From a virus, in the IMG/VR virus record IMGVR_UViG_3300032116_000065, positions 37,319 to 101,318 of that record: 64,000 nucleotides of DNA. One strand, 5' to 3'. This document shows positions 1 to 64,000 of this stretch, one piece after another. The notes beneath the pieces were generated by a model, which saw only the letters and a program-made list of their open reading frames with translations, searched no databases and was not told the origin of the DNA. Both the position numbers and the translations under genes were made by a program. Positions within the stretch are counted from its first letter, which is position 1. The number at the start of each line of letters is the position of its first letter.

Positions 1-444
1 ATAACTCCAGGAAATTAACTCATCTTGCGATGCACTTAAACTTCCTGCTGACGTGACCCATGTTGGCTCACCAGAAATTAATAATCCTGGATATAGAATC
101 GCAGTTCCACCATCTTCTGGATTGATCACATAAACAGGATAGGTTCCAGTCGAAAGTGCTGGTGTTGTGAAAGAAATATTGCTTGCACTGATAAACGATT
201 GAGAAGGTACAGCAGCACCGTTCACAAGAACTTGTGCATTGGCAGCGAAACCAGAACCAGTAATATAAACAGTTTGACCACCTGTTGAGTTTGCAGCAGT
301 GTCATTGCTTGGATAGATGAGGCTCTTGACTTTCGGACCACCACTAGCACCAGATTGAATTTGAGTCACAACAGTTGTTTGTAACTGGGTTACACTAATC
401 GTATTCGCTTGAATTGCAGAACCAGGGAGTTTATAGATACTCAT
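1..444 (-). CDS. Partial (runs off window) virion adhesin/fibre-associated protein with IPT/TIG-like N-terminus, paralog of 444..3011
   Basis: Not in ORF track. ATG at 444 overlaps the upstream TAA (TAATG). Translates MSIYKLPGSAIQANTISVTQLQ...GGPKVKSLIYPSNDTAANSTGGQTVYITGSGF..., colinear with the N-terminus of 444..3011. Confidence 0.85.
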   Translation of the reverse strand, partial: MSIYKLPGSAIQANTISVTQLQTTVVTQIQSGASGGPKVKSLIYPSNDTAANSTGGQTVYITGSGFAANAQVLVNGAAVPSQSFISASNISFTTPALSTGTYPVYVINPEDGGTAILYPGLLISGEPTWVTSAGSLSASQDELISWSY

Positions 445-3011
445 TATTTGTCCTTCAACGCAGAAGTTGGCGCTGTGAAGTTTGATGTGTAGCGAGCATA
501 GCCTTTGGTGATGCGAAGATCGTCTAAGAATCCATTTAATGATCTAGTATTACTTGCATCTGAAGCGCCTATGACAGAATAATTTGTGCCACCATTATAT
601 GCATTTGTGTTTGTTGCAGTTGATCCAATTTGAACGCCGTCTACAAATGCTCTTAGTGAACTTCCTGATCTGCACCATGCAATGTGATACCAAGTATTAA
701 TACTTGGCGACCATGAAAAGTTACTATCGAATGCTGTGTTGTATCTGCCGATAACTAAACCTACACCAGTTCTGTAAAGAATATCATAGGCTCCTGTTGT
801 GCCATCAGATCCCAATATTGCTTGATCTGCGCCAACGGTATTGAAGCGCACCCAAGTTTCAACTGTGAAATCGCCAGATCCAAAATTTAATAGAGTTGCA
901 TTCTTGGTTATCTTGATATAATCACCAGTACCATCAAACGAAATAGAACCAGTACCATACTTAAATTGCGCAGTGCTAACTTTGGCATCACCGACTGTTT
1001 CAATTACATTCTTCGCTGTTTGGTCGAAGATGCCAGCGTTGGTGAAGTTGAGAAGTAAAGATGTATTAGCAATGTTTGTTGGTGGTGCTGTTGGTGGAGT
1101 AAACGCAGAAGTATAAACAGCAGTACCTTTCACAATTCGAAGACCTGACAGGTATCCATTTAGAGGATTAACTCCCGCAGATGGTCCTGCGCCCACACCT
1201 AAATTAGAGGCACTATTCATTAAAGTCGTTGAGTTAGTGACAGTTGTAATCAAACTGCCATTCGTGAATAATCGTATCGAACTTCCACTTCTCGTTAATG
1301 CAATATGAAACCATTGACCTGTTGCCATTGTTCCAAAAGAACTGCCGCTCAAAACATCCCATGTAGATCCAGAACTAGCGTATGCTATGAGACTACCTGA
1401 CGACAGGAAAATCAGATAGGGACTGATAGCTGCAGCATTCCATCCTTTATCAACAACAATTTGTGTGCCTGATACAGAATTGAAATATACCCAAAATTCA
1501 ATAGTAAAATCAGTAAATGATTCTAATGCGACATTATCTGGTACTGACAGATAATCTCCAGTCCCATCAAAATACCCACCACCACCCACATTTGCTGTTG
1601 AATACTCAGCAGTTGGAGCAAATGGAGACCATGCTTGAATAGAAGTATCACCATTGCGTGTGATTGTGAAGTTGTTATTGCTATTGTCTATAAATCGATT
1701 TGATTGCAGTGTAAGTAATGCCGTATTGGCATCTGAAGTAAATTGTGTTGTTGATGGTGTGAAATTGGCTGTATATCTTGCACTATTTGAAACTCTTAAA
1801 TTAGAAATATATCCTGGCCAATTTTCAGTAGTGCCTGAAGTCCAAGAACCAATATATCCCGTTGATCCACTAAATCCTACATTGGTTGTTGTATCTAAAA
1901 CCTTTGTTCCACCAATAAAACCAAACACATTAGAAGATTGTCGAACAACTGCCACGTGAACCCATGTATTTTGAACTAGATTAGTTGCAGCTGTTGCTGC
2001 AGAAAAACCATAAAAACGAAGTTTTCCTGCATCTAATAACATTCCTAAACTAGTACTGGTTACAAAAATATCATGAAAACCAGAGTGATTTCCTGTGTAA
2101 TATACCCATGCTTCAATTGTTAATGGTCCAGTTCCTATAGAAGATAATGTTGATCCAGGACTATAAGTTAGATAGTCTCCAGTTCCATCAAAATATCCAC
2201 TCCATCCAGTTTGACTAAATGGACTAAATGTTCCTTGAGTTGCATTACCGTTTCTAGTAATAGTGAAGTTATTATTCGAAGAATCCAAGAATGTATGATT
2301 GTTTTGATTATTCGTTCCGTCAGCATGAATCAATAAAACATTATTCGCAAACAACACACCTTCGCCTGTTGATGTTGTAACAGTAAATTGTCTTGTAGAA
2401 TCTTGATTCTGTGCATCGGTTGCGACAACACTAAATGTATAGGTTGTTGTATTGCCTGATGGAGATGTGATTGTTCCACTGATCAATCCATTTGCAGCAA
2501 GAGAAACTCCTGTTGGTAGTGAACTCCCAGCAGCAAGAGCATAAGTGATTGGAGCATCACCAGTTGCAGATAGAGAATAACTCCATGCGCTGAGTTCATC
2601 TTGCGATTCACTCAAACTTCCAGCAGCAGTCGCCCATGCAGGCTCAGCAGAAGAAATATAACCTGGAACAAAAATTGCAGTTGCACCAGAGTCTGTGTTG
2701 ATCACATAAACTGGATAAATGCCTGCGGATAATGCTGGTGTTGTGAAAGAAATATTGCTTGCGCTGATGAATGACTTTGAAGGAACGGCATTACCGTTGA
2801 TATAAATGGCATTATTTGTTTCGAAACCAGCACCGTTGATATAAACAGTTTGACCACCGACAGTGTTACCTGCTGTGTCATTTCCAGGATAGATCAAACT
2901 AGAGACGCGAGGTCCACCACCCGCAGAGATCTGATTCACCACAATTGTCGACAACTGCGTTGTTGTAATCGTATTTGCTACAATTGCTGTTCCTGGTAAT
3001 TTTTCTGCCAT
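444..3011 (-). CDS. Virion protein: IPT/TIG-like + Ig-like domain followed by three LamG/concanavalin A-like lectin domains (putative receptor-binding protein)
   Basis: Three repeats of FDGTGDYL...FT(I/V)ExW...W.H(I/V)A..R...F.G..R...RYTxNFT, typical of phage LamG-like domains. Confidence 0.8.
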   Translation of the reverse strand: MAEKLPGTAIVANTITTTQLSTIVVNQISAGGGPRVSSLIYPGNDTAGNTVGGQTVYINGAGFETNNAIYINGNAVPSKSFISASNISFTTPALSAGIYPVYVINTDSGATAIFVPGYISSAEPAWATAAGSLSESQDELSAWSYSLSATGDAPITYALAAGSSLPTGVSLAANGLISGTITSPSGNTTTYTFSVVATDAQNQDSTRQFTVTTSTGEGVLFANNVLLIHADGTNNQNNHTFLDSSNNNFTITRNGNATQGTFSPFSQTGWSGYFDGTGDYLTYSPGSTLSSIGTGPLTIEAWVYYTGNHSGFHDIFVTSTSLGMLLDAGKLRFYGFSAATAATNLVQNTWVHVAVVRQSSNVFGFIGGTKVLDTTTNVGFSGSTGYIGSWTSGTTENWPGYISNLRVSNSARYTANFTPSTTQFTSDANTALLTLQSNRFIDNSNNNFTITRNGDTSIQAWSPFAPTAEYSTANVGGGGYFDGTGDYLSVPDNVALESFTDFTIEFWVYFNSVSGTQIVVDKGWNAAAISPYLIFLSSGSLIAYASSGSTWDVLSGSSFGTMATGQWFHIALTRSGSSIRLFTNGSLITTVTNSTTLMNSASNLGVGAGPSAGVNPLNGYLSGLRIVKGTAVYTSAFTPPTAPPTNIANTSLLLNFTNAGIFDQTAKNVIETVGDAKVSTAQFKYGTGSISFDGTGDYIKITKNATLLNFGSGDFTVETWVRFNTVGADQAILGSDGTTGAYDILYRTGVGLVIGRYNTAFDSNFSWSPSINTWYHIAWCRSGSSLRAFVDGVQIGSTATNTNAYNGGTNYSVIGASDASNTRSLNGFLDDLRITKGYARYTSNFTAPTSALKDK

Positions 3012-3023
3012 TTTCTTTTCCGA

Positions 3024-3125
3024 TTATCCGTTAAGTTTGGTAATAATAATACCAGAGCCGCCAGATCCACCATAAGAGGCGAAAGAAGCATCACCATCTG
3101 CACCGCCTTTTAGTTTTCTTGCCAT
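3024..3125 (-). pseudogene. 33-aa remnant of a glycine-rich adhesin gene (N-terminus joined directly to C-terminus)
   Basis: Translates MARKLKGGADGDASFASYGGSGGSGIIITKLNG*. The end matches the GGSGIVILKLN C-terminus of the full-length Gly-rich paralogs. Confidence 0.7.
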
Positions 3126-3129
3126 TTAT

Positions 3130-3744
3130 TTAGTTATAGATCTGCCCCACCTCGAGAGCAGTTAGATTCTCTTCCGAACCTATTAATCCTTTTGCAAAAG
3201 TATTAAACGAAAGACTGACACGAGTTTGTTCGGCTTGTACTACATTTACTGAGTGTCTTAGCGAGGAAGGAAAAATCACTAATCTTCCTTGAGTGGCTTC
3301 TAACCACCAAGTTTTTGAATTGTAGAGATTGAAATTATCTGTCGGAAAGGAAATCTGATCATAATGATTTTTTTCAAAGTAAATTCGATCTTTTGAATTA
3401 TCTGTTTGCACATAGAAAACACCAGAAAGAAATGAGTTTGGATGCTCATGTGCATGATGCCATTGCCCTGGTTTACTATAATTAACCCAAGACTGCGTGA
3501 TATACAAATTTACATCTTTTGATGGTGCAACAACTTCCTGAAAATAGGTATCAATGGAAGTCTGAATAAAAGCGCGGAGATCTTTAAGTTCTTCTTTTCG
3601 AAGAATAAATCTATCCGCGCTTGTTGTATTGCCCATGTTGGGCTTCATTTCAAGATCTAATAGAGCACCTTTCTCAATTTCAGTTAAATCTCGACCCAGA
3701 TGAAACATTCCAACCGCAGTCGGAAATAATGATATAATTTGCAT
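3130..3744 (-). CDS. 2OG-Fe(II) oxygenase-like protein (TIGR02466-type)
   Basis: SWVN...HHAHEHPNSFLSGVFY...LVIFPSSLRHSV...RVSLSFN motifs. Confidence 0.8.
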   Translation of the reverse strand: MQIISLFPTAVGMFHLGRDLTEIEKGALLDLEMKPNMGNTTSADRFILRKEELKDLRAFIQTSIDTYFQEVVAPSKDVNLYITQSWVNYSKPGQWHHAHEHPNSFLSGVFYVQTDNSKDRIYFEKNHYDQISFPTDNFNLYNSKTWWLEATQGRLVIFPSSLRHSVNVVQAEQTRVSLSFNTFAKGLIGSEENLTALEVGQIYN

Positions 3745-3769
3745 AATATAACTCCATGATTAAAATAGA

Positions 3770-4138
3770 TCAAGCTGGAACAGAATCCTCTTCCCAAGAA
3801 AGAGTTGACTCGTTCCAAATATATGCTTTCCCATCATCTGGCTTTGCAACTGGTGCTTCCCAATCCGCTGTCGTGTTATTCAACGTCCAAGATACAAATG
3901 GTTTTGGTGGAACAAATGCATCGAGTTCTGCATTGTATGCAAAACCGATACCAGCATAACGCTTGCGCATATTTCCGTTGTAAGAAGTTTGCTTCCATGT
4001 GCCGCCAAGTAGACGTTCACAGAATGCTGCACCGATGTGTTCTTTCTCAACACCGTGCGCATCAGATGTGTCATCATTACCGACAACAATAACTCTCTTT
4101 ACAACATTATTTTCATCTAACTCTGCAAAGTGTGCCAT
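3770..4138 (-). CDS. Conserved small phage protein associated with fibre/adhesin genes
   Basis: MAHFAELD...VIVV...WKQTSYN...YAGIG...DAF.PP.P..SW...WEAPV pattern; follows a Gly-rich adhesin gene. Confidence 0.7.
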   Translation of the reverse strand: MAHFAELDENNVVKRVIVVGNDDTSDAHGVEKEHIGAAFCERLLGGTWKQTSYNGNMRKRYAGIGFAYNAELDAFVPPKPFVSWTLNNTTADWEAPVAKPDDGKAYIWNESTLSWEEDSVPA

Positions 4139-4144
4139 ATTACA

Positions 4145-4426
4145 TTACTCCTTAGATTTGTACTCGTTCACTTCTTCGAAATCTTCAGACTCAAAAACGC
4201 CTGTGATTTCCTGAATTTGTTTTTTCGTCCAGATTGTATTTATTGAATCTTCAAACTGCTTAATCTTTTCCATCGTATCATCTATTTCTTCCCACGTTGG
4301 CTGCGGTCTCTCGTCTTCCCAAATTGTTATATCACGATTGCTGATTTCCCAACGAGCACCTGGACGAAGTAGGTGCATTGCTGTGTTGATTCCATATAAC
4401 TGATATATTTTTACTTCTTCATTCAT
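4145..4426 (-). CDS. Small fibre-associated protein (XkdW-like)
   Basis: A..LLRPGARW...W.D.RPQPTWEEI motif; position downstream of an adhesin gene. Confidence 0.55.
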   Translation of the reverse strand: MNEEVKIYQLYGINTAMHLLRPGARWEISNRDITIWEDERPQPTWEEIDDTMEKIKQFEDSINTIWTKKQIQEITGVFESEDFEEVNEYKSKE

Positions 4427-4441
4427 AAAGTCACTCCAAGT

Positions 4442-6067
4442 TTACGGATTAAATTTTAAAATTACAATACCAGAAGACCCTCTACCTGCGGGATTTCCAC
4501 CGCCGCCACCGCCACCAAGATTGTCAATTGCATTATTTCCTGCTGTTGTTGGTGCTGCTGGTCCTGCTCCACCATCTCCACCACCTGATGGTCCTCCTAT
4601 TGCTCTCGGTAGAGCACCTGTGTGTCCACCACCACCACCACCAAAGTACACATTGTACAATGTGCCACCTGCAATAAATGGACAAATAATGCCAATTCCA
4701 CCATTACCTGTTGCAGTTGGTGTTGCTGGGCTTGTGCTACCACCCACAGCGCCAGCGCCACCGCCTCCACCACCAGGATTTGGTCCACCAGTCGCATTGC
4801 CACCATTGTTTCCTTGTGATGGATAAACTGACGGAATATTTCCAGATCCTGCACTGGCTGTTGGTCCACCTGCTGTTCTTCCACCGCCGCTTCCACCTGA
4901 ACCACCTTGACCACGAGCATCGTTTGGAGTTCCTCCAGGTTGTCCAGGTGTTCCACCAGCACCACCGCCAGCAGAGGTAATAGTCCCAAATACACTATTT
5001 GTACCACTTGCACCTGAACCAGTGTCATATGGTGTTGCTGGATATCCTCCAGCTCCGCCAGCACCAATAGTAATTGTATAAGCATTGCCAGCAGTTAGTG
5101 GGTAATTAGAACCGAATCTAACACCACCAGCACCGCCACCACCGCCATACCAACCGCCTCCACCGCCGCCAGCAACAACAAAATAATCGCAACTTGTGAT
5201 ACCAGTCGGACCAATAAATGAACTTGTGTTTACAAAAGCAACAACGCCTGTTCTTGACATAGAATATCTGAGAATAACAGTTCCAGAACCACCAGAACCA
5301 CCAGCTGAACCACCATTCGGACCATACCCACCGCCGCCTCCGCCTCCGCCAAAGTTGGCAGTACCAGAACCACCTGGATATCCTGCTCCACCGCCAGGAG
5401 AAATTCCACCTTGACTTCCTGCGTTTGGATCTAGTGGAGTTCCGCCACCACCAGCACCATATCCACGCGCAGTACCAGTGATTGATGACATTGCATTTTG
5501 TCCATTCGGACCGCCAGCACCACCACCACGACCTGTGCCTGGTGTTGCACTATATCCTTGTGCTGGACTATAAACGTTTGGTAGATTTCCTAATCCAGCA
5601 GGTGCGCCGCCAGAACCACCATTTTGTGGACCAGGTGCACCTGCGCCTCCACCATCTGTTTGTATTCCACCAGGAGTTGCAGGTGAGATACCAAAAAATG
5701 ATGATGATCCAATGCTCCCGCCTCCACCACCCGCACCAATTGTAATAGTGTACAGATTATTTGCTGTAACTGCGTATCCAGACCCTACTCTAAATCCACC
5801 ACCGCCAGCACCAAATCCTGGGTTAAGATATGCACCTGCGCCACCACCACCACCGCCAGCAAGAACTAGATACTCGACAGTAGTAACACCATCTGGGCAA
5901 CGCCACACAGATGATGAATTAAAATTTTGCACTACAGTTATTGCAGTAGAATCTGTGATGTATCCATATGTGCGAAAGAATGTGATATCATCAAGTGACC
6001 AAATACCTGCAACGTTTGCTGCAGTGGAACTAGCAATTCTTCTTGCGCCAATAAAACGTGTTGTCAT
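4442..6067 (-). CDS. Glycine-rich two-domain adhesin-like virion protein
   Basis: Two units of F..S..W.CP.GVT.V(E/D)YLV(L/V)AGGGGG...YTITIGAGG...GGSG.VIL(R/K)Y. Confidence 0.8.
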   Translation of the reverse strand: MTTRFIGARRIASSTAANVAGIWSLDDITFFRTYGYITDSTAITVVQNFNSSSVWRCPDGVTTVEYLVLAGGGGGGAGAYLNPGFGAGGGGFRVGSGYAVTANNLYTITIGAGGGGGSIGSSSFFGISPATPGGIQTDGGGAGAPGPQNGGSGGAPAGLGNLPNVYSPAQGYSATPGTGRGGGAGGPNGQNAMSSITGTARGYGAGGGGTPLDPNAGSQGGISPGGGAGYPGGSGTANFGGGGGGGGYGPNGGSAGGSGGSGTVILRYSMSRTGVVAFVNTSSFIGPTGITSCDYFVVAGGGGGGWYGGGGGAGGVRFGSNYPLTAGNAYTITIGAGGAGGYPATPYDTGSGASGTNSVFGTITSAGGGAGGTPGQPGGTPNDARGQGGSGGSGGGRTAGGPTASAGSGNIPSVYPSQGNNGGNATGGPNPGGGGGGAGAVGGSTSPATPTATGNGGIGIICPFIAGGTLYNVYFGGGGGGHTGALPRAIGGPSGGGDGGAGPAAPTTAGNNAIDNLGGGGGGGNPAGRGSSGIVILKFNP

Positions 6068-6390
6068 GTCATTTCCAAAATGCTTACTGTAACATCTAGA
6101 TGATTATTTGAAGAAGCAGTTCCAAAAATATAATCATTTGCTTCTAAAACTAATTTACCTGTCAAAAAGGTTGTTGCTGCATCTGCAGGAACAGGAACAG
6201 TATATACTAGAGCCTTTGCTGCTGCTTCACTAGAATCATAAACGTACATAGTTACGTCGGCAGAGTTAGCACCATCTTTGTTTGCAATTTGTCCCATGAT
6301 AACAATAGATGTTGCATTCGCAGGACAAACATAAACATTAGCATTAGCTGTTGTTAGTGATGCTGCTCGTAACTTAAATACTTGTGCCAT
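6064..6390 (-). CDS. Small beta-sandwich adaptor-like virion protein
   Basis: 108 aa, ...VPADA...GKLVLEAND...DVTVSILEMT; same class as 18897..19229 and 21225..21596. Confidence 0.7.
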   Translation of the reverse strand: MAQVFKLRAASLTTANANVYVCPANATSIVIMGQIANKDGANSADVTMYVYDSSEAAAKALVYTVPVPADAATTFLTGKLVLEANDYIFGTASSNNHLDVTVSILEMT

Positions 6391-6402
6391 TTTATTCTCC
6401 GA

Positions 6403-6594
6403 TTAGGATAATGCAATCACTAAACCAAGAGAAACACCACTTTCTGCTGCTGTTGTTGCGCTATTTGCTTGAGCATAAGCCGCATTTGCAGTTGCAAGAG
6501 CAGCATAAACTTGCGCCCATGTTGCAGAGTTCATCTGAGTGTCGGTAATAGTATTTGATGCAATTGCATCGCCAGGTAATAGATTGATTGCCAT
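6403..6594 (-). CDS. 63-aa mini fibre-like protein (docking N-terminus + AYAQAN heptad + hydrophobic C-terminal peptide)
   Basis: MAINLLPGDAIASNTITDTQM resembles the N-termini at 444, 3011, 8673 and 11113; ends LGLVIALS. Confidence 0.7.
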   Translation of the reverse strand: MAINLLPGDAIASNTITDTQMNSATWAQVYAALATANAAYAQANSATTAAESGVSLGLVIALS

Positions 6595-6596
6595 TT

Positions 6597-7169
6597 TTAA
6601 CCTACATTAAAACTTAAACTAATTCTTTCCGTTTTAGTCGGTAGAGTTCGGTGCAACATATGACTCATAAAGACCATTCCTCTACCCACATTGCTATTTA
6701 TTTCTACGTTATGGCAGTTATTTAAATTATATTCTGTATAATTCGGAAGTTTTGGTTGCATAAAATGCCATGGTGCTTGGAAAACAAAATCTTTTTCTTC
6801 TGAACTTTGCAGCCAAAATACCCCAGAAATCATAGAATCATGATGATTATGTAAATCTTGATAACCACCTTCTTCATATAGATTTAACCAACTATCTAAA
6901 ATACTCAATTTAGAACAATCGATTTTCATTTGTTCGCAATAAACATAAACAAGATTACCAAGAAATTGCTTAATCCCTGAAAATTCTGACAATTCTAAAA
7001 TATCACTTTTAGTTCGAACCGTGCTTATACATTTACTATGAAATGGTGTTTCTGCATTTTTTAATAATATTTCTTTAGAAATAGAAATTAAATTTTCTGT
7101 AATTAAACCTCTTTCTTCTTTAAACATAACATTACAAGGAAAAAGCATCAACATATTAAAATCATTCAT
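6597..7169 (-). CDS. 2OG-Fe(II) oxygenase-like protein (TIGR02466-type)
   Basis: SWLN...HNHHDSMISGVFW...FMSHMLHRT...RISLSFN. Start moved to ATG 7169, just after the upstream stop; AT-rich relative to flanks. Confidence 0.75.
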   Translation of the reverse strand: MNDFNMLMLFPCNVMFKEERGLITENLISISKEILLKNAETPFHSKCISTVRTKSDILELSEFSGIKQFLGNLVYVYCEQMKIDCSKLSILDSWLNLYEEGGYQDLHNHHDSMISGVFWLQSSEEKDFVFQAPWHFMQPKLPNYTEYNLNNCHNVEINSNVGRGMVFMSHMLHRTLPTKTERISLSFNVG

Positions 7170-7170
7170 A

Positions 7171-8673
7171 TCAAAGTCCTGTAATAATAATCGCTCCATT
7201 ATTTCCTGATGCAGTACCAAGACCGCCATTACCAAACGTAGAAAGGAAGTTTGGTGATGTATTTGGACTCCATCGATAATTCGCTTGTTGCGTATTTCCG
7301 CTCGTGACAACGTTAGTATTTATGTACCCCGAACCGCCGCCTCCACCGAAGCCGCCAGCATCACCGCCACCTTCACCGCCACCCCAGTAACCACCACCGC
7401 CACCACCAGATCCCTGATCCCCACCGTTGTATGTACCGATACCACCATTACCAAACCCAACACCACCAGCGGCTGCTGGAGAACCTGTATTACCACCACC
7501 ACCATTTCTTCCTGATCCAGAAGCGCCAGTGCGGCGACCACCATTACCACCCGCTCCAGCAGCGGATTGTGTTCCACCATAACCACCTGCTCCCACACTG
7601 AGAGCGTTTTGGCCAGTTGTGCCACCTCCACCACCACCGCCTCTAGCCTCTGCTGGACCACCACCTGCAGAACCGCCACCACCACCAGCGACAATAATTG
7701 CAGTTGAGTTTGATTTAAATTCGATACCAGAGCCAGCACCAGCACCAGATGCTGCACGACCAGAAGGAGTGCTGGCGCCAGCAGAGCCAACAACTACATT
7801 ATACTGAACTCCACTCTTAAAGGCAATTATTCCTGTTGAGTATCCACCGCCACCACCAGTTCCACTACCATATCCACCACCACCCGCGCCCCAAACTTGA
7901 ACATTGGCGCTGAAGTCGCCAAGAGGGGTGATTGTATACGCACCGTTTGTTGTAAGATTAAGCGTTGAGCCTGTTGTAAGAGCGATATTGCTTTGACCAT
8001 TTACAGCAGGAGAAATCGAGAATGTGAACAAAATTCCAGTATAAGAGAATGCTCTTTCTGAATTTTGATTTTCTTGGTCGGTTGCGACAACAGAGAAATT
8101 GTAAGTTGTCTCTGCTCCTGGTGGAGAAGTTAATGTTCCACTAATTAATCCATTAGAAGCAAGACTTGTTCCTGCTGGTAGTGAACTTCCATTAGCCAGA
8201 GTATATGTGATTGTTGAGTCGGATATCGCTTCAAGTTGTTTGTTCATTCCAGCACTAACGACAAATTGACCTAATGATGATGAAGTTACCCATGCTGGAT
8301 CGCCAGATACTTGAAATCTTGGGAATGTTCCAACACCACCATCAGAATTCACAACATATAATTGATAAAGACCCTGAGTCAACGCAGGAGTTGTAAACGA
8401 GAGTGAGTTTGCATTTGCTCTAGAAACTGTTGGTGCTTCTGTTCCGCCAGAAATGGAGCCAATAAAAACTTTGACATTTGGATTAAATCCTGTTCCAGTG
8501 ACAGTGATTGTTTGTGCACCAACAGAATTAGCAGCAGTATCGTCACCAGGATAACCAACAGAAATAACTTTTGGTCCACCACCTGCTTGAATGACAGCAC
8601 TTACGTCATTTGCAAGTTTTGCTACAGTGACGGATCCAGGTACAATTGCTGTTCCAACTAATTTACCAGCCAT
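7171..8673 (-). CDS. Virion protein: IPT/Ig-like N-half + glycine-rich C-terminal adhesin domain
   Basis: N-half paralogous to 444..3011; C-terminal VWGAGGGG...GGGGSGY Gly-rich domain. Confidence 0.75.
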   Translation of the reverse strand: MAGKLVGTAIVPGSVTVAKLANDVSAVIQAGGGPKVISVGYPGDDTAANSVGAQTITVTGTGFNPNVKVFIGSISGGTEAPTVSRANANSLSFTTPALTQGLYQLYVVNSDGGVGTFPRFQVSGDPAWVTSSSLGQFVVSAGMNKQLEAISDSTITYTLANGSSLPAGTSLASNGLISGTLTSPPGAETTYNFSVVATDQENQNSERAFSYTGILFTFSISPAVNGQSNIALTTGSTLNLTTNGAYTITPLGDFSANVQVWGAGGGGYGSGTGGGGGYSTGIIAFKSGVQYNVVVGSAGASTPSGRAASGAGAGSGIEFKSNSTAIIVAGGGGGSAGGGPAEARGGGGGGGTTGQNALSVGAGGYGGTQSAAGAGGNGGRRTGASGSGRNGGGGNTGSPAAAGGVGFGNGGIGTYNGGDQGSGGGGGGYWGGGEGGGDAGGFGGGGGSGYINTNVVTSGNTQQANYRWSPNTSPNFLSTFGNGGLGTASGNNGAIIITGL

Positions 8674-8674
8674 T

Positions 8675-11113
8675 TTATGTAATCAAATATCGAACAATGA
8701 CTATGCCAGATCCACCCAATCCACAAAGTTCTCCTGAACCACCCCAAGCACCACCACCACCACCACCAGTATTTGTAGTTCCATCTGTTCCAGCAGTACC
8801 AGATCCAGAATTATATCTTCCGCCGCCACCACCGCCGCCCGCACCACCAATTGATAATAGTGGTGAATTTCCAGCGTGTCCACCACCACCACCAGCATAG
8901 TAAGAAGGCGTTCCGCTGATTGTAGAAACTAATCCTGCTCCACCGCGACCTGTATTTGCGACTAGTGGAGCAGCCCCACTATATCCAGCCTCTCCTGCAC
9001 CCCCTCCGCCACCGCCTCTTGCGCCAGTCCAGCTGCTGATATTTGTTCCACCAGCTCCACCAGCATTTCCTTGTCCTGGAGTTGCAGCGCCACCTGCGCC
9101 ACCACTGCTTTCGCCCAAGCCACCGCCACCACCAGATCCTCCAGCAAGCCCTGCGTTTGCATTATACCATCCACCACCACCACCGCCAGCAGCTTGAGTT
9201 ATTCCTGTGATTGAACTATTTGCTCCATTTCCACCACTAGTGTATGATGATGTTCCTCTCGCTCCACCAGCACCAATTGTGACAGTGTATGTTGTATTTG
9301 CAGTTGGAACAAATCCAGAACCTGTGACAACACCGCCACCACCACCGCCGCCGCCCCAACCACCACCGCCACCACCAGCAGCAACAATCAAATATTCAAC
9401 GTTGAGGCTGTTTGGATTTGCATCAACTACAAATGATCCAGAAGAAGTGAACGTGTGTATCTTATAATTACCAGAATATGTGATTGTTCCACCATTCGCT
9501 TTTAATGATGGATTAATTACAGTCAGACTAAATGTTTTTTCTGTATACTGTAATTCTGGATCAGGACCAGCCTGTACTGTGAAACTATATGTTGTTGATG
9601 CATTTGGTGGGTTTGTGATATTACCAGTTATTACACCATTTGATGCAAGATTTAATCCTGGAGGAAGTGCACCAGAAATAAGTGTATATGAAAGATTGCT
9701 CACAATGGTATCATTTTTTGGATACTTGATGTAAACAATACCAGAACCGCCAGCACCACCAACAGCTTGGTGACCGCCACCACCACCACCACCGCCAGTG
9801 TTTGCTCCAGCAGCACCACCAGTACCAGCAACACCATTTGACCCATTTGACAGACCACCAAGACCACCAATACCTGCAGTGCCACCTGGCCAAGTGCTAC
9901 CACCACCGCCACCACCATAACCACCTTTACCAGCTTGACCAGCAGTATGACTTCCGCCACCGCCACCACCAGCATAGTAATATGATGTTCCAGAAATATT
10001 TGATGAATATCCATCGCCACCATGACCAGCACGAGTTCCACTCACAGCGTCGATTGTACCGTTAGCCATTCCAGCCAGTGAAGTGTTGCCACCAGCACCA
10101 CCGCCACCACCAGCGTAGTATTGATCAGAGACTTGCGTTTCTGGTGAATTACCACCACGAGTTCCTCGTTGCCATGATGGAATACCGATTGCATTTGCAC
10201 CCAATGATTGTGGTGCGCCAGAGTAACGATATCTTGCAGCAGAACCACCACCGCTACCACCAATAGCAGCATTACCGCCAACATATGGAGGATCAGTTCT
10301 GTGACCTGACCCGCCTCCACCACCACCAACTGCAATGATCGTGTTTCCAAATGATGTATTTCCACCATTCGCACCAGCTGGTGGAGTTGATGCATATCCT
10401 GTTCCACCAGCACCACCTGCACCAATTGTGATTGTATAATTTGTAGCAGTCACTGTGACTGTGTTGGCAAGAACACCACCACCGCCACCACCGCCACCCA
10501 TGTCATTACCGCCACCGCCACCAGCAGCAACAACGAGATACTCTACTGCTCCGCCACCAAAAGAAACATTGAATGATGATGTAGATGTGAATGTATGAAT
10601 AGTGTAGTTATTAATATTTGCAACTGTGCCACCAGTTGCATAAATTGGGGTTATATCTCCAGGATTATATGCAAACAATGGTGCAAGAGAAACATTAGTG
10701 TTTGGAGAAACAGTTCCAAGATTTGCACCAGTCAACCAAGTCGGTGTTCCAGATATTGTAATTCCTGGGAAATAGACTGCAGAGCCGCCGTCAGTATTCA
10801 CGACATAAAACGGGACTGTCGGACCTTGTGTATTTGCAGGAACAGTAAAGGAAAGAGAATTGGCATTTGCGCGTGTAACCGTAGAAGAAACCACGCCATT
10901 AACATAAACTGTAACACCAGGATTAAAACCTGTGCCTGTAACAATAACTACAGAATTTCCAGTATTATCAGCAGCGAGTGCATTATTAGCATATGCAATT
11001 GATAATACTTTTGGACCACCACCTTGCGCAATAACATCAGAAACATCTGATGCTAATTGCGTTGTGGTAATACTTCCATCAACAATTGCATTTCCAGATA
11101 ATTTGCCAGCCAT
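8675..11113 (-). CDS. Virion protein: IPT/Ig-like domains + two glycine-rich domains
   Basis: MAGKLSGNAI...GGPKV N-terminus; two ATGG...IHTFTS...VEYL(V/I)VA.GGGGG...GGSGIV units. Confidence 0.8.
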   Translation of the reverse strand: MAGKLSGNAIVDGSITTTQLASDVSDVIAQGGGPKVLSIAYANNALAADNTGNSVVIVTGTGFNPGVTVYVNGVVSSTVTRANANSLSFTVPANTQGPTVPFYVVNTDGGSAVYFPGITISGTPTWLTGANLGTVSPNTNVSLAPLFAYNPGDITPIYATGGTVANINNYTIHTFTSTSSFNVSFGGGAVEYLVVAAGGGGGNDMGGGGGGGGVLANTVTVTATNYTITIGAGGAGGTGYASTPPAGANGGNTSFGNTIIAVGGGGGGSGHRTDPPYVGGNAAIGGSGGGSAARYRYSGAPQSLGANAIGIPSWQRGTRGGNSPETQVSDQYYAGGGGGAGGNTSLAGMANGTIDAVSGTRAGHGGDGYSSNISGTSYYYAGGGGGGSHTAGQAGKGGYGGGGGGSTWPGGTAGIGGLGGLSNGSNGVAGTGGAAGANTGGGGGGGGHQAVGGAGGSGIVYIKYPKNDTIVSNLSYTLISGALPPGLNLASNGVITGNITNPPNASTTYSFTVQAGPDPELQYTEKTFSLTVINPSLKANGGTITYSGNYKIHTFTSSGSFVVDANPNSLNVEYLIVAAGGGGGGWGGGGGGGGVVTGSGFVPTANTTYTVTIGAGGARGTSSYTSGGNGANSSITGITQAAGGGGGGWYNANAGLAGGSGGGGGLGESSGGAGGAATPGQGNAGGAGGTNISSWTGARGGGGGGAGEAGYSGAAPLVANTGRGGAGLVSTISGTPSYYAGGGGGHAGNSPLLSIGGAGGGGGGGRYNSGSGTAGTDGTTNTGGGGGGAWGGSGELCGLGGSGIVIVRYLIT

Positions 11114-11122
11114 ATGATTTCA

Positions 11123-11923
11123 TTAACTCCAATACTCTGTCAATACACCTGCACCACCTCCGCCACCACCGCCACCACCACCGCCTGATCCAGCGATGGA
11201 ATCATCGATAACATTAACTGGTCGAATCTTTGTCTCAATTGCAATTGGTTCTCTGCGAGTGTTTATAACAACTGCTTTTCTTTGCTCATTAATTCGAGTT
11301 CGTTTAGGTTCTGCTCTACTTTGAACTTCAACTTGTTTGATTACACTATTATCAAGTTTAAGTTGAGATGTGTGTGGACTGTTATTTTTACTATCTTGAA
11401 CAAATACATATCGTTCATTAATATTTGTCGGTTTTCTGTCAGTCGCAACGTTTCGATCTGAGATTATAACTAGTTTATCATTATTTCTATATGGAATTCG
11501 ATAACCAAATACTCGATTAGATTCTTCAACAACAACAGGTCTCACATACACAGCCACTTTAGACGATTCAGTTCGAACTTGAGTTGTAACTCGCGGATTA
11601 AATGTTGCATATTTTGGGCTATCTTCTACACTATTAACTAATCTTTCTGAGACAGAAAACGTTTTATATACCACATTACTTGTTTGTATTTGCGGTGTGC
11701 TGTTTACATAAACAGCAACAGTTGTAGTCGATCCAAAATTAGCTGGTATAGGAGAATTAACACCAATAATGGTTTTGGTGTTAATCGGAACACTGGTTCT
11801 ACCAGGAGATACAGAAGATTTAACAACAATTGAGACAACCGAACCTAACTTAATTACATTATTAGATGCAAAAACAGTTAGGTTCGGCTGATATGAGTTA
11901 AATCGTGTATCAACTAATGCCAT
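11123..11923 (-). CDS. Hypothetical virion-associated protein with C-terminal poly-Gly linker and EYWS end
   Basis: 266-aa ORF, tightly packed in the operon. Confidence 0.6.
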   Translation of the reverse strand: MALVDTRFNSYQPNLTVFASNNVIKLGSVVSIVVKSSVSPGRTSVPINTKTIIGVNSPIPANFGSTTTVAVYVNSTPQIQTSNVVYKTFSVSERLVNSVEDSPKYATFNPRVTTQVRTESSKVAVYVRPVVVEESNRVFGYRIPYRNNDKLVIISDRNVATDRKPTNINERYVFVQDSKNNSPHTSQLKLDNSVIKQVEVQSRAEPKRTRINEQRKAVVINTRREPIAIETKIRPVNVIDDSIAGSGGGGGGGGGGGAGVLTEYWS

Positions 11924-13635
11924 TAGATGTCGACACTGGCAATAATATTATTCAATCCACCACCAGAAATTGTAATCGAAATCTGCGTATTTGTTGAGTT
12001 ACTTGTTGTCACTGTTGTATTCTTACTATTGCTTGCAGTGAAAATCATTCCATTCCCATCAATAGAGAGAGATACATTTGCTGCAACACGTTCGCCATTG
12101 CTATTATAAGCATTGACATTCGCAGTTGTAGAGATTGAATTTCCAGTATAAACATAACTTGTATTTGCCATCAATACACTAATTGTAATTGGTAACGTTG
12201 GCGTAATTGCGTGGATCGTATGATATCCCTTTTCGCGGCTTGAACCCCAAAGACGATTCGTTTGATCCAATCCAATCATTCTAAACTCAGTAGGATAAGT
12301 TCCAGTTGCAACCCATCCATCAGTTGAATTAAATGTATAGAATTTTAAACTTCCAGTAATCGGAACTGCCATTTGAGTTCCAGCATCATTCATCGGCATC
12401 AATCCTCTTGGAATATCATTGACGCTAGAGAATGTAACTTTACTGTGGAAGGTTAGAACATCATCACCAGTTCCAGAACCAATTGAATATGTCATCATGG
12501 TTCTTTTTGCAGCACTACTCCAACGACTTGCACCACTACCAAATGCAGCAGATTTGTCTACGAGCCAAAATGTGATATAGTTTGTTCCGCCAACAGTAAA
12601 CTGCCATGGCTGCATGCGCCAGCTATTACGTTGATATCCATCAGCACCATCAGTTGTATAAGCTGCAGCATGAGTTGCATATGTTTCAGCACCAGAATAA
12701 GTCATTGTGCAGTTAGCTGCAGCAATAGAACCATCAGCAGGATTCCAAACGTAACGAACTGGAGACAATGCTACATACGTTCCTTCAAAATGACTACTGT
12801 AGAATACACGACGAGTTGCACTATCACGACGAATGTTACTTGGATAACTTCTCATGTAGTTGGTATTGTAATTTCTGTAACTATTGCTTATGACTGTTGT
12901 TGATGCAGTTGAAGATGCATTTAGTTTATAAATGTTATATCTGCTAAATCCGCCATGCTCAACAGCAACAAAAAACAAGAATCCCGCATCGTCACGACCC
13001 ATAAAGAAAAAGCGATAGTTTTGCATGTCTAGCGGACGAGTTACACCAGAAGGAGTTCCCGCCTCATAACCTGACCAAGTTACTACACGATCAAACTCTG
13101 GACGACTACTGTGAAATCCCCACATTCTATTATTTGACACATCTTCAAATATGAATTGACTTGGTGCACCTTCATAATTACCTGACTGATAAGATGTTCC
13201 TAATGTTGCATCATCAGCAACTACGTGAATATTGTTATAATTGTCACCACTGTTAATGGTGGTTCTTCCAGGAATTGAATAATAAGACTTTCCACCAGCA
13301 GTTTTCCAACCTTTTCTTACTGGAAAATTTGGAAAATCCATTGAACGCCAGCGAGTATCTATGAAGCCAGTATCATAGTGTTGGGAATCACCATTACCCC
13401 AAGATTGATCAACACCTTTAGATAAAACCATTGGACCAAAGTCTACAAAACTGTCTGGGCTCGTAAAGGTATACAATTCATTATGATTGAAATGATACTT
13501 TTGCATCCAAAGGGGTGAAAGTGTGTTGGTGTCATAACCCTGACCTTCGATGAAGATTCGGCTTCTAGAAAGATTCGCGTCTTCAATGAGCGCGAACATA
13601 TTAGTATTTGTTCTGTTTACTGCTATTTCTGGCAT
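11923..13635 (-). CDS. Hypothetical beta-rich virion protein (possible receptor-binding head)
   Basis: 570-aa ORF rich in aromatic and Ser/Thr residues, within the fibre cluster. Confidence 0.6.
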   Translation of the reverse strand: MPEIAVNRTNTNMFALIEDANLSRSRIFIEGQGYDTNTLSPLWMQKYHFNHNELYTFTSPDSFVDFGPMVLSKGVDQSWGNGDSQHYDTGFIDTRWRSMDFPNFPVRKGWKTAGGKSYYSIPGRTTINSGDNYNNIHVVADDATLGTSYQSGNYEGAPSQFIFEDVSNNRMWGFHSSRPEFDRVVTWSGYEAGTPSGVTRPLDMQNYRFFFMGRDDAGFLFFVAVEHGGFSRYNIYKLNASSTASTTVISNSYRNYNTNYMRSYPSNIRRDSATRRVFYSSHFEGTYVALSPVRYVWNPADGSIAAANCTMTYSGAETYATHAAAYTTDGADGYQRNSWRMQPWQFTVGGTNYITFWLVDKSAAFGSGASRWSSAAKRTMMTYSIGSGTGDDVLTFHSKVTFSSVNDIPRGLMPMNDAGTQMAVPITGSLKFYTFNSTDGWVATGTYPTEFRMIGLDQTNRLWGSSREKGYHTIHAITPTLPITISVLMANTSYVYTGNSISTTANVNAYNSNGERVAANVSLSIDGNGMIFTASNSKNTTVTTSNSTNTQISITISGGGLNNIIASVDI

Positions 13636-13647
13636 TGCTATGACTCC

Positions 13648-13842
13648 TTATTCTGCAGGTGGTGTTTCTTCTGTAACACCATTCATTGTTTTTACTGTTT
13701 CCCACCACGCCATGGCTTCTGCTTCATCTGCCCACGCTGGCTGATCACCAGTAGAAGTAGGTTTAAATGGTTGATATACGATGACTTGATCATCATTTAG
13801 AGCTTCAAAAGCACCGCCGACAAAACGAGTTGTAATTGCCAT
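13648..13842 (-). CDS. Small hypothetical protein (fibre-assembly-like)
   Basis: 64 aa, YQPF.P..G...W..EAEA.AW motif. Confidence 0.6.
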   Translation of the reverse strand: MAITTRFVGGAFEALNDDQVIVYQPFKPTSTGDQPAWADEAEAMAWWETVKTMNGVTEETPPAE

Positions 13843-13844
13843 GT

Positions 13845-15503
13845 TTAGTTCCTAGTATACAAGAAAGTTACAGTAAGGTCTGCTCCAGGGACACCTGATC
13901 CTGCAGCTGCAGTATCAACAGTTATATAGTCTCCATTATTTATATTTGCAGCAACGTTATAGGTTTCAGAGGATGATTGAGTTGATGTAATATTTAAGGT
14001 GATAAAGTTAGCACCATTTTTCACAATAACAAATCGTGCATTCGATCCTGCAGGAGCAGTTTCTAATCTTGCCTTTACAGAGGTGAGAGTTATGTTTCCT
14101 GGAACGTACCATTTTTGAGTTCCAGCACTGACTGTTAACGTCCCTGTTTTATGAAAGTGGCGCTCAAAGGTTGGTTTATTTGCTACAATTCGAGCATCAG
14201 CCTGACCCGCAACCCAGTTGATAAACTCTGAGGTTGTATTTGCATAATCGACAAAGTTCTTTGGAATCCATTTACCTGTTATTTCGTCTTTCCAAAGGAA
14301 AGACATCGCGAGATCGCCAGCAATTGGATCGTCTATAATAATCTCATTATACATTCCATTTTTAAGATGCTGCAAATATACCTTTGGAATACCATTTCCA
14401 GATAGATTAACTTGTAAATCTCGTACGATAATATTACCACGCATTGCTGCGTGATTCCCACATTGATAATGGAGAGTGTTCGGAGCATTATTTGCGACAA
14501 TCCAAGTGAGAGTATTCCCAGAAGTTGCTCTACTATTTGAAATGCCAGTTGTATACTCACCGACATACGCACCAGACGAAAAGCTGTTTGCGTTACTTGT
14601 CGTAATATACAGTGGATGATTTGATTCGCTTCCAGTTACTTGAAAACGATAAGTTCCACCGCGATAAACAATCACTTCTTCATTAAAGTTGTGGCTCTCA
14701 TCGACATGCCAGTGCGCAGGGGCAGCTGCATTTCCTTGATGACTCATCATTCCTTCAAATGTAATGTTCACATTTGGTGCATTGAGAGTTGGAGAAACTG
14801 CACCGAAAGTCTCTGGAATGTTCCAGGTTAAAGTTTGTACAGTATTCCCATTAATAGTTGTATTTCCATAAACAACACCATCAACTAGATTACCATTACC
14901 AGCGCCAGGAATCCACTTAATAAACGCATTGTGAATATGAGTTGCGTTAGCAACAGCGGTCACATTTAAATTACTTGCTTTATTTGTCCAGACATATCTA
15001 CCTTTCTTGTGAATGGTGATGGCTGGATCTAAAGTATTTGACGTGAGTGTTCGATTATATGGATTTCCATTTGAAAGCCAAGACCATGACCATGATCCTG
15101 TTGAACCAATACCATGCGAATCAAGTGTAAAATTTAATATTTCTGGAGGAAACTTATCAACAGAACTCAGGTCAGCAATATCTCCTCCAAACCCAACATT
15201 CGAAGAAACTGCAGTTTGAATTTCTGCAATATTGATTTCACCATTCGTTGTATTCGAAGTAGCAGTCTTACCTTCTGCAGTAATAATCAACGCCTTTGGA
15301 CTTGGTGTATTTGCAGTTGGTTTGCCAACAATGGCAACAGTTCCTGTATTTGCATCAATAGAGAGTTTAGCACCACCTAAATTAATCGTGCTACCGCTGA
15401 GATACATATCGCGAAAACGACCATTAGCAGTTCCAATATCAAACAACTCATTGTTTGCTGGAGTAAGGTGACCATCAATGATTGTATTTTTCAGTAATGC
15501 CAT
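13845..15503 (-). CDS. Fibre-like virion protein with cupredoxin-like domain
   Basis: N-terminal P.N...DIG....RF.D.YLSG.TI.LG fibre motif; HPLYI...APNTLHYQCGNHAAMRG; C-terminal beta-sandwich. Confidence 0.7.
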   Translation of the reverse strand: MALLKNTIIDGHLTPANNELFDIGTANGRFRDMYLSGSTINLGGAKLSIDANTGTVAIVGKPTANTPSPKALIITAEGKTATSNTTNGEINIAEIQTAVSSNVGFGGDIADLSSVDKFPPEILNFTLDSHGIGSTGSWSWSWLSNGNPYNRTLTSNTLDPAITIHKKGRYVWTNKASNLNVTAVANATHIHNAFIKWIPGAGNGNLVDGVVYGNTTINGNTVQTLTWNIPETFGAVSPTLNAPNVNITFEGMMSHQGNAAAPAHWHVDESHNFNEEVIVYRGGTYRFQVTGSESNHPLYITTSNANSFSSGAYVGEYTTGISNSRATSGNTLTWIVANNAPNTLHYQCGNHAAMRGNIIVRDLQVNLSGNGIPKVYLQHLKNGMYNEIIIDDPIAGDLAMSFLWKDEITGKWIPKNFVDYANTTSEFINWVAGQADARIVANKPTFERHFHKTGTLTVSAGTQKWYVPGNITLTSVKARLETAPAGSNARFVIVKNGANFITLNITSTQSSSETYNVAANINNGDYITVDTAAAGSGVPGADLTVTFLYTRN

Positions 15504-15504
15504 C

Positions 15505-17178
15505 TTATTTGTTCTCTAATTTCTTAACTTGTTCTTCTAACTGCTTTATAGCCTCAATCAAATACGCAGTAATTTTAGTATAATATACACCAATTGGTTT
15601 TCCATCTTCATCATAAGAGACCAGTGTTGGAGCAACAGTCGCTACTTGTTCTGCAATCAATCCTGCTTCTAATTTCTCATGGTCTATCTTATTATAAGTT
15701 ACACCGAGTAACTGCTTAATAACTGATAGTGCATCATTAATCGGATTAATATTTTCTTTAATTGCAATTGTTGATGTTTCAACTAGATTATTACAACTAA
15801 CTTCTCCAGTTACATAAACACTATTACCAACAGTAACGTTATTATTCGATACATTTGCAGTCAACGTAGAGGAAACAGAAAATACGTTTCCATTTAAATT
15901 AAAGGTTAGATTAGATACACTTTTTGGCGACCCATCAAGATTAAATACAATCTGAGTGTTTGAGGTGGTTGCGCTAATATTTGCAGTTCCTGCAGGACCA
16001 GAAGGACCTTGTGGTCCCTGTGGTCCTGCGCCTTCAATTGTATATGCATCAACAACTGAGTTTGCTTCTGGAGCAGAAACGAAAACAATTGTTGCATTAT
16101 TAACAGAATAATCAACATTTCTTTGAAGAACACGATCAACAAATACAAGCACACCATTTGCATTATTTGGTGTGGTGCTTAATACAAAATTAAGAGTATT
16201 GCCATCGCCAGTGAATATATCATATGTTGATGGGTTTCCGCGTGGACCTTGTGGTCCCTGAGGTCCAACCGATCCAGAAGATCCTGATGGACCTGTTGGA
16301 CCTTGAGGTCCAGAATCACCAATAGTATATGCAATAATCTTAGTATTTGCATCTGGTGCCACATTAAAAATCAATTCATCGTTATTAGCGAGTGTGTATG
16401 CTGCATTAGATTGTAAAATAGCATCAACGAAAATGAGTGTGTGATTTGCACTAGTTGGCGATACATTCAAAACATATGTTGTTGTATTTCCATCGCCAGT
16501 GAACACATCTCGAAATGCTCCTGGATTGCCAGTACCAATACCAGCAGCACCTGTTGGTCCAGAAGGACCTTGTGGACCTTGTGGACCAAAGTTTCCTTGA
16601 GGACCTTGCGGACCAACAACACCTTGCGGACCCTGCGGACCTGAATCACCAATTGTGTAAACAATTATATCAGAATTGGTTGGTGGTGGTGATGTGAATT
16701 CTATATTTGCATTTACAACGTTGTAAGATGTATTCGTTTGAAGAATGTAATTAATAAAGACTAATGTGTGATTTTCATTCGTTGGCGTCACATTCAATGA
16801 ATAGATGGATGTATTACCATCACCAACAAAGATATCTCGCGTGGATCCAGGATTACCTGTACCCGATCCACCACCACCTCCACCGCCAAGACTTGTAAAT
16901 GCTACATTAGTAATTCCATTAGTATTTGATACGGCAACTGTTACTGTTGCTGTATTAATAAAATTGATTGTGTTGGTTAGTGTATTCGATGCGCTGTTTG
17001 CAGTGATGTATAAATCTGCACCAGCACCAGCTGGACCTGATGGTCCTTGTGGTCCTTGAGGACCAGCATCTGGTGTTTGACCTAAAGACGTCCAAGACTC
17101 ACCATCCCACTGCCAGGTGTTACCACCGTAGGAATATGTGTCATTTAGACTTGGTGAATTTGGAAAATTAATTGCCAT
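15505..17178 (-). CDS. Collagen-like tail fibre with C-terminal intramolecular chaperone (peptidase S74-like)
   Basis: GPQ repeats, three GDGNT..(Y/F).L domains, C-terminal ETS...KENI...GLIAEQV...Y.K....LIEAIK.L. Confidence 0.8.
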   Translation of the reverse strand: MAINFPNSPSLNDTYSYGGNTWQWDGESWTSLGQTPDAGPQGPQGPSGPAGAGADLYITANSASNTLTNTINFINTATVTVAVSNTNGITNVAFTSLGGGGGGGSGTGNPGSTRDIFVGDGNTSIYSLNVTPTNENHTLVFINYILQTNTSYNVVNANIEFTSPPPTNSDIIVYTIGDSGPQGPQGVVGPQGPQGNFGPQGPQGPSGPTGAAGIGTGNPGAFRDVFTGDGNTTTYVLNVSPTSANHTLIFVDAILQSNAAYTLANNDELIFNVAPDANTKIIAYTIGDSGPQGPTGPSGSSGSVGPQGPQGPRGNPSTYDIFTGDGNTLNFVLSTTPNNANGVLVFVDRVLQRNVDYSVNNATIVFVSAPEANSVVDAYTIEGAGPQGPQGPSGPAGTANISATTSNTQIVFNLDGSPKSVSNLTFNLNGNVFSVSSTLTANVSNNNVTVGNSVYVTGEVSCNNLVETSTIAIKENINPINDALSVIKQLLGVTYNKIDHEKLEAGLIAEQVATVAPTLVSYDEDGKPIGVYYTKITAYLIEAIKQLEEQVKKLENK

Positions 17179-17182
17179 ATGC

Positions 17183-17189
17183 TATTTAT
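17183..17189 (-). promoter_or_regulatory. T4-type late promoter (ATAAATA), probably giving a near-leaderless transcript
   Basis: AATAAATA 4 nt upstream of the ATG at 17178. Confidence 0.5.
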
Positions 17190-17194
17190 TTTTG

Positions 17195-18895
17195 TTAATT
17201 AAGTTTGAGAATTACAATGCCAGAACCACCATTACCACCATTGCCAGCATTGTACAGTTTCCCACCGCCGCCGCCACCAAGATTAGCAGTTCCATTGGCA
17301 CCATCTGTTCCACCACCGCCTGTCCCACCAGAACCATCTGTTGTTCCACCACTTGATCCTCTTGCACCACCGCCACCACCAGCGTATGTTACAGAAGTGC
17401 CTGTGATGCTATATTCTAGTCCATTTCCACCATTACCACCCGCAGCACCAGCACCATCAGCACCCACAGCACCTGCACCACCTCCACCACCAGATGGAAA
17501 ATTTCCATTCTCAAGTCCTGCACCACCATTATATCCTTGTCTTGTCAAACTAATAAATGAACTTCCTGGATAAACACCAGCACCGCCAGGACGATTTCCA
17601 CCATATGGTCCACCGCCACCACCAGATCCACCGTCTTGACCAGTAGAGTTTGTTGCATCTCCATGGACGCCGCCAGAACCACCACCCACTGCAGTGATTG
17701 TTGTAAATCCTGTGCCAGATATAGTAGTGTTACCTCCGCGAGAACCTCGTGTTCCTCCAGCAGAAGATGCACCAGCCGCACCAGAACCAATTGTGATTGT
17801 GTATGTGTTTCCTGCTGTTACAGCAACAGATGTTGAGTAAACCAAACCACCTGCGCCGCCACCGCCTCTTCCACCACCGCCACCGCCACCGACAGCAAGA
17901 ATGTCTATAGATGTTACACCAGCTGGACAAATCCAGCTGGCTGAATTAGTAAATGATATCACACTTCCAGGCATAGTGTATTTTAAAATTACAATTCCTG
18001 AACCACCAGCACCGCTGCCACCATTTTGGTTGCCTTGACCACTACCGCCGCCACCGCCTCCACCACCGCCAGTGTTTACTGTTCCTGCAACACCAGCATT
18101 GCTGACACCAGGAACAAATCCGCCACGACCACCGCCGCCTGTGCCGCCAGGACCTCCACCAGCAGGAGAAGTACCAGTATATGTGCCACCACCGCCACCA
18201 CCAGCATAGGTTACAGATGATCCAGATATTGATGATGCTATTCCTGAACCACCAGCGGCTGGTCCACTAGGCATATAATTATCGCCACTAGACCCTGCGC
18301 CACCACCACCGCCACCACCATAAAATGGATTATTGACCCCGCTGCCACCATTATTACCTTGTGATGGTGAAGTTGCAGGAGTATTTCCTGCGCCGCCTGA
18401 TGTAGTTCCGCCTATTTCAGAATAATATCCACCGCCGCCACCAGATCCGCCACTTAATCCGACGCCGTTATTCGGAATAGCTCCACCACCTCCACCACCA
18501 GCAGAAACAATATCGCTGAATTGAGAAGCAGATCCTGGGTCTCCAGTAAAATATGATGGGCTTGCGCCTCTAGCTGCGCCACCAGCGCCAACTGTAATTG
18601 TGTATGTATTTCCAGCGGTTACTGCTAAACCTGTCCCTGTTCTAAAGCCACCTGCTCCTCCGCCGCCGCCATAGGCTGTTCCACCAGATCCACCACCAGC
18701 AACAACGAGATAGTCGACAGAAGTGACACCAGTTGGAGCAGTCCATGTGCTTGATGATGTGAATGTCAAAACAATAGTTTTTGTTAGATTCCATGCTGGA
18801 TTTATAATCCTGCTTGGATTCAATGCATTGTATCTGCCCGTCGGAGAATATCCGAAAGCAGAGAGCGATGCTAATGAAAAGACTTTCGTTGCCAT
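17195..18895 (-). CDS. Glycine-rich two-domain adhesin-like virion protein
   Basis: TFTSSSTWTAPTGVTSVDYLVVAGGG...GGSGIVILK(Y/L) twice; close paralog of 19510..21222. Confidence 0.8.
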   Translation of the reverse strand: MATKVFSLASLSAFGYSPTGRYNALNPSRIINPAWNLTKTIVLTFTSSSTWTAPTGVTSVDYLVVAGGGSGGTAYGGGGGAGGFRTGTGLAVTAGNTYTITVGAGGAARGASPSYFTGDPGSASQFSDIVSAGGGGGGAIPNNGVGLSGGSGGGGGYYSEIGGTTSGGAGNTPATSPSQGNNGGSGVNNPFYGGGGGGGAGSSGDNYMPSGPAAGGSGIASSISGSSVTYAGGGGGGTYTGTSPAGGGPGGTGGGGRGGFVPGVSNAGVAGTVNTGGGGGGGGGSGQGNQNGGSGAGGSGIVILKYTMPGSVISFTNSASWICPAGVTSIDILAVGGGGGGGRGGGGAGGLVYSTSVAVTAGNTYTITIGSGAAGASSAGGTRGSRGGNTTISGTGFTTITAVGGGSGGVHGDATNSTGQDGGSGGGGGPYGGNRPGGAGVYPGSSFISLTRQGYNGGAGLENGNFPSGGGGGAGAVGADGAGAAGGNGGNGLEYSITGTSVTYAGGGGGARGSSGGTTDGSGGTGGGGTDGANGTANLGGGGGGKLYNAGNGGNGGSGIVILKLN

Positions 18896-18896
18896 A

Positions 18897-19229
18897 TTAG
18901 GTAATTTCTACACCAAAGACGCTGAATGAAATATTGGCGTTTGCTGAATAGACAGACAATACATCCGTGTTGCCCATTGAGACACCGAGTGATAGTGCAA
19001 TCGAATCGAGTGCAGTCACTGTTGAATCATATGCAATATAATGTTGATTGGCTAATGCAGCACCAGCTGGTTGAACAGCAATTCTATATGTTGCGTTTGC
19101 ATTATTGTTTCTATTCGTCACAATGATCGAAGAAACAACAGCTTGCGTTGCAGCAGGAACTGTGTAAACATTTGCGGTTGTATTTGCTGCAGGAGCAGAT
19201 TGACCTAATACTTTATATGTTTGTGGCAT
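18897..19229 (-). CDS. Small beta-sandwich adaptor-like virion protein
   Basis: MPQTYKVLGQSAP...YTVPA...YIAYD...FSVFGVEIT. Confidence 0.75.
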   Translation of the reverse strand: MPQTYKVLGQSAPAANTTANVYTVPAATQAVVSSIIVTNRNNNANATYRIAVQPAGAALANQHYIAYDSTVTALDSIALSLGVSMGNTDVLSVYSANANISFSVFGVEIT

Positions 19230-19240
19230 TCGAATATACC

Positions 19241-19495
19241 TTATAAACCAAGTAAGAATGGATGAAATGATTCAGATGGACCAGAAGATCCACCAGCAAC
19301 CTCGAAGGAAATATTTGCATTTCCATCACCAGAATCACTCACTGTAATTGAGACGTTTGTTGTATTTACAAAATTTAATTGTTTTGCAGAAAGAGTTGAT
19401 GAACTATTTTGCGAAATGCGCACAGTGTTTGCAGCAGAACCTAAATTTGTTTCTAGATTTGCGACTTGCGTTGTTCGAATAATTGGTTCAGACAT
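19241..19495 (-). CDS. 84-aa mini fibre-like protein ending in FHPFLLGL
   Basis: Contains the SANTVR...LNF(V/I)NT...GNANISF module also present in 25244..27757. Confidence 0.7.
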   Translation of the reverse strand: MSEPIIRTTQVANLETNLGSAANTVRISQNSSSTLSAKQLNFVNTTNVSITVSDSGDGNANISFEVAGGSSGPSESFHPFLLGL

Positions 19496-19509
19496 TTATT
19501 TTCTCTATA

Positions 19510-21222
19510 CTAATTGAGTTTGAGAATGACTATACCACTACCGCCAGCACCACCATTTGTTGGTGAGTTTCCACCTCCACCACCACCACCACCACCCAAA
19601 TTAGCAGTGCCAGCACTTCCTGTTGATGCTTTTGCGCCATTACCACCACCACCAGATCCACCTGTTCCTGCAGTATTTGGAGAGCCAGCATTTGTTCTTT
19701 TTCCACCACCACCACCACCAGCATAAGTTACAGAAGTGCCAGTGATTGAAGATGCAGTTCCATTGCCACCATTTCCACCTGCCGATGATGCACCATTTGA
19801 ACCAACCGCATTTGCACCACCACCACCACCGCCACATTGAACGTCAGCGTCTGAATCACTTCCAAATCCATTTCCACCATTATTTCCTTGTGATGGTGAT
19901 GTACTCGGTGTATTTCCAGCAGCACCATTTTGTGTAAATGCTAAATTTAGACCTCCTCCTCCACCACCCGATCCACCTGATGCTGATGATGTAGATCCAT
20001 CTGGAATACCTCCACGACCCCCCTTAGTCGCTGTAATCGTTGAAAAAACAGAATCATTTCCATTTGCGCTTTGAGAACCACCAGCGCCAACAGTGACTGT
20101 ATATGCTGTGCCTGGTGTTACAGATAATGCAGTGCCAGTTCTAAATCCGCCTGCACCACCGCCCCCTCCACCTCCACCAGCACCAAATGCTGGTCCACCA
20201 GCACCGCCACCGCCACCACCAGCAACAACGAGATAGTCAACAGATGTGACACCTTCTGGACAAATCCAGCTGGCTGAATTAGTAAATGATATCACACTTC
20301 CAGGCATAGTGTATTTGAGAATTACAATGCCAGAGCCGCCAGATCCACCATTATCTGTTGGACCATTCCAGTTACCACCACCACCGCCACCTGAATTTGT
20401 TGTTCCAGAATTAGGAGTTCCACTAGACACACCTGCACCACCACCACCTGTTCCACCAGTTCCATTCGGATTTCCTGGTGCAGAAGAGCCTCCTCCGCCA
20501 CCAGCATAAGTTACTGATGATCCAGAAATTGTTGATGATGCTCCAACACCACCATTTCCAGCAATTCTTGGTGATGCGGTTGCATTTCCACCAACAGCAC
20601 CTGCACCACCCCCACCACCACCTGGAGAACTGCTTCCTGCGTCAGCACCGTTTCCACCACTATTTCCTTGAGATGGACTTACTGTAGGTGTATTTCCTGC
20701 TCCACCAGTTCCACTGTAAATACCTGATCTTGCACCACCGCCACCGCCTGATCCTCCAGCGTGACCATTTCCTTCAGCGTTAGGTGAATTGTAACCACCC
20801 GCACCACCACCTCCAGCAGATGTGATTGTGTCAAATACTGATGAAGATCCATTTGCGCCTCTATTTAATGCTGCAGCGCCTGCAGCACCAGCACCAACAG
20901 TGATGGTATAAGTGTTTCCAGCAGTTACAGGATATGATGTCCCCGTTCTGAATCCACCTGCACCTCCGCCAGCAAGCGAACCCGCACCACCACCAGCAAC
21001 AACCAAATACTCAACTTGAGTGACACCAGTTGGGGCAGTCCATGTACTGGATGATGTAAATGTAAGAACAATCGTTCGACCACTTATCACAAATGGCCAA
21101 AATCCAGATCCGACATATTGAGCAACATCAGCAGCACTATAAATGCCGCTTGCGACAACATTACCCGCACCAATTGGCGGTAATGATGATCGAATGATGC
21201 CACCTCTATACCTTCTAGTCAT
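19510..21222 (-). CDS. Glycine-rich two-domain adhesin-like virion protein
   Basis: MTRRYRGGII N-terminus; two Gly-rich units; shares an exact 61-bp block with 17195..18895. Confidence 0.8.
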   Translation of the reverse strand: MTRRYRGGIIRSSLPPIGAGNVVASGIYSAADVAQYVGSGFWPFVISGRTIVLTFTSSSTWTAPTGVTQVEYLVVAGGGAGSLAGGGAGGFRTGTSYPVTAGNTYTITVGAGAAGAAALNRGANGSSSVFDTITSAGGGGAGGYNSPNAEGNGHAGGSGGGGGARSGIYSGTGGAGNTPTVSPSQGNSGGNGADAGSSSPGGGGGGAGAVGGNATASPRIAGNGGVGASSTISGSSVTYAGGGGGSSAPGNPNGTGGTGGGGAGVSSGTPNSGTTNSGGGGGGNWNGPTDNGGSGGSGIVILKYTMPGSVISFTNSASWICPEGVTSVDYLVVAGGGGGGAGGPAFGAGGGGGGGGAGGFRTGTALSVTPGTAYTVTVGAGGSQSANGNDSVFSTITATKGGRGGIPDGSTSSASGGSGGGGGGLNLAFTQNGAAGNTPSTSPSQGNNGGNGFGSDSDADVQCGGGGGGANAVGSNGASSAGGNGGNGTASSITGTSVTYAGGGGGGKRTNAGSPNTAGTGGSGGGGNGAKASTGSAGTANLGGGGGGGGGNSPTNGGAGGSGIVILKLN

Positions 21223-21224
21223 GA

Positions 21225-21596
21225 CTAGCTGATTTCCTCATAACTTGCTGTTGCAAAGATTGAATTTGCAACATTTGCTTTGACTGCCAATGATGAATCC
21301 TCTTCAAGATAATATCCAGTTCCTTTATCTAGTACTGTCAATATCGTACCAGTTGGAACACTGACTTCATGAGCAATTTTATATTCAGTTCCACCCTGAT
21401 TTGCAGCAGTATAATATGACACTGAAACAAGAATAGTGTTTCCGCTATAGTTTGTCATATTGAGCACATTGATCTTCAATGATTTAGATGACGCTGCTCC
21501 ATTATTTACAAGCGTTGTCATGCTATTTGAAGTCAGATTGACTCCAGCTGTTTTTCCATAAATCGACGTCACGTTGACTATATTAGGATTAGCCAT
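21225..21596 (-). CDS. Small beta-sandwich adaptor-like virion protein
   Basis: MANPNIVNVTSIYGKT...VP...L...DK....YLEE.SS....ASYEEIS; start moved to ATG 21596. Confidence 0.75.
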   Translation of the reverse strand: MANPNIVNVTSIYGKTAGVNLTSNSMTTLVNNGAASSKSLKINVLNMTNYSGNTILVSVSYYTAANQGGTEYKIAHEVSVPTGTILTVLDKGTGYYLEEDSSLAVKANVANSIFATASYEEIS

Positions 21597-21597
21597 A

Positions 21598-24500
21598 TTA
21601 TCCTCCAAATACAATAGCCATTGCTATTGCTTTTCCTGTTCCGATTCCTGCTGCGCCACTTGGACCAGATGGACCTGTTGGTCCAGTCGAGCCAGTTGGT
21701 CCTTGTGGACCCTGTGGACCAACTGCCATCAAATTCGATAGATTTCTAAAGTGCGTAAATGTTACAACATCATTCACTTGCGCTGCAGTGTTTAGAGTGA
21801 CGATGTTATTTGTAACTTGATAATGAATGTTTGGTGTAAGAACCAAGCCATTCTTTGACACAACCAAAGATGCAATAGAAGTCACATTTTGCGTCAATGT
21901 AAATGTATTCGTATTTGATACGACAGTATTCGATGTTACTGAAATTTCTGTATTGCCAGTCGGACCAGATGGACCTGTTGGACCAATTCTTGGAACAACA
22001 GCATCAACCCACTGAGTTGAGTTGCCATCATTGTAATAAATCTTCAATGAACCAGTGTTACTATTCCACCAGAAGTCTTGATTCGCACGACCACCTGTTG
22101 GGGCTGTTGCAGAAACAGTGACGTTTGCGTTGCCGTCACCACCACCGCCACCACCAACACTTGTAAATGCAACGTTGATAATTCCAGAATTGTTTGAAGT
22201 TGAAACAGTGACAGTTGCAGTATTAACGAAATTGATATTGCTAGAGACAAGAACTGATCCACTGTTTGTGGTGACTGTCGTTGCTGGACCCTGTGGTCCT
22301 TGTGGACCTGCGCTACCAGTAGCACCCTGTGGTCCTTGTGGACCAGTGTCACCAGTTACACCTTGTGGACCTTGAGGTCCTGTTGGACCTTGTGGACCCT
22401 GAGGACCTTGAGGTCCTGTTGGACCTTGTGGACCAGCAGGACCAAGATCGCTGATGTTGATTGTTCCAGCCATCGATGCGTGGTACTGACAGACATAATA
22501 TAATGTGCTTGGTGCGTCATAAGGAACATCGAATGTGATTGTGCCTACTTGAGCGCCATTGTTTGTAACACCAGTATTGTAAATGTTACCAGAACTGTAC
22601 GCACCAGAAACAGACTGAATCCAGAATGGATGCCCACTTGCATTTACACTGAATGTGTAAGTAAACCCACGCAATAAATTTAGAGTTGGATTATTTGATC
22701 CATCAATTGTGTATGCACTTGCACCACTATTTGTTACAGTATATGTTCTTGATCCGCTAACACCTTGTGGACCTTGTGGACCAGTAGCACCAGTTGATCC
22801 TTGTGGACCCTGTGGTCCTTGCGGACCTGCGTCTCCAGCAACACCTTGAGGACCTTGAGGACCAGTGACGCCTTGAGGACCTTGAGGACCTTGAGGACCA
22901 GTGACGCCTTGAGGACCTTGAGGACCCGAATCGCCGATTGTATAGACTACAATTGATGTATTATCTTCTGGTGCTGCGGTGAATACAATATTTGCACTAG
23001 CGATATTATAATCTACATTCTCTTGTAGCACACCATCAACAAAGACAAGTGTATGTGCTTCACTAGTTGGCGGAACAGTCAGAACGAATGTTGCGGTGTT
23101 TCCATCACCAGTAAATTCATTGCGAGTAGAACCAGGATTACCAGTGCCAGTTCCTGATGGACCAGTCGGACCAGCAGGACCAGATGGACCTTGCGGTCCA
23201 GCGCTACCTGTAGCACCTTGCGGACCTTGCGGACCTGGATCACCATTAAATCCTTGAGGACCCTGTGGTCCTTGTGGTCCTTGAGGACCTTGTGGACCAG
23301 ATGGACCAACAACACCCTGTGGACCTTGCGGACCTTGTGGTCCTTGCGAACCTTGAGGACCTTGTGGACCAGTGTCACCTTTATCACCAGTACGAACAAA
23401 TGTAATAATAACATTCGTTGAGTTTGATAGTGTGGTTACACCTGATGTGTGAGCAATAGGAACAGCGAAATAATTAGGAAGTTCGGCATGCAAACCTGTG
23501 ATATTAAAGAATGCAAATTCAAGAACATTTGCAGTGTTTGCAACTTTAAATGTTCCCTTAATTGAGGAAGTTGAATCGTCAATCGTTTGCAAATAATTAA
23601 ACACATTTGCTGTAGATTGATCAATGAAATCAATAAACAATGTATTTGCTGAAGATAATGTTACGTTATTAAACGTAAGATTTGCAACGCCAGGGTCTGT
23701 ATTGGATGTACTTGTTAGGTAAGTATAATCAAATGTTGCACCACCAAAATCACCAGTATCACCTTTTACGCCTGAAGGACCAATTGGTCCTTGCGGACCA
23801 GCAACACCTTGTGGTCCTTGCGGTCCCTGTGGACCAATATCACCTTGAACACCTTGTGGTCCTTGTGGACCCTGTGGACCTTGCGGACCAGATGGACCCT
23901 GAGGACCAACTGCACCTGATGGACCTGACGGACCATCATTACCCTGCGGACCAGATGGACCAGAAGGACCAGAAGGACCTGTTGGACCAGCAGCGCCAGC
24001 AGCACCTTGAGGACCTTGTGGACCAGAATCACCAATCGTGTAAACAATAATTTGAGTATTGCTATCTGGTGCAGTGGAGAAAACTACGTTTGCACTGGAA
24101 ATATTGTAAGACGAGTTTGGTTGAACAATACCATCAACAAAAACGATTGTATGTTCTTCACTAGTTGGTGGAACTGTAAGTGCAAATACCGCTGTATTTC
24201 CATCACCAGTAAATTCATTTCTTGTAGAACCAGGATTACCTGTACCAGTTCCTGATGGACCTGTTGGACCAGCTACACCACTTGGTCCTTGAGGACCTTG
24301 TGGACCAGTTGGTCCAGCATCACCATTTACTCCAGATGGACCAGTTGGTCCTTGTGGACCAGAGTCACCAATCGTGTAAACAATAATTTCATCATTGTTT
24401 GCAGGAGCAGTCGTGAACACAATATTAGCATTTGCAATATTATATTCGGCATTTCCTTGCAAAATTGTTCCAACAAAAACGAGAGTGTGTTCTTCACTTG

Positions 24501-25140
24501 TTGGTGGAACAGTTAAAACGAAGTTAGTTGTATTACCATCACCAATAAAGATATCTCTGGTTGATCCAGGATTACCTGTACCAGTTCCTGATGGACCAGT
24601 CGGACCAGCCACGCCACTTGGTCCTTGAGGACCTTGTGGACCAGTACCACCACCGCCTCCAGCAAGAGATTCGAATGCAACGTTAACAACACCATTTGCT
24701 GTTGTTGTGACAGAAACAGTTACGTTAGCTGTATTGACAAAGTTGAATGTATTAGCGCGAATAGTAGTTCCGCTATTTGCTTGAGCAAAGACGTTACCAG
24801 TGAGATCTGTAATGGGCGCAGCATCCCATGTAAGCATACCTGCTTCATCAGCACCAAGAGTTGCAACAAGAGGAGAACCATTTGCATTTCCGTAATAGAT
24901 GTAAATGGTGTTGCTTGAAACGTGAAGATCTTTCCAAACAGCCGTGTTTGATCCAAGGCTATATGCATTATTGGAAGATGGAATAATATTCTGTGCGAAT
25001 ATTGTAGAGCCAACAGTTAAGTTGCCACTGATATTCGCAGATTGAACGTTGGTGATATTACGACTTGAATCGACAACAATGGTATTGGCTACATCAATAC
25101 CATGTTTAACGCTGAAGGTCTTATTAGTCGTATTTGCCAT
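21598..25140 (-). CDS. Long collagen-like tail fibre (1180 aa) with repeated GDGNT domains and a cupredoxin-like domain
   Basis: Extensive GPQ/GPS/GPT triplets; GHPFWIQ...[13 protein letters not shown]; ends [12 protein letters not shown]. Confidence 0.85.
21655..24650 (-). repeat. In-frame collagen Gly-X-Y (GPQ) tandem repeats and three copies of a [23 protein letters not shown] module
   Basis: 9-bp periodic ggaccttg(t/a/c) arrays; module copies near 22930-23160, 24025-24255 and 24360-24590. Confidence 0.85.
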
Positions 25141-25145
25141 ATTAT

Positions 25146-25238
25146 GTTAGAAAACGATGGGCAAATACACGCATGCACTCACATGCGCAACTCAGACCTC
25201 ATCGGATTCACTATCCTCCAATGGATTTACTTTCCAAC
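25146..25238 (-). promoter_or_regulatory. Highly structured ~95-nt 5' leader of the fibre gene containing an SD-preceded uORF (MRSELRM*, 25202-25179)
   Basis: Outer stem GUUGGAAAG/UUUUCUAAC, hairpin GGAU-AGUGA-AUCC, stem CGAUG/CAUCG, hairpin GCGCAUG-UGAGUG-CAUGCGU. GGAGG precedes the uORF ATG; the main ATG has no SD. Confidence 0.65.
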
Positions 25239-25240
25239 TA

Positions 25241-25247
25241 TATTTAT
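25241..25247 (-). promoter_or_regulatory. T4-type late promoter (ATAAATA)
   Basis: CATAAATA overlapping the upstream stop, directly before the structured leader. Confidence 0.6.
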
Positions 25248-27757
25248 GGGACTATGCCATAACGTACAGCGCGGATTGTATTAATTGATTGTGTAGCGTT
25301 GAACAACAATCTCACATTTCCACTATCAATGTCCGCATTGAAAGTACCCAATGAAGCACCAGTTTGAATTGTACCGTATTCAGTAATCCAAATATTTGTG
25401 CCTTCATGAACGAGGATAATTTCAGTAGTGTGATACGTTGAACCACTATTGGCTTGTACAAAGTATTTTGCAGAAGCAAGATCGGTTGTTGGGAAAATAT
25501 CGAGCACAACTTGACCCGAAGCAGCTGTCGTTACAGTGTTAGTTGTAACCTTCAATGCTTCAACAGTTAAGGTATTCGTTACATTTGCATTTGCAACTTC
25601 AAGACCTTCACCAGCAGTGTTGATAGTCAACTTGCCAGTCATCGTATCGCCAGCACGATCGACCTTGACGTCGTTTATCCACTTGACTGAGTTTGCAGTC
25701 GCAGCGTTTGCAGTATCGGTAGAAGTAATCGAATCAACGAGTTTCGTGACACCAATTACTGTCGTAGATGCAATGTTTGGTGTAATCGTTACTGTCTTGA
25801 CATTTGCAGTCGTGACTTCAGTATTAGATAGACCAAGACCTGTTACAATTGTCTCAACTTTAGTATTGGCTTCGTCATAGGCTGCATTGGCTTGGCTGTA
25901 TGCCGCATTTGCTTGCCCATACGCAGCGTTAGCCTGTCCGTATGCAGCATTCGCCTGACCATAGCCAGTATTTGCTTGTCCATATGCGGCATTCGCTTGA
26001 CCGTAAGCAGCGTTGGCTTGAGCATAAGCATCAGCAACAGCAGCGCCAGTCGTACTAAAGGAGATATTCGCATTTCCATCAGCATTATCGATAACACTGA
26101 CTTGAATACTTGCAGTATTGATAAAGTTTAGGAATTTATTCGACAACTCACCAGCGCTGTTTGCATAAACACGAACCGTGTTTGCAGAGGTGTTGGCTTG
26201 AGCATAAGCACCATTGGCTTGACTGTACGCACCATTAGCCTGTGCAAAGGCACCGTTTGCTTGACTGTATGCACCATTTGCCTGAGCATAAGCACCATTG
26301 GCTTGCGAGTACGCACCATTGGCTTGAGCATATGCGCCATTTGCCGTGTCGCGTGCTGTATTGGCTTGAGCGTATGCATCGTTGCCAGTAGTGCGAGCAG
26401 TATTCGCTTGGAGATATGCAGCATTCGCTTGATCATTAGCAATCGTTAGATTGGCTTGAGTCGCAACTGTATTACCTTGCAACAAGAGAGATGCAGCATT
26501 TACATTTGCGCGCAACCATGCAAGATTTGCAGAAGCAACATCAATTACGTTATTGCTTGGTTCTGTTGCATAACCATCAAAGATGTAGAATACATTATCA
26601 GAGGCATGACGAATAAAGCCAGAATGAAGATTAGTTGTACCACCATCGTCGCTGTAGTGACCAACGAAACCAATATCAACAGCGTCAGAAGTTGAATTCG
26701 TTGATAGCTGGATAATCGAGTCATTAACTCTCACGGTCGCAACGTTGATATACGTTGCATTACCTGTTAGATACAAGTTACCTTGAACGGTAAGGTCACC
26801 AGAGACTGTACCACCAGTTAGGTTAAGTTTTAGATTTGCTTCACCGTATGCTGCATTCGCTTGCCCATAAGCAGCATTTGCTTGCCCATAAGCGGCATTT
26901 GCTTGCCCATAACCAGCATTTGCCTGAGCGTAACCAGCATTTGCTTGCGCATACGCATCATTTGCAGTGCCTCGTGCGGTATTTGCTTGGGCATATGCAT
27001 CATTAGCAGTCGTGCGGGCTGTATTTGCCTGGCCATATGCATCATTTGCGGTATCACGTGCTGTGTTCGCTTGAGCATACGCATTGTTGCCAGTGGTGCG
27101 CGCAGTATTTGCTTGACCGTATGCGTCATTCGCAGTGTCGCGAGCAGTATTGGCTTGTTCGCGCGCAGCATTTGCTTGATCATAAGCAATACCACCGCTA
27201 CTACGAATAACAAGATTTGCATTAACACCATCATCCAGCAACTCGAGAGTTACTGAGTTTGTGTTTTGTAGGAAAAGTTTCTTATTATTAAGAGTCAGAC
27301 CACCAACTGTAACAGAAACAGTATTGGCAGAAACATTGGCTTCGGCATAAGCAGCGTTGGCTTGACCGTAAGCAGCATTAGCCTGTCCATAAGCGGCATT
27401 TGCTTGACCATAACCAGTATTGGCTTGATCGCGGGCAGCGTTTGCTTGGGCGTATCCAGAATTAGCCTGAGCATATGCATCATTCGCAGTACCACGAGCA
27501 GTATTCGCTTGAGCATATGCGTCGTTTGCTGTGTCGCGAGCAGTATTTGCTTGCGCATAAGCGTCGTTAGCAGTTCCACGAGCTGTATTGGCTTGATCAA
27601 TAACGTTTAGACCACCCGTTGTTACGATTGTATTCGCATTAATCGTATGAAGGTTGGCAATATTAACGTTCGAAATATTACGATTCGAATCGAGAATTAT
27701 AGTATTAGCAAGGTCAAGACCTGTCTTAACACTAAATGTTTTATTCATTGTCGCCAT
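25244..27757 (-). CDS. Long fibre protein with AY(A/G)QAN(A/T) heptad coiled-coil repeats
   Basis: N-terminus homologous to 21598..25140 (NKTFSVK.G.D.ANTI..DS.RNI.NV); C-terminal domain shared with 27819..28793. Confidence 0.85.
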   Translation of the reverse strand: MATMNKTFSVKTGLDLANTIILDSNRNISNVNIANLHTINANTIVTTGGLNVIDQANTARGTANDAYAQANTARDTANDAYAQANTARGTANDAYAQANSGYAQANAARDQANTGYGQANAAYGQANAAYGQANAAYAEANVSANTVSVTVGGLTLNNKKLFLQNTNSVTLELLDDGVNANLVIRSSGGIAYDQANAAREQANTARDTANDAYGQANTARTTGNNAYAQANTARDTANDAYGQANTARTTANDAYAQANTARGTANDAYAQANAGYAQANAGYGQANAAYGQANAAYGQANAAYGEANLKLNLTGGTVSGDLTVQGNLYLTGNATYINVATVRVNDSIIQLSTNSTSDAVDIGFVGHYSDDGGTTNLHSGFIRHASDNVFYIFDGYATEPSNNVIDVASANLAWLRANVNAASLLLQGNTVATQANLTIANDQANAAYLQANTARTTGNDAYAQANTARDTANGAYAQANGAYSQANGAYAQANGAYSQANGAFAQANGAYSQANGAYAQANTSANTVRVYANSAGELSNKFLNFINTASIQVSVIDNADGNANISFSTTGAAVADAYAQANAAYGQANAAYGQANTGYGQANAAYGQANAAYGQANAAYSQANAAYDEANTKVETIVTGLGLSNTEVTTANVKTVTITPNIASTTVIGVTKLVDSITSTDTANAATANSVKWINDVKVDRAGDTMTGKLTINTAGEGLEVANANVTNTLTVEALKVTTNTVTTAASGQVVLDIFPTTDLASAKYFVQANSGSTYHTTEIILVHEGTNIWITEYGTIQTGASLGTFNADIDSGNVRLLFNATQSINTIRAVRYGIVP
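25880..27600 (-). repeat. Four blocks of in-frame 21-bp heptad repeats (AYGQANA / AYAQANT / ARDTAND)
   Basis: Blocks near 25880-26030, 26190-26440, 26840-27190 and 27340-27600. Confidence 0.85.
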
Positions 27758-27772
27758 TTAGAATCTCCTGGT

Positions 27773-27805
27773 GCCGACTATGAACGAATCGGCTTTTATA
27801 TTTAG
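27773..27805 (-). promoter_or_regulatory. Late promoter (CTAAATA, 27799-27805) followed by a 5' hairpin GCCGAUU-CGUUCAU-AGUCGGC before the SD
   Basis: Sequence visible upstream of the ATG at 27757; SD CAGGAG. Confidence 0.6.
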
Positions 27806-27818
27806 TAAAATTTGCGTT

Positions 27819-28793
27819 TTAGCTGGAAAGTGCTTGTCTCAAGAAACGAATTGTGATTAAATTATTATCTGGGTTATCTGGGAAAAACTTCAATTTGCAA
27901 ATCCCGCCTTCAATAACAACAGAAAACACTCCGAGAGTATAATTCGTAATGAGAATGGCGTATTCAGTCGTATAGACCGTCATGCCATCGTGCATACAGA
28001 ATAACTCTGTGGAATGAATTCCCTCAACACTTTTCGCTTGAATAACATATTTTACAGTAATAAAATCAGCAGCAGGGAATGAATCAATAACAACCTCCGA
28101 ATCCGACGTTGTCGTAACCGTGTTTGCAACTGTAACAGAAGGACCAACAGAGGATACATTTGATGCGATTGGAGCAGTAGTTTGTAAACTTACCCCATCA
28201 AAGTAGATATTTGCCGAGCCTACCTGAAGACCATCTGATCCAAGATGAATCTTTTTATATCGATTTGTAGAATTACCTAAGAAATGGACGTTATCCGAAG
28301 TTGGGATCACGTTTGTAGTGTTTAGATTACCTGTAAGAGTATCGCCCGATTTAGCGACTTTCAGGTCTACATTCGGAACACTAAATGTGATGCTCTGCGG
28401 AACAGTTTGAGCATTGGCTTCAATTACAACATTATTTCCAGACTTAAAGTTGATCGTATCGAGACCAATCGCAGTTAATCTTAGAACATCATCAACTTCC
28501 CAATACTTGAAGGTCGAGCTCGTAACAATACGAACTGTATTATTCGTTTGATCAACTGCATTAAACGCAGATTCCAGATCGAACTGAATAAGATTAACAT
28601 TGGCGATTGTGTTTCCAACAGTATTGTTGGAGGCATAGATTTCTTGGACGGTGAGTTCAAAGACTGGTCCTTGAGGACCTTGTGGACCTTGCGGTCCCTG
28701 AGGACCTTGTGGACCAGTTGCGCCAGTAGGACCTTGTGGACCTTGCGGTCCTGGTGGCATCTCACTGCCAAGAATGTCTGTTAGTGTTGCCAT
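27819..28793 (-). CDS. Fibre-like virion protein with short collagen stretch
   Basis: GPQ repeats; C-terminal TTT...V(I/L)D.FP......KY..QA...H.TE....H.G....TEY domain shared with 25244..27757. Confidence 0.75.
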   Translation of the reverse strand: MATLTDILGSEMPPGPQGPQGPTGATGPQGPQGPQGPQGPQGPVFELTVQEIYASNNTVGNTIANVNLIQFDLESAFNAVDQTNNTVRIVTSSTFKYWEVDDVLRLTAIGLDTINFKSGNNVVIEANAQTVPQSITFSVPNVDLKVAKSGDTLTGNLNTTNVIPTSDNVHFLGNSTNRYKKIHLGSDGLQVGSANIYFDGVSLQTTAPIASNVSSVGPSVTVANTVTTTSDSEVVIDSFPAADFITVKYVIQAKSVEGIHSTELFCMHDGMTVYTTEYAILITNYTLGVFSVVIEGGICKLKFFPDNPDNNLITIRFLRQALSS

Positions 28794-28796
28794 CTC

Positions 28797-29969
28797 TTAC
28801 GCTATAAATCCTGGCTTGTAAACTGTTTTGCCCTTTTCTGTCAATGCAGTGAGTTTTTGTTTTCTATTTGGTCCTTTAGAAGTATATGATGCATGGACCC
28901 AACCCGAGTTTGGACCTTCTTTTGGATCATAAAATTCTAGAATAATCTGATCAAATTCACAATTCTCAGCAACCCACTTTGCTAGATCTGGATTTGGTAA
29001 ACCATCGATTTCGAAGTCTATGGCTTCTCCATTGCAATGCTGAGACTTGCTGCTTCCGCCGACGGCTGCATTAAGAGCGGGACCACGATAGCCACTGTTA
29101 ATACGAACAGGCTTGCCAAAGTGACGACGAACGGGTTCAAGAATTTTTTCGCAGACGTTTTTGAGGTTTTGAGCATGTTCAGCATTTGGTGTATTATCAA
29201 TTCTCTTACGAATCGCAGTCTCCGATTTTGTGAATTCCTTTAGATTGAAATGTTCAGAGAGTTGCATTTCAGGGGAAACTTTACCAGCAGGAGCCACAGG
29301 TGCTGCTGCTTTTGCTGGTACTGGTGCTACAACTTTTGGTGCTGCTCCAGCAGGTGCGCTTAACTGAGCGAAGTACGTTTTCGTCTTAGTCTTGCGATCT
29401 TCCAAGCCGTGAGTACCACCATTAACTTTTTTACTAACGGATAATATCGTAGCATCATTCACTCCTTGATCACAGATGCTCCAGAGTTTGTTTCGTTCGA
29501 AGAAAAACATTGCAGATTCGAATGCTAACTCAGTGGCAACGAGATCTGGGTTTGTCATTACATCTGGGCGATTGCAATACTTTGAGAAAGCAAGATAGTT
29601 GTCCTTGCCTGTCAATTGTAGTGCACCGCGACCACGATACTTCCAACCATCACCTGATGCTTCTGGTCCATTACCCATGCGTGATGCATAAACTCTATTT
29701 GCGATTCTTTCTGGCTTGCGCTCATATTGTAAAGCAATGGAATCTGTTGGAAAATATTTACCGAAAATACCACGGAGACCTTTGGCTCCATAGTTTAAAT
29801 TCTCAGTAAACGCCTTAAAGCCACCAGTCTCATGAGCAGTTTGCCCAAAGAAGTGTGCTGCTCTGGTTGGTGATAATTTATAGTAAGCGGCTGCAGCGCG
29901 TAGAGTTCCTGGACCCCATGCACCGTCAGCTGTTACTCCAATTTTCTTTTGTAATGCCGCTAAACTCAT
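28797..29969 (-). CDS. Endolysin: PG-binding segment + GH19 glycosidase + Ala/Pro linker + peptidase M15A
   Basis: LQKKIGVTADG.WGPGT; HFFGQTAHETGG...ENLNY...YRGRGALQLTGKDNY; SGYR...N.AVGGS.KSQH..GEA.D...WVH. Confidence 0.85.
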   Translation of the reverse strand: MSLAALQKKIGVTADGAWGPGTLRAAAAYYKLSPTRAAHFFGQTAHETGGFKAFTENLNYGAKGLRGIFGKYFPTDSIALQYERKPERIANRVYASRMGNGPEASGDGWKYRGRGALQLTGKDNYLAFSKYCNRPDVMTNPDLVATELAFESAMFFFERNKLWSICDQGVNDATILSVSKKVNGGTHGLEDRKTKTKTYFAQLSAPAGAAPKVVAPVPAKAAAPVAPAGKVSPEMQLSEHFNLKEFTKSETAIRKRIDNTPNAEHAQNLKNVCEKILEPVRRHFGKPVRINSGYRGPALNAAVGGSSKSQHCNGEAIDFEIDGLPNPDLAKWVAENCEFDQIILEFYDPKEGPNSGWVHASYTSKGPNRKQKLTALTEKGKTVYKPGFIA

Positions 29970-29977
29970 AAATCACC

Positions 29978-30388
29978 TCAGGCAATATGATCTTCTTCAT
30001 CGTCTGCTGCAGCAACAGCAGTGGCTCCAGCAGCACCGACAGCAGCAGCAACAACTAATGGTGCAAGTTCTGTTGGAGGTTCTGGGACTAGATCAGCAGG
30101 AGTAATTTCGAGTGGTTCTGGAGCCTTTGGTGCTTCAGGCATATCTTGTTTTTCACTCTTACCTAACATGATACCTGATAGGATACCTGTCAAAAATGTT
30201 GCGATTGGTGTAATTAACTCAAAAAACTTTGCGTCATTTGGCGATTGCTGCATTGGCTGTGTGACAAAGATAAGTGAGTAGAGAACTACAAACACAATTC
30301 CTGTCAATGTAAATGCCAATGATAGACCGACCGTGAATTTCAATCGAGCCATCAATTCTGATTCAGTATAACGTGGACCCTTAAACAT
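29978..30388 (-). CDS. Two-TM membrane protein in the lysis cassette (holin/spanin-like)
   Basis: Two hydrophobic helices and an acidic Pro-rich tail; adjacent to the endolysin. Confidence 0.55.
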   Translation of the reverse strand: MFKGPRYTESELMARLKFTVGLSLAFTLTGIVFVVLYSLIFVTQPMQQSPNDAKFFELITPIATFLTGILSGIMLGKSEKQDMPEAPKAPEPLEITPADLVPEPPTELAPLVVAAAVGAAGATAVAAADDEEDHIA

Positions 30389-30390
30389 AA

Positions 30391-30639
30391 TTATTCTCCT
30401 GTAGTTTCACAATTACAATCTGCAGCAGGTGCTGCTGGTTCTTCAACTGGAGTTTGCTCAACAACTGGTTGTGGTGGCAAACCATTTAATGTATCATAAC
30501 ACATGCCATCGGCTTCGCATATTGGGCGATTGCATTCTGCTTTATCTTTATTCTCTGGATCTTGACATGGATATCTATATGTATCTTCACACCCAAGTAG
30601 GGTAAATGACAAAGCAAGTAAGAAAGCGATTTTTTTCAT
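30391..30639 (-). CDS. Small lipoprotein (o-spanin-like)
   Basis: MKKIAFLLALSFTLLGC lipobox; Cys- and Pro-rich; in the lysis cassette. Confidence 0.65.
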   Translation of the reverse strand: MKKIAFLLALSFTLLGCEDTYRYPCQDPENKDKAECNRPICEADGMCYDTLNGLPPQPVVEQTPVEEPAAPAADCNCETTGE

Positions 30640-30640
30640 T

Positions 30641-31003
30641 TCATTTCTTCCCGTGCTTCAGAAAAAACATTGCGCCAGTGATCTCATCTTGAACAATTAT
30701 TCCAGAAGATGGATTTTGCGCGGCGAAATCACGAACATCCTCACCCAACGAACCAGAGACATAGGATGTATAGTGCTTGAACTTTTTCTTTCCCAAGACT
30801 GCCTTTTGATAGTCTTCAGAACGAACTTTGAATACTGGAATTCCACCAAACATATCATGTGGTGTGATGCGACGAAGCATCTTTTTCTTTTTACCTAAAC
30901 CAACTGGAGTTTGCTCTGCTGGAGTTGCTGTTGGCATTCCTGCTACAGCGCCACTACCGACACTCATTGCAATTGATTCATTGAATTCGTTAAACTTTTT
31001 CAT
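30641..31003 (-). CDS. Putative internal head protein
   Basis: N-terminus MKKFNEFNE resembles the T4 capsid-targeting sequence (MKTYQEFIAE). Confidence 0.6.
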   Translation of the reverse strand: MKKFNEFNESIAMSVGSGAVAGMPTATPAEQTPVGLGKKKKMLRRITPHDMFGGIPVFKVRSEDYQKAVLGKKKFKHYTSYVSGSLGEDVRDFAAQNPSSGIIVQDEITGAMFFLKHGKK

Positions 31004-31006
31004 TAC

Positions 31007-31035
31007 TTGATTTTGTCTTTATTTTCTATTATAAT
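31007..31035 (+). promoter_or_regulatory. Antisense sigma70-like promoter TTGATT-N17-TATAAT
   Basis: -35 at 31007-31012 and -10 at 31030-31035 in a 50-bp intergenic gap, opposite to all genes. Confidence 0.5.
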
Positions 31036-31053
31036 CAGTATGTCCGCTATGAA

Positions 31054-31443
31054 CTAAAGATCTCTTAGAACACTTACAATTCTATTGTCTAATTCAATAT
31101 CACTTGAGATTATGTCTTCACCTCTTATCCCTTGTATCACCTTTGGCATCGCTGATGTGTAAACGAGAAACGTTTTAAGAGCACTATAATCTTTTTCATC
31201 AATACATAAAAATAACATTCTAGTACACGGTATAATGCCAAAAACATTTTGAGCAACTACAAGATGATTAAGAATAAGTCTTTCCTTCAACTCTCCTGTA
31301 ATTCTATATCGATGCAGTAATCGCTTTATATAACGAAGTTTTTTATAATCTTCATCGAACTCACTATCAATGCAGTTTGGCTTATCATAGCACTTGGCTG
31401 CATATAATAAAATATTCGATTCATTCAATTCATCAAAAAACAT
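31054..31443 (-). CDS. Conserved T4-like phage hypothetical protein
   Basis: EL...N..LYA.K.Y..P.C....EF.ED.K...YIKRL..RY...GELKERLILNH pattern recurrent in T4-like phages. Confidence 0.75.
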   Translation of the reverse strand: MFFDELNESNILLYAAKCYDKPNCIDSEFDEDYKKLRYIKRLLHRYRITGELKERLILNHLVVAQNVFGIIPCTRMLFLCIDEKDYSALKTFLVYTSAMPKVIQGIRGEDIISSDIELDNRIVSVLRDL

Positions 31444-31446
31444 ATA

Positions 31447-31905
31447 TTAGTATTCGTCGCTATTGCCTGCGTCATCATCTCTCTTGCGATAGGTATTTGG
31501 TGGAATAAGCATTGCTTCTCTCTCACCAGCCAAGTCCTCAACAGACATGCCCATCAAATCTTGCAATTCATCACTTGAAACGACTTGCGCATAACCATCA
31601 ACAAATCCATCTTCTTCATGCGTATCGTATACAATGTAAAGATGAAACCCACTAGTGCCAAGAGAGTATACTAACTCAGCACCAAGATTCATGAATTCAG
31701 GTGTTGCTGATTGAGGAATCTGAATTCCATAACGCTCACAAACACCACGCAACTGCGCTAAAAACACAGGAGCATTTTGATATGGCTTCAATGTGAGATT
31801 ATCGAGCTCATCATTGAATGCTTCCATATTTTCTGAGAGTCTGCGACTATCGGTATCAATAGTATCGTCAACACTTTCGTTTATAAATTGTTTGAACTTC
31901 AGCAT
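31447..31905 (-). CDS. Putative internal head protein (acidic)
   Basis: N-terminus MLKFKQFINE resembles a capsid-targeting sequence. Confidence 0.6.
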   Translation of the reverse strand: MLKFKQFINESVDDTIDTDSRRLSENMEAFNDELDNLTLKPYQNAPVFLAQLRGVCERYGIQIPQSATPEFMNLGAELVYSLGTSGFHLYIVYDTHEEDGFVDGYAQVVSSDELQDLMGMSVEDLAGEREAMLIPPNTYRKRDDDAGNSDEY

Positions 31906-31908
31906 TGA

Positions 31909-33789
31909 TCAATCCTTATAACTGTCTAGATCAAGAGTTGGTTTTAGATCAATTTTATTCACTTTACCTTTTGCTGCTTTGATCATTTTGTCAGCAGCTT
32001 TTACTTTCTTATTTACCACTTTCATAGAACCTGGATCTACTGCCTCTTTCTTCATCTCTCTTCGTTTTAGAGCAGCAAGAGTTCCTGCCTGCACTGGTTT
32101 TTCAACCTTAGAAAGAGCATCAGACTTGGCTTGAGCAGCACGAACAGCGGGTGACATCTTGTATCCAGCATCACGCTTGTCTGAATCAACGCCATGTCGT
32201 AGATCCATTGCTTTCATTGAAGCGCGCATACCGTACATTACAGATTTGCCTTCTTTTGATGCTTCTGAGATTTCAACTTCTTCGAAATAATCTTTCATAT
32301 GTTTTTCAGTGTCTTTTTTAGTCTGATTTGGACCAAGACCACCGAGTTTTGTCATGCGACGAATATACTTCTTAGAAGCAGCACCAGCACGAGCATTCTT
32401 ATCTCGATTCAAAAAGTTCTTGACATCAGATGACTTTGGACGAGCAGCAGCCTCTGGATCAAAACGCATGTTGGCTTCATCAACCTGCTCGACATCTTCT
32501 TTCTTTATCGCTCTAACATATCCAGTGTCCATGTGTTTGATTGGGGCATAACCAATATCTTTATTGAATCCTTTGACACCTGGCTCACCTGTGATTTTGC
32601 GACGCTCTTTTGCTGCTTGAGCGAGACGATCTCTGGCATCTGATGCCGAGAACGACCATGGTCGGATTTTGACATTTGATTTCCTAATCAAACCTCTTTC
32701 AGCATCAACAATACGAACAGCTTCGTCTGTTTGCTCGACTTCTTCATTTGCGATGGCTCTTCTTGCTGCCGCTTTTTGTGCAGTGGTAAGACCTGCGCCC
32801 TTGCCGAATTTCCTTACATTTGATCTGTTGCGATAAAGAAGTGTTTTTAGTTTCTCTTTCTTTGTTTTCTTGGCTTCATCAACCTGCTCGGCTTCTTCCT
32901 TCACATCTTTCTTCTTCATTCTCATGAGATTATCATGGAATGCTGAAGCCTTGACTGGATCAGTTTTTGCAAGTTTATCAAAGATCTTTTTGTTGTTTTT
33001 ATCAACTTCAGATTGTGTGCCTAAACGCCACTCTGCTTTCCAGTAAGATGGCTTGAGTTTCTTTTGGGCTTCATCAACCTGTTCGGCTTCTTCGCCCATC
33101 TGAACTAAACTTCTGCTCACATCGCCAATTTTCTTTTTAGTTTTTGCTGTATCCAAACCGTATTTCTTTTGGTGAGCGTGAACTGCTTTCAAATACGATA
33201 GATGCATTTTCATTGCATCTTTTCCGCCAGTCATTGAACCCTTTTCCATGCTCTGGACTTTTTGCCAATCAGCGGCTTGGTCTTCGTTTACTGATTCGAC
33301 TTCTTCTTTCTTCAACTCTTTCGCACGACGCTCAGAGGCTGGCATTTCTTGATCCTGCTTTCTTTGCAATTCAGCAGCACGCTTATCTGATGCTGGAACT
33401 TGACCTGACGCACCAATATCATGCAATCGCTGTGCAAGTGCTGGGCGTTCTTGAGCAAGTTGAGCCACTGACTTTGTTGTGTCAGTGTGAGCCTTTGCGC
33501 CCATGGAAGCAAGCGCCATTGCACCAACGGCAAGTGCTTTTGCAATCTTTCCTTCTTCAAGTTCAGTTTCTTCTGAAATCAATGCACTTGTTGATTCTTC
33601 AATTTTCTGCTCAACAATGTTTGCAGATTGAATACGAAATCCAAGTGAACGCTGCTGATTTGCAGCACGATTCAAGGCTTCGTCAGCACTTTGAGCCTCA
33701 ACAACACGATTGACTGTTTCAACGCGACGTCGCAAAGAAACATGTTCGTGAGAAGGATTGGTGTATTTGAGTTCGACTACATGTTTCAT
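31909..33789 (-). CDS. Putative head-packaged polyprotein of basic modules separated by EE(V/A)EQVDE linkers
   Basis: Repeated EEAEQVDEA / EEVEQTDEA / EDVEQVDEA linkers between Lys/Arg-rich segments. Confidence 0.65.
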   Translation of the reverse strand: MKHVVELKYTNPSHEHVSLRRRVETVNRVVEAQSADEALNRAANQQRSLGFRIQSANIVEQKIEESTSALISEETELEEGKIAKALAVGAMALASMGAKAHTDTTKSVAQLAQERPALAQRLHDIGASGQVPASDKRAAELQRKQDQEMPASERRAKELKKEEVESVNEDQAADWQKVQSMEKGSMTGGKDAMKMHLSYLKAVHAHQKKYGLDTAKTKKKIGDVSRSLVQMGEEAEQVDEAQKKLKPSYWKAEWRLGTQSEVDKNNKKIFDKLAKTDPVKASAFHDNLMRMKKKDVKEEAEQVDEAKKTKKEKLKTLLYRNRSNVRKFGKGAGLTTAQKAAARRAIANEEVEQTDEAVRIVDAERGLIRKSNVKIRPWSFSASDARDRLAQAAKERRKITGEPGVKGFNKDIGYAPIKHMDTGYVRAIKKEDVEQVDEANMRFDPEAAARPKSSDVKNFLNRDKNARAGAASKKYIRRMTKLGGLGPNQTKKDTEKHMKDYFEEVEISEASKEGKSVMYGMRASMKAMDLRHGVDSDKRDAGYKMSPAVRAAQAKSDALSKVEKPVQAGTLAALKRREMKKEAVDPGSMKVVNKKVKAADKMIKAAKGKVNKIDLKPTLDLDSYKD

Positions 33790-33790
33790 A

Positions 33791-35251
33791 TTACTTACCC
33801 ATCTTCTTTGCAGCGGCTGATTTGAGTCTTGCCTTGATTACATCACCATATGTGATTTTTGTTTTATCGCCGTGATGCGCAGCGAGTGCCTTTTCCTTTG
33901 GAGTTACAGCAACAGTGCCTTCACCTTCTGTTACGACTTCTTCGCGCATTCCTGCTTCTCGCTCAGCGCCAAGTTTTGCGGCAACAGCCATCTCACGACG
34001 CTTTGCCATGCTCTTTCCTTTGAACTGAGGTGCCTTTGATTTATAGAAGTCTTTCACAACATCACCCATCTTGGCTTTTGCCAAATTCATTTTCTCATCA
34101 ATCTGTTCGACTTCTTCGTTCATCTCACCTTGCATATAATTTGATGCAGTTGAAATGTAATCTTCAGCAAGAGTAATCTTGCTCTGTACCCACTCAGGAA
34201 GATTTGTATTTTCTTCGAGCATATCATGCATACGCTTTGAGTTTGCCATGATACTACGAAGTTGAGACTTTGCCATATCTCCTTCGTAATCATACTCGCC
34301 GACGTCTGCTGCATCTTTGACTGCCTCATTGACATCTTCTTTTTGCATGGTCTTTTCCATTGATTTATGAATTGCAGAGACGCCACCCTTCATAGCCTTG
34401 CGAGCAAGTGAACGAACGTAGCGATATCCTGCTGGTTGTTTTCCTGGTGGCATTTTTGGTTTCTCCTTGACTGGACCGCCGATAACTGCTTCAGCTTCTT
34501 TCTTTGTGACTTCGTCGAGTTCAACTGACTCAGTGGCAAATTTTTCTTTTTTACTTGGTGTGAGCATTTTGTTTAGTAATCCTGCACGAGCCAACCCAAG
34601 ATTTTTACCAATCTGATTTCTCATGACATGTTTGCCACCTGCGGCTTTTGCAACTGTTGTATCGTGTTTTGATGCCAATGCTGTTCCTGCTCTAAATTTG
34701 GCTTTTTGTGGCTTATATACAGTAACCTTTCCACCTCTTTCTAGAAATTTTGTGACATCTGATGCGATATCAACAGAGGAAGGTTTCTTGATGACTTTAT
34801 CCATCATACGACTAACTTCGCCAATCATTTCTTTATCAACTGATTCTTTTTTGAGTTTGAGTGATCGTGGACCAACTTTCTTTGCTTTCTCTGACTCATA
34901 TGGATCTAGTGAAACTTTTGGGTTATATCCTGCTTTGATTCCAGCAACGATACCCTTTGCCGTTGACATATTTGATCCAGCCATAGAACTATGCCCACCA
35001 GAACCAGCAGCACCGATTGGTTGACGACCGCCCTTTGCCATATAAGCCTTTTGTTTTGCAGCATTGATGGCGCGAACAGAATTTGGTTCGACAGCAATTT
35101 CTTTTCTTGGTGCAACTTTTACACGTTTTGCTGCTGCAGCAGATCTGCCGCCAGCATCATCAGGCATCGCCATATTATTTTTCTTATACCAAGCCTTTTG
35201 TGCAGCCTTTGACATCTTGTGCAAGAGTGCTGGAACTTTTACGTCTGCCAT
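33791..35251 (-). CDS. Putative head-packaged polyprotein (basic modules, acidic E-linkers)
   Basis: ESVELDE, EDVNE, EEVEQIDE, EEVVTE linkers; EGDMAKSQL...LPEWVQSKIT module. Confidence 0.65.
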   Translation of the reverse strand: MADVKVPALLHKMSKAAQKAWYKKNNMAMPDDAGGRSAAAAKRVKVAPRKEIAVEPNSVRAINAAKQKAYMAKGGRQPIGAAGSGGHSSMAGSNMSTAKGIVAGIKAGYNPKVSLDPYESEKAKKVGPRSLKLKKESVDKEMIGEVSRMMDKVIKKPSSVDIASDVTKFLERGGKVTVYKPQKAKFRAGTALASKHDTTVAKAAGGKHVMRNQIGKNLGLARAGLLNKMLTPSKKEKFATESVELDEVTKKEAEAVIGGPVKEKPKMPPGKQPAGYRYVRSLARKAMKGGVSAIHKSMEKTMQKEDVNEAVKDAADVGEYDYEGDMAKSQLRSIMANSKRMHDMLEENTNLPEWVQSKITLAEDYISTASNYMQGEMNEEVEQIDEKMNLAKAKMGDVVKDFYKSKAPQFKGKSMAKRREMAVAAKLGAEREAGMREEVVTEGEGTVAVTPKEKALAAHHGDKTKITYGDVIKARLKSAAAKKMGK

Positions 35252-35530
35252 TTAGAATTCCTCGATCTTTACTGTAAGATCTGTTGTCCCACGTTTTAGT
35301 CTATGAAAGGTTTTTGCGGGAATAAAAAACCTATCGCCCTTGTATAACTTTTCTGGTAACTTATCGTCAAACTGGATCTCCCAGCCACTACCCTCTAATA
35401 CTTCTATAAATCTACCATTTTCATCACGATGCCAAGCCAACTCTTCATTCAACACATCATGTTTGAAGGTTCGTATAAAGGACCAATTATTTAGTTTTTG
35501 ATCCTCATATGGCTTATTTTCTACCACCAT
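35252..35530 (-). CDS. Small cupin-fold protein
   Basis: WHRD...VLEG.GW..Q.D...IP...FHRL..G. Confidence 0.65.
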   Translation of the reverse strand: MVVENKPYEDQKLNNWSFIRTFKHDVLNEELAWHRDENGRFIEVLEGSGWEIQFDDKLPEKLYKGDRFFIPAKTFHRLKRGTTDLTVKIEEF

Positions 35531-38253
35531 GTTTTTCCTGAATTGCTAAAGAATCTTGGCCAACGGCATGCCCAATAAGATCTTGACGTCTTATCTTTAT
35601 TAGACAAGCAGTGATGACGAGCAACGAAACTGCGAGTTGCTGCAGGATCGTTGAACTTCTTTGTCATTCCAGATTGGCTAAAATTGATCTTGCGAATGCC
35701 GTCTCCAACACGAACATATACAGCGCCACCACCACCAGAGCGAAATGGTTTGCCGATACCCTTACCACCAGTTGGATCTTCTGCTTCACTCATCGGAACG
35801 CAGTTAGGGACCATCTTATCACCTTTCTTTTTCATTCCCTTCTGAGTGTAACCAGTCCAGCACTCCTCAAGACCCTCTTCGATTGGATAATCAAGAACGA
35901 CTGCTTGACCCTCGAACTCTGCGATTTCGCCAATATCTGTTTGAAGCATGTCTTTTTCCCATTCGTCTTTAGGAGTATACTTTCCTTCTTTATAAAGACG
36001 CTTGGCTTCTTTGATCATTTCAAAGAACATTTCAGATGCTGGACGAAAAACGTTTTCTGTGATCGAAATATTATTCTCGAGGTGATACTGAACTGCCTCT
36101 TCAAGAGTTAGTTCTGGAGCATCTTCTTCTTTGACAAGTTTCCAACCAGCGATATGGTCTTTGACTCGCTTATATCCTTTTGGAACAGCATGACCGCCTG
36201 GAGGTGCTGGAACCTGACGAGGAGTTGGCATAAACTTATCCTCTGGCTTCTTTTCTTCATATGCATTGAAGCGAGAAGCAACAGGAAGTCCCTGCATTGT
36301 TGAATCAATATTTCTTGGTGGAGTTTTGATATTTGATGCTTTCTTTTTAGAGTCACCTAATTTTGGATCAAACACTGCAGTTACTTGAGTGTCTTCTTCT
36401 TTTTCTTTTTTGGCTTCTGTTCTGAGGTCTCTAAAACTCTTTGGAACACTTCGCTCACCTCTTCCTCCAGTCGATTCATTTTGATTGCTATCGTCGCAGC
36501 CGCAATCGCTTTCGCATCCACAATCGGTTTCTTCTGGAATAGCATTCTTTTTAGATTTGTAAGCATCTTCAACTTCTCCCTGTCCTGGCGTCATAGCAAT
36601 GGCATGCTTACGATATTCGTCTGTACCCACCAATTGCATCTCAAATAGCGCATCTAGATCTTCTACATCTTCACGCAGATCTTTATCTGCTGTATGATAT
36701 GTCTTACCTTTGTTGATATAAGAATTCACACGAGCATGACCCCACTGTTGTGGTGTTGTTCCTGGACGATGTCCTGAATTCCAAGCAGCAACTCCGCGAT
36801 TATAAACTTTACGGAGTGTGCCGACAGAGATACCAGACTTCTCCGCTTTTGCTGAGATAGAAGAATCAGAAGCACCTTCGTTGACACGCCCAGTATCTTT
36901 ACGCTTGTCCATCACTGCAGTGATGTTGCCACTACGAGCAATGCGGCGAACCTTTTGTTGCTCAGCCTCATCCATCATCTTACGAACAGCGAGAGTATGC
37001 TTGCTTGGTTTCGTTTTTGCAGTTGCATCGCCAGGAGCTGGCTCATATGCACGCGGATCACTGTCAGATAACTTTGATTTTTCTTTCCAATGAGCTGCTC
37101 TTGCTTTCGCTGTTGAGGCACTCAATCCACGAACATATTTCTTAGGTAATCCTGATGCCTTATCTTTTGCAACTGTAGGAAACTTCTTTTCGCGAAGAAT
37201 TGAAAACGATTTTGGTGCTGGAGTTTCTTCAATGTGAAGTCCGAGTTCAACAACTCTTTCTAGAAGTTTTTCGATTTGAGAACCGAAAAACAATCTTTCC
37301 ATCTCTGATGATTCGTTGAGATTGATTGAGTTATTGAAAATAAATGCTTCAACATCTTTTGCTAATTGCTCAGCTTTTAGATATTTGTCAATACGCTTTG
37401 ATTCAGTAATTGGTTGTTCACGCTGTTCATTGCGCAAACGAGAAACTTTATTTGTAACAGATACATGAACAAAATCAAAGGTGTAGCCTTCGAGCATATT
37501 CTGTACTAGTTCGATCTTCTCAGCATCATTAGCGCCATTGATGACGATATTTTTATTTGATTCGAATAGTTCTGCAGCAGCACCATTGAGAATTTGATCG
37601 GCTTGAACCTCAGTTAGGTCGAAACGAGAAAAGATATTCTTGAGAAGATAATCCTTTCCGCTTCCTGGACCACCAAGTAGAAAAATGCCGACTGGGTTTG
37701 TTGATTCCATTTGCATACCTGCTTTTACCTTATCATGTATATGTGCGCCCAATTTTGGATCGCTATAGTGTGAAACAAATTCGTTTTTCTTGCCAGCAGC
37801 AACTAATCCACGAAGTTTAGAAGCAGACATACCTTCAGCACCTTCTGCGTCTGGATCTCGATGACCTGCTGATACAACGTTCACTTTTTTGATTCCTGGA
37901 AATTCTTTAGTTCTATATTTATTGAGTAGAGAATGGAAGTTATCAACGCGATCAGAACCAACAACCATTGTAACTTCTTTGTGTCCTTGTTTCTCTAAAT
38001 GCTTCATCGCATCAATTGCTGTGCGCACTTTACCAGAGGAAACAACATTTGCGTTTGGAAACATGCGATTCATTGCGCCAACTTTGTCACCATGAGTCAA
38101 TGGATTTTTCTTGGAATCTTGAGAGTGTGATGGGAAGATGTAATGACGACCGCCAGTTTTTTCTGCATGTGATTGAACTGCGCTCACCAATTTACCATGA
38201 CCCACTTCTGTTGGTGGGTTGAATCTTCCAAAGGTAAATGTTGCTTTACTCAT
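35521..38253 (-). CDS. Multidomain protein: cytidyltransferase-like (HIGH-type) domain, P-loop kinase-like domain and further small phage domains joined by E-linkers
   Basis: FTFGRFNPPT.VGH.KL...MVVGSDRV...VVSAG.RDPDAEG..GMSASK; LLGGPGSGKD; later modules VYNRG.AAW.SGHRPG.TPQQW and F.ARH.C...YWAC. Confidence 0.75.
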   Translation of the reverse strand: MSKATFTFGRFNPPTEVGHGKLVSAVQSHAEKTGGRHYIFPSHSQDSKKNPLTHGDKVGAMNRMFPNANVVSSGKVRTAIDAMKHLEKQGHKEVTMVVGSDRVDNFHSLLNKYRTKEFPGIKKVNVVSAGHRDPDAEGAEGMSASKLRGLVAAGKKNEFVSHYSDPKLGAHIHDKVKAGMQMESTNPVGIFLLGGPGSGKDYLLKNIFSRFDLTEVQADQILNGAAAELFESNKNIVINGANDAEKIELVQNMLEGYTFDFVHVSVTNKVSRLRNEQREQPITESKRIDKYLKAEQLAKDVEAFIFNNSINLNESSEMERLFFGSQIEKLLERVVELGLHIEETPAPKSFSILREKKFPTVAKDKASGLPKKYVRGLSASTAKARAAHWKEKSKLSDSDPRAYEPAPGDATAKTKPSKHTLAVRKMMDEAEQQKVRRIARSGNITAVMDKRKDTGRVNEGASDSSISAKAEKSGISVGTLRKVYNRGVAAWNSGHRPGTTPQQWGHARVNSYINKGKTYHTADKDLREDVEDLDALFEMQLVGTDEYRKHAIAMTPGQGEVEDAYKSKKNAIPEETDCGCESDCGCDDSNQNESTGGRGERSVPKSFRDLRTEAKKEKEEDTQVTAVFDPKLGDSKKKASNIKTPPRNIDSTMQGLPVASRFNAYEEKKPEDKFMPTPRQVPAPPGGHAVPKGYKRVKDHIAGWKLVKEEDAPELTLEEAVQYHLENNISITENVFRPASEMFFEMIKEAKRLYKEGKYTPKDEWEKDMLQTDIGEIAEFEGQAVVLDYPIEEGLEECWTGYTQKGMKKKGDKMVPNCVPMSEAEDPTGGKGIGKPFRSGGGGAVYVRVGDGIRKINFSQSGMTKKFNDPAATRSFVARHHCLSNKDKTSRSYWACRWPRFFSNSGKTWW

Positions 38254-39392
38254 ATTAGACTCTTTTGCGCTTTCAGTGCTGCTGAACGTTTACGATTTGC
38301 TTCAGTGAATTTTCTTGGAACAAACTTCATTCCACCCGAAACGAATCCTTCACCAGCAGCTTCTTCTCCATCGATTTTGTGAGAGTAACCACCACTGGCT
38401 GTTTTGGATAATGCATCAGCAACAGCATATGTTGCTTGTTGAATATGATGATGCATATCAAATGTCTTATCGAATTTATCTAGGTTATCATTTACATGAT
38501 TGATCGAGGCTTTTCTTTCTTCTGCTTTTTGGTTTTTAGCCTTTTCTGTTTTTACAGAATCTATTCTTTTCTGATGGTGCTTTTCTAGGAATTTGATATA
38601 GCCCTTTGCGTTTGGCTTTTCACCAGTATCAATGGTTGAGTTTGCATAACGCAATAGAGTTTCATCATGACCTTCATGGTGATCATGAGAATGCTTTTGC
38701 CCAAGTTTCTTGGCTGCAGCAATATGCTCAAGTGCTTTTCTTTTTGCGTCTGGAGATAGTTTTCTTTCTTCGCTAGAAACAAGATGACTCATCAGATGGA
38801 CATCTGGATGTTCTTGTAACTCACCTTCACCGATTGGAGTTGTGCTGCCATCTTCAGCAATGCGTGAGTGCAATGCAATACTCAACGGAGCCTTTGCAAG
38901 TTTCTTTCCTTCTGGAGAATTTTTATCTACAGAATAGCGAATCGTATTTGGCTTATGACCGATTTTACCATCTTCTTCGGTGCGATCTTCAAGAGAACTG
39001 AGATAACCACCTTGATACTCGCCTGGACCCTTTGGAAGCACTTTATGAACGTGCTTGAGAATATTCATTAGTGGTCCAGCGATGTATGGCTTTTCGCTGT
39101 GTTGCTTTTTAATATCTTCGGCTGAGAAATTATAGGTCGCGCCAGTACCTTTATATTTCACACCGACTTTACCTTCTGGAGTGCGAATAGTCTGGAAGGA
39201 CATGCGATCGTCGATCTTTCGAGTGATCGGAGTGCGACCACTGATAACACCTTGAATCTTGGAGAGAGTGGATCCGACTGCGCCTTTACGAGTGTTAAAA
39301 GCGGCTTCAGAAGGATGTGGGAGGTGTAGTATTCCGCGAACTGGTTTTTTCTGTTCTGATAATAAAGGAATATACTGCTTGAAGCCAAACAT
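38250..39392 (-). CDS. Nucleotidyltransferase/RNA-ligase-like protein with putative capsid-targeting N-terminus
   Basis: MFGFKQY...SE N-terminus; ligase-like motifs RKIDD, EYQGG, GEGFV and MKFV in the expected order. Confidence 0.55.
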   Translation of the reverse strand: MFGFKQYIPLLSEQKKPVRGILHLPHPSEAAFNTRKGAVGSTLSKIQGVISGRTPITRKIDDRMSFQTIRTPEGKVGVKYKGTGATYNFSAEDIKKQHSEKPYIAGPLMNILKHVHKVLPKGPGEYQGGYLSSLEDRTEEDGKIGHKPNTIRYSVDKNSPEGKKLAKAPLSIALHSRIAEDGSTTPIGEGELQEHPDVHLMSHLVSSEERKLSPDAKRKALEHIAAAKKLGQKHSHDHHEGHDETLLRYANSTIDTGEKPNAKGYIKFLEKHHQKRIDSVKTEKAKNQKAEERKASINHVNDNLDKFDKTFDMHHHIQQATYAVADALSKTASGGYSHKIDGEEAAGEGFVSGGMKFVPRKFTEANRKRSAALKAQKSLI

Positions 39393-39421
39393 ACTCTCTC
39401 CACACTGTGGGATTACAAGTA

Positions 39422-39428
39422 TATTTAG
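39422..39428 (-). promoter_or_regulatory. T4-type late promoter (CTAAATA) at the start of the head-protein/lysis block
   Basis: ACTAAATA about 30 nt upstream of the ATG at 39392; short CCAC/GUGG hairpin near the SD. Confidence 0.6.
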
Positions 39429-40309
39429 TTAATTTGATTAATTAAGATATCTTGAATGATCGTATCAATCGTTTCGTTGATCGTATGCTCTGAACGATAT
39501 CCCAACTCTTTTAACTTGGTATTATCCATAAAGAAAGAGCGAGAAGATTGAACCTTCTTATGAAACTCTTTCTGTTCAATCGTACGAATCTCTGAGCCAG
39601 AGTCCATTGCATCTCGAGCATAACGAATAATATCACGAAAGATTATTCCCTTTCCGTTTCCGATGTTGTAGATTGAGTTGAGTTCGCCCTTGTTGACGAC
39701 CAAATCGATTGCTCGAGCGCAATCCCTAACATCAATATAGTCACGATAAAAATAACCACTATCATAGAGGTCGACTCGTTTGTTTGCAGCGAGTTCGCCC
39801 AATAGATATTGGACTGCGTTCTTCTTCGCAGAAACTTTTTTATCTTTCGGACCAAGGACATTGGCTAATCTCAGAATGCGGTAATTCAAATTGAATGTCT
39901 CGCAATAAGACATAAGCAACTGCTCAGCGCATCGTTTTGTTATCGAATAAAAACCCTTTGGATCACAAGGATCTGTTTCAGGAATGCCACGTGCACCCTC
40001 TCCGAAACCCGAGTCCTGTCCATAGACAAACCAAGAACTGATGAAGTTGAAACATCCATCTTTCTTGTTCGTCTCTATATAGAATCGATAATTGTTCAGA
40101 ACTCTCATCAAAATCGTTAGATTAGTGTCAATATCCAAATTAGGATCGACGTGTACGTTATAATTGTCAACAGTACTAATAAAGTAAACAACGTCGGGAG
40201 AAAATACTCCGATATTTTCTCGATAATTTTTGATATACCCATTTTTCGTTGTATTGCAGAATTGCGATCCGACGAATCCGTTTCCTCCGAAAACATTTAG
40301 CATACCCAT
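39425..40309 (-). CDS. NAD-dependent epimerase/reductase (extended SDR; possible dideoxyhexose 4-reductase)
   Basis: GGNGFVG, FISSWFVYG, YSITK (YxxxK), RDYIDVRD. Confidence 0.85.
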   Translation of the reverse strand: MGMLNVFGGNGFVGSQFCNTTKNGYIKNYRENIGVFSPDVVYFISTVDNYNVHVDPNLDIDTNLTILMRVLNNYRFYIETNKKDGCFNFISSWFVYGQDSGFGEGARGIPETDPCDPKGFYSITKRCAEQLLMSYCETFNLNYRILRLANVLGPKDKKVSAKKNAVQYLLGELAANKRVDLYDSGYFYRDYIDVRDCARAIDLVVNKGELNSIYNIGNGKGIIFRDIIRYARDAMDSGSEIRTIEQKEFHKKVQSSRSFFMDNTKLKELGYRSEHTINETIDTIIQDILINQIN

Positions 40310-41592
40310 TTTTGCATTACACTCTCATAATAGGCAAACACTTCTTCACCGTAGTGCGGTGGGCATCCGACGAAGAACACATTGCTCAATGCCTTGTTTG
40401 CGTTTGGATACTTGGTAGCATCATCAAGATGCTTGTAGCCAGGATGCAATAGAATATTTCCAGCGAAGTAATTGCGAGTTTGAATTTTATTCTCTTCACA
40501 GAAGGCTTGTAGTTTTTCCTTCAGTTCAGGTGTATCAGTGATCAACGGAACACCGAACCATGACGGATCAGCCAAGAGAAGATTCTCAGCAACACGAACA
40601 CCAGGGATATACTTTTCAAAGAGATGCTTGATGCGCGCAAAGTTCACACGACGCTTGACGTCAATTTCATCAATCTTTTTCAACTGCTCAATACCAATCG
40701 CACCTTGAAGATCAAGTGGTTTGAGATTATATCCCATGTTCGTGAAGAGATACTTGTGATCGATTATTCCATTATATCCTTCAAGCCATTTATCAAAGCG
40801 ATTACCACATGTTCCACAAGCCAATAGGTTAGCAGCACCAACGCAACGACAATCACGACCCCACCAGCTAATGCTGCGAGCAGTGTTGATGAGTTGCTCG
40901 TCGTTTGAGCAAACCATCCCGCCTTCGCCTGTCGAAATGTGGTGAGCAGGATAGAAAGAAGTTGTCCACGCATAGTAATAATCCGTTAGAAGTTTACCAT
41001 CCCACTTTGTGCCCAATGAATCGCAGTTATCGCCAATCAAACGAATGCCGTGTCGCTCGCACATATCTTTGATGCGATCCATATGTGGCGGATTGCCGAG
41101 AACGGGTGAAACGAAAATAGCGACGGTCTTATCAGTGATCCACTTTTCAACTTGATCAAGATCAAAGTTGAGCGTTTTCATTTCAATGTCAACAAAGACT
41201 GGAGCAAGACCATTCTGAACCAACGGAGCAATCGTTGTTGGGAATCCAACGGGTGATACGATAACTTGATCACCATCCTTCCAACCCAAGTGCTTCTTAA
41301 GAGCAGCAACCATAGTCAAGTTGGCTGATGACCCAGAGTTCACCATGTGACAATGCTTCACATTAAACTTGTGACCGAATGCCCACTGAAACTTTGCAAC
41401 CTGCTCACCAGAGACGAGCCACTTGCCTGTGAGGAATGCAGTGACGCCAGCAATGACTTCTTTCTCGTCCCAATATGGACCAGAATAAAAGACTGTATCT
41501 TTGCCAGGAGTAAACTCTTTGCAATTGTAAGCATACTTCGGTGTGCCAACAGTGGCAACCAATTCTTCAATCATTTGTTTTACGTCACTCAT
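40297..41592 (-). CDS. rfbH: RfbH/E1-like NDP-4-keto-6-deoxyglucose 3-dehydratase (DegT/DnrJ fold)
   Basis: VNSGSSANL, DNCDSLG, SFYPAHHISTGEGG (His in place of the aminotransferase Lys), WGRDCRC...TCGNRF Fe-S cysteines. Confidence 0.85.
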   Translation of the reverse strand: MSDVKQMIEELVATVGTPKYAYNCKEFTPGKDTVFYSGPYWDEKEVIAGVTAFLTGKWLVSGEQVAKFQWAFGHKFNVKHCHMVNSGSSANLTMVAALKKHLGWKDGDQVIVSPVGFPTTIAPLVQNGLAPVFVDIEMKTLNFDLDQVEKWITDKTVAIFVSPVLGNPPHMDRIKDMCERHGIRLIGDNCDSLGTKWDGKLLTDYYYAWTTSFYPAHHISTGEGGMVCSNDEQLINTARSISWWGRDCRCVGAANLLACGTCGNRFDKWLEGYNGIIDHKYLFTNMGYNLKPLDLQGAIGIEQLKKIDEIDVKRRVNFARIKHLFEKYIPGVRVAENLLLADPSWFGVPLITDTPELKEKLQAFCEENKIQTRNYFAGNILLHPGYKHLDDATKYPNANKALSNVFFVGCPPHYGEEVFAYYESVMQKWVC

Positions 41593-42464
41593 TATTTCAT
41601 CCTCAAAATTTGACCAAGATATTTACCATAATCAGACTTGCTGTACTTCTCAGCAGCACGACGAACTTCGTGTTCTGTGATCCAAGCATTATTATACGCT
41701 ATTTCTTCGGGGCAAGCAATCATCATGCCTGTTCTTCTTTGTACTGAGCCAACAAAAGTTGACGCCTCAGATAGAGATTCGAATGTGCCAGTATCAATCC
41801 ATGCAATACCACGATTTAGATATTCAATTGTACAATCATGGTTTTCCATGTAAAGATTATTAATATCAGTGATCTCTAACTCTCCTCTTGCAGAAGGCTG
41901 AATCTGCCATGCATAGTCTACTACTTTATTGTCATAAAAGTAAAGCCCAGTGACTGCATAATTGCTTGGTGCAACTTTTGGTTTTTCAATAATCTTAACT
42001 GGATTGCCACTTGAGTCTTGTTCAATCACACCAAATCTCTCTGGATCAGCAACATGATATGCAAATAAGGTAGAACCCTTGTGGTTGTTTGCTGCGCGAT
42101 TGAAACGATTGATAAGTTCATTGCCATAGAAGATATTGTCGCCAAGAATAAGCGTGACATCATCTTCACCGATCCATTTCTCAGCAATACGAAAACATTC
42201 GGCGATACCCTTTGGCTCCAATTGAGTAGCATAAGAAATGCTCAATCCCCACTGAGAACCATTTCCAATTAGATTCTCAAATGGTGCACGATCAATGGGT
42301 GACGTGATGATCAGAATATCTCGAATGCCCGCCATCATCAATGTTGAGATTGGATAGTAGACCAATGGTTTGTCGTAGACAGGAAGTAACTGCTTAGATA
42401 TCGCCTTTGTGCATGGGTATAGACGTGAGCCTAGTCCACCAGATAAAATAATTCCTTTACGCAT
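41592..42464 (-). CDS. rmlA: Glucose-1-phosphate thymidylyltransferase
   Basis: GIILSGG.GSRLYP.T...SKQLLPVYDKP, LILGDNIFYG, EKP, PSARGELEITD, AWIDTGT. Confidence 0.95.
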   Translation of the reverse strand: MRKGIILSGGLGSRLYPCTKAISKQLLPVYDKPLVYYPISTLMMAGIRDILIITSPIDRAPFENLIGNGSQWGLSISYATQLEPKGIAECFRIAEKWIGEDDVTLILGDNIFYGNELINRFNRAANNHKGSTLFAYHVADPERFGVIEQDSSGNPVKIIEKPKVAPSNYAVTGLYFYDNKVVDYAWQIQPSARGELEITDINNLYMENHDCTIEYLNRGIAWIDTGTFESLSEASTFVGSVQRRTGMMIACPEEIAYNNAWITEHEVRRAAEKYSKSDYGKYLGQILRMK

Positions 42465-43407
42465 TATACCACTCCAAAGTTTTAATTAAGCCATCATTAA
42501 TATTCGTTTTCGCTTGCCAACCCAAGTCGTGTGCAATTTTAGTCGCATCCATCGAGTACCTAAAATCGTGACCTTTACGATCAGGTACAAAATTAATCCA
42601 GTTCTGATACATGTGAACTGGTTTGCCCATTAGATCGAGAATCAGTGTAACCATTTGAAGGTTGCTCATCTCAACTCCACCGCCGATATTATAACGCTCA
42701 CCAGACTTAAAGTTTGCACCGATCGTGAGCAATGCCTCGCAATGATCGTCGACAAAGATCCAGTCACGAACATTTTGACCTGTACCATAAACAGGAATTG
42801 GTGTATTGTTCTTGATATGACGAATTACTGTTGGGATAAACTTTTCTTTGTGCTGTCGCGGACCGTAGTTATTTGAGCAATTAGTCACAACTGCATCAAT
42901 CTTATGTGTATTCACATATGCGCGAACTAAATGATCGCTTGCTGCCTTTGATGCAGAATACGGATTGCGAGGATCGTATGGAGTCTTTTCGGTGAATGGT
43001 GGATCGTCATGAGAGAGTGATCCATAGACTTCATCGGTAGAGATATGTACGAGTTTGCCACCAAACTTACGAATACATTTTAGAATGTTGTGAGTGCCAT
43101 CAATATTGGTGCTGAGGAAAATGTCATCACCAGCAATAGAATTATCAACATGAGACTCAGCCGCAAAATGAAAGGTAATGTCTGGCTCATAATCGTGATA
43201 AATTTGATCCAGTAAAGGGAGATTGCGAATGTCACAACGCTTCACGATGACACGATAGTCCTCATGAAGACCAAGAATATTGTTCGAATCTGCTGCGTAC
43301 GAGTAGTTGTCAATAATAACAACTGTATCAGAAGGATGCTTTTTTAGGTGAGCATGGACAAAATTAGATCCAATAAATCCCAAACCACCAGTCACAAATG
43401 TCGTCAT
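42457..43407 (-). CDS. rmlB: dTDP-glucose 4,6-dehydratase
   Basis: TGGLGFIGSNF, HFAAESHVD, HISTDEVYG, PYSASKAASD, CSNNYGP, RDW. Confidence 0.95.
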   Translation of the reverse strand: MTTFVTGGLGFIGSNFVHAHLKKHPSDTVVIIDNYSYAADSNNILGLHEDYRVIVKRCDIRNLPLLDQIYHDYEPDITFHFAAESHVDNSIAGDDIFLSTNIDGTHNILKCIRKFGGKLVHISTDEVYGSLSHDDPPFTEKTPYDPRNPYSASKAASDHLVRAYVNTHKIDAVVTNCSNNYGPRQHKEKFIPTVIRHIKNNTPIPVYGTGQNVRDWIFVDDHCEALLTIGANFKSGERYNIGGGVEMSNLQMVTLILDLMGKPVHMYQNWINFVPDRKGHDFRYSMDATKIAHDLGWQAKTNINDGLIKTLEWYNA

Positions 43408-43417
43408 AAAGCCTCAA

Positions 43418-44563
43418 TTATAATTGAATTCCTAGTTTATCATTAACTCTATTGAATGCCGCTTTACTTCTCAAATCAAACGATTCTTGTAAAATGGTAT
43501 CTTTTGCTTCGATAATAGTCACCATTTTAAAGTTCGGCACACCCTTATTATCTATATCAACTTTAATGATGTTTAAATCTGGGAATAGTTCTCTTAGCAT
43601 TGGCTGAAGATCATAATCTATCATAGCCAAATACTTAATAAACGCATATACCAGATTTTCTGGAGTATATTCTTTCTTTCCCGACTTATATTTTTCTTTA
43701 TCATCTTGTTTTGTGGCATCGATGATAAACTTGTTCATAAATTTATTGTATGCAGTTCGATCGCTCAACTTTAAAGCAGATAAAGGTTTCTCTTTATTTT
43801 TCTCGATAATCTCAGAATCTTTTTCGAAATTTGTTTTTTTAAAGATTTCTCTGATTTCAGATATTGCTGGGAAATGATTTCCTTTTATATCTAAAATTTT
43901 ACCAAATGCTACTACTGGACCAGCAAAAGTTTTTTGTTCCGCTAGAACACTTAATACTGTAAACTCAATTGGATAATCTTTTTTTAATTGTTTTTGAGCA
44001 GAATCTTTTAACTTATTAACTCTTTGTGCAATATAAGTTGGTGATAATGTATTGGATCCACCTGTCATTGCCTTTACGCTAAACCCAAAATAATATCCGT
44101 TTTGAACAAAGAAGTCAAATATAGGATAATTTTGTGCATCTGGGAAACAAATTGAATTCAACTTTTTACCAGGTTCGCCATAAGCATGACGTATTGTTCC
44201 TTTCTGAACCTTCACGCCATTTTTAGACATGAATTTATCGAGATATCTTAATCCATAGAATGGGGCAAGAAGTTCTCCAAAATCTTTTGCAACCTCAGAA
44301 GGAGAGAATTTACTATCTTTCAATGCTGATTGAAGAGAATCTGCCTTAATTCCTTTTTCACCAGAAGCATAACCCACCAACATATTCAGATATTTCATTT
44401 TTGCTGGAGTGTTTGCAAATGATTTCTTAACTTGTTTTTCTAATAGGTCAGCATAATCCCTGATTGGAATTATCCAAAATTTAACATTTGGGTGAGAAGG
44501 TAAACATAATATTGGAACATCTTTCTTTGGATAACTTGAAAGAATATCTTTAGGCTGAAGCAT
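43418..44563 (-). CDS. AT-rich basic protein, possible PD-(D/E)xK nuclease
   Basis: KDFGE...FP...NYP.FDF......FSVK; start moved to ATG 44563. Confidence 0.45.
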   Translation of the reverse strand: MLQPKDILSSYPKKDVPILCLPSHPNVKFWIIPIRDYADLLEKQVKKSFANTPAKMKYLNMLVGYASGEKGIKADSLQSALKDSKFSPSEVAKDFGELLAPFYGLRYLDKFMSKNGVKVQKGTIRHAYGEPGKKLNSICFPDAQNYPIFDFFVQNGYYFGFSVKAMTGGSNTLSPTYIAQRVNKLKDSAQKQLKKDYPIEFTVLSVLAEQKTFAGPVVAFGKILDIKGNHFPAISEIREIFKKTNFEKDSEIIEKNKEKPLSALKLSDRTAYNKFMNKFIIDATKQDDKEKYKSGKKEYTPENLVYAFIKYLAMIDYDLQPMLRELFPDLNIIKVDIDNKGVPNFKMVTIIEAKDTILQESFDLRSKAAFNRVNDKLGIQL

Positions 44564-45167
44564 TCTTATAAACCTTTTTGAGAAACTTTTGCCAGACCTT
44601 TGGGTCTTGAGTCCGAAACGTTTTTCGATACATAAAGATGGCTTCACACTCTCTCCAGCCAATCTTATGAGCCGAACGCAATTTATTTATATCGAACTTC
44701 TCAGCCTGAGTTTCATATGCATGAGCATCTAACTCATCAGGATTTCCATAATACATAGCCTTCATTTTATTCTGTTTAGGTTTTGGTTTGTATTCTTTTT
44801 GCAAAAGAAATGGGCGCTGTTTCTGCTGATGTTTATGACGGTATTCATGGTGAATTGCACGAATAACCTTTACAGCCAAATTCTTAGCACCCTTCTCAGT
44901 TATGGATACTTTCTGAACATCCTTTGGGAAATTCAATTGAATGTATATGTGTTCTGGGATAATATCAGAAATTCGATTACAGTAATGTCCGTTCACAATT
45001 ACATTGTGATCAGGATAGTAATCGTCTTCAAATCTTCCAGAGGAAAAGCAAACAATGAAAGGTTTGAATGCTTTGTTCAATTGACGAATCATAGTTGGTA
45101 CATGTTTCTCGCCGACCCAATTTTCGGCAAGAGCATAAACCTTCTTCTCAATCTTCTGTAGTTTCAT
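44550..45167 (-). CDS. Putative zinc metallopeptidase-like protein
   Basis: HHEYRH (HExxH) plus YY..PDELDAHA downstream Glu ligand. Confidence 0.6.
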   Translation of the reverse strand: MKLQKIEKKVYALAENWVGEKHVPTMIRQLNKAFKPFIVCFSSGRFEDDYYPDHNVIVNGHYCNRISDIIPEHIYIQLNFPKDVQKVSITEKGAKNLAVKVIRAIHHEYRHKHQQKQRPFLLQKEYKPKPKQNKMKAMYYGNPDELDAHAYETQAEKFDINKLRSAHKIGWRECEAIFMYRKTFRTQDPKVWQKFLKKVYKNASA

Positions 45168-46543
45168 TACACCTTCAGATTCTTGAACTTGTCTGTACTA
45201 CGACCACGATCAAAGACTGGCTTTGATTCTGCTTCTTGCATCACAGCATCTTGGGCTTTCTGCTCAAGATCATACAACTTCATCTTGGCTCGATCAATAC
45301 CAACTGTGAATCTCTTATGAAGATTCGGATCATTATAACGATTCTTCAACTGCTTCACAAGGATCTGATTTAACTGTTGCAGTTCTTCAGTGCTTACCAG
45401 TGCAAACATAAAGTCAGCAGTGGCTGGCAAACCAAACGATTCTGAAGTATCTTCTAGCCCAGGATCCGAGTTGCTAAAGCCAGATCGAGTCGTCTGAGTT
45501 GCCGAAACAATCGGAACATTATTCTCCACTGCAAGACCACGAAGTTCTTCCGCAATCGCTTTGATATAGGTGTAGGAGTTAACATTCGCACCTGCTTTGA
45601 TTCTCGCCGACGCACAGATATTTAGATAGTCGATGAAAATAATATCTGGACGAAAGTTTTTCTTCAACGCAAGATCATTGATCAATGCGCGGAAGTGAGC
45701 AGGATTCGCCGATGCAGTTGGATACTCTTTGATGATCAACTTACCCTTTACCTTCTCCTTGAGTTTACCCATGCGCTTCTCATACATATCTTTCGGCATG
45801 TTCATGAGATCGTCAAGAGAGACATTCAGAAGATTCGCATCGATTCTCTCGGCGATCTTCTCTTCAGCCATTTCTAGAGTAATGTATAGAACGTTGTAGT
45901 TCTGAACCAAGCAACTAGCAGCCACATGGCACATAAAAAGAGACTTGCCGACGCCAGTACCTGCGAGAGCAATATTAAGGGTCTTTTGCGGCAGTCCTCC
46001 TTTAGTAATTTTGTTGAAGTATTCAAGATCGAAGGGGATTCGTTTCTCGATACGATGATAGAAATCATACCGATCAGCGTAATTATCCAAAAAGTCGTGA
46101 CCAATAGAAGGATCGAAACTAACCCCCAAAGCATCAGACAAAAGAGCAGGAATGCTTCCTTTGCCCCTCGCTTCATCTTTGCCATCAAGGATCTGAATAC
46201 TATCCATGATAGCATTATAGATTGCCTTTTCTTGGCAAAACTTTTCTGTAGTGTCAAGAAGCCATTCGAGTTTTTGTTCTGACTTGTCACTTGATACTTC
46301 CTTGAGTAGGTCAAGAGACTTATTTAACTCAACTTCAGTGAGTTTCGTAGACTCTTTGAGAGAAATTTCAAGAGCCGCAATCGGTGGAAGACTGTTATAC
46401 TTTAGGATGAACTCCTTTATTTGCTCGAATAGTTTTCTTTCGTGGCTTTCGGTCAGATACTCCTTCTTCAGAAATGGCAGAGACTTCCTCATATAAGTCT
46501 CGTTCCGAATCAGATTCGACAAGATCAAGTTTTCCGTTTTCAT
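45167..46543 (-). CDS. 41: Replicative DNA helicase (T4 gp41)
   Basis: LAGTGVGKS Walker A, LYITLEMAEE, IFIDYLNIC, SATQTTR, TSESFGLPATAD, QLKNRY. Confidence 0.95.
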   Translation of the reverse strand: MKTENLILSNLIRNETYMRKSLPFLKKEYLTESHERKLFEQIKEFILKYNSLPPIAALEISLKESTKLTEVELNKSLDLLKEVSSDKSEQKLEWLLDTTEKFCQEKAIYNAIMDSIQILDGKDEARGKGSIPALLSDALGVSFDPSIGHDFLDNYADRYDFYHRIEKRIPFDLEYFNKITKGGLPQKTLNIALAGTGVGKSLFMCHVAASCLVQNYNVLYITLEMAEEKIAERIDANLLNVSLDDLMNMPKDMYEKRMGKLKEKVKGKLIIKEYPTASANPAHFRALINDLALKKNFRPDIIFIDYLNICASARIKAGANVNSYTYIKAIAEELRGLAVENNVPIVSATQTTRSGFSNSDPGLEDTSESFGLPATADFMFALVSTEELQQLNQILVKQLKNRYNDPNLHKRFTVGIDRAKMKLYDLEQKAQDAVMQEAESKPVFDRGRSTDKFKNLKV

Positions 46544-46868
46544 TAAAATCCTTCTCTAGATTTTTTATAGCATTATAAATCATACTACGCATTACGTTTT
46601 GAGTAAAGCGAATAAAACTTCTTGACTTCACATCACAATTATTAACATTCGATATAATATCAAAATCAAAAGTCAACAATCCATTTTCACCAACTGTAAC
46701 ATTAGTGTACTCAACAATTACACCATCATACTTTCCTAATAATTTAACCGCAAATGATCCAGGTGGACCATTTAAATCTAAAAAGAACGTATAATGTTTT
46801 TCGAGTGTGATGAACTTTCGAGCATACCAAAACTCACATTTGGCAATAAGATCTTGAATTTTATTCAT
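46395..46868 (-). CDS. Hypothetical protein at the T4 gene 40 position
   Basis: Between uvsX and 41; G.Y.G...EY..V......L.F.F pattern; 3' end overlaps gene 41. Confidence 0.55.
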   Translation of the reverse strand: MNKIQDLIAKCEFWYARKFITLEKHYTFFLDLNGPPGSFAVKLLGKYDGVIVEYTNVTVGENGLLTFDFDIISNVNNCDVKSRSFIRFTQNVMRSMIYNAIKNLEKDFNENGKLDLVESDSERDLYEEVSAISEEGVSDRKPRKKTIRANKGVHPKV

Positions 46869-47919
46869 GACCATCGTCTACAACCTCATCAATCAAATTG
46901 CCAGCCACTGCTGCACTGAACTGGTAGTTACTACAGACCCACTCTTTGAATTTTTCATCAGCAAGAATAGGATCCCAGAACTCTGCGCACTCAGTATCAG
47001 CCAAACGCCACTTCTTACTATCAACTTCACCAGTTGCAGTATTCACTTTGGCATACCAACCTACATTTGGCTTCGTAACATGACCAGACTCAAGTGCCAT
47101 GTCAAGAAGACCACTGTACTTAGAAATGCCACCATCGAAACGAACAGTGACTGGAATCTTGGCTTTCTCACGAACATAACGAGATTTTTCTACATTGATA
47201 ATAAAGTTATAACCAATTAGATCAGTGCCTTCTTTTTCTTGCTGACGACCAAGGATGTAAATGTTATCAGCCGAGTAATAAGAACCTGTTCCGCCACCAA
47301 CAATATCCTTGGGATACAAACCTATTTCCTTGTAGGTGTGATTTACTACGACCATAGGAATGTCCTTTAGTGTAAGGTGTGGTGTCACCATACGGAACAG
47401 GGATTTAATTTGCTTTGCACGACTCATGTCAGCGACTGACTTGCCATCCATCGCATCCTCAACTTCTTTCTTCGAAGCCAAGTTCCCGATAGAGTCGATA
47501 ACAATCATCACGCGCTCGCCGCGCTCGATGTTACTCAACTGCTGCATAATATCAAACTTCAACTGCTCAACGTCCGTAATCGGAGTATGAACAACGCGAT
47601 CGGTATCAATACCAAACGAAGTGAAATAGTTTTGTGGAGTGCCGAACTCAGAGTCGTAGAACAGAACAACTGAGTCAGGATACTTGTCTTGATATGCCTT
47701 TGCCATCAAGAGACTGAATGCAGTCTTGAAGTGCTTACTCGGACCAGCCCACATCGTGAGACCAGGAGTGAAGCCTCCATCAAGATCACCAGAGAACGCA
47801 ACATTCACTACAGGAATGCTGGTCTGAATCATATCCTTTGCAGCAAAGAACTTAGACTTGGCAAGAATCGCAGTGTCTTTGATTGTCGTATTCTTCTTTA
47901 GTTTTTCAAGCAAACTCAT
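46861..47919 (-). CDS. uvsX: RecA-like recombinase UvsX
   Basis: AGPSKHFKT, FYDSEFG, IDSIGNLASKKEVED, DMSRAK. Confidence 0.95.
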   Translation of the reverse strand: MSLLEKLKKNTTIKDTAILAKSKFFAAKDMIQTSIPVVNVAFSGDLDGGFTPGLTMWAGPSKHFKTAFSLLMAKAYQDKYPDSVVLFYDSEFGTPQNYFTSFGIDTDRVVHTPITDVEQLKFDIMQQLSNIERGERVMIVIDSIGNLASKKEVEDAMDGKSVADMSRAKQIKSLFRMVTPHLTLKDIPMVVVNHTYKEIGLYPKDIVGGGTGSYYSADNIYILGRQQEKEGTDLIGYNFIINVEKSRYVREKAKIPVTVRFDGGISKYSGLLDMALESGHVTKPNVGWYAKVNTATGEVDSKKWRLADTECAEFWDPILADEKFKEWVCSNYQFSAAVAGNLIDEVVDDGHE

Positions 47920-47947
47920 GTGTATTTCTCCGTTTGGGGACTAATCT

Positions 47948-47976
47948 ATTATAAAACATTTTATTCAAAAAAGCAA
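47948..47976 (-). promoter_or_regulatory. Sigma70/middle-type promoter TTGCTT-N17-TATAAT upstream of uvsX
   Basis: Perfect -10; TTGCTT also resembles the core of the T4 MotA box. Confidence 0.65.
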
Positions 47977-50504
47977 TCTAGTGAATCAACCTTTTCACTT
48001 TGCCAATCAATAGCAGATAAAATGATATCAAGAGGCTCAAGAAATGACTTATCAAATTGTAAGTCATAATCAATATATTGCTCAGCACCCAGTTGCTTTG
48101 GTAAACCAGACAAAAATGCAAGAGTGTTGTTGTTGAAGATATTTGGTTGCTTGAGATAAACAAACTTGATCTTCTCACCCTCTTGAATTTGCTGGTATCG
48201 TTTTGTGAGATTCAGTTCACGCAAGAAGTGATTGTAAACGAGAGCACCCTTGACATGAATTGGTGTACCCTTCTTGAAGATACTTGCAGAATCACCATAC
48301 TCACCAAGACCATTTACCGATCTTGGGAATGAGATATCTTCAACAGGCAATTTTCTGAACTCTACACGAAACTTATCAATGAACTTATGCAAATCATCTT
48401 GAGTTTGGGTCATGATAATATTGATTGCTTCTTTAATCTTCGTGCGACAAGCAGACGGTGTAGAAGATTTGACAGCCTCAAGACCCATGATCTTGAGTTT
48501 AGGTTTGGCATACGCCACACCTTCGCTGTTATACACGTTGAGAATATATCGTTTCTTCGCAGTCCAGATTGCTTTGTCTGCAAGAGACTCACGCTTCATT
48601 TCCATGCGCTGCTGATACGCATTGACATATTCTTTCAGTTCTTCATACGATGCATCAATGAACGGTTGAATCTTATCATCGCAAACCTTATCCATAAACT
48701 TGATAACTTTTTTAGTGTCATCAACATTCGGATACAACTTCTTGACCAATGGACCCATATTCAGATAGATCGAATCGGTATCCGAAGCAATCACATAATC
48801 TTCATCTTGAGTCTTGAGAAGTTTGTTCATATACTCGTTGATCTTCTTTTCAATCCAACGAATAGACAACTGACCTGCTGTAGTAATGCCCTCGGCGATA
48901 CGAATATCAAAGAAGCGGAAGTATTGATTGCCAAGTGCACCGTAAGCAGAGTTCAGAGTAACTTTCTTTGCCAACTGAAGATTATTATATCGCGCGACTT
49001 GTTTCTCGAGATACTGCACTTGATTCTTATCTTCAAGAACAGTTTCGATTTTCTTCTTGGCTTCAATTGCCAACTTCTTATAGCGTGTGCGGTCTTTGTA
49101 CATGCTATCCATAATCTCAGGCAGAACACCTTGACCCTTGTTCACATGAAACAGCTGACCATTTGGTGTTACAGTTACACCAAGATCTTTTAGAATTGCA
49201 GTGTCAACTTCTTGATTGAGTAGATTTTCAACGTTAGCATTACAGTTCTGAATAAAGCCACGCATGTTATCAGTATACTTCGTTGGTTCAATCAAAGTCT
49301 CCATCGAAATGTTATACTGCATGATCAAGTGCGGATACAGACTGTTCAAGTCAAATGACGCAACCCATTCGTGCATGCCAAGGATTGGATCCTTAACATA
49401 AGCACCTTCATACTGCGAACTCTTTGATCCCTTCTTCATTTGAGGGATGACAATCTTTTTCTTCAACAAGTAATTGTAGACAATCGCGTCCCACATACGA
49501 ACCTGCGTGAACACATCATCGTAGTTTACTTTGTTGTCATAAGCAAGAGTCAACGCCAACTCAATCAACTTCATCTTGTCTTCGAGTTTCTCGACCAACT
49601 CGACATCCTTGATGTTATACTCAATGAATTTTTGATAGTCGTGCTTGTAGAGTTGGTGCAGCGTTTCGAATTCAGAGTAATCTAATTTCTTTTCACCCAA
49701 CTCAACGTGAGCAATATTGTCTAGTCTGTACGACTCTTGCTGTGAATAAGTAAACTTGCGATAGAGTTGAATGTAATCAAGAATTGCAATTCCAGAAATA
49801 TCATAGAACTGCACAGGACGATTCATCATCACAGTATCGCGTTTGCTGATACGATTCCAAGGAGAAAGTTTCTTGGCTTCATCTTCACCAAAGAGTTTGG
49901 TGATACGATTCGTAAGATATGGAATATCGAATTGCTCGACGTTCCAACCAGTGACTACATCTGGATGCCATCTTGTCCATAAGTCGAGGAATCTTCGTAT
50001 AAGGTCGGACTCATCGCGACACTTTGCATAGTGCACGTCGTCACGATGCTTGTTATAATCGCCGCAACCAAACACAAAATAATTACCCTTGACTTTGATA
50101 GAGATTGCTGTGATTGATTCGTTTGCATCTCTTGGTTCTGGAAATCCGTTTTCGGATCCAACTTCGATATCAAGATAGGCAATAAGTATTTTACTGACAT
50201 CCCAAAGAATATCGTCAGGATACTCATCAGCAATATAAGCATACTCATAGCGATTATTCCCAAAAACAGGAAAATTGTCGACACTTTCGTACCTCTCTAA
50301 GAATTCACGACACTCAGGAATTGTTCCTGGCTGAATTGGTTTCACATACTCACCAGCAAGAGTTGTATACTCAGACTTTTCTTGGCTGGAAAGAAAAAAG
50401 GTCGGACGGAATTCAACCTTCCGTCTGACCCTTCTATCATTCTCTACGCCTCTGAAGAGAATAAACTTTCCAGAGACGCAGATGTTAGTATAAAAATCGG
50501 ACAT
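47961..50504 (-). CDS. 43: Family B DNA polymerase (T4 gp43), uninterrupted
   Basis: LDIEV (ExoI), GWN...FDIPY, SFDLNSLYP, K...NSAYG, ASDTDS, KKRY. Confidence 0.97.
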   Translation of the reverse strand: MSDFYTNICVSGKFILFRGVENDRRVRRKVEFRPTFFLSSQEKSEYTTLAGEYVKPIQPGTIPECREFLERYESVDNFPVFGNNRYEYAYIADEYPDDILWDVSKILIAYLDIEVGSENGFPEPRDANESITAISIKVKGNYFVFGCGDYNKHRDDVHYAKCRDESDLIRRFLDLWTRWHPDVVTGWNVEQFDIPYLTNRITKLFGEDEAKKLSPWNRISKRDTVMMNRPVQFYDISGIAILDYIQLYRKFTYSQQESYRLDNIAHVELGEKKLDYSEFETLHQLYKHDYQKFIEYNIKDVELVEKLEDKMKLIELALTLAYDNKVNYDDVFTQVRMWDAIVYNYLLKKKIVIPQMKKGSKSSQYEGAYVKDPILGMHEWVASFDLNSLYPHLIMQYNISMETLIEPTKYTDNMRGFIQNCNANVENLLNQEVDTAILKDLGVTVTPNGQLFHVNKGQGVLPEIMDSMYKDRTRYKKLAIEAKKKIETVLEDKNQVQYLEKQVARYNNLQLAKKVTLNSAYGALGNQYFRFFDIRIAEGITTAGQLSIRWIEKKINEYMNKLLKTQDEDYVIASDTDSIYLNMGPLVKKLYPNVDDTKKVIKFMDKVCDDKIQPFIDASYEELKEYVNAYQQRMEMKRESLADKAIWTAKKRYILNVYNSEGVAYAKPKLKIMGLEAVKSSTPSACRTKIKEAINIIMTQTQDDLHKFIDKFRVEFRKLPVEDISFPRSVNGLGEYGDSASIFKKGTPIHVKGALVYNHFLRELNLTKRYQQIQEGEKIKFVYLKQPNIFNNNTLAFLSGLPKQLGAEQYIDYDLQFDKSFLEPLDIILSAIDWQSEKVDSLDCFFE

Positions 50505-50505
50505 A

Positions 50506-50802
50506 TTACCCCAAAATCAAATCCTTGGGAGGAACGACAATTCCTGCACCGAAGATCTGATTATACCCGTTTTTCACTTCCTCGGCAACATCACCAGCAG
50601 TAATAATCTTGTCACGACTGATTGTGAAAGGACCATCAGCGGCTTGCATCCAAGGCATAAATCCAAGAGCAGGACCATCCTGTCGACGTTGCATTACGCA
50701 AGCAACAGGATTCTTGAAGGTGATTAGATCCCCTTCTTCATTTGTAATTTCTACTACTAATTCCTCGCCACTTACGAGTTTCAGTGCTTTGATGTTCGAC
50801 AT
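50506..50802 (-). CDS. Small Sm-like/hypothetical protein
   Basis: KALKLVSGEEL...NP...PW...Y.Q.FG.GIV.P; start moved to ATG 50802. Confidence 0.6.
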   Translation of the reverse strand: MSNIKALKLVSGEELVVEITNEEGDLITFKNPVACVMQRRQDGPALGFMPWMQAADGPFTISRDKIITAGDVAEEVKNGYNQIFGAGIVVPPKDLILG

Positions 50803-50992
50803 TTTGTTTCTTCCTTTTGTAATTATCAAATAAATCTTTTTCTCTCAGACTTTGCGGCAATCCGTTTCGATAAAAAACATCATGTGCCATTGTCCAAGTA
50901 TCTTTGCCAACTTTGATATACCAACCACCAAACTCTTTGATCTCTATTTCTTTAGAGACCATAAAGTCATTTAGTTCTCTGAGAGAGTGCAT
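50738..50992 (-). CDS. Hypothetical protein
   Basis: ATG coupled to the upstream stop; 84 aa. Confidence 0.55.
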   Translation of the reverse strand: MHSLRELNDFMVSKEIEIKEFGGWYIKVGKDTWTMAHDVFYRNGLPQSLREKDLFDNYKRKKQNVEHQSTETRKWRGISSRNYK

Positions 50993-51198
50993 TATTCACT
51001 ATCACCTGCATCACGATTTTCAGTATTATGTCGCTTCATCTTGAAGCCAACATGATTGGCGTGAGCATTTATCATTGATCGACGAAGATCACCACGTGCA
51101 TGTTGATCACCAGTAAAGTTATAAACTTGACCCATTGTAAGCATGCGCTTGATGCTGCGTGGAAGTTTTGCACTAAAAAAGTCACTACGATTAGCCAT
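50992..51198 (-). CDS. Hypothetical basic protein
   Basis: Start moved to ATG 51198 (MANRSDFF), SD GAGGA upstream. Confidence 0.6.
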   Translation of the reverse strand: MANRSDFFSAKLPRSIKRMLTMGQVYNFTGDQHARGDLRRSMINAHANHVGFKMKRHNTENRDAGDSE

Positions 51199-51883
51199 TG
51201 AGTAATTCCTCACACTTCTTTGTAAATCTTTCGTTTTGTCCTGGATGAAAACTTTGGTACATATGCCAGAACAAATCCATTGTTGTACCATCTCTATTTG
51301 TAAGACCAAATGTTGTGCCGATGCCATACTTCGGCATACCATCAGCAAGATCCCAGTATGGTGGTGCATCCTTTGGTTCCCAATCCATACGAATTGGCGG
51401 TGCATCATAACGCAGCGGCATCAAGATCTCAATAGGTATATTACTCTCTCTGGCTCTAAAAGTCAATTCTTCTGCAACATCACCACGATAGTTTGGCATA
51501 AACGAAGGATTGCCAAGTTTACGATACATTTCAACAGTGAATGTTACGTTATGTGGTGCGCAGAAAACATGTTGATCATTCTGTATATGATTGCTTCGCT
51601 GTGCAGAGCCAATCACCTTCCCCATATATGCTCTTTCGAAAAAGTAATTGAGTGCATTATTTTCCAGAGGCAAACAATCAATGTCCAAGAACATAATTGC
51701 ATCATGCCCTTTTTGTTCGAGCATATCAACAAGTTTATCCATTGTATAGCCAGGAGGTGCCTCTGTGTATACATGATAGTGTGGAATCTTTGATACATTA
51801 TATTTCTCAACAACTTGTTTCTGTAGAGCAACAAGTTTTTGATCAATATTGTTCATGAATATAGATGCGATACATGGGTTCAT
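51191..51883 (-). CDS. Putative GT-A fold glycosyltransferase
   Basis: IMFLDIDCLP (DxD) motif, RGDVAEELT; lies in the GT/MTase cluster. Confidence 0.55.
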   Translation of the reverse strand: MNPCIASIFMNNIDQKLVALQKQVVEKYNVSKIPHYHVYTEAPPGYTMDKLVDMLEQKGHDAIMFLDIDCLPLENNALNYFFERAYMGKVIGSAQRSNHIQNDQHVFCAPHNVTFTVEMYRKLGNPSFMPNYRGDVAEELTFRARESNIPIEILMPLRYDAPPIRMDWEPKDAPPYWDLADGMPKYGIGTTFGLTNRDGTTMDLFWHMYQSFHPGQNERFTKKCEELLNG

Positions 51884-52674
51884 TATGTTTCTCCAATAGT
51901 TCCTGAAATTGTTATCCACAAAGGCTTGATATCAATTTCTTCTTCAGGATATACAAATCCATATGGCTTTTCGCAGACAGCAATATAATAGCCATTCCAC
52001 CAATCTGGATCATAGTGAATTTCATCATTTACTTTTTGAGTGTTGCCGAATATTTCCCATTCTTTATGAACTTTGACATATGCCGATTCAAATCCCAATC
52101 GAGTTCCTTCGCGGACCGCTTCTGTATTCCAATCATCGACAATATAAATGAATACATCTGATAAAGAATTCACATAGTATGTGATTGCTTGAGTGTGATC
52201 TTCTTTTGTATGTCCTGCATCGAACAGATACGTGTTGATATCACGAATGTCGAACTTGTCTGGCGGAAGAAGATCGAAACAGTCGCCTTGTATGCAGGTA
52301 AAGTTTGTGATGCCATTATCTTCGCAGTTGTCTAGAAAATATAGAAATAGTCCATTCTTGACATTGATTCCAGAATACTCAACGTCCACTTTCATATCCA
52401 TTTCCCAACTATCTTTTGCCGAGAATGAATCAACTACGAATGCAGATTTTGGCTTGTTGCCATACATTGCATTGATAAATGTAGAGCCTGTAAATGTGCC
52501 AACCTCTAGATAGTTGGTATCATCTTTCACAAGTTCATTTAGAAGAATTCGAATCTTTTTTCCAGATAATCCTTTGACTTCACTGATTTGCTTTTCTGTC
52601 AACTTTGTCTGATTATCATTAGCGCATTTGAGAGCAGACTCAACTCTCTCAACATATTTTTTTACTTGATCCAT
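51883..52674 (-). CDS. Class I SAM-dependent methyltransferase (Methyltransf_24-like)
   Basis: YLEVGTFTGST, VVDSF, LFDAGH, IVDDWN. Confidence 0.8.
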   Translation of the reverse strand: MDQVKKYVERVESALKCANDNQTKLTEKQISEVKGLSGKKIRILLNELVKDDTNYLEVGTFTGSTFINAMYGNKPKSAFVVDSFSAKDSWEMDMKVDVEYSGINVKNGLFLYFLDNCEDNGITNFTCIQGDCFDLLPPDKFDIRDINTYLFDAGHTKEDHTQAITYYVNSLSDVFIYIVDDWNTEAVREGTRLGFESAYVKVHKEWEIFGNTQKVNDEIHYDPDWWNGYYIAVCEKPYGFVYPEEEIDIKPLWITISGTIGET

Positions 52675-53303
52675 GCAGCCTTCCCATGAAAGTCTACAAC
52701 CTTATCACCAAATACTTCTTTTGCAGCAACCTTGATTGGGTTGTGGTGCCAATCGTCAATGATCATATATCCACCCTCTCTCAAAACTTCTGAATATCGA
52801 AACAAATCGATCTTTACATATTCGTAGTCATGAGCAGCATCAATATAAATCAAATCGGCTTGCACACCCCAATGCTTCAACGCAAGAGCACCATTACCAG
52901 AGTCGACTGGAAATGGCGTGATCACATCTTGTAGTTTCTCATGAACAATGTTTGATAAGAATTGATCATAGATTTTTGGACGACCATTTTTTCTAGTTTC
53001 TAGAAGATCAAATGTTCCCATAGTGCAATAGTGTTCATATGAACCGAGAAATGTGTCAACGCAAATAACTTCAAGTTCAACATCTCGAACACCCTCAGCC
53101 AAAGTAAGTTTTGCCATGTTTATGGCAGAGGCACCTTTCCAAGTTCCCACTTCAATGATTGTTTTAGGTTTGAGTTTTTTGATTGCTTCGCTGAAACTCT
53201 CTCCTGTGCTCGACCATCCCTGAGTATCTTTCTCTAGAACATCTAGATCTTGAAAGATGTCAGTTCCAATTCCATGGATTTTATCGCTTATTGTTTTAGC
53301 CAT
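52662..53303 (-). CDS. Class I SAM-dependent methyltransferase (Methyltransf_24-like)
   Basis: IIEVGTWKGAS, CVDTF.G, DLIYIDAAHDY, GG.M..DDW; start moved to ATG 53303. Confidence 0.85.
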   Translation of the reverse strand: MAKTISDKIHGIGTDIFQDLDVLEKDTQGWSSTGESFSEAIKKLKPKTIIEVGTWKGASAINMAKLTLAEGVRDVELEVICVDTFLGSYEHYCTMGTFDLLETRKNGRPKIYDQFLSNIVHEKLQDVITPFPVDSGNGALALKHWGVQADLIYIDAAHDYEYVKIDLFRYSEVLREGGYMIIDDWHHNPIKVAAKEVFGDKVVDFHGKAAWIK

Positions 53304-54048
53304 GATTTTTCCATGGTAATTTGTTATTATGCAATTGCAACATCGCTTGGTTTCCACGAAGGAAAAACTCTCCCTGTACGGAGAGTCCTGTATTACCAAC
53401 TCGATATTTCACTGTATAGTCGCGAGTGCAATCATACTTTAGATTGTTTTGTTTTCCCATTAGTATTGATGCAATGGCTCGATCGATTTCCATCTGACCT
53501 GGCTCGCGAAATTTGCGATACCAAACTGGACTCATGCCAACTGCCACTTCTTTCTTGACAAAATAACAATTGACGTCAACAAAGAAATCTTGTGGACTGA
53601 GAATAGAATGCCATAAACCAAGACTCTCACAATCATCTAAACAGATTACATTGCTATCTTTATCTATAATCTTTCTAAACGAAAAAGCCCAATCGAGTTT
53701 CTTTTCTTGAACAATTTTTATGAGACTTTCTATATGAGTTGGTTCTAGAACATTGTCATCATCTAACCAAATATGATAATCGCCATCTGCGAAATAAGTA
53801 GCAGCACCATACACACGGTGACCGTTGTAACGATTAGTGCCTGTAGGGTAGGGTAAAATGCAGACATGTTCATTCATTCCATTTGGGAATTCAGAAGCCA
53901 ATAAGATTTCGTCTGCCTTATTCCAACGTTCTTTACCATCAACAACTACAATGTGCTCGATATTTTGGTATGTTTGCGCTCTTACAGATGCAATGCATTC
54001 TGCAAGATATGGGTTGCCTGTGGTTGGTGTGATGACAGAGACTTTCAC
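53296..54048 (-). CDS. GT2-family glycosyltransferase
   Basis: VSVITPT, SV..QTY.NIEHIVVVDG, WLDDDN. Confidence 0.85.
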   Translation of the reverse strand: MKVSVITPTTGNPYLAECIASVRAQTYQNIEHIVVVDGKERWNKADEILLASEFPNGMNEHVCILPYPTGTNRYNGHRVYGAATYFADGDYHIWLDDDNVLEPTHIESLIKIVQEKKLDWAFSFRKIIDKDSNVICLDDCESLGLWHSILSPQDFFVDVNCYFVKKEVAVGMSPVWYRKFREPGQMEIDRAIASILMGKQNNLKYDCTRDYTVKYRVGNTGLSVQGEFFLRGNQAMLQLHNNKLPWKNHG

Positions 54049-54830
54049 TTGAACATCACCTTGCTGCCAGGAACTTGTTCGCTCAATCTCTGCTCAACTT
54101 TCTTAGACAAATTGATGTCGTTGAAAGCATAAATGAATCCTCTTCGAACCAATACCTGTTTGTATCCGTATTGCTGAAGAACTTCAATCATAGCATCTTT
54201 TCTTTCTTTATACCAGTCATCATTCCAACATTCAATCATGAGAGGAGGAGTCTGATTATTCTCTATAATCTTTCCTGAACCTTTAAGCACTTCCAGTTCC
54301 ATTCCAGAAACTGTGATCTTGACTAGAGCAACATTACCAAATCTAAAATCATCTAGAGTTCGTAATTCGTAAACATCGATCTCATTTGGAACTGGAATAT
54401 TTCTATTTGTATAACTATCGATCAAAAAAGAAAATGCACCATGATTCACAGCAGCAAGATCGAAAATGGCATGATCAATGACCTCATTTCGATCTGCAAC
54501 ACCAAATCTATAGCAACGAACATTGTATAGTCTATTCAGCAGCGCATTTGCATTCAATTGCTGATTGATGGCAGGAACTGGCTCAAATGCCTCGAAGATA
54601 TGACTCTTCATGTATTTGATTGCGAGCGGCACAGTGAATCCACCGAGACCAGAACCAACATCAATAACTCTGTTGCCCTTATTTTCGCTTAAAACTATAT
54701 CTGCAATTTCTAAGTTGTAGGTGTTCCAATATTGGTTTCGTCGAATCTCATCAGAAATAATTTCTGTCTGAGCGAACAAAGCATATTGAGTTCCGTTTCT
54801 AGTAACGTGGACTTTTACTTCTGGTTGCAT
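54045..54830 (-). CDS. FkbM-family methyltransferase (motif partly divergent)
   Basis: VIDVG...G, AFEP, TLDD, KITVSGMELEVLKG (canonical KIDVEG). Confidence 0.7.
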   Translation of the reverse strand: MQPEVKVHVTRNGTQYALFAQTEIISDEIRRNQYWNTYNLEIADIVLSENKGNRVIDVGSGLGGFTVPLAIKYMKSHIFEAFEPVPAINQQLNANALLNRLYNVRCYRFGVADRNEVIDHAIFDLAAVNHGAFSFLIDSYTNRNIPVPNEIDVYELRTLDDFRFGNVALVKITVSGMELEVLKGSGKIIENNQTPPLMIECWNDDWYKERKDAMIEVLQQYGYKQVLVRRGFIYAFNDINLSKKVEQRLSEQVPGSKVMFK

Positions 54831-54832
54831 AA

Positions 54833-55321
54833 TTAATCCCAAAGATTCTCATAGTATTTGCCAAACAAACGAAAGGCATTTTTCTTGCGAGCATAGTATG
54901 CTTTGGCTTTTTCGGTATCATAAACTGGCTCAACAAGAGTTATCATCTCGCTCCAATCTTGACCTTCCTTCTTGACCCACTTGTGTTTGCCTTTCTTGAT
55001 ACAGAAATTTGGGTCACGGTCTTTGGCAAGTTCGCCAAATGCCCAAATCATCTCTTTCATGATCCAGTCCCAACGCTTGAAGTGATTGGAGTCAGTATCC
55101 CATTCGTTCTTCTTTGGTTTTGCGTTGGTAGAACGAAGATGCTCAGGCACATCTTCGTCATCGGTATATGGTGCACCATGATTGGTTTTGTGCAACTGCC
55201 TGAGCATCGGATGAATGATGTCAGCAAGAGTATGCGCCATGTTCCATGTATCCCATGAATCAATGCGAATAGACTTTTTCTGTTCACCTTTCTTCGGATA
55301 TTTACCGATAGAGATCTTCAT
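54833..55321 (-). CDS. Conserved phage hypothetical protein
   Basis: I.ID.WDTW.M..TLA.II.P.L...W.W...EMI.AF...LFGKYY..LWD. Confidence 0.7.
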   Translation of the reverse strand: MKISIGKYPKKGEQKKSIRIDSWDTWNMAHTLADIIHPMLRQLHKTNHGAPYTDDEDVPEHLRSTNAKPKKNEWDTDSNHFKRWDWIMKEMIWAFGELAKDRDPNFCIKKGKHKWVKKEGQDWSEMITLVEPVYDTEKAKAYYARKKNAFRLFGKYYENLWD

Positions 55322-55323
55322 AA

Positions 55324-55416
55324 TTACTTTTTCTTTTTTCTTCGAGCCTGTCGTTTCTTTGAACCGAGTTTAGCACGACCCTTTCCGAAACCTTTTGTTC
55401 CTGTTTTGGCTGGCAT
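55324..55416 (-). CDS. 30-aa highly basic peptide
   Basis: Not in ORF track. MPAKTGTKGFGKGRAKLGSKKRQARRKKKK*, SD AAGGAG, fills the gap between neighbours exactly. Confidence 0.7.
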   Translation of the reverse strand: MPAKTGTKGFGKGRAKLGSKKRQARRKKKK

Positions 55417-55418
55417 GA

Positions 55419-55847
55419 TTACACTCCTTCGTCTGCTTTCTTGGCAAGATTGTGATATGCGGCAAGTTCATATGCTTCCTCGCTCAATCCTGGAGTGCTG
55501 TCGCGAATTCGAATCACTTCAGCGTTGACTTCTTCATCGCTGAAATTATACTTTGAATTTTTCTGCGCATCAACAAGATCAAGGTTACTTCTAACTTCAT
55601 CTTCTTCGTTCCATGAGCCAGTGCTCCAAGAATCATTCCAATCATCATTCTTACTGGAAATGATCAACTCTGCACCTTCTTCAAATTTATAGCCAGCAGC
55701 AGAAAGAAAGTTTTGAAACTCATTTAGAATTTCATGAACGCTCAGATCATCATCATTCAACTGCATAGTAACAGACTTTGTAGAGTTTCGATCATAAAAA
55801 GAACCTCTAGAAATCTCACCTTCAAATTCAAATATCATTCTTGACAT
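55419..55847 (-). CDS. Hypothetical acidic protein
   Basis: IL.EF..FL.A.GY.F motif; SD GGTG. Confidence 0.65.
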   Translation of the reverse strand: MSRMIFEFEGEISRGSFYDRNSTKSVTMQLNDDDLSVHEILNEFQNFLSAAGYKFEEGAELIISSKNDDWNDSWSTGSWNEEDEVRSNLDLVDAQKNSKYNFSDEEVNAEVIRIRDSTPGLSEEAYELAAYHNLAKKADEGV

Positions 55848-55854
55848 AAGTCAC

Positions 55855-56040
55855 CTATAAAATATTATTTTGATAATCACGTTGTATATATTCACGTTGC
55901 CTGCATTCTTCTATTATACGCTCCTGCTCTGACAAAGGCAACTTTGTCCAAACAGTTATCTCTTCTTTTGTGCGAAAACACCCAACGCAATATTCACGTT
56001 GGGTGTCTAGTTTGCAAATCCCTTTACAGGGACTGATCAA
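55855..56040 (-). CDS. DUF1289-like Cys-rich protein
   Basis: SPC.GIC.LD....C.GC.RT..EI..W. Confidence 0.75.
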   Translation of the reverse strand: MISPCKGICKLDTQREYCVGCFRTKEEITVWTKLPLSEQERIIEECRQREYIQRDYQNNIL

Positions 56041-56246
56041 AGTTTGAACTTTTCTTCGACAGTAAACTTGTTGACATAATAATCATATATCAACCAAGCA
56101 AACCAACCCATCATGCTCACAAGCATGAGAATCAATCCCAATCGGAGACCAAGAATCTCAAGAAGAATATACCAACCAACACCAACAACAGTCACAAATG
56201 CAAGTGACTTCAGCGTTTCAACAATAGCCTTTGAACGAATACTCAT
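56037..56246 (-). CDS. Small two-TM membrane protein
   Basis: Two hydrophobic segments; SD GAGGA. Confidence 0.65.
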   Translation of the reverse strand: MSIRSKAIVETLKSLAFVTVVGVGWYILLEILGLRLGLILMLVSMMGWFAWLIYDYYVNKFTVEEKFKL

Positions 56247-56249
56247 AAA

Positions 56250-56417
56250 TTATTCCTCATCAGATGGACGACTTGGTTGTTTCGGGACAACCACTTTCCC
56301 GCATCGTTTGCAAGTTTTGTTTACAAGGATGTCAAAGGGATAGTAACTGCAACGACTTTCTCGCCACAATCCTTCCCATTTATGCAGACCAAAGAAACAG
56401 AGAATACGACCGATCAT
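56250..56417 (-). CDS. 55-aa Cys/His zinc-finger-like protein
   Basis: Not in ORF track. MIGRILCFFGLHKW...TCKRCGK; ATGA-coupled to the upstream gene. Confidence 0.65.
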   Translation of the reverse strand: MIGRILCFFGLHKWEGLWRESRCSYYPFDILVNKTCKRCGKVVVPKQPSRPSDEE

Positions 56418-56734
56418 CCGCGTCGCATTCTCGAGATATCTTGCATCTGCTCTTCATTGATAACTGGCACTGCGTTCGACTTGTGCATCGTAGCAATACC
56501 CTTCACCAAAGTGCCTGTGTATTTCAGGCTCTCTCTTTTTTCTGTAAAGATACGATCAGAGTTCAGCGACTCAAGTTTTCGCGCATCGCCAGCACCAACA
56601 CGATGTCCATATGAAAGACTCGGAATACTCAACACACCAGAAACTGCTTCCGAGCGCCGATACTTTCGAGCAACTTCACCTTTTGCTTTGCGTTTCTTTT
56701 TGGGTTTGAAACGCGCAGCGCAATAGATCATCAT
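56414..56734 (-). CDS. Conserved T4-like hypothetical basic protein
   Basis: YTG....GIA.MHKSNAVPV.......DIS.MRR. Confidence 0.7.
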   Translation of the reverse strand: MMIYCAARFKPKKKRKAKGEVARKYRRSEAVSGVLSIPSLSYGHRVGAGDARKLESLNSDRIFTEKRESLKYTGTLVKGIATMHKSNAVPVINEEQMQDISRMRRG

Positions 56735-56919
56735 AGCGGATAAGTTTCTACATGTTCGTTATAGAAGCGACTAACTTCGTTAATCTTTGCGCGCATTTCA
56801 TAAGGCACAGGCATGTCATGAATTGCAGTTAGTGCAATCATTTCATTTACAAACTTGCGCAACACACGCAACTCTTCCATTGTGCCTCTCGGCATCACTT
56901 CAAAATCACCTTCACTCAT
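56731..56919 (-). CDS. Hypothetical protein
   Basis: Translationally coupled 62-aa ORF. Confidence 0.6.
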   Translation of the reverse strand: MSEGDFEVMPRGTMEELRVLRKFVNEMIALTAIHDMPVPYEMRAKINEVSRFYNEHVETYPL

Positions 56920-57140
56920 TAGACTTTCTCCACAAGTTTAGACAAAGTATGATCAGCAATCTTGGCTCGAATCATCGTAGGAATATCCGAGTATGGATCT
57001 TCCAAGAAATAAGAGCAACCTTCTCTCCAACTATTATATTTCACAAACCTTGCAAAATCAAGCATATGTTTGCGATTGCTCGCATCAAACGGAACTCTTG
57101 TCCTTGGTGCAAGAATAGAACGACGATATTCACTTATCAT
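56919..57140 (-). CDS. Hypothetical protein
   Basis: FD.SN..H...F..F.....W...C.Y.LE.P...IP.MI; SD GGGGAG. Confidence 0.65.
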   Translation of the reverse strand: MISEYRRSILAPRTRVPFDASNRKHMLDFARFVKYNSWREGCSYFLEDPYSDIPTMIRAKIADHTLSKLVEKV

Positions 57141-57240
57141 AATAGTATCTCCCCTTTCGTTTTGCAGGAATACAGACTAGTATACCTGCAATCAGACCAA
57201 AAAGAAAGCCTACGATGAATGTCAAATGTGGATCATTCAT
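57130..57240 (-). CDS. 36-aa single-TM peptide
   Basis: Not in ORF track. MNDPHLTFIVGFLFGLIAGILVCIPAKRKGRYYYDK*; ATGA overlap with the upstream stop. Confidence 0.55.
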   Translation of the reverse strand: MNDPHLTFIVGFLFGLIAGILVCIPAKRKGRYYYDK

Positions 57241-57461
57241 TTGATTGCCCAGTTCCAATCCTCATCAGTCGGTGGAGCCAATCGTTCTGTCTCGATATCA
57301 TGAGCAAGAGTGTCAATGACATCCCAACCAAGTTCGATCAAACGATCTTGAACATAATCAGCACGAACGCCACGCAGTTCTTCCTCTGTAAAGATTACAA
57401 CAGCGCAACCCAACTCTTCGAGTTGACGGCTCAATTCAACAATTCTTGCCATGTCAGTCAT
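57237..57461 (-). CDS. Hypothetical early protein
   Basis: 74-aa coupled ORF. Confidence 0.6.
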   Translation of the reverse strand: MTDMARIVELSRQLEELGCAVVIFTEEELRGVRADYVQDRLIELGWDVIDTLAHDIETERLAPPTDEDWNWAIK

Positions 57462-57694
57462 TAGTAGTGCTCCGCATTGTAATCAACATCACCTGGATCA
57501 AACACCAGATCATCATAAGAAACAACATCACCATCAGTCTCGCTGTAATCCATATCGCCACTCTCATAAGCAGCAAGAACATCATGAACCTGCGTCAGCG
57601 AAAGACCAAGAGACTTCGCAATCTCTGCTTCCTTCATACCATCTTCGCGATACATCGTAACGATATCAATCGCAATGTCTTTGAAATATCCCAT
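57461..57694 (-). CDS. Hypothetical protein with HTH-like segment and acidic tail
   Basis: MKEAEIAKSLGLSLTQV; start moved to ATG 57694. Confidence 0.6.
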   Translation of the reverse strand: MGYFKDIAIDIVTMYREDGMKEAEIAKSLGLSLTQVHDVLAAYESGDMDYSETDGDVVSYDDLVFDPGDVDYNAEHY

Positions 57695-57695
57695 A

Positions 57696-57920
57696 TTAAA
57701 ACGGCACTCCTTCACCCATCGGAATGGTATTCAGATCCTGCTGCGTCTTGCGATCACCAATCACCAAGAGCATATGACACGCACGCTCAAGTTTCTCAGC
57801 AAGATTATAACAATCCTTCGCACTCAGATCATACTGCGTCATCGTGTTCGCAAGAACATGATCAGCAGCATTCACCAAATCAATCGCTTCACTCAACAAT
57901 GTTTCTGTTTGCTTTTTCAT
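57696..57920 (-). CDS. Hypothetical early protein
   Basis: Start moved to ATG 57920. Confidence 0.55.
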   Translation of the reverse strand: MKKQTETLLSEAIDLVNAADHVLANTMTQYDLSAKDCYNLAEKLERACHMLLVIGDRKTQQDLNTIPMGEGVPF

Positions 57921-57921
57921 A

Positions 57922-58131
57922 TCAACCCCAGTCCTTGAAATTACCACTGGCTTGATTGTCCTGCCAGCCACGAATATATTCCTGACACTCTTCGAGAGTC
58001 ATTTCTGACTGCTGAATCTCATCAGATTTATAAGTGTCGCCCACGAAATAGTGCGGACGAAACGATCGCTGATAGTAACTGTCGGCAGAACCACGATCAT
58101 ACGGACTACCGTGACCACGATCAAGACGCAT
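57922..58131 (-). CDS. Conserved phage hypothetical protein
   Basis: HGSPYDRG.ADSYY.R...PH...EY..GW......G..KDWG; start ATG 58131, SD GAGGA. Confidence 0.65.
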   Translation of the reverse strand: MRLDRGHGSPYDRGSADSYYQRSFRPHYFVGDTYKSDEIQQSEMTLEECQEYIRGWQDNQASGNFKDWG

Positions 58132-58336
58132 TGTGCATTTCCTCATAAAGAACAAACGAAACTTCTTCGCGAACCGCAGTGTCGCTGGCTTCCTCGAAAC
58201 CTTTGACCTTGCTGAGTTTCTCCAACATCTGCAATACTTCTATCCAACAGATATCAAGCAGATGTGCTGTAGTAACAATATTGTGGACTGCAGCATTGCC
58301 TTCGTCCGTGAACATTCCATAGTAGGGAGTTTTCAT
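58121..58336 (-). CDS. Hypothetical early protein
   Basis: YGMFT..GN.AV...EA.DTAVRE. Confidence 0.6.
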   Translation of the reverse strand: MKTPYYGMFTDEGNAAVHNIVTTAHLLDICWIEVLQMLEKLSKVKGFEEASDTAVREEVSFVLYEEMHNAS

Positions 58337-58593
58337 TAGGCAATCACCTGCACGCGAGGCTCAACATTAGCGAGATCATCAAAGAAATGATTGCCAGGAA
58401 GCGGAGCGTAGAATTCTTCGCGCGGGAAGGAGAGATCAACCTTACCCTGCCAAACACGCTTGGCAGTCTCAGCGCAAAAAGTGCCGTTTTTATAAACGGC
58501 GACAACCACGCCAATGCGATAGCAATCATTATGACCAACGAAGTCAAGAGACTTGACGACGTCACCAATTTTCACAGTGTTTTCACATTTCAT
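58336..58593 (-). CDS. Hypothetical early protein (probably leaderless)
   Basis: ATG 58593 lies 6 nt after TATAAT; IGD.VKS.DF. Confidence 0.65.
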   Translation of the reverse strand: MKCENTVKIGDVVKSLDFVGHNDCYRIGVVVAVYKNGTFCAETAKRVWQGKVDLSFPREEFYAPLPGNHFFDDLANVEPRVQVIA

Positions 58594-58599
58594 AAGACT

Positions 58600-58661
58600 A
58601 TTATAACATTTCCTAGCGTAAAACACAACAGGAAAAAGTCGAATAAAATCAATAACTTACG
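58600..58661 (-). promoter_or_regulatory. Early promoter: IHF-consensus box + TTGTGT-N17-TATAAT
   Basis: TAAAATCAATAACTTACG at 58644-58661, 15 bp upstream of the -35. Confidence 0.8.
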
Positions 58662-58831
58662 AGCACCTCTCGGAAGGCTTCTTTGGCTTCCTCGAAGGAT
58701 GTATTTTCCAGGGAGATTTTGTTGCCTGTCGAACGACACTCGATTTCGTAACAGTAATTCCCTGTGTGCCAGAGCGTATGGCGATTGCCAAACTTGTCGT
58801 TTTGCGCATCGATGAAATGGTAGAATTTCAC
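58649..58831 (-). CDS. Hypothetical early protein
   Basis: 60-aa ORF coupled to the upstream gene. Confidence 0.55.
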   Translation of the reverse strand: MKFYHFIDAQNDKFGNRHTLWHTGNYCYEIECRSTGNKISLENTSFEEAKEAFREVLVSY

Positions 58832-59058
58832 TGCTGATCCTCCGTGGGATACGGACCTGTGTAATTGTCCCAGTTATCCATGATGTATTCTAGCACCTCA
58901 GACTGAAATGCGCCTAATTCACTGAGTGACGCATTGTCGTAGTCTGGGTCTGTTGGCCAGTCGAATCCGAGGCGCATTGCGTCGAATTTTAGACTTTTAA
59001 TTGAAGTGATTGTGGCTAACCTATACGCCGCTGGGTTTTTTTCAATTTCATGTATCAT
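58828..59058 (-). CDS. Hypothetical early protein (probably leaderless)
   Basis: ATG 6 nt after GATAAT. Confidence 0.6.
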   Translation of the reverse strand: MIHEIEKNPAAYRLATITSIKSLKFDAMRLGFDWPTDPDYDNASLSELGAFQSEVLEYIMDNWDNYTGPYPTEDQQ

Positions 59059-59064
59059 ACAACA

Positions 59065-59126
59065 ATTATCGTATAAAACACTCGAATTTACAACAGAAGA
59101 ATTTCTTGTAAAATCAATAACTTACG
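59065..59126 (-). promoter_or_regulatory. Early promoter: IHF-consensus box + TTGTAA-N17-GATAAT
   Basis: Identical 18-mer TAAAATCAATAACTTACG at 59109-59126 with the same 15-bp spacing. Confidence 0.8.
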
Positions 59127-59166
59127 TGCCCCCCGAGAGACCGAGGAGAGAGCCGAGAGAGCGGTC

Positions 59167-59658
59167 CTAGAATGGGGGTTCCCCTAGTTCTGGGGGCAGG
59201 TCGAAATAGCGTATTCGGACTCCTGCTTCACGCAGCATGGTTTCCGCGTGGTCGATCGAGTAATGCTTTCCAGCACCGACTCCTTTCCATGGACGATTCG
59301 GACCAATGACTTCCTTGATTCCTGCTTGGATCAATGCGCGTGTGCAATCAGCGCATGGCTTTGGTTCCCAGTTTAGATATGCTCTTGAGTTGTTGAGTGA
59401 AACACCAACTCGAGCAGCATTGAAGATTGCGTTTCTTTCTGCGTGTTCAACCCAGTGATACTTTTCTGGACGCTTCCAACGATCTTTCCAATCTTCTTCA
59501 ATGCCACGAGGAAAGCCATTAAAACCCGTCGACAAGATGACGTTATCATCATTGACGATTACACACCCCACCTTTGTCGACGGATCCTTGCTCTTCTGAG
59601 CGATCAGAGTAGCCTGTAAGATAAACAATTCATCCCACGATAGTTCATCACGAATCAT
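59167..59658 (-). CDS. cd: dCMP deaminase
   Basis: SKDPSTKVGC, GFNGFPRG, HAERNAI, PCADC. Confidence 0.92.
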   Translation of the reverse strand: MIRDELSWDELFILQATLIAQKSKDPSTKVGCVIVNDDNVILSTGFNGFPRGIEEDWKDRWKRPEKYHWVEHAERNAIFNAARVGVSLNNSRAYLNWEPKPCADCTRALIQAGIKEVIGPNRPWKGVGAGKHYSIDHAETMLREAGVRIRYFDLPPELGEPPF

Positions 59659-59675
59659 AATATAGTTCTCAATGG

Positions 59676-60116
59676 TTATTTGATTTCAATCTTACGAGGC
59701 TTCTGTTCGTCAGGAATGACATTTTCCAATTCAATGGAAAGAATGCCATCAGCAAGAGCAGCATCACGAACCACAATTGTATCAGACAAAACAAATTGAC
59801 GAGAGAACTTGCGACCAGCAATACCTTTTACAAGATAGTTGCGTTCGTCTGTTTCTGCCTTTTTGCCTGTTACCTTGAGAGAGTTTCTCTCACTAGTGAT
59901 TTCAATCTCATCTTGTTTGTAGCCAGCAACTGCCAATTCCAGAATAAAGTTGTAATCATCTTTCTTGATGACATTCACTGGAGGAAATGCAGTTTGAGTT
60001 GCTGTAAGTAGATGAGCCGCATTATCGAGAGCAGCGAACGAATTCTCAAACCCAAGAGCAGTCGGAAGAAGACGATCGAGTCCGTATGTGGATGCGAGTG
60101 TAGTGATATTAGTCAT
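59676..60116 (-). CDS. hsp20: Small heat-shock protein Hsp20 (IbpA-like)
   Basis: FPPVNVIK, ELAVAGY, KGIA.RKF.RQF.L, GIL.I.L. Confidence 0.92.
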   Translation of the reverse strand: MTNITTLASTYGLDRLLPTALGFENSFAALDNAAHLLTATQTAFPPVNVIKKDDYNFILELAVAGYKQDEIEITSERNSLKVTGKKAETDERNYLVKGIAGRKFSRQFVLSDTIVVRDAALADGILSIELENVIPDEQKPRKIEIK

Positions 60117-60121
60117 TTTGT

Positions 60122-60182
60122 AACTCCTTTAATAAGCAAGTTTATAGTTATGGACCCCAAATGGGCATCCAATTCTATTTAG
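60122..60182 (-). promoter_or_regulatory. Late promoter (CTAAATA) + two-hairpin leader with a ROSE-like SD-occluding stem
   Basis: UGGAUGCCC-AUUU-GGGGUCCA, then AACUU-G-CUU-AUUA-AAG-GAGUU (UUGCU opposite AGGAG with a bulged G). Confidence 0.7.
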
Positions 60183-60793
60183 CCAAAATTCGTTGGTCCG
60201 TCGACTTTCCAGTCCTCCATCGGAGGAGTTTCTGATGAAACGCCAGTTGAGCCAAATCCACCAGCACGCTCAGAGTGTTTTTCTGGACGTGTGTTACAAA
60301 CAGCAATATGGAATGGTTCGTTGCAGGCAATCTCGCCTTGAGCGATACGATCGCCTTTGCGAATTGTTGAATGCATCTTGGAAACGTTTGTTAAAAGCAC
60401 AAACACTTCTTCTTGATAATCAACGTCAACAATACCTTCACAGTTCGCTAGGATCAAACCTTTCTTGAGCGAAAGACCCGAGCGAGAATGCAAACGAATA
60501 CTGTGATTCTGCAATGGTAATTCTGGACGTGAGATATCTGCGTATGTTTCGATTGTTTTGCGATGATCGATTTTAAAGATCAATCCTGTTGGAATCAACA
60601 GACGATCTCCTGGATAAATTGAAATTTCTCCAAACGAATTAACTTGTCGTTCGATAGGTGAGTTAAATGAATCATATCCAGTTACAACATTACTTGTTGG
60701 CTGGAATGATAAATCAAAACAGTTTGCTAAAGTAGTTCCGTATGTTGGTAATTCTATATCATCACGAAGTCTATACACACTCAAATAAATCAT
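60179..60793 (-). CDS. dut: Trimeric dUTPase
   Basis: IPTGL, RSGLS, G.VD.DY, GDRIAQ, R.GGFGSTG; start ATG 60793. Confidence 0.92.
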   Translation of the reverse strand: MIYLSVYRLRDDIELPTYGTTLANCFDLSFQPTSNVVTGYDSFNSPIERQVNSFGEISIYPGDRLLIPTGLIFKIDHRKTIETYADISRPELPLQNHSIRLHSRSGLSLKKGLILANCEGIVDVDYQEEVFVLLTNVSKMHSTIRKGDRIAQGEIACNEPFHIAVCNTRPEKHSERAGGFGSTGVSSETPPMEDWKVDGPTNFG

Positions 60794-61191
60794 ACAGGAT
60801 CCTTTTTCTTTTTTCCGATTGTATACTTGGAAACCAACTGCCACTGATTCTTATCCTTGAATGGAAGAATCTTAATTTGGCTCAATGGTGCAACATTATC
60901 TTTTGTCTTGTCTGCATCAACCAACTTGACCAATCCCCACTCAGCCATTAGATTCGCAATTGTGTTACGACGCTGAATGTCGTTATCTGACATATTGGAT
61001 GGCTTACCGTCCAACTCAAAGAGTTCTTTGAAGTGTACGATATAATACTTTCCTTGTTTATGGAGGATATGGCAGGATTGATAAAGAATGTTATCGTTCT
61101 TTGCTGCGACTCCGATGCGTGTGAGTGTTTCACGAACTTTGAGGAAGTCGTCTTGTTTTTCTAATGTGACTTCTACTAATTTTTCGACCAT
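60790..61191 (-). CDS. regA: Translational repressor RegA
   Basis: DDFLKVRETLTRIG, LYQSCHILHKQG.YYIVHFKEL, RRN.IA.L..WGL. Confidence 0.95.
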   Translation of the reverse strand: MVEKLVEVTLEKQDDFLKVRETLTRIGVAAKNDNILYQSCHILHKQGKYYIVHFKELFELDGKPSNMSDNDIQRRNTIANLMAEWGLVKLVDADKTKDNVAPLSQIKILPFKDKNQWQLVSKYTIGKKKKDPV

Positions 61192-61193
61192 GG

Positions 61194-61574
61194 TCAATCA
61201 CCCTTATATAATTGTTTCTTCATCGCGGTGATCTGGTCGTCAGAAAGGATCTTTAATGCTTCCTCTGCTTTCGCATCGGAGTATCCATAGTATTCTTTAA
61301 CAACACTCAAATCACTACTTTGAGCCTTTTTATGCCATTTAGAGTATGGTCGCTTAGAGGCTCTAACAATATTTAGGAGAAAATCATATTTGAGTTTATT
61401 ATCGAGAGTCGTGTATCGATTCATTTCGTTCGCTAATAGAACGGTGTCTCTATGAAAAGAAAGAGCACGATTGACCATAAAAGATGAGTATGACTTTTCA
61501 TCCTGTTCTGTCAGAAGAGCATACTGCTTCGTCTGTAGAATAGACGGAATAATTTCTTTAAAGAGGTCAGCCAT
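61194..61574 (-). CDS. 62: Clamp loader small subunit (T4 gp62)
   Basis: FMVNR.LS...D...ANEMN...YDF....R..K...W.K...KEYYGYS; position upstream of regA. Confidence 0.9.
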   Translation of the reverse strand: MADLFKEIIPSILQTKQYALLTEQDEKSYSSFMVNRALSFHRDTVLLANEMNRYTTLDNKLKYDFLLNIVRASKRPYSKWHKKAQSSDLSVVKEYYGYSDAKAEEALKILSDDQITAMKKQLYKGD

Positions 61575-62370
61575 TGAAAGGTTCGCCTAATTGTGATTTT
61601 CTTTTACGCTGTTCTTCTGCATGCCGTTTTCTTCCTTCAATAAGTTTTTCAATTGCTTCTGGATGATTTTTAATATATTCTTTTCTATCGTAAGATCTCT
61701 TCACCAGCATTTCTGGATTATTCATATAATATTCTTTCATTGCAATAGAAGATTTTACTGCTCTATTTGTGTTATTTTTTGATGGGTGTTTTTCTGGATT
61801 ATTTTTATAATACTCTTTTTTTGCAGCAGATATTTCCTGTTTCTTTTCTGGATTATTTCTATAATATGCCTTCATTGAATTAGACATTTTATTGCGAACT
61901 TCGGGTCTTTTTGCGGGATTATTTTTACCAGAAAATAATTTTTGCATTTTCTCTTTATGCTTATTGGCAATACCAGGATTACGCATTGGATTACAATTTG
62001 GATCTTTTTTTAACCTTTCAGTTTGCGAAAAAGACAATTTACTGCGAACTTCTGTTCTTTTTGTTGGATTATTATCCCCAATAAAAGCATCAGACATTTT
62101 TTTTCTTAACCAACCATATAGTTTATTATTTCTAGATTCACCGATGGTCATCATGGATGCAGCATATAACAAACTATAATTTTCTGGATAAATTTTTAAT
62201 AGTAATTGATGGGCAACATAATGCTCTTCAGCAGTTAGATCTACCAGATTGGTCGGATCGTCATTTCCACCCATGCATCTTGGAATGATGTGGTGCGTCT
62301 CGCAATAACCCTCAAGCAATCTATTTTTTGCTCTGTTTATCAGAGCATCATAATGCTTTTGGTAGTTCAT
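61567..62370 (-). mobile_element. Free-standing HNH homing endonuclease with NUMOD-like repeats
   Basis: YCETHHIIPRCMGG.DD..NLV.LT.EEH..AH; G..NP.KR.EVR.K.S repeats; AT-rich; overlaps both flanking genes. Confidence 0.85.
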
Positions 62371-63302
62371 GAGAACTTGCACTCCACCATCATCTCTGTA
62401 AGACATGCGGTGAGGTTCAGTTCCTGATCTGCGACAAATGCTGATTGATATTGATACTTTGCGAGAATCAAAACTGCATTTGGAATCGTGGACTTATCCA
62501 TAACTTCATAAAGACTGTCATAGATCTTACGATAAATCTTCGCAGGATCGTCGCTACCAAAATCAGCAACCCACTTACGCATTGCACTGAAGTTTTGATC
62601 TTTGAGTGATGCAACCAATTCAGTCAATGAAACATCAGCAATACTGGAAAGAATCCCAGCATCAATCTTACCGCTGACAGAATATCTTTGGAGTTCGTTT
62701 AGAACACGACGATAGTCAGGGAAGTGCTTCTTGACAACTTCAGCCAGTACTGCTTTATCATACGGCACCTTTTCAGTTGCGAGGATTTCAGCAGCACGCT
62801 TCATAAACGCCATTGCCATCTTGGGTTTATCTTCCTTGCGTAGTTTGAATTCAATCACAGCGCAGCGAGAATGCAATGGCTCAATGATACGGTTCTTGTA
62901 GTTACAAGTCATGATGAAGGTGCAGTTATGCGCAAACTCTTCCATTGCAGCACGCATGGCTGGTTGAGTTGAGTTTGGATTTAGATAATCTGCTTCGTCG
63001 ATAATGATGACTTTTTTACCGCCACCAAGAGACATTGCACTCGCATAGTTCTTGATCTTTGTTCGAAACGTATCAATACCACTCTCATCCGACCCGTTGA
63101 TCATCAAATAGTCGCAACCAATCTCATCACACAGCGCTCTTGCAACTGTAGTCTTGCCAGTGCCAGGTCCACCGCAGAGAAGGAGATGAGGAATCTCCTT
63201 GCGATCTACATACGACTGAAAAGTGGACTTGTATTCCTCTGGAAGGATACAATCGGCAATAGTATGAGGACGGTATTTTTCAACCCACAATGCTTCAACC
63301 AT
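62367..63302 (-). CDS. 44: Clamp loader large subunit (T4 gp44)
   Basis: LWVEKYRP, GGPGTGKTT, IIDEADY, PLHSRC, FPDYRR. Confidence 0.95.
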   Translation of the reverse strand: MVEALWVEKYRPHTIADCILPEEYKSTFQSYVDRKEIPHLLLCGGPGTGKTTVARALCDEIGCDYLMINGSDESGIDTFRTKIKNYASAMSLGGGKKVIIIDEADYLNPNSTQPAMRAAMEEFAHNCTFIMTCNYKNRIIEPLHSRCAVIEFKLRKEDKPKMAMAFMKRAAEILATEKVPYDKAVLAEVVKKHFPDYRRVLNELQRYSVSGKIDAGILSSIADVSLTELVASLKDQNFSAMRKWVADFGSDDPAKIYRKIYDSLYEVMDKSTIPNAVLILAKYQYQSAFVADQELNLTACLTEMMVECKFS

Positions 63303-63318
63303 AATATAAAACTCCTTG

Positions 63319-63642
63319 TCACTCAGTCACTATTCTACGCCATTTACCGTTTGCATACAAGTACATTTCACCATCTGGTCCGACGGTCATACTTGCCTTT
63401 ACATGCTTTTGAGTTCCAGGGACAAACTGCGGTCCAAAATGGTACGTGTTAGGCTCGGTCGGACGCAGTTCGCCATACTCAGCACCAAGAGTTAGTTTAC
63501 CATTGTGACCATTGGATTCAATTTCCTTGATGGACTTTGTTTTTTCAGAATCTGGTAAAATGGCTGCGGCGGCAACAATGCCACCACCAGCAACGCCACC
63601 AGCAAGACCAAGATACTTGAAAAAATTACGTCTTGTTGCCAT
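63319..63642 (-). CDS. Small protein with twin-arginine (Tat) signal peptide
   Basis: MATRRNFFKYLGLAGGVAGGGIVAAA; start ATG 63642, SD GGAG. Confidence 0.65.
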   Translation of the reverse strand: MATRRNFFKYLGLAGGVAGGGIVAAAAILPDSEKTKSIKEIESNGHNGKLTLGAEYGELRPTEPNTYHFGPQFVPGTQKHVKASMTVGPDGEMYLYANGKWRRIVTE

Positions 63643-63793
63643 ACTTGTGCTCCCATACTGAATATGCAGCAACGAATAACACCAATAGAACTATTGGTGC
63701 TGATGCGGGAATCCACAAAAAGAAAGTATTTACTATGGCAAAGATTGCGAATACAAGAGCCACAATCAGTACTGATAGATCTGATTTATGCAT
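63626..63793 (-). CDS. 55-aa two-TM membrane protein
   Basis: Not in ORF track. MHKSDLSVLIVALVFAIFAIVNTFFLWIPASAPIVLLVLFVAAYSVWEHKYGNKT*; SD GGAG. Confidence 0.65.
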   Translation of the reverse strand: MHKSDLSVLIVALVFAIFAIVNTFFLWIPASAPIVLLVLFVAAYSVWEHKYGNKT

Positions 63794-63813
63794 AATATAA
63801 CTCCAGAGAGAGA

Positions 63814-63889
63814 ATGGGGTGGAGGAGGTGAACCCTCACGATGAGCAGTCTGGCGGATAGTACCGTCGGCAATGAGTGCCGCACCCCAT
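63814..63889 (-). ncRNA. Candidate 76-nt multi-branched structured RNA (cloverleaf-like, not a canonical tRNA)
   Basis: Closing stem AUGGGGUG/CACCCCAU, hairpins CGGCA-CUCAU-UGCCG, CGG-UACUAU-CCG and GAGG-GUUCA-CCUC; starts 6 nt after CTAAATA (63895-63901); GC-rich intergenic sequence. Confidence 0.6.
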
Positions 63890-63893
63890 AGTT

Positions 63894-64000
63894 TTATTTA
63901 GCCACGTTTTCGTAAATGGTCTGGAAGTCACTCTGCTCTGCAACTTCCTCTTCATAATTACGTTTGTGGTAGGTCCGCGCTAGTTTACGTCCCAACTTCT
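63894..64000 (-). CDS. C-terminus of a DsbA-like dsDNA-binding protein (partial)
   Basis: ...RKLARTYHKRNYEEEVAEQSDFQTIYENVAK* resembles the C-terminus of T4 DsbA. Confidence 0.55.
   Translation of the reverse strand, partial: KLGRKLARTYHKRNYEEEVAEQSDFQTIYENVAK

Follow-up and report, generated by a model that had tools for sequence, protein, structure and literature searches.

A candidate two-state translational control element in the leader of a collagen-like fibre gene from a freshwater T4-like phage clade

Introduction

How is a fibre gene translated when its own start codon has no Shine-Dalgarno (SD) sequence and the strongest SD nearby stands in front of an out-of-frame reading frame of seven codons? 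This question is raised by a leader within the window analysed here, a stretch of 64,000 nucleotides that forms part of a 101-kb viral contig (about 60% complete) in which the minus strand carries nearly all genes. The source is a freshwater T4-like phage. To our knowledge, very few cis-regulatory RNAs have been described in T4-type phages beyond T4 itself. For T4, no riboswitch or trans-acting RNA has been characterised (PMC3014915). A first-pass annotation of the locus, made from the letters alone, proposed a translational attenuation or re-initiation switch within a folded leader and suggested an RNA encoded at 63814-63889 as its probable partner. We compared the leader with those of related phages and propose, with about even confidence, that it is a cis-acting, two-state translational control element of one shallow clade of freshwater T4-like phages.

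Results

A structured leader between two fibre genes

The leader separates two genes on the minus strand that are paralogous and encode fibre proteins with similar N-termini; the N-terminus of the downstream, 1180-aa protein is also homologous to fibre genes in all related loci. The genes, and a promoter-like box at their junction, are as follows.

25244..27757, minus strand: 837-aa fibre gene, the upstream neighbour, with its stop codon TAA at 25246-25244
25241..25248, minus strand: T4-type late-promoter-like box CATAAATA, invariant in all eight long-class leaders (defined below)
21598..25140, minus strand: 1180-aa collagen-like fibre gene, downstream of the leader, with its ATG at 25140

The gap between the genes is 103 nt (25141-25243, minus strand) against a median of 6 nt in the genome, and is the sole gap of at least 80 nt between 7171 and 44662, which bears out the earlier description of about 100 nt of non-coding sequence in a tightly packed region. 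The segment 25130-25250 folds with a predicted energy of -35.2 kcal/mol (z = -3.6), a value equalled by none of 200 shuffled sequences. Taken with the block conservation and covariation described below, this upholds the view that the leader is a selected, structured region of translational control.

The box CATAAATA overlaps the 837-aa gene's stop codon and, from what is known of T4 late promoters, would presumably place the start of the transcript near 25235. The evidence that a late promoter lies at the 5' end of the leader, as had been proposed, is one of homology: relatives have a terminator, then TATAAATA, then the hairpin that we call H, and in distant relatives the sequence (T/C/G)ATAAATA occupies the equivalent place, after an intrinsic terminator and 12-20 nt before H. 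The gene strand of the whole contig (G000) has 11 copies of ATAAATA and the opposite strand has none; this strand bias was the only yield of a genome-wide search for promoter motifs. Contigs assembled from four freshwater RNA-library runs cover the upstream gene and enter the leader only as far as 25216 and 25236. None of them lies on 25114-25215, one is a paralogue from a related phage, and contigs of this kind give no start, end or strand.

Searches of other collections returned little of a comparable kind. A blastn search with 1.2 kb around the leader gave no matches among cultured phages; the nearest cultured relatives of the neighbouring fibre protein, found by protein search, are T4-like Synechococcus phages that match in one domain only, and the locus of the protein match in Synechococcus phage S-SM2 is without a comparable leader. 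An Rfam scan produced no matches in the window, those around the leader being at chance level (E > 1), and a tRNA scan found nothing.

Two further observations concern the surroundings. The 837-aa paralogue has its own leader (27758-27818, minus strand; loci L131-L133), which is ordinary by comparison and is kept in three relatives; it contains an A/T-rich box, TAAATATAAAA (27804-27794), a 5-bp hairpin GCCGA/UCGGC (27793-27773) and AGGAG (27769-27765) situated 7 nt before the AUG. The heptamer UAUGGCA has two copies on the minus strand, one close to where the upstream gene ends (25262-25254) and one at the fibre start (25142-25134), and either can be paired by CCAUA (25249-25245).

Leader classes among related phages

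The comparison set comprised about 40 related contigs, gathered by pattern and protein searches, in all of which an upstream fibre gene is followed by this fibre gene, and which fall into three junction classes. Long leaders, of 98-111 nt, are represented by eight distinct sequences including that of the window (upstream protein 87-100% identical); short leaders, of 42-49 nt, by about 16 distinct sequences (upstream protein 67-76% identical); and the leaders of distant relatives measure 101-129 nt (upstream protein 34-53% identical) and open with a canonical intrinsic terminator, behind which stands TATAAATA, CATAAATA or GATAAATA. A looser DNA pattern, TGGAGG-N9-CCGATGAGG, gave mostly chance matches, its look-alikes L052 and L034 lying inside coding sequence.

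As judged from these sequences, the long class is one shallow clade. It follows by parsimony that the insert described below is derived in this clade, and also that part of the invariance of a 28-nt block containing H, which is identical in eight of eight long-class leaders, reflects recent common descent. The 5' spacer, the hairpin P4 and the linker vary within the same class.

An ancestral ribosome-binding hairpin and start codon

The 5' half of the leader contains H and, beginning in its 3' arm, the short upstream reading frame.

25200..25223, minus strand: hairpin H, the conserved ribosome-binding hairpin of the fibre gene, with stem CAUUGGA/UCCGAUG and loop GGAUAGUGAA (5' arm 25223-25217, loop 25216-25207, 3' arm 25206-25200)
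25179..25202, minus strand: mini-ORF (uORF) AUG AGG UCU GAG UUG CGC AUG UGA, encoding MRSELRM*, with its TGA at 25181-25179

Among 15 relatives the H stem is 82.9% paired against 59.4% in shuffles, none of 500 reaching the observed value, and compensatory changes are found at six of its seven pairs; slid controls gave 30-51%. The stem differs from group to group (CAG/CUG, GAG/CUC, UUUG/CGAA and UUGGU/ACUAA, with CAUUGGA/UCCGAUG in the window), and the loop in all three classes consists of GGA, one to four variable bases and G(U/G)GAA. The first-pass annotation had instead singled out a 4-bp GGAU/AUCC hairpin (GGAU-AGUGA-AUCC) as the element to be conserved. In the short-leader relatives its arms lack complementarity, and the stem that is conserved lies outside it.

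The GGAGG sequence (25219-25215) spans the 5' arm and loop of H, and the AUG of the mini-ORF forms the last three nucleotides of the 3' arm. SD strength was scored against the canonical 16S tail, from which that of the actual host may differ; on this scale the GGAGG block reaches -9.8 kcal/mol and is the strongest SD nearby, the neighbouring fibre gene scores -7.4 kcal/mol, and the fibre AUG scores -1.2 kcal/mol with no SD in the 24 nt upstream, as had been noted before. Such weak starts are no rarity in the phage, where 33 of 101 ORFs score weaker than -4 kcal/mol.

The position of the fibre start in relatives gives the mini-ORF AUG its meaning. In 16 short-leader relatives the fibre AUG lies 0-4 nt after H, and in eight distant relatives it lies within or just after the 3' arm of H, behind the terminator and TATAAATA; outside the clade of the window, every relative's fibre AUG holds the position of the mini-ORF AUG of the window. 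We therefore take the mini-ORF AUG to be the ancestral fibre start codon and, because the same arrangement of H and AUG is found in the relatives, the 5' half of the leader (box 25248-25241, H and the mini-ORF AUG) to be the ancestral fibre leader. The earlier assignment of GGAGG to the mini-ORF thus holds as to the site, which is a genuine ribosome-binding site in that it is homologous by position to the site at which the fibre starts in every outgroup phage. GGAGG lies 12 nt before the mini-ORF ATG, which is a long spacing.

Several loci among the relatives are of interest in themselves. Distant loci L175, L178, L180, L182, L187, L192 and L195 present a terminator, a TATAAATA-type late promoter, H with the loop GGAAAGGGAA and the fibre AUG, and the loci of the distant relatives are good outgroup material for defining H as an RNA motif. 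There are also relatives in whose leaders a hairpin encloses the stop codon at the end of the upstream gene, with a covarying stem (GGCAUUAU..AUAAUGCC, GGCAUCGU..ACGAUGCC and GGCAUC..GAUGCC); in these leaders the fibre AUG and codon 2 can be paired by GGCGUUG, which masks the start there too.

The mini-ORF

The out-of-frame, seven-codon mini-ORF is present as first described (ATG at 25202, TGA at 25181-25179), and in the window its ATG lies 62 nt upstream of that of the fibre. Across the long class it has seven codons in five variants and three (MRS) in the other three, and the distance from its AUG to the fibre AUG is 62, 69 or 56 nt; neither the peptide nor the length is conserved across the eight variants. 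Two features are constant, namely that the AUG is base-paired in both of the competing folds described below and that the reading frame terminates in every case at P4 or shortly before it. Translation of the mini-ORF is probable, since the family's own ribosome-binding site precedes it at the family's own spacing. Frameshifted reading from its AUG into the fibre gene was considered and rejected, because over the distances of 62, 69 and 56 nt stop codons intervene in every case.

In all long-class leaders the mini-ORF starts with AUG AGG (25202-25197), in which AGG also reads as part of an SD-like GAGG. AGG encodes arginine and is seldom used in many bacteria, and early AGG codons, like minigenes of two or three codons, can provoke drop-off of peptidyl-tRNA.

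The insert and its pairings

In the long class, 56-69 nt are inserted after the old AUG. The insert is single-copy in the genome and in all loci, by which a mobile repeat is ruled out. Its predicted elements, and the beginning of the fibre gene, are listed below.

25169..25188, minus strand: hairpin P4 (GCGCAUG/CAUGCGU), with the stop codon UGA of the mini-ORF at its top
25160..25168, minus strand: segment b, GUAUUUGCC, the 5' arm of P5, which pairs with the first fibre codons
25155..25162, minus strand: 3' arm of P3, GCCCAUCG, whose partner CGAUG(A)GGU (25204-25196) includes the mini-ORF AUG
25146..25154, minus strand: 3' arm of the outer stem P1, UUUUCUAAC, whose partner is GUUGGAAAG at 25238-25230
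25130..25140, minus strand: fibre AUG (25140-25138) and segment d, GGCAAAUAC (25138-25130), the 3' arm of P5

P4 confirms the earlier placement of the mini-ORF stop in a hairpin. It is predicted at the same place in all eight variants from three unrelated stem sequences. It is not an intrinsic terminator, being followed by GUAUUUGC in place of a U-tract and absent from a terminator scan; canonical terminators do exist in the distant relatives, but upstream of the promoter.

Immediately 3' of P4, 9-12 nt are complementary to early fibre codons in eight of eight variants, forming P5. This pairing, which the first-pass annotation did not include, covaries with the coding sequence in all eight, in four to five different sequence solutions, and its partner shifts among the variants between codons 1-4, 3-5 and 6-8. 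Duplexes of a segment with its own type of partner have energies of -10 to -15 kcal/mol, as against -4 to -6 kcal/mol for cross-type duplexes, and shuffled versions of segment b attain the observed value in 0-19 of 500 trials.

The evidence for P3 is of a different kind. That the start of the mini-ORF can be paired, CGAUG (25204-25200) with CAUCG (25159-25155), was already recognised in the first-pass annotation, and this pairing is part of P3, the consensus structure chosen by RNAalifold. Its octamer GCC(C/U)AUCG is kept amid otherwise variable sequence and the helix is 100% paired in the eight variants, with two compatible one-sided changes and no compensatory ones; as the changes are one-sided only, the pairing is consistent with the data but not proven. 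The 9-bp outer stem P1 fared less well. It is present in the window (25238-25230 with 25154-25146) and does end 5 nt before the fibre ATG, as had been stated, but it is not conserved: across the variants it is 69.6% paired, which is not above shuffles. Its first three bases lie upstream of the predicted start of the late transcript.

Two competing folds

The helices above cannot all be accommodated as simple nested stems. P3 and H share the strand 25206-25200, and since the arms of P3 and P5 overlap by 3 nt and interleave, these two helices either compete with one another or make up a pseudoknot. Folding the leader of the window together with 30 nt of the fibre ORF gives H + P4 + P5 as the structure of minimum energy (-38.0 kcal/mol). 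This structure masks the fibre start and leaves the SD about 75 nt from the fibre AUG; the linear distance from GGAGG to this AUG is 74 nt in the window and 68-81 nt across the variants. In the alternative fold P3 forms a rod with P4 on top, by which 50-60 nt are folded away and the unpaired distance from SD to AUG falls to 5 + 9 = 14 nt in the window. The same spacing of 14 nt is obtained for L142, L134, L139 and L002, and one of 7-8 nt for L003, L004 and L140, the variants with a three-codon mini-ORF. This bridging geometry is likewise absent from the first-pass annotation.

In six of the eight variants the two folds are within about 2 kcal/mol of each other, and the window favours the masked fold by 5-6.5 kcal/mol. 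Because of this clear preference, and of its rod spacing of 14 nt, the fold that brings the SD close to the fibre AUG may be a minor one in the window. Alternative RNA folds of nearly equal energy are common.

Discussion

A proposed mechanism

We have established here the pattern of conservation, that H and P5 covary, that the mini-ORF AUG is homologous to the ancestral start, and what geometry and energies the folds have. On this we build the following scheme, for which we infer which fold is 'on', the translation of the mini-ORF, the trigger of the switch and the direction of the effect. The ancestral half of the leader would comprise the late promoter and H, whose loop displays a purine-rich SD and whose 3' arm holds the old start codon. 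An insertion of 56-69 nt would have parted this ribosome-binding site from the fibre ORF, leaving the old AUG at the head of a mini-ORF of 3-7 codons and the fibre with a new AUG devoid of an SD. In one fold (H + P4 + P5) a leader segment would pair with the early fibre codons and mask the start; in the other (the P3 rod with P4) the insert would hide the old AUG and bring GGAGG near to that of the fibre, and the balance between the two would set fibre synthesis.

The likeliest agent to shift this balance would be ribosomes that load on H and translate the mini-ORF into P4, because they would occupy the strand shared by H and P3 and, in the seven-codon variants, reach the edge of the masking segment. 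From the general size of a ribosome footprint, one ending at the stop codon 25181-25179 would reach only the first 2-3 nt of segment b, and in the three-codon variants the terminating ribosome would not reach that segment directly. A ribosome on the mini-ORF would open P4, as happens in coupling by RNA unfolding (PMC12548453).

A stricter version of this scheme makes the mini-ORF an obligatory device for delivering ribosomes. They would load only at the ancestral hairpin, translate 3-7 codons into P4 and thereby flip the masked fold to the rod, and be handed over across about 40-50 nt to the SD-less fibre AUG, either through an SD-tethered 30S subunit or, in variants with an AUG-stop end such as the window, through a gene-60-like hop from AUG-UGA. 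We hold this version to be rather improbable.

Alternative explanations

The leader could also act through its mini-ORF without any switch between folds, the fibre being reached by re-initiation or scanning at an SD-less AUG 38-47 nt downstream, or the mini-ORF serving as an attenuator; we think this unlikely, though worth serious consideration. Such a model accords well with a mini-ORF that holds the family's ribosome-binding site at the family's spacing and always ends at or just before P4, and with the lack of an SD at the fibre AUG. Coupling by re-initiation is, however, reported to need overlaps or very short gaps (PMC10666635; PMC12548453), and this distance dependence makes plain termination and re-initiation over 38-47 nt and a hairpin less likely. 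The hairpin between the mini-ORF stop and the fibre AUG is stable, the mini-ORF AUG is paired in both folds, and neither the length of the mini-ORF nor its peptide is conserved; such a model, moreover, does not account for P5, which covaries, or for the conserved arm of P3. The displaced reading frame might also be an evolutionary scar, in which insertion or recombination left a relic ribosome-binding site, the hairpins do no more than stabilise the mRNA or terminate weakly, and the fibre AUG initiates by itself. We judge this to be improbable. The shallowness of the clade, the commonness of SD-poor starts in the phage, the A/U-rich surroundings of the fibre AUG and a mildly U-rich stretch after P4 would all suit a scar, but the supposed relic block has remained unchanged while adjacent leader segments diverged into several types, the P3 arm is conserved within variable flanks and segment b tracks coding changes in segment d. 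P4, for its part, does not resemble a terminator, and the insert is single-copy.

Translational repression and autogenous control have precedents in the gp43, gp32 and RegA proteins of T4, and H might be the operator for a phage protein, whether a repressor or an autogenously acting fibre or assembly protein, with the insert only modulating access; the likelihood of this seems to us small. The loop GGA-N1-4-G(U/G)GAA is kept across a very broad set of relatives in which the stem covaries, and the start codon lies in or beside the stem as in the MS2 and gp43 operators, both of which an operator would explain. Against this, the loop spacer varies between 1 and 4 nt, which is easier to reconcile with pairing to an RNA (for example the 16S tail) than with a fixed protein contact, a purine-rich loop placed as an SD would be relative to an AUG is most simply the SD itself, and no candidate protein was identified. 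Least probable of all, in our view, is that the leader is the target of the trans-acting 63814-63889 RNA, as the first-pass annotation had supposed, with the GGUUCACCUCCUCC stretch of that RNA pairing with GGAGGAUAGUGAAUCC. The match of 6 + 8 bp is the best same-strand partner in a genome scan, the RNA is real and widespread with covarying stems, and GUGAAC in the H loop fits GUUCAC better than the canonical GAUCAC of 16S rRNA. The duplex score of -32.6 is nevertheless no outlier in the genome-wide scan, where unrelated sites reach -31.9, -31.0, -31.0 and -30.8, and the complementarity does not rise above the genome background. The CUCAUC/GAUGAG part of the match belongs to an internal, covarying helix of the RNA itself (its CUCAUCG part), the rest is merely an SD against an anti-SD-like CACCUCC, and distant relatives have GGGAA, not GUGAA, in the H loop.

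The 63814-63889 element deserves description in its own right. It is a structured RNA of about 72 nt (minus strand; loci L196-L265) that terminates with GGUUCACCUCCUCCACCCC, which resembles the 3' tail of 16S rRNA, and lies between a stop codon and a small gene with its own GGAG. An exact 19-mer from it is present in 70 IMG/VR viral contigs, and its stems covary (ACGGU/AUCGU, ACAGC/GCUGU and ACGGC/GCCGU); it has no Rfam match, and it is absent from the related viral fragments examined.

Comparison with known systems

Split ribosome-binding sites in T4 are reportedly the subject of Nivinskas et al. (1999) and of Malys and Nivinskas (2009). In genes 25 and 38 of T4, structure shortens the distance from SD to start from 27 to 11 nt and from 22 to 5 nt, respectively (PMC3014915). 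The leader resembles these cases in belonging to a late gene of a T4-type phage, in that a linearly distant SD would be brought near the AUG by structure and, as with the gene 25 arrangement, in having arisen within one subclade. The reduction would be larger, from 68-81 nt to 7-8 or 14 nt, and the bridged spacing of 14 nt in the window exceeds the 11 nt of T4 gene 25. Unlike those of genes 25 and 38, its predicted bridge spans 50-60 nt as a rod with a hairpin, not as a simple stem-loop, and it buries the old start (hence the mini-ORF), a competing fold masking the first codons.

In coupling through a leader ORF and RNA unfolding, as in the ermC and cat leaders, rpmI-rplT and MS2 coat-lysis (PMC12548453), there is likewise a short upstream ORF with its own SD, a downstream start masked by the leader, and alternative pairings that share a strand with the short ORF. 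Both the short ORF with its own SD (-9.8 kcal/mol) and the masked downstream start (P5, 25168-25160 with 25138-25130) are found in the phage leader. The distance from the stop to the downstream start, about 40-50 nt, is also like that in rpmI-rplT, where coupling by RNA unfolding works over +52 nt (PMC12548453). In the phage leader, unlike in these systems, the AUG of the mini-ORF is paired, and stalling that depends on a particular drug or peptide is unlikely, given that the mini-ORF is no longer than 3-7 codons and lacks a conserved peptide.

Masked starts are known from the T4 genes e, soc, 49 and I-TevI (PMC3014915), and as in these genes the fibre start would be sequestered in an intramolecular helix beside a late promoter. 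In the T4 genes the late promoter lies inside the 5' arm, so that late transcripts escape masking (PMC3014915); in the phage leader, by contrast, both arms of P5 lie downstream of the promoter, and P1, the stem that the promoter could truncate, is not conserved.

Translational bypass in T4 gene 60 skips an insert of about 50-60 nt between matched take-off and landing codons. The phage insert is of similar size, and in five variants the last sense codon of the mini-ORF is AUG, the same as the fibre start, with the stop in or at a hairpin. Here, however, the nascent peptide has only 3-7 residues, and the insert precedes the ORF, that of T4 lying within the gene. Bypass of this type across the clade was rejected, since L003, L004 and L140 end in UCG or UCC and lack an in-frame landing codon.

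Significance

The leader opens no new category of mechanism; it unites features of split sites with those of leader-ORF and unfolding coupling in a combination that we have not found described. Within one fibre gene family it brings together a widely conserved hairpin ribosome-binding site and a natural experiment, the insertion of about 60 nt between this site and the gene, followed by compensatory evolution that appears to keep two competing folds, the changes in P3 itself being one-sided only. Its eight natural variants, in two geometric classes, form a compact system for asking how far structure can bridge an SD to a start codon, and whether a leader ORF as small as this one drives such a switch. 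The dosage and timing of tail-fibre synthesis, on which the proposed element would act, bear on virion assembly and host range.
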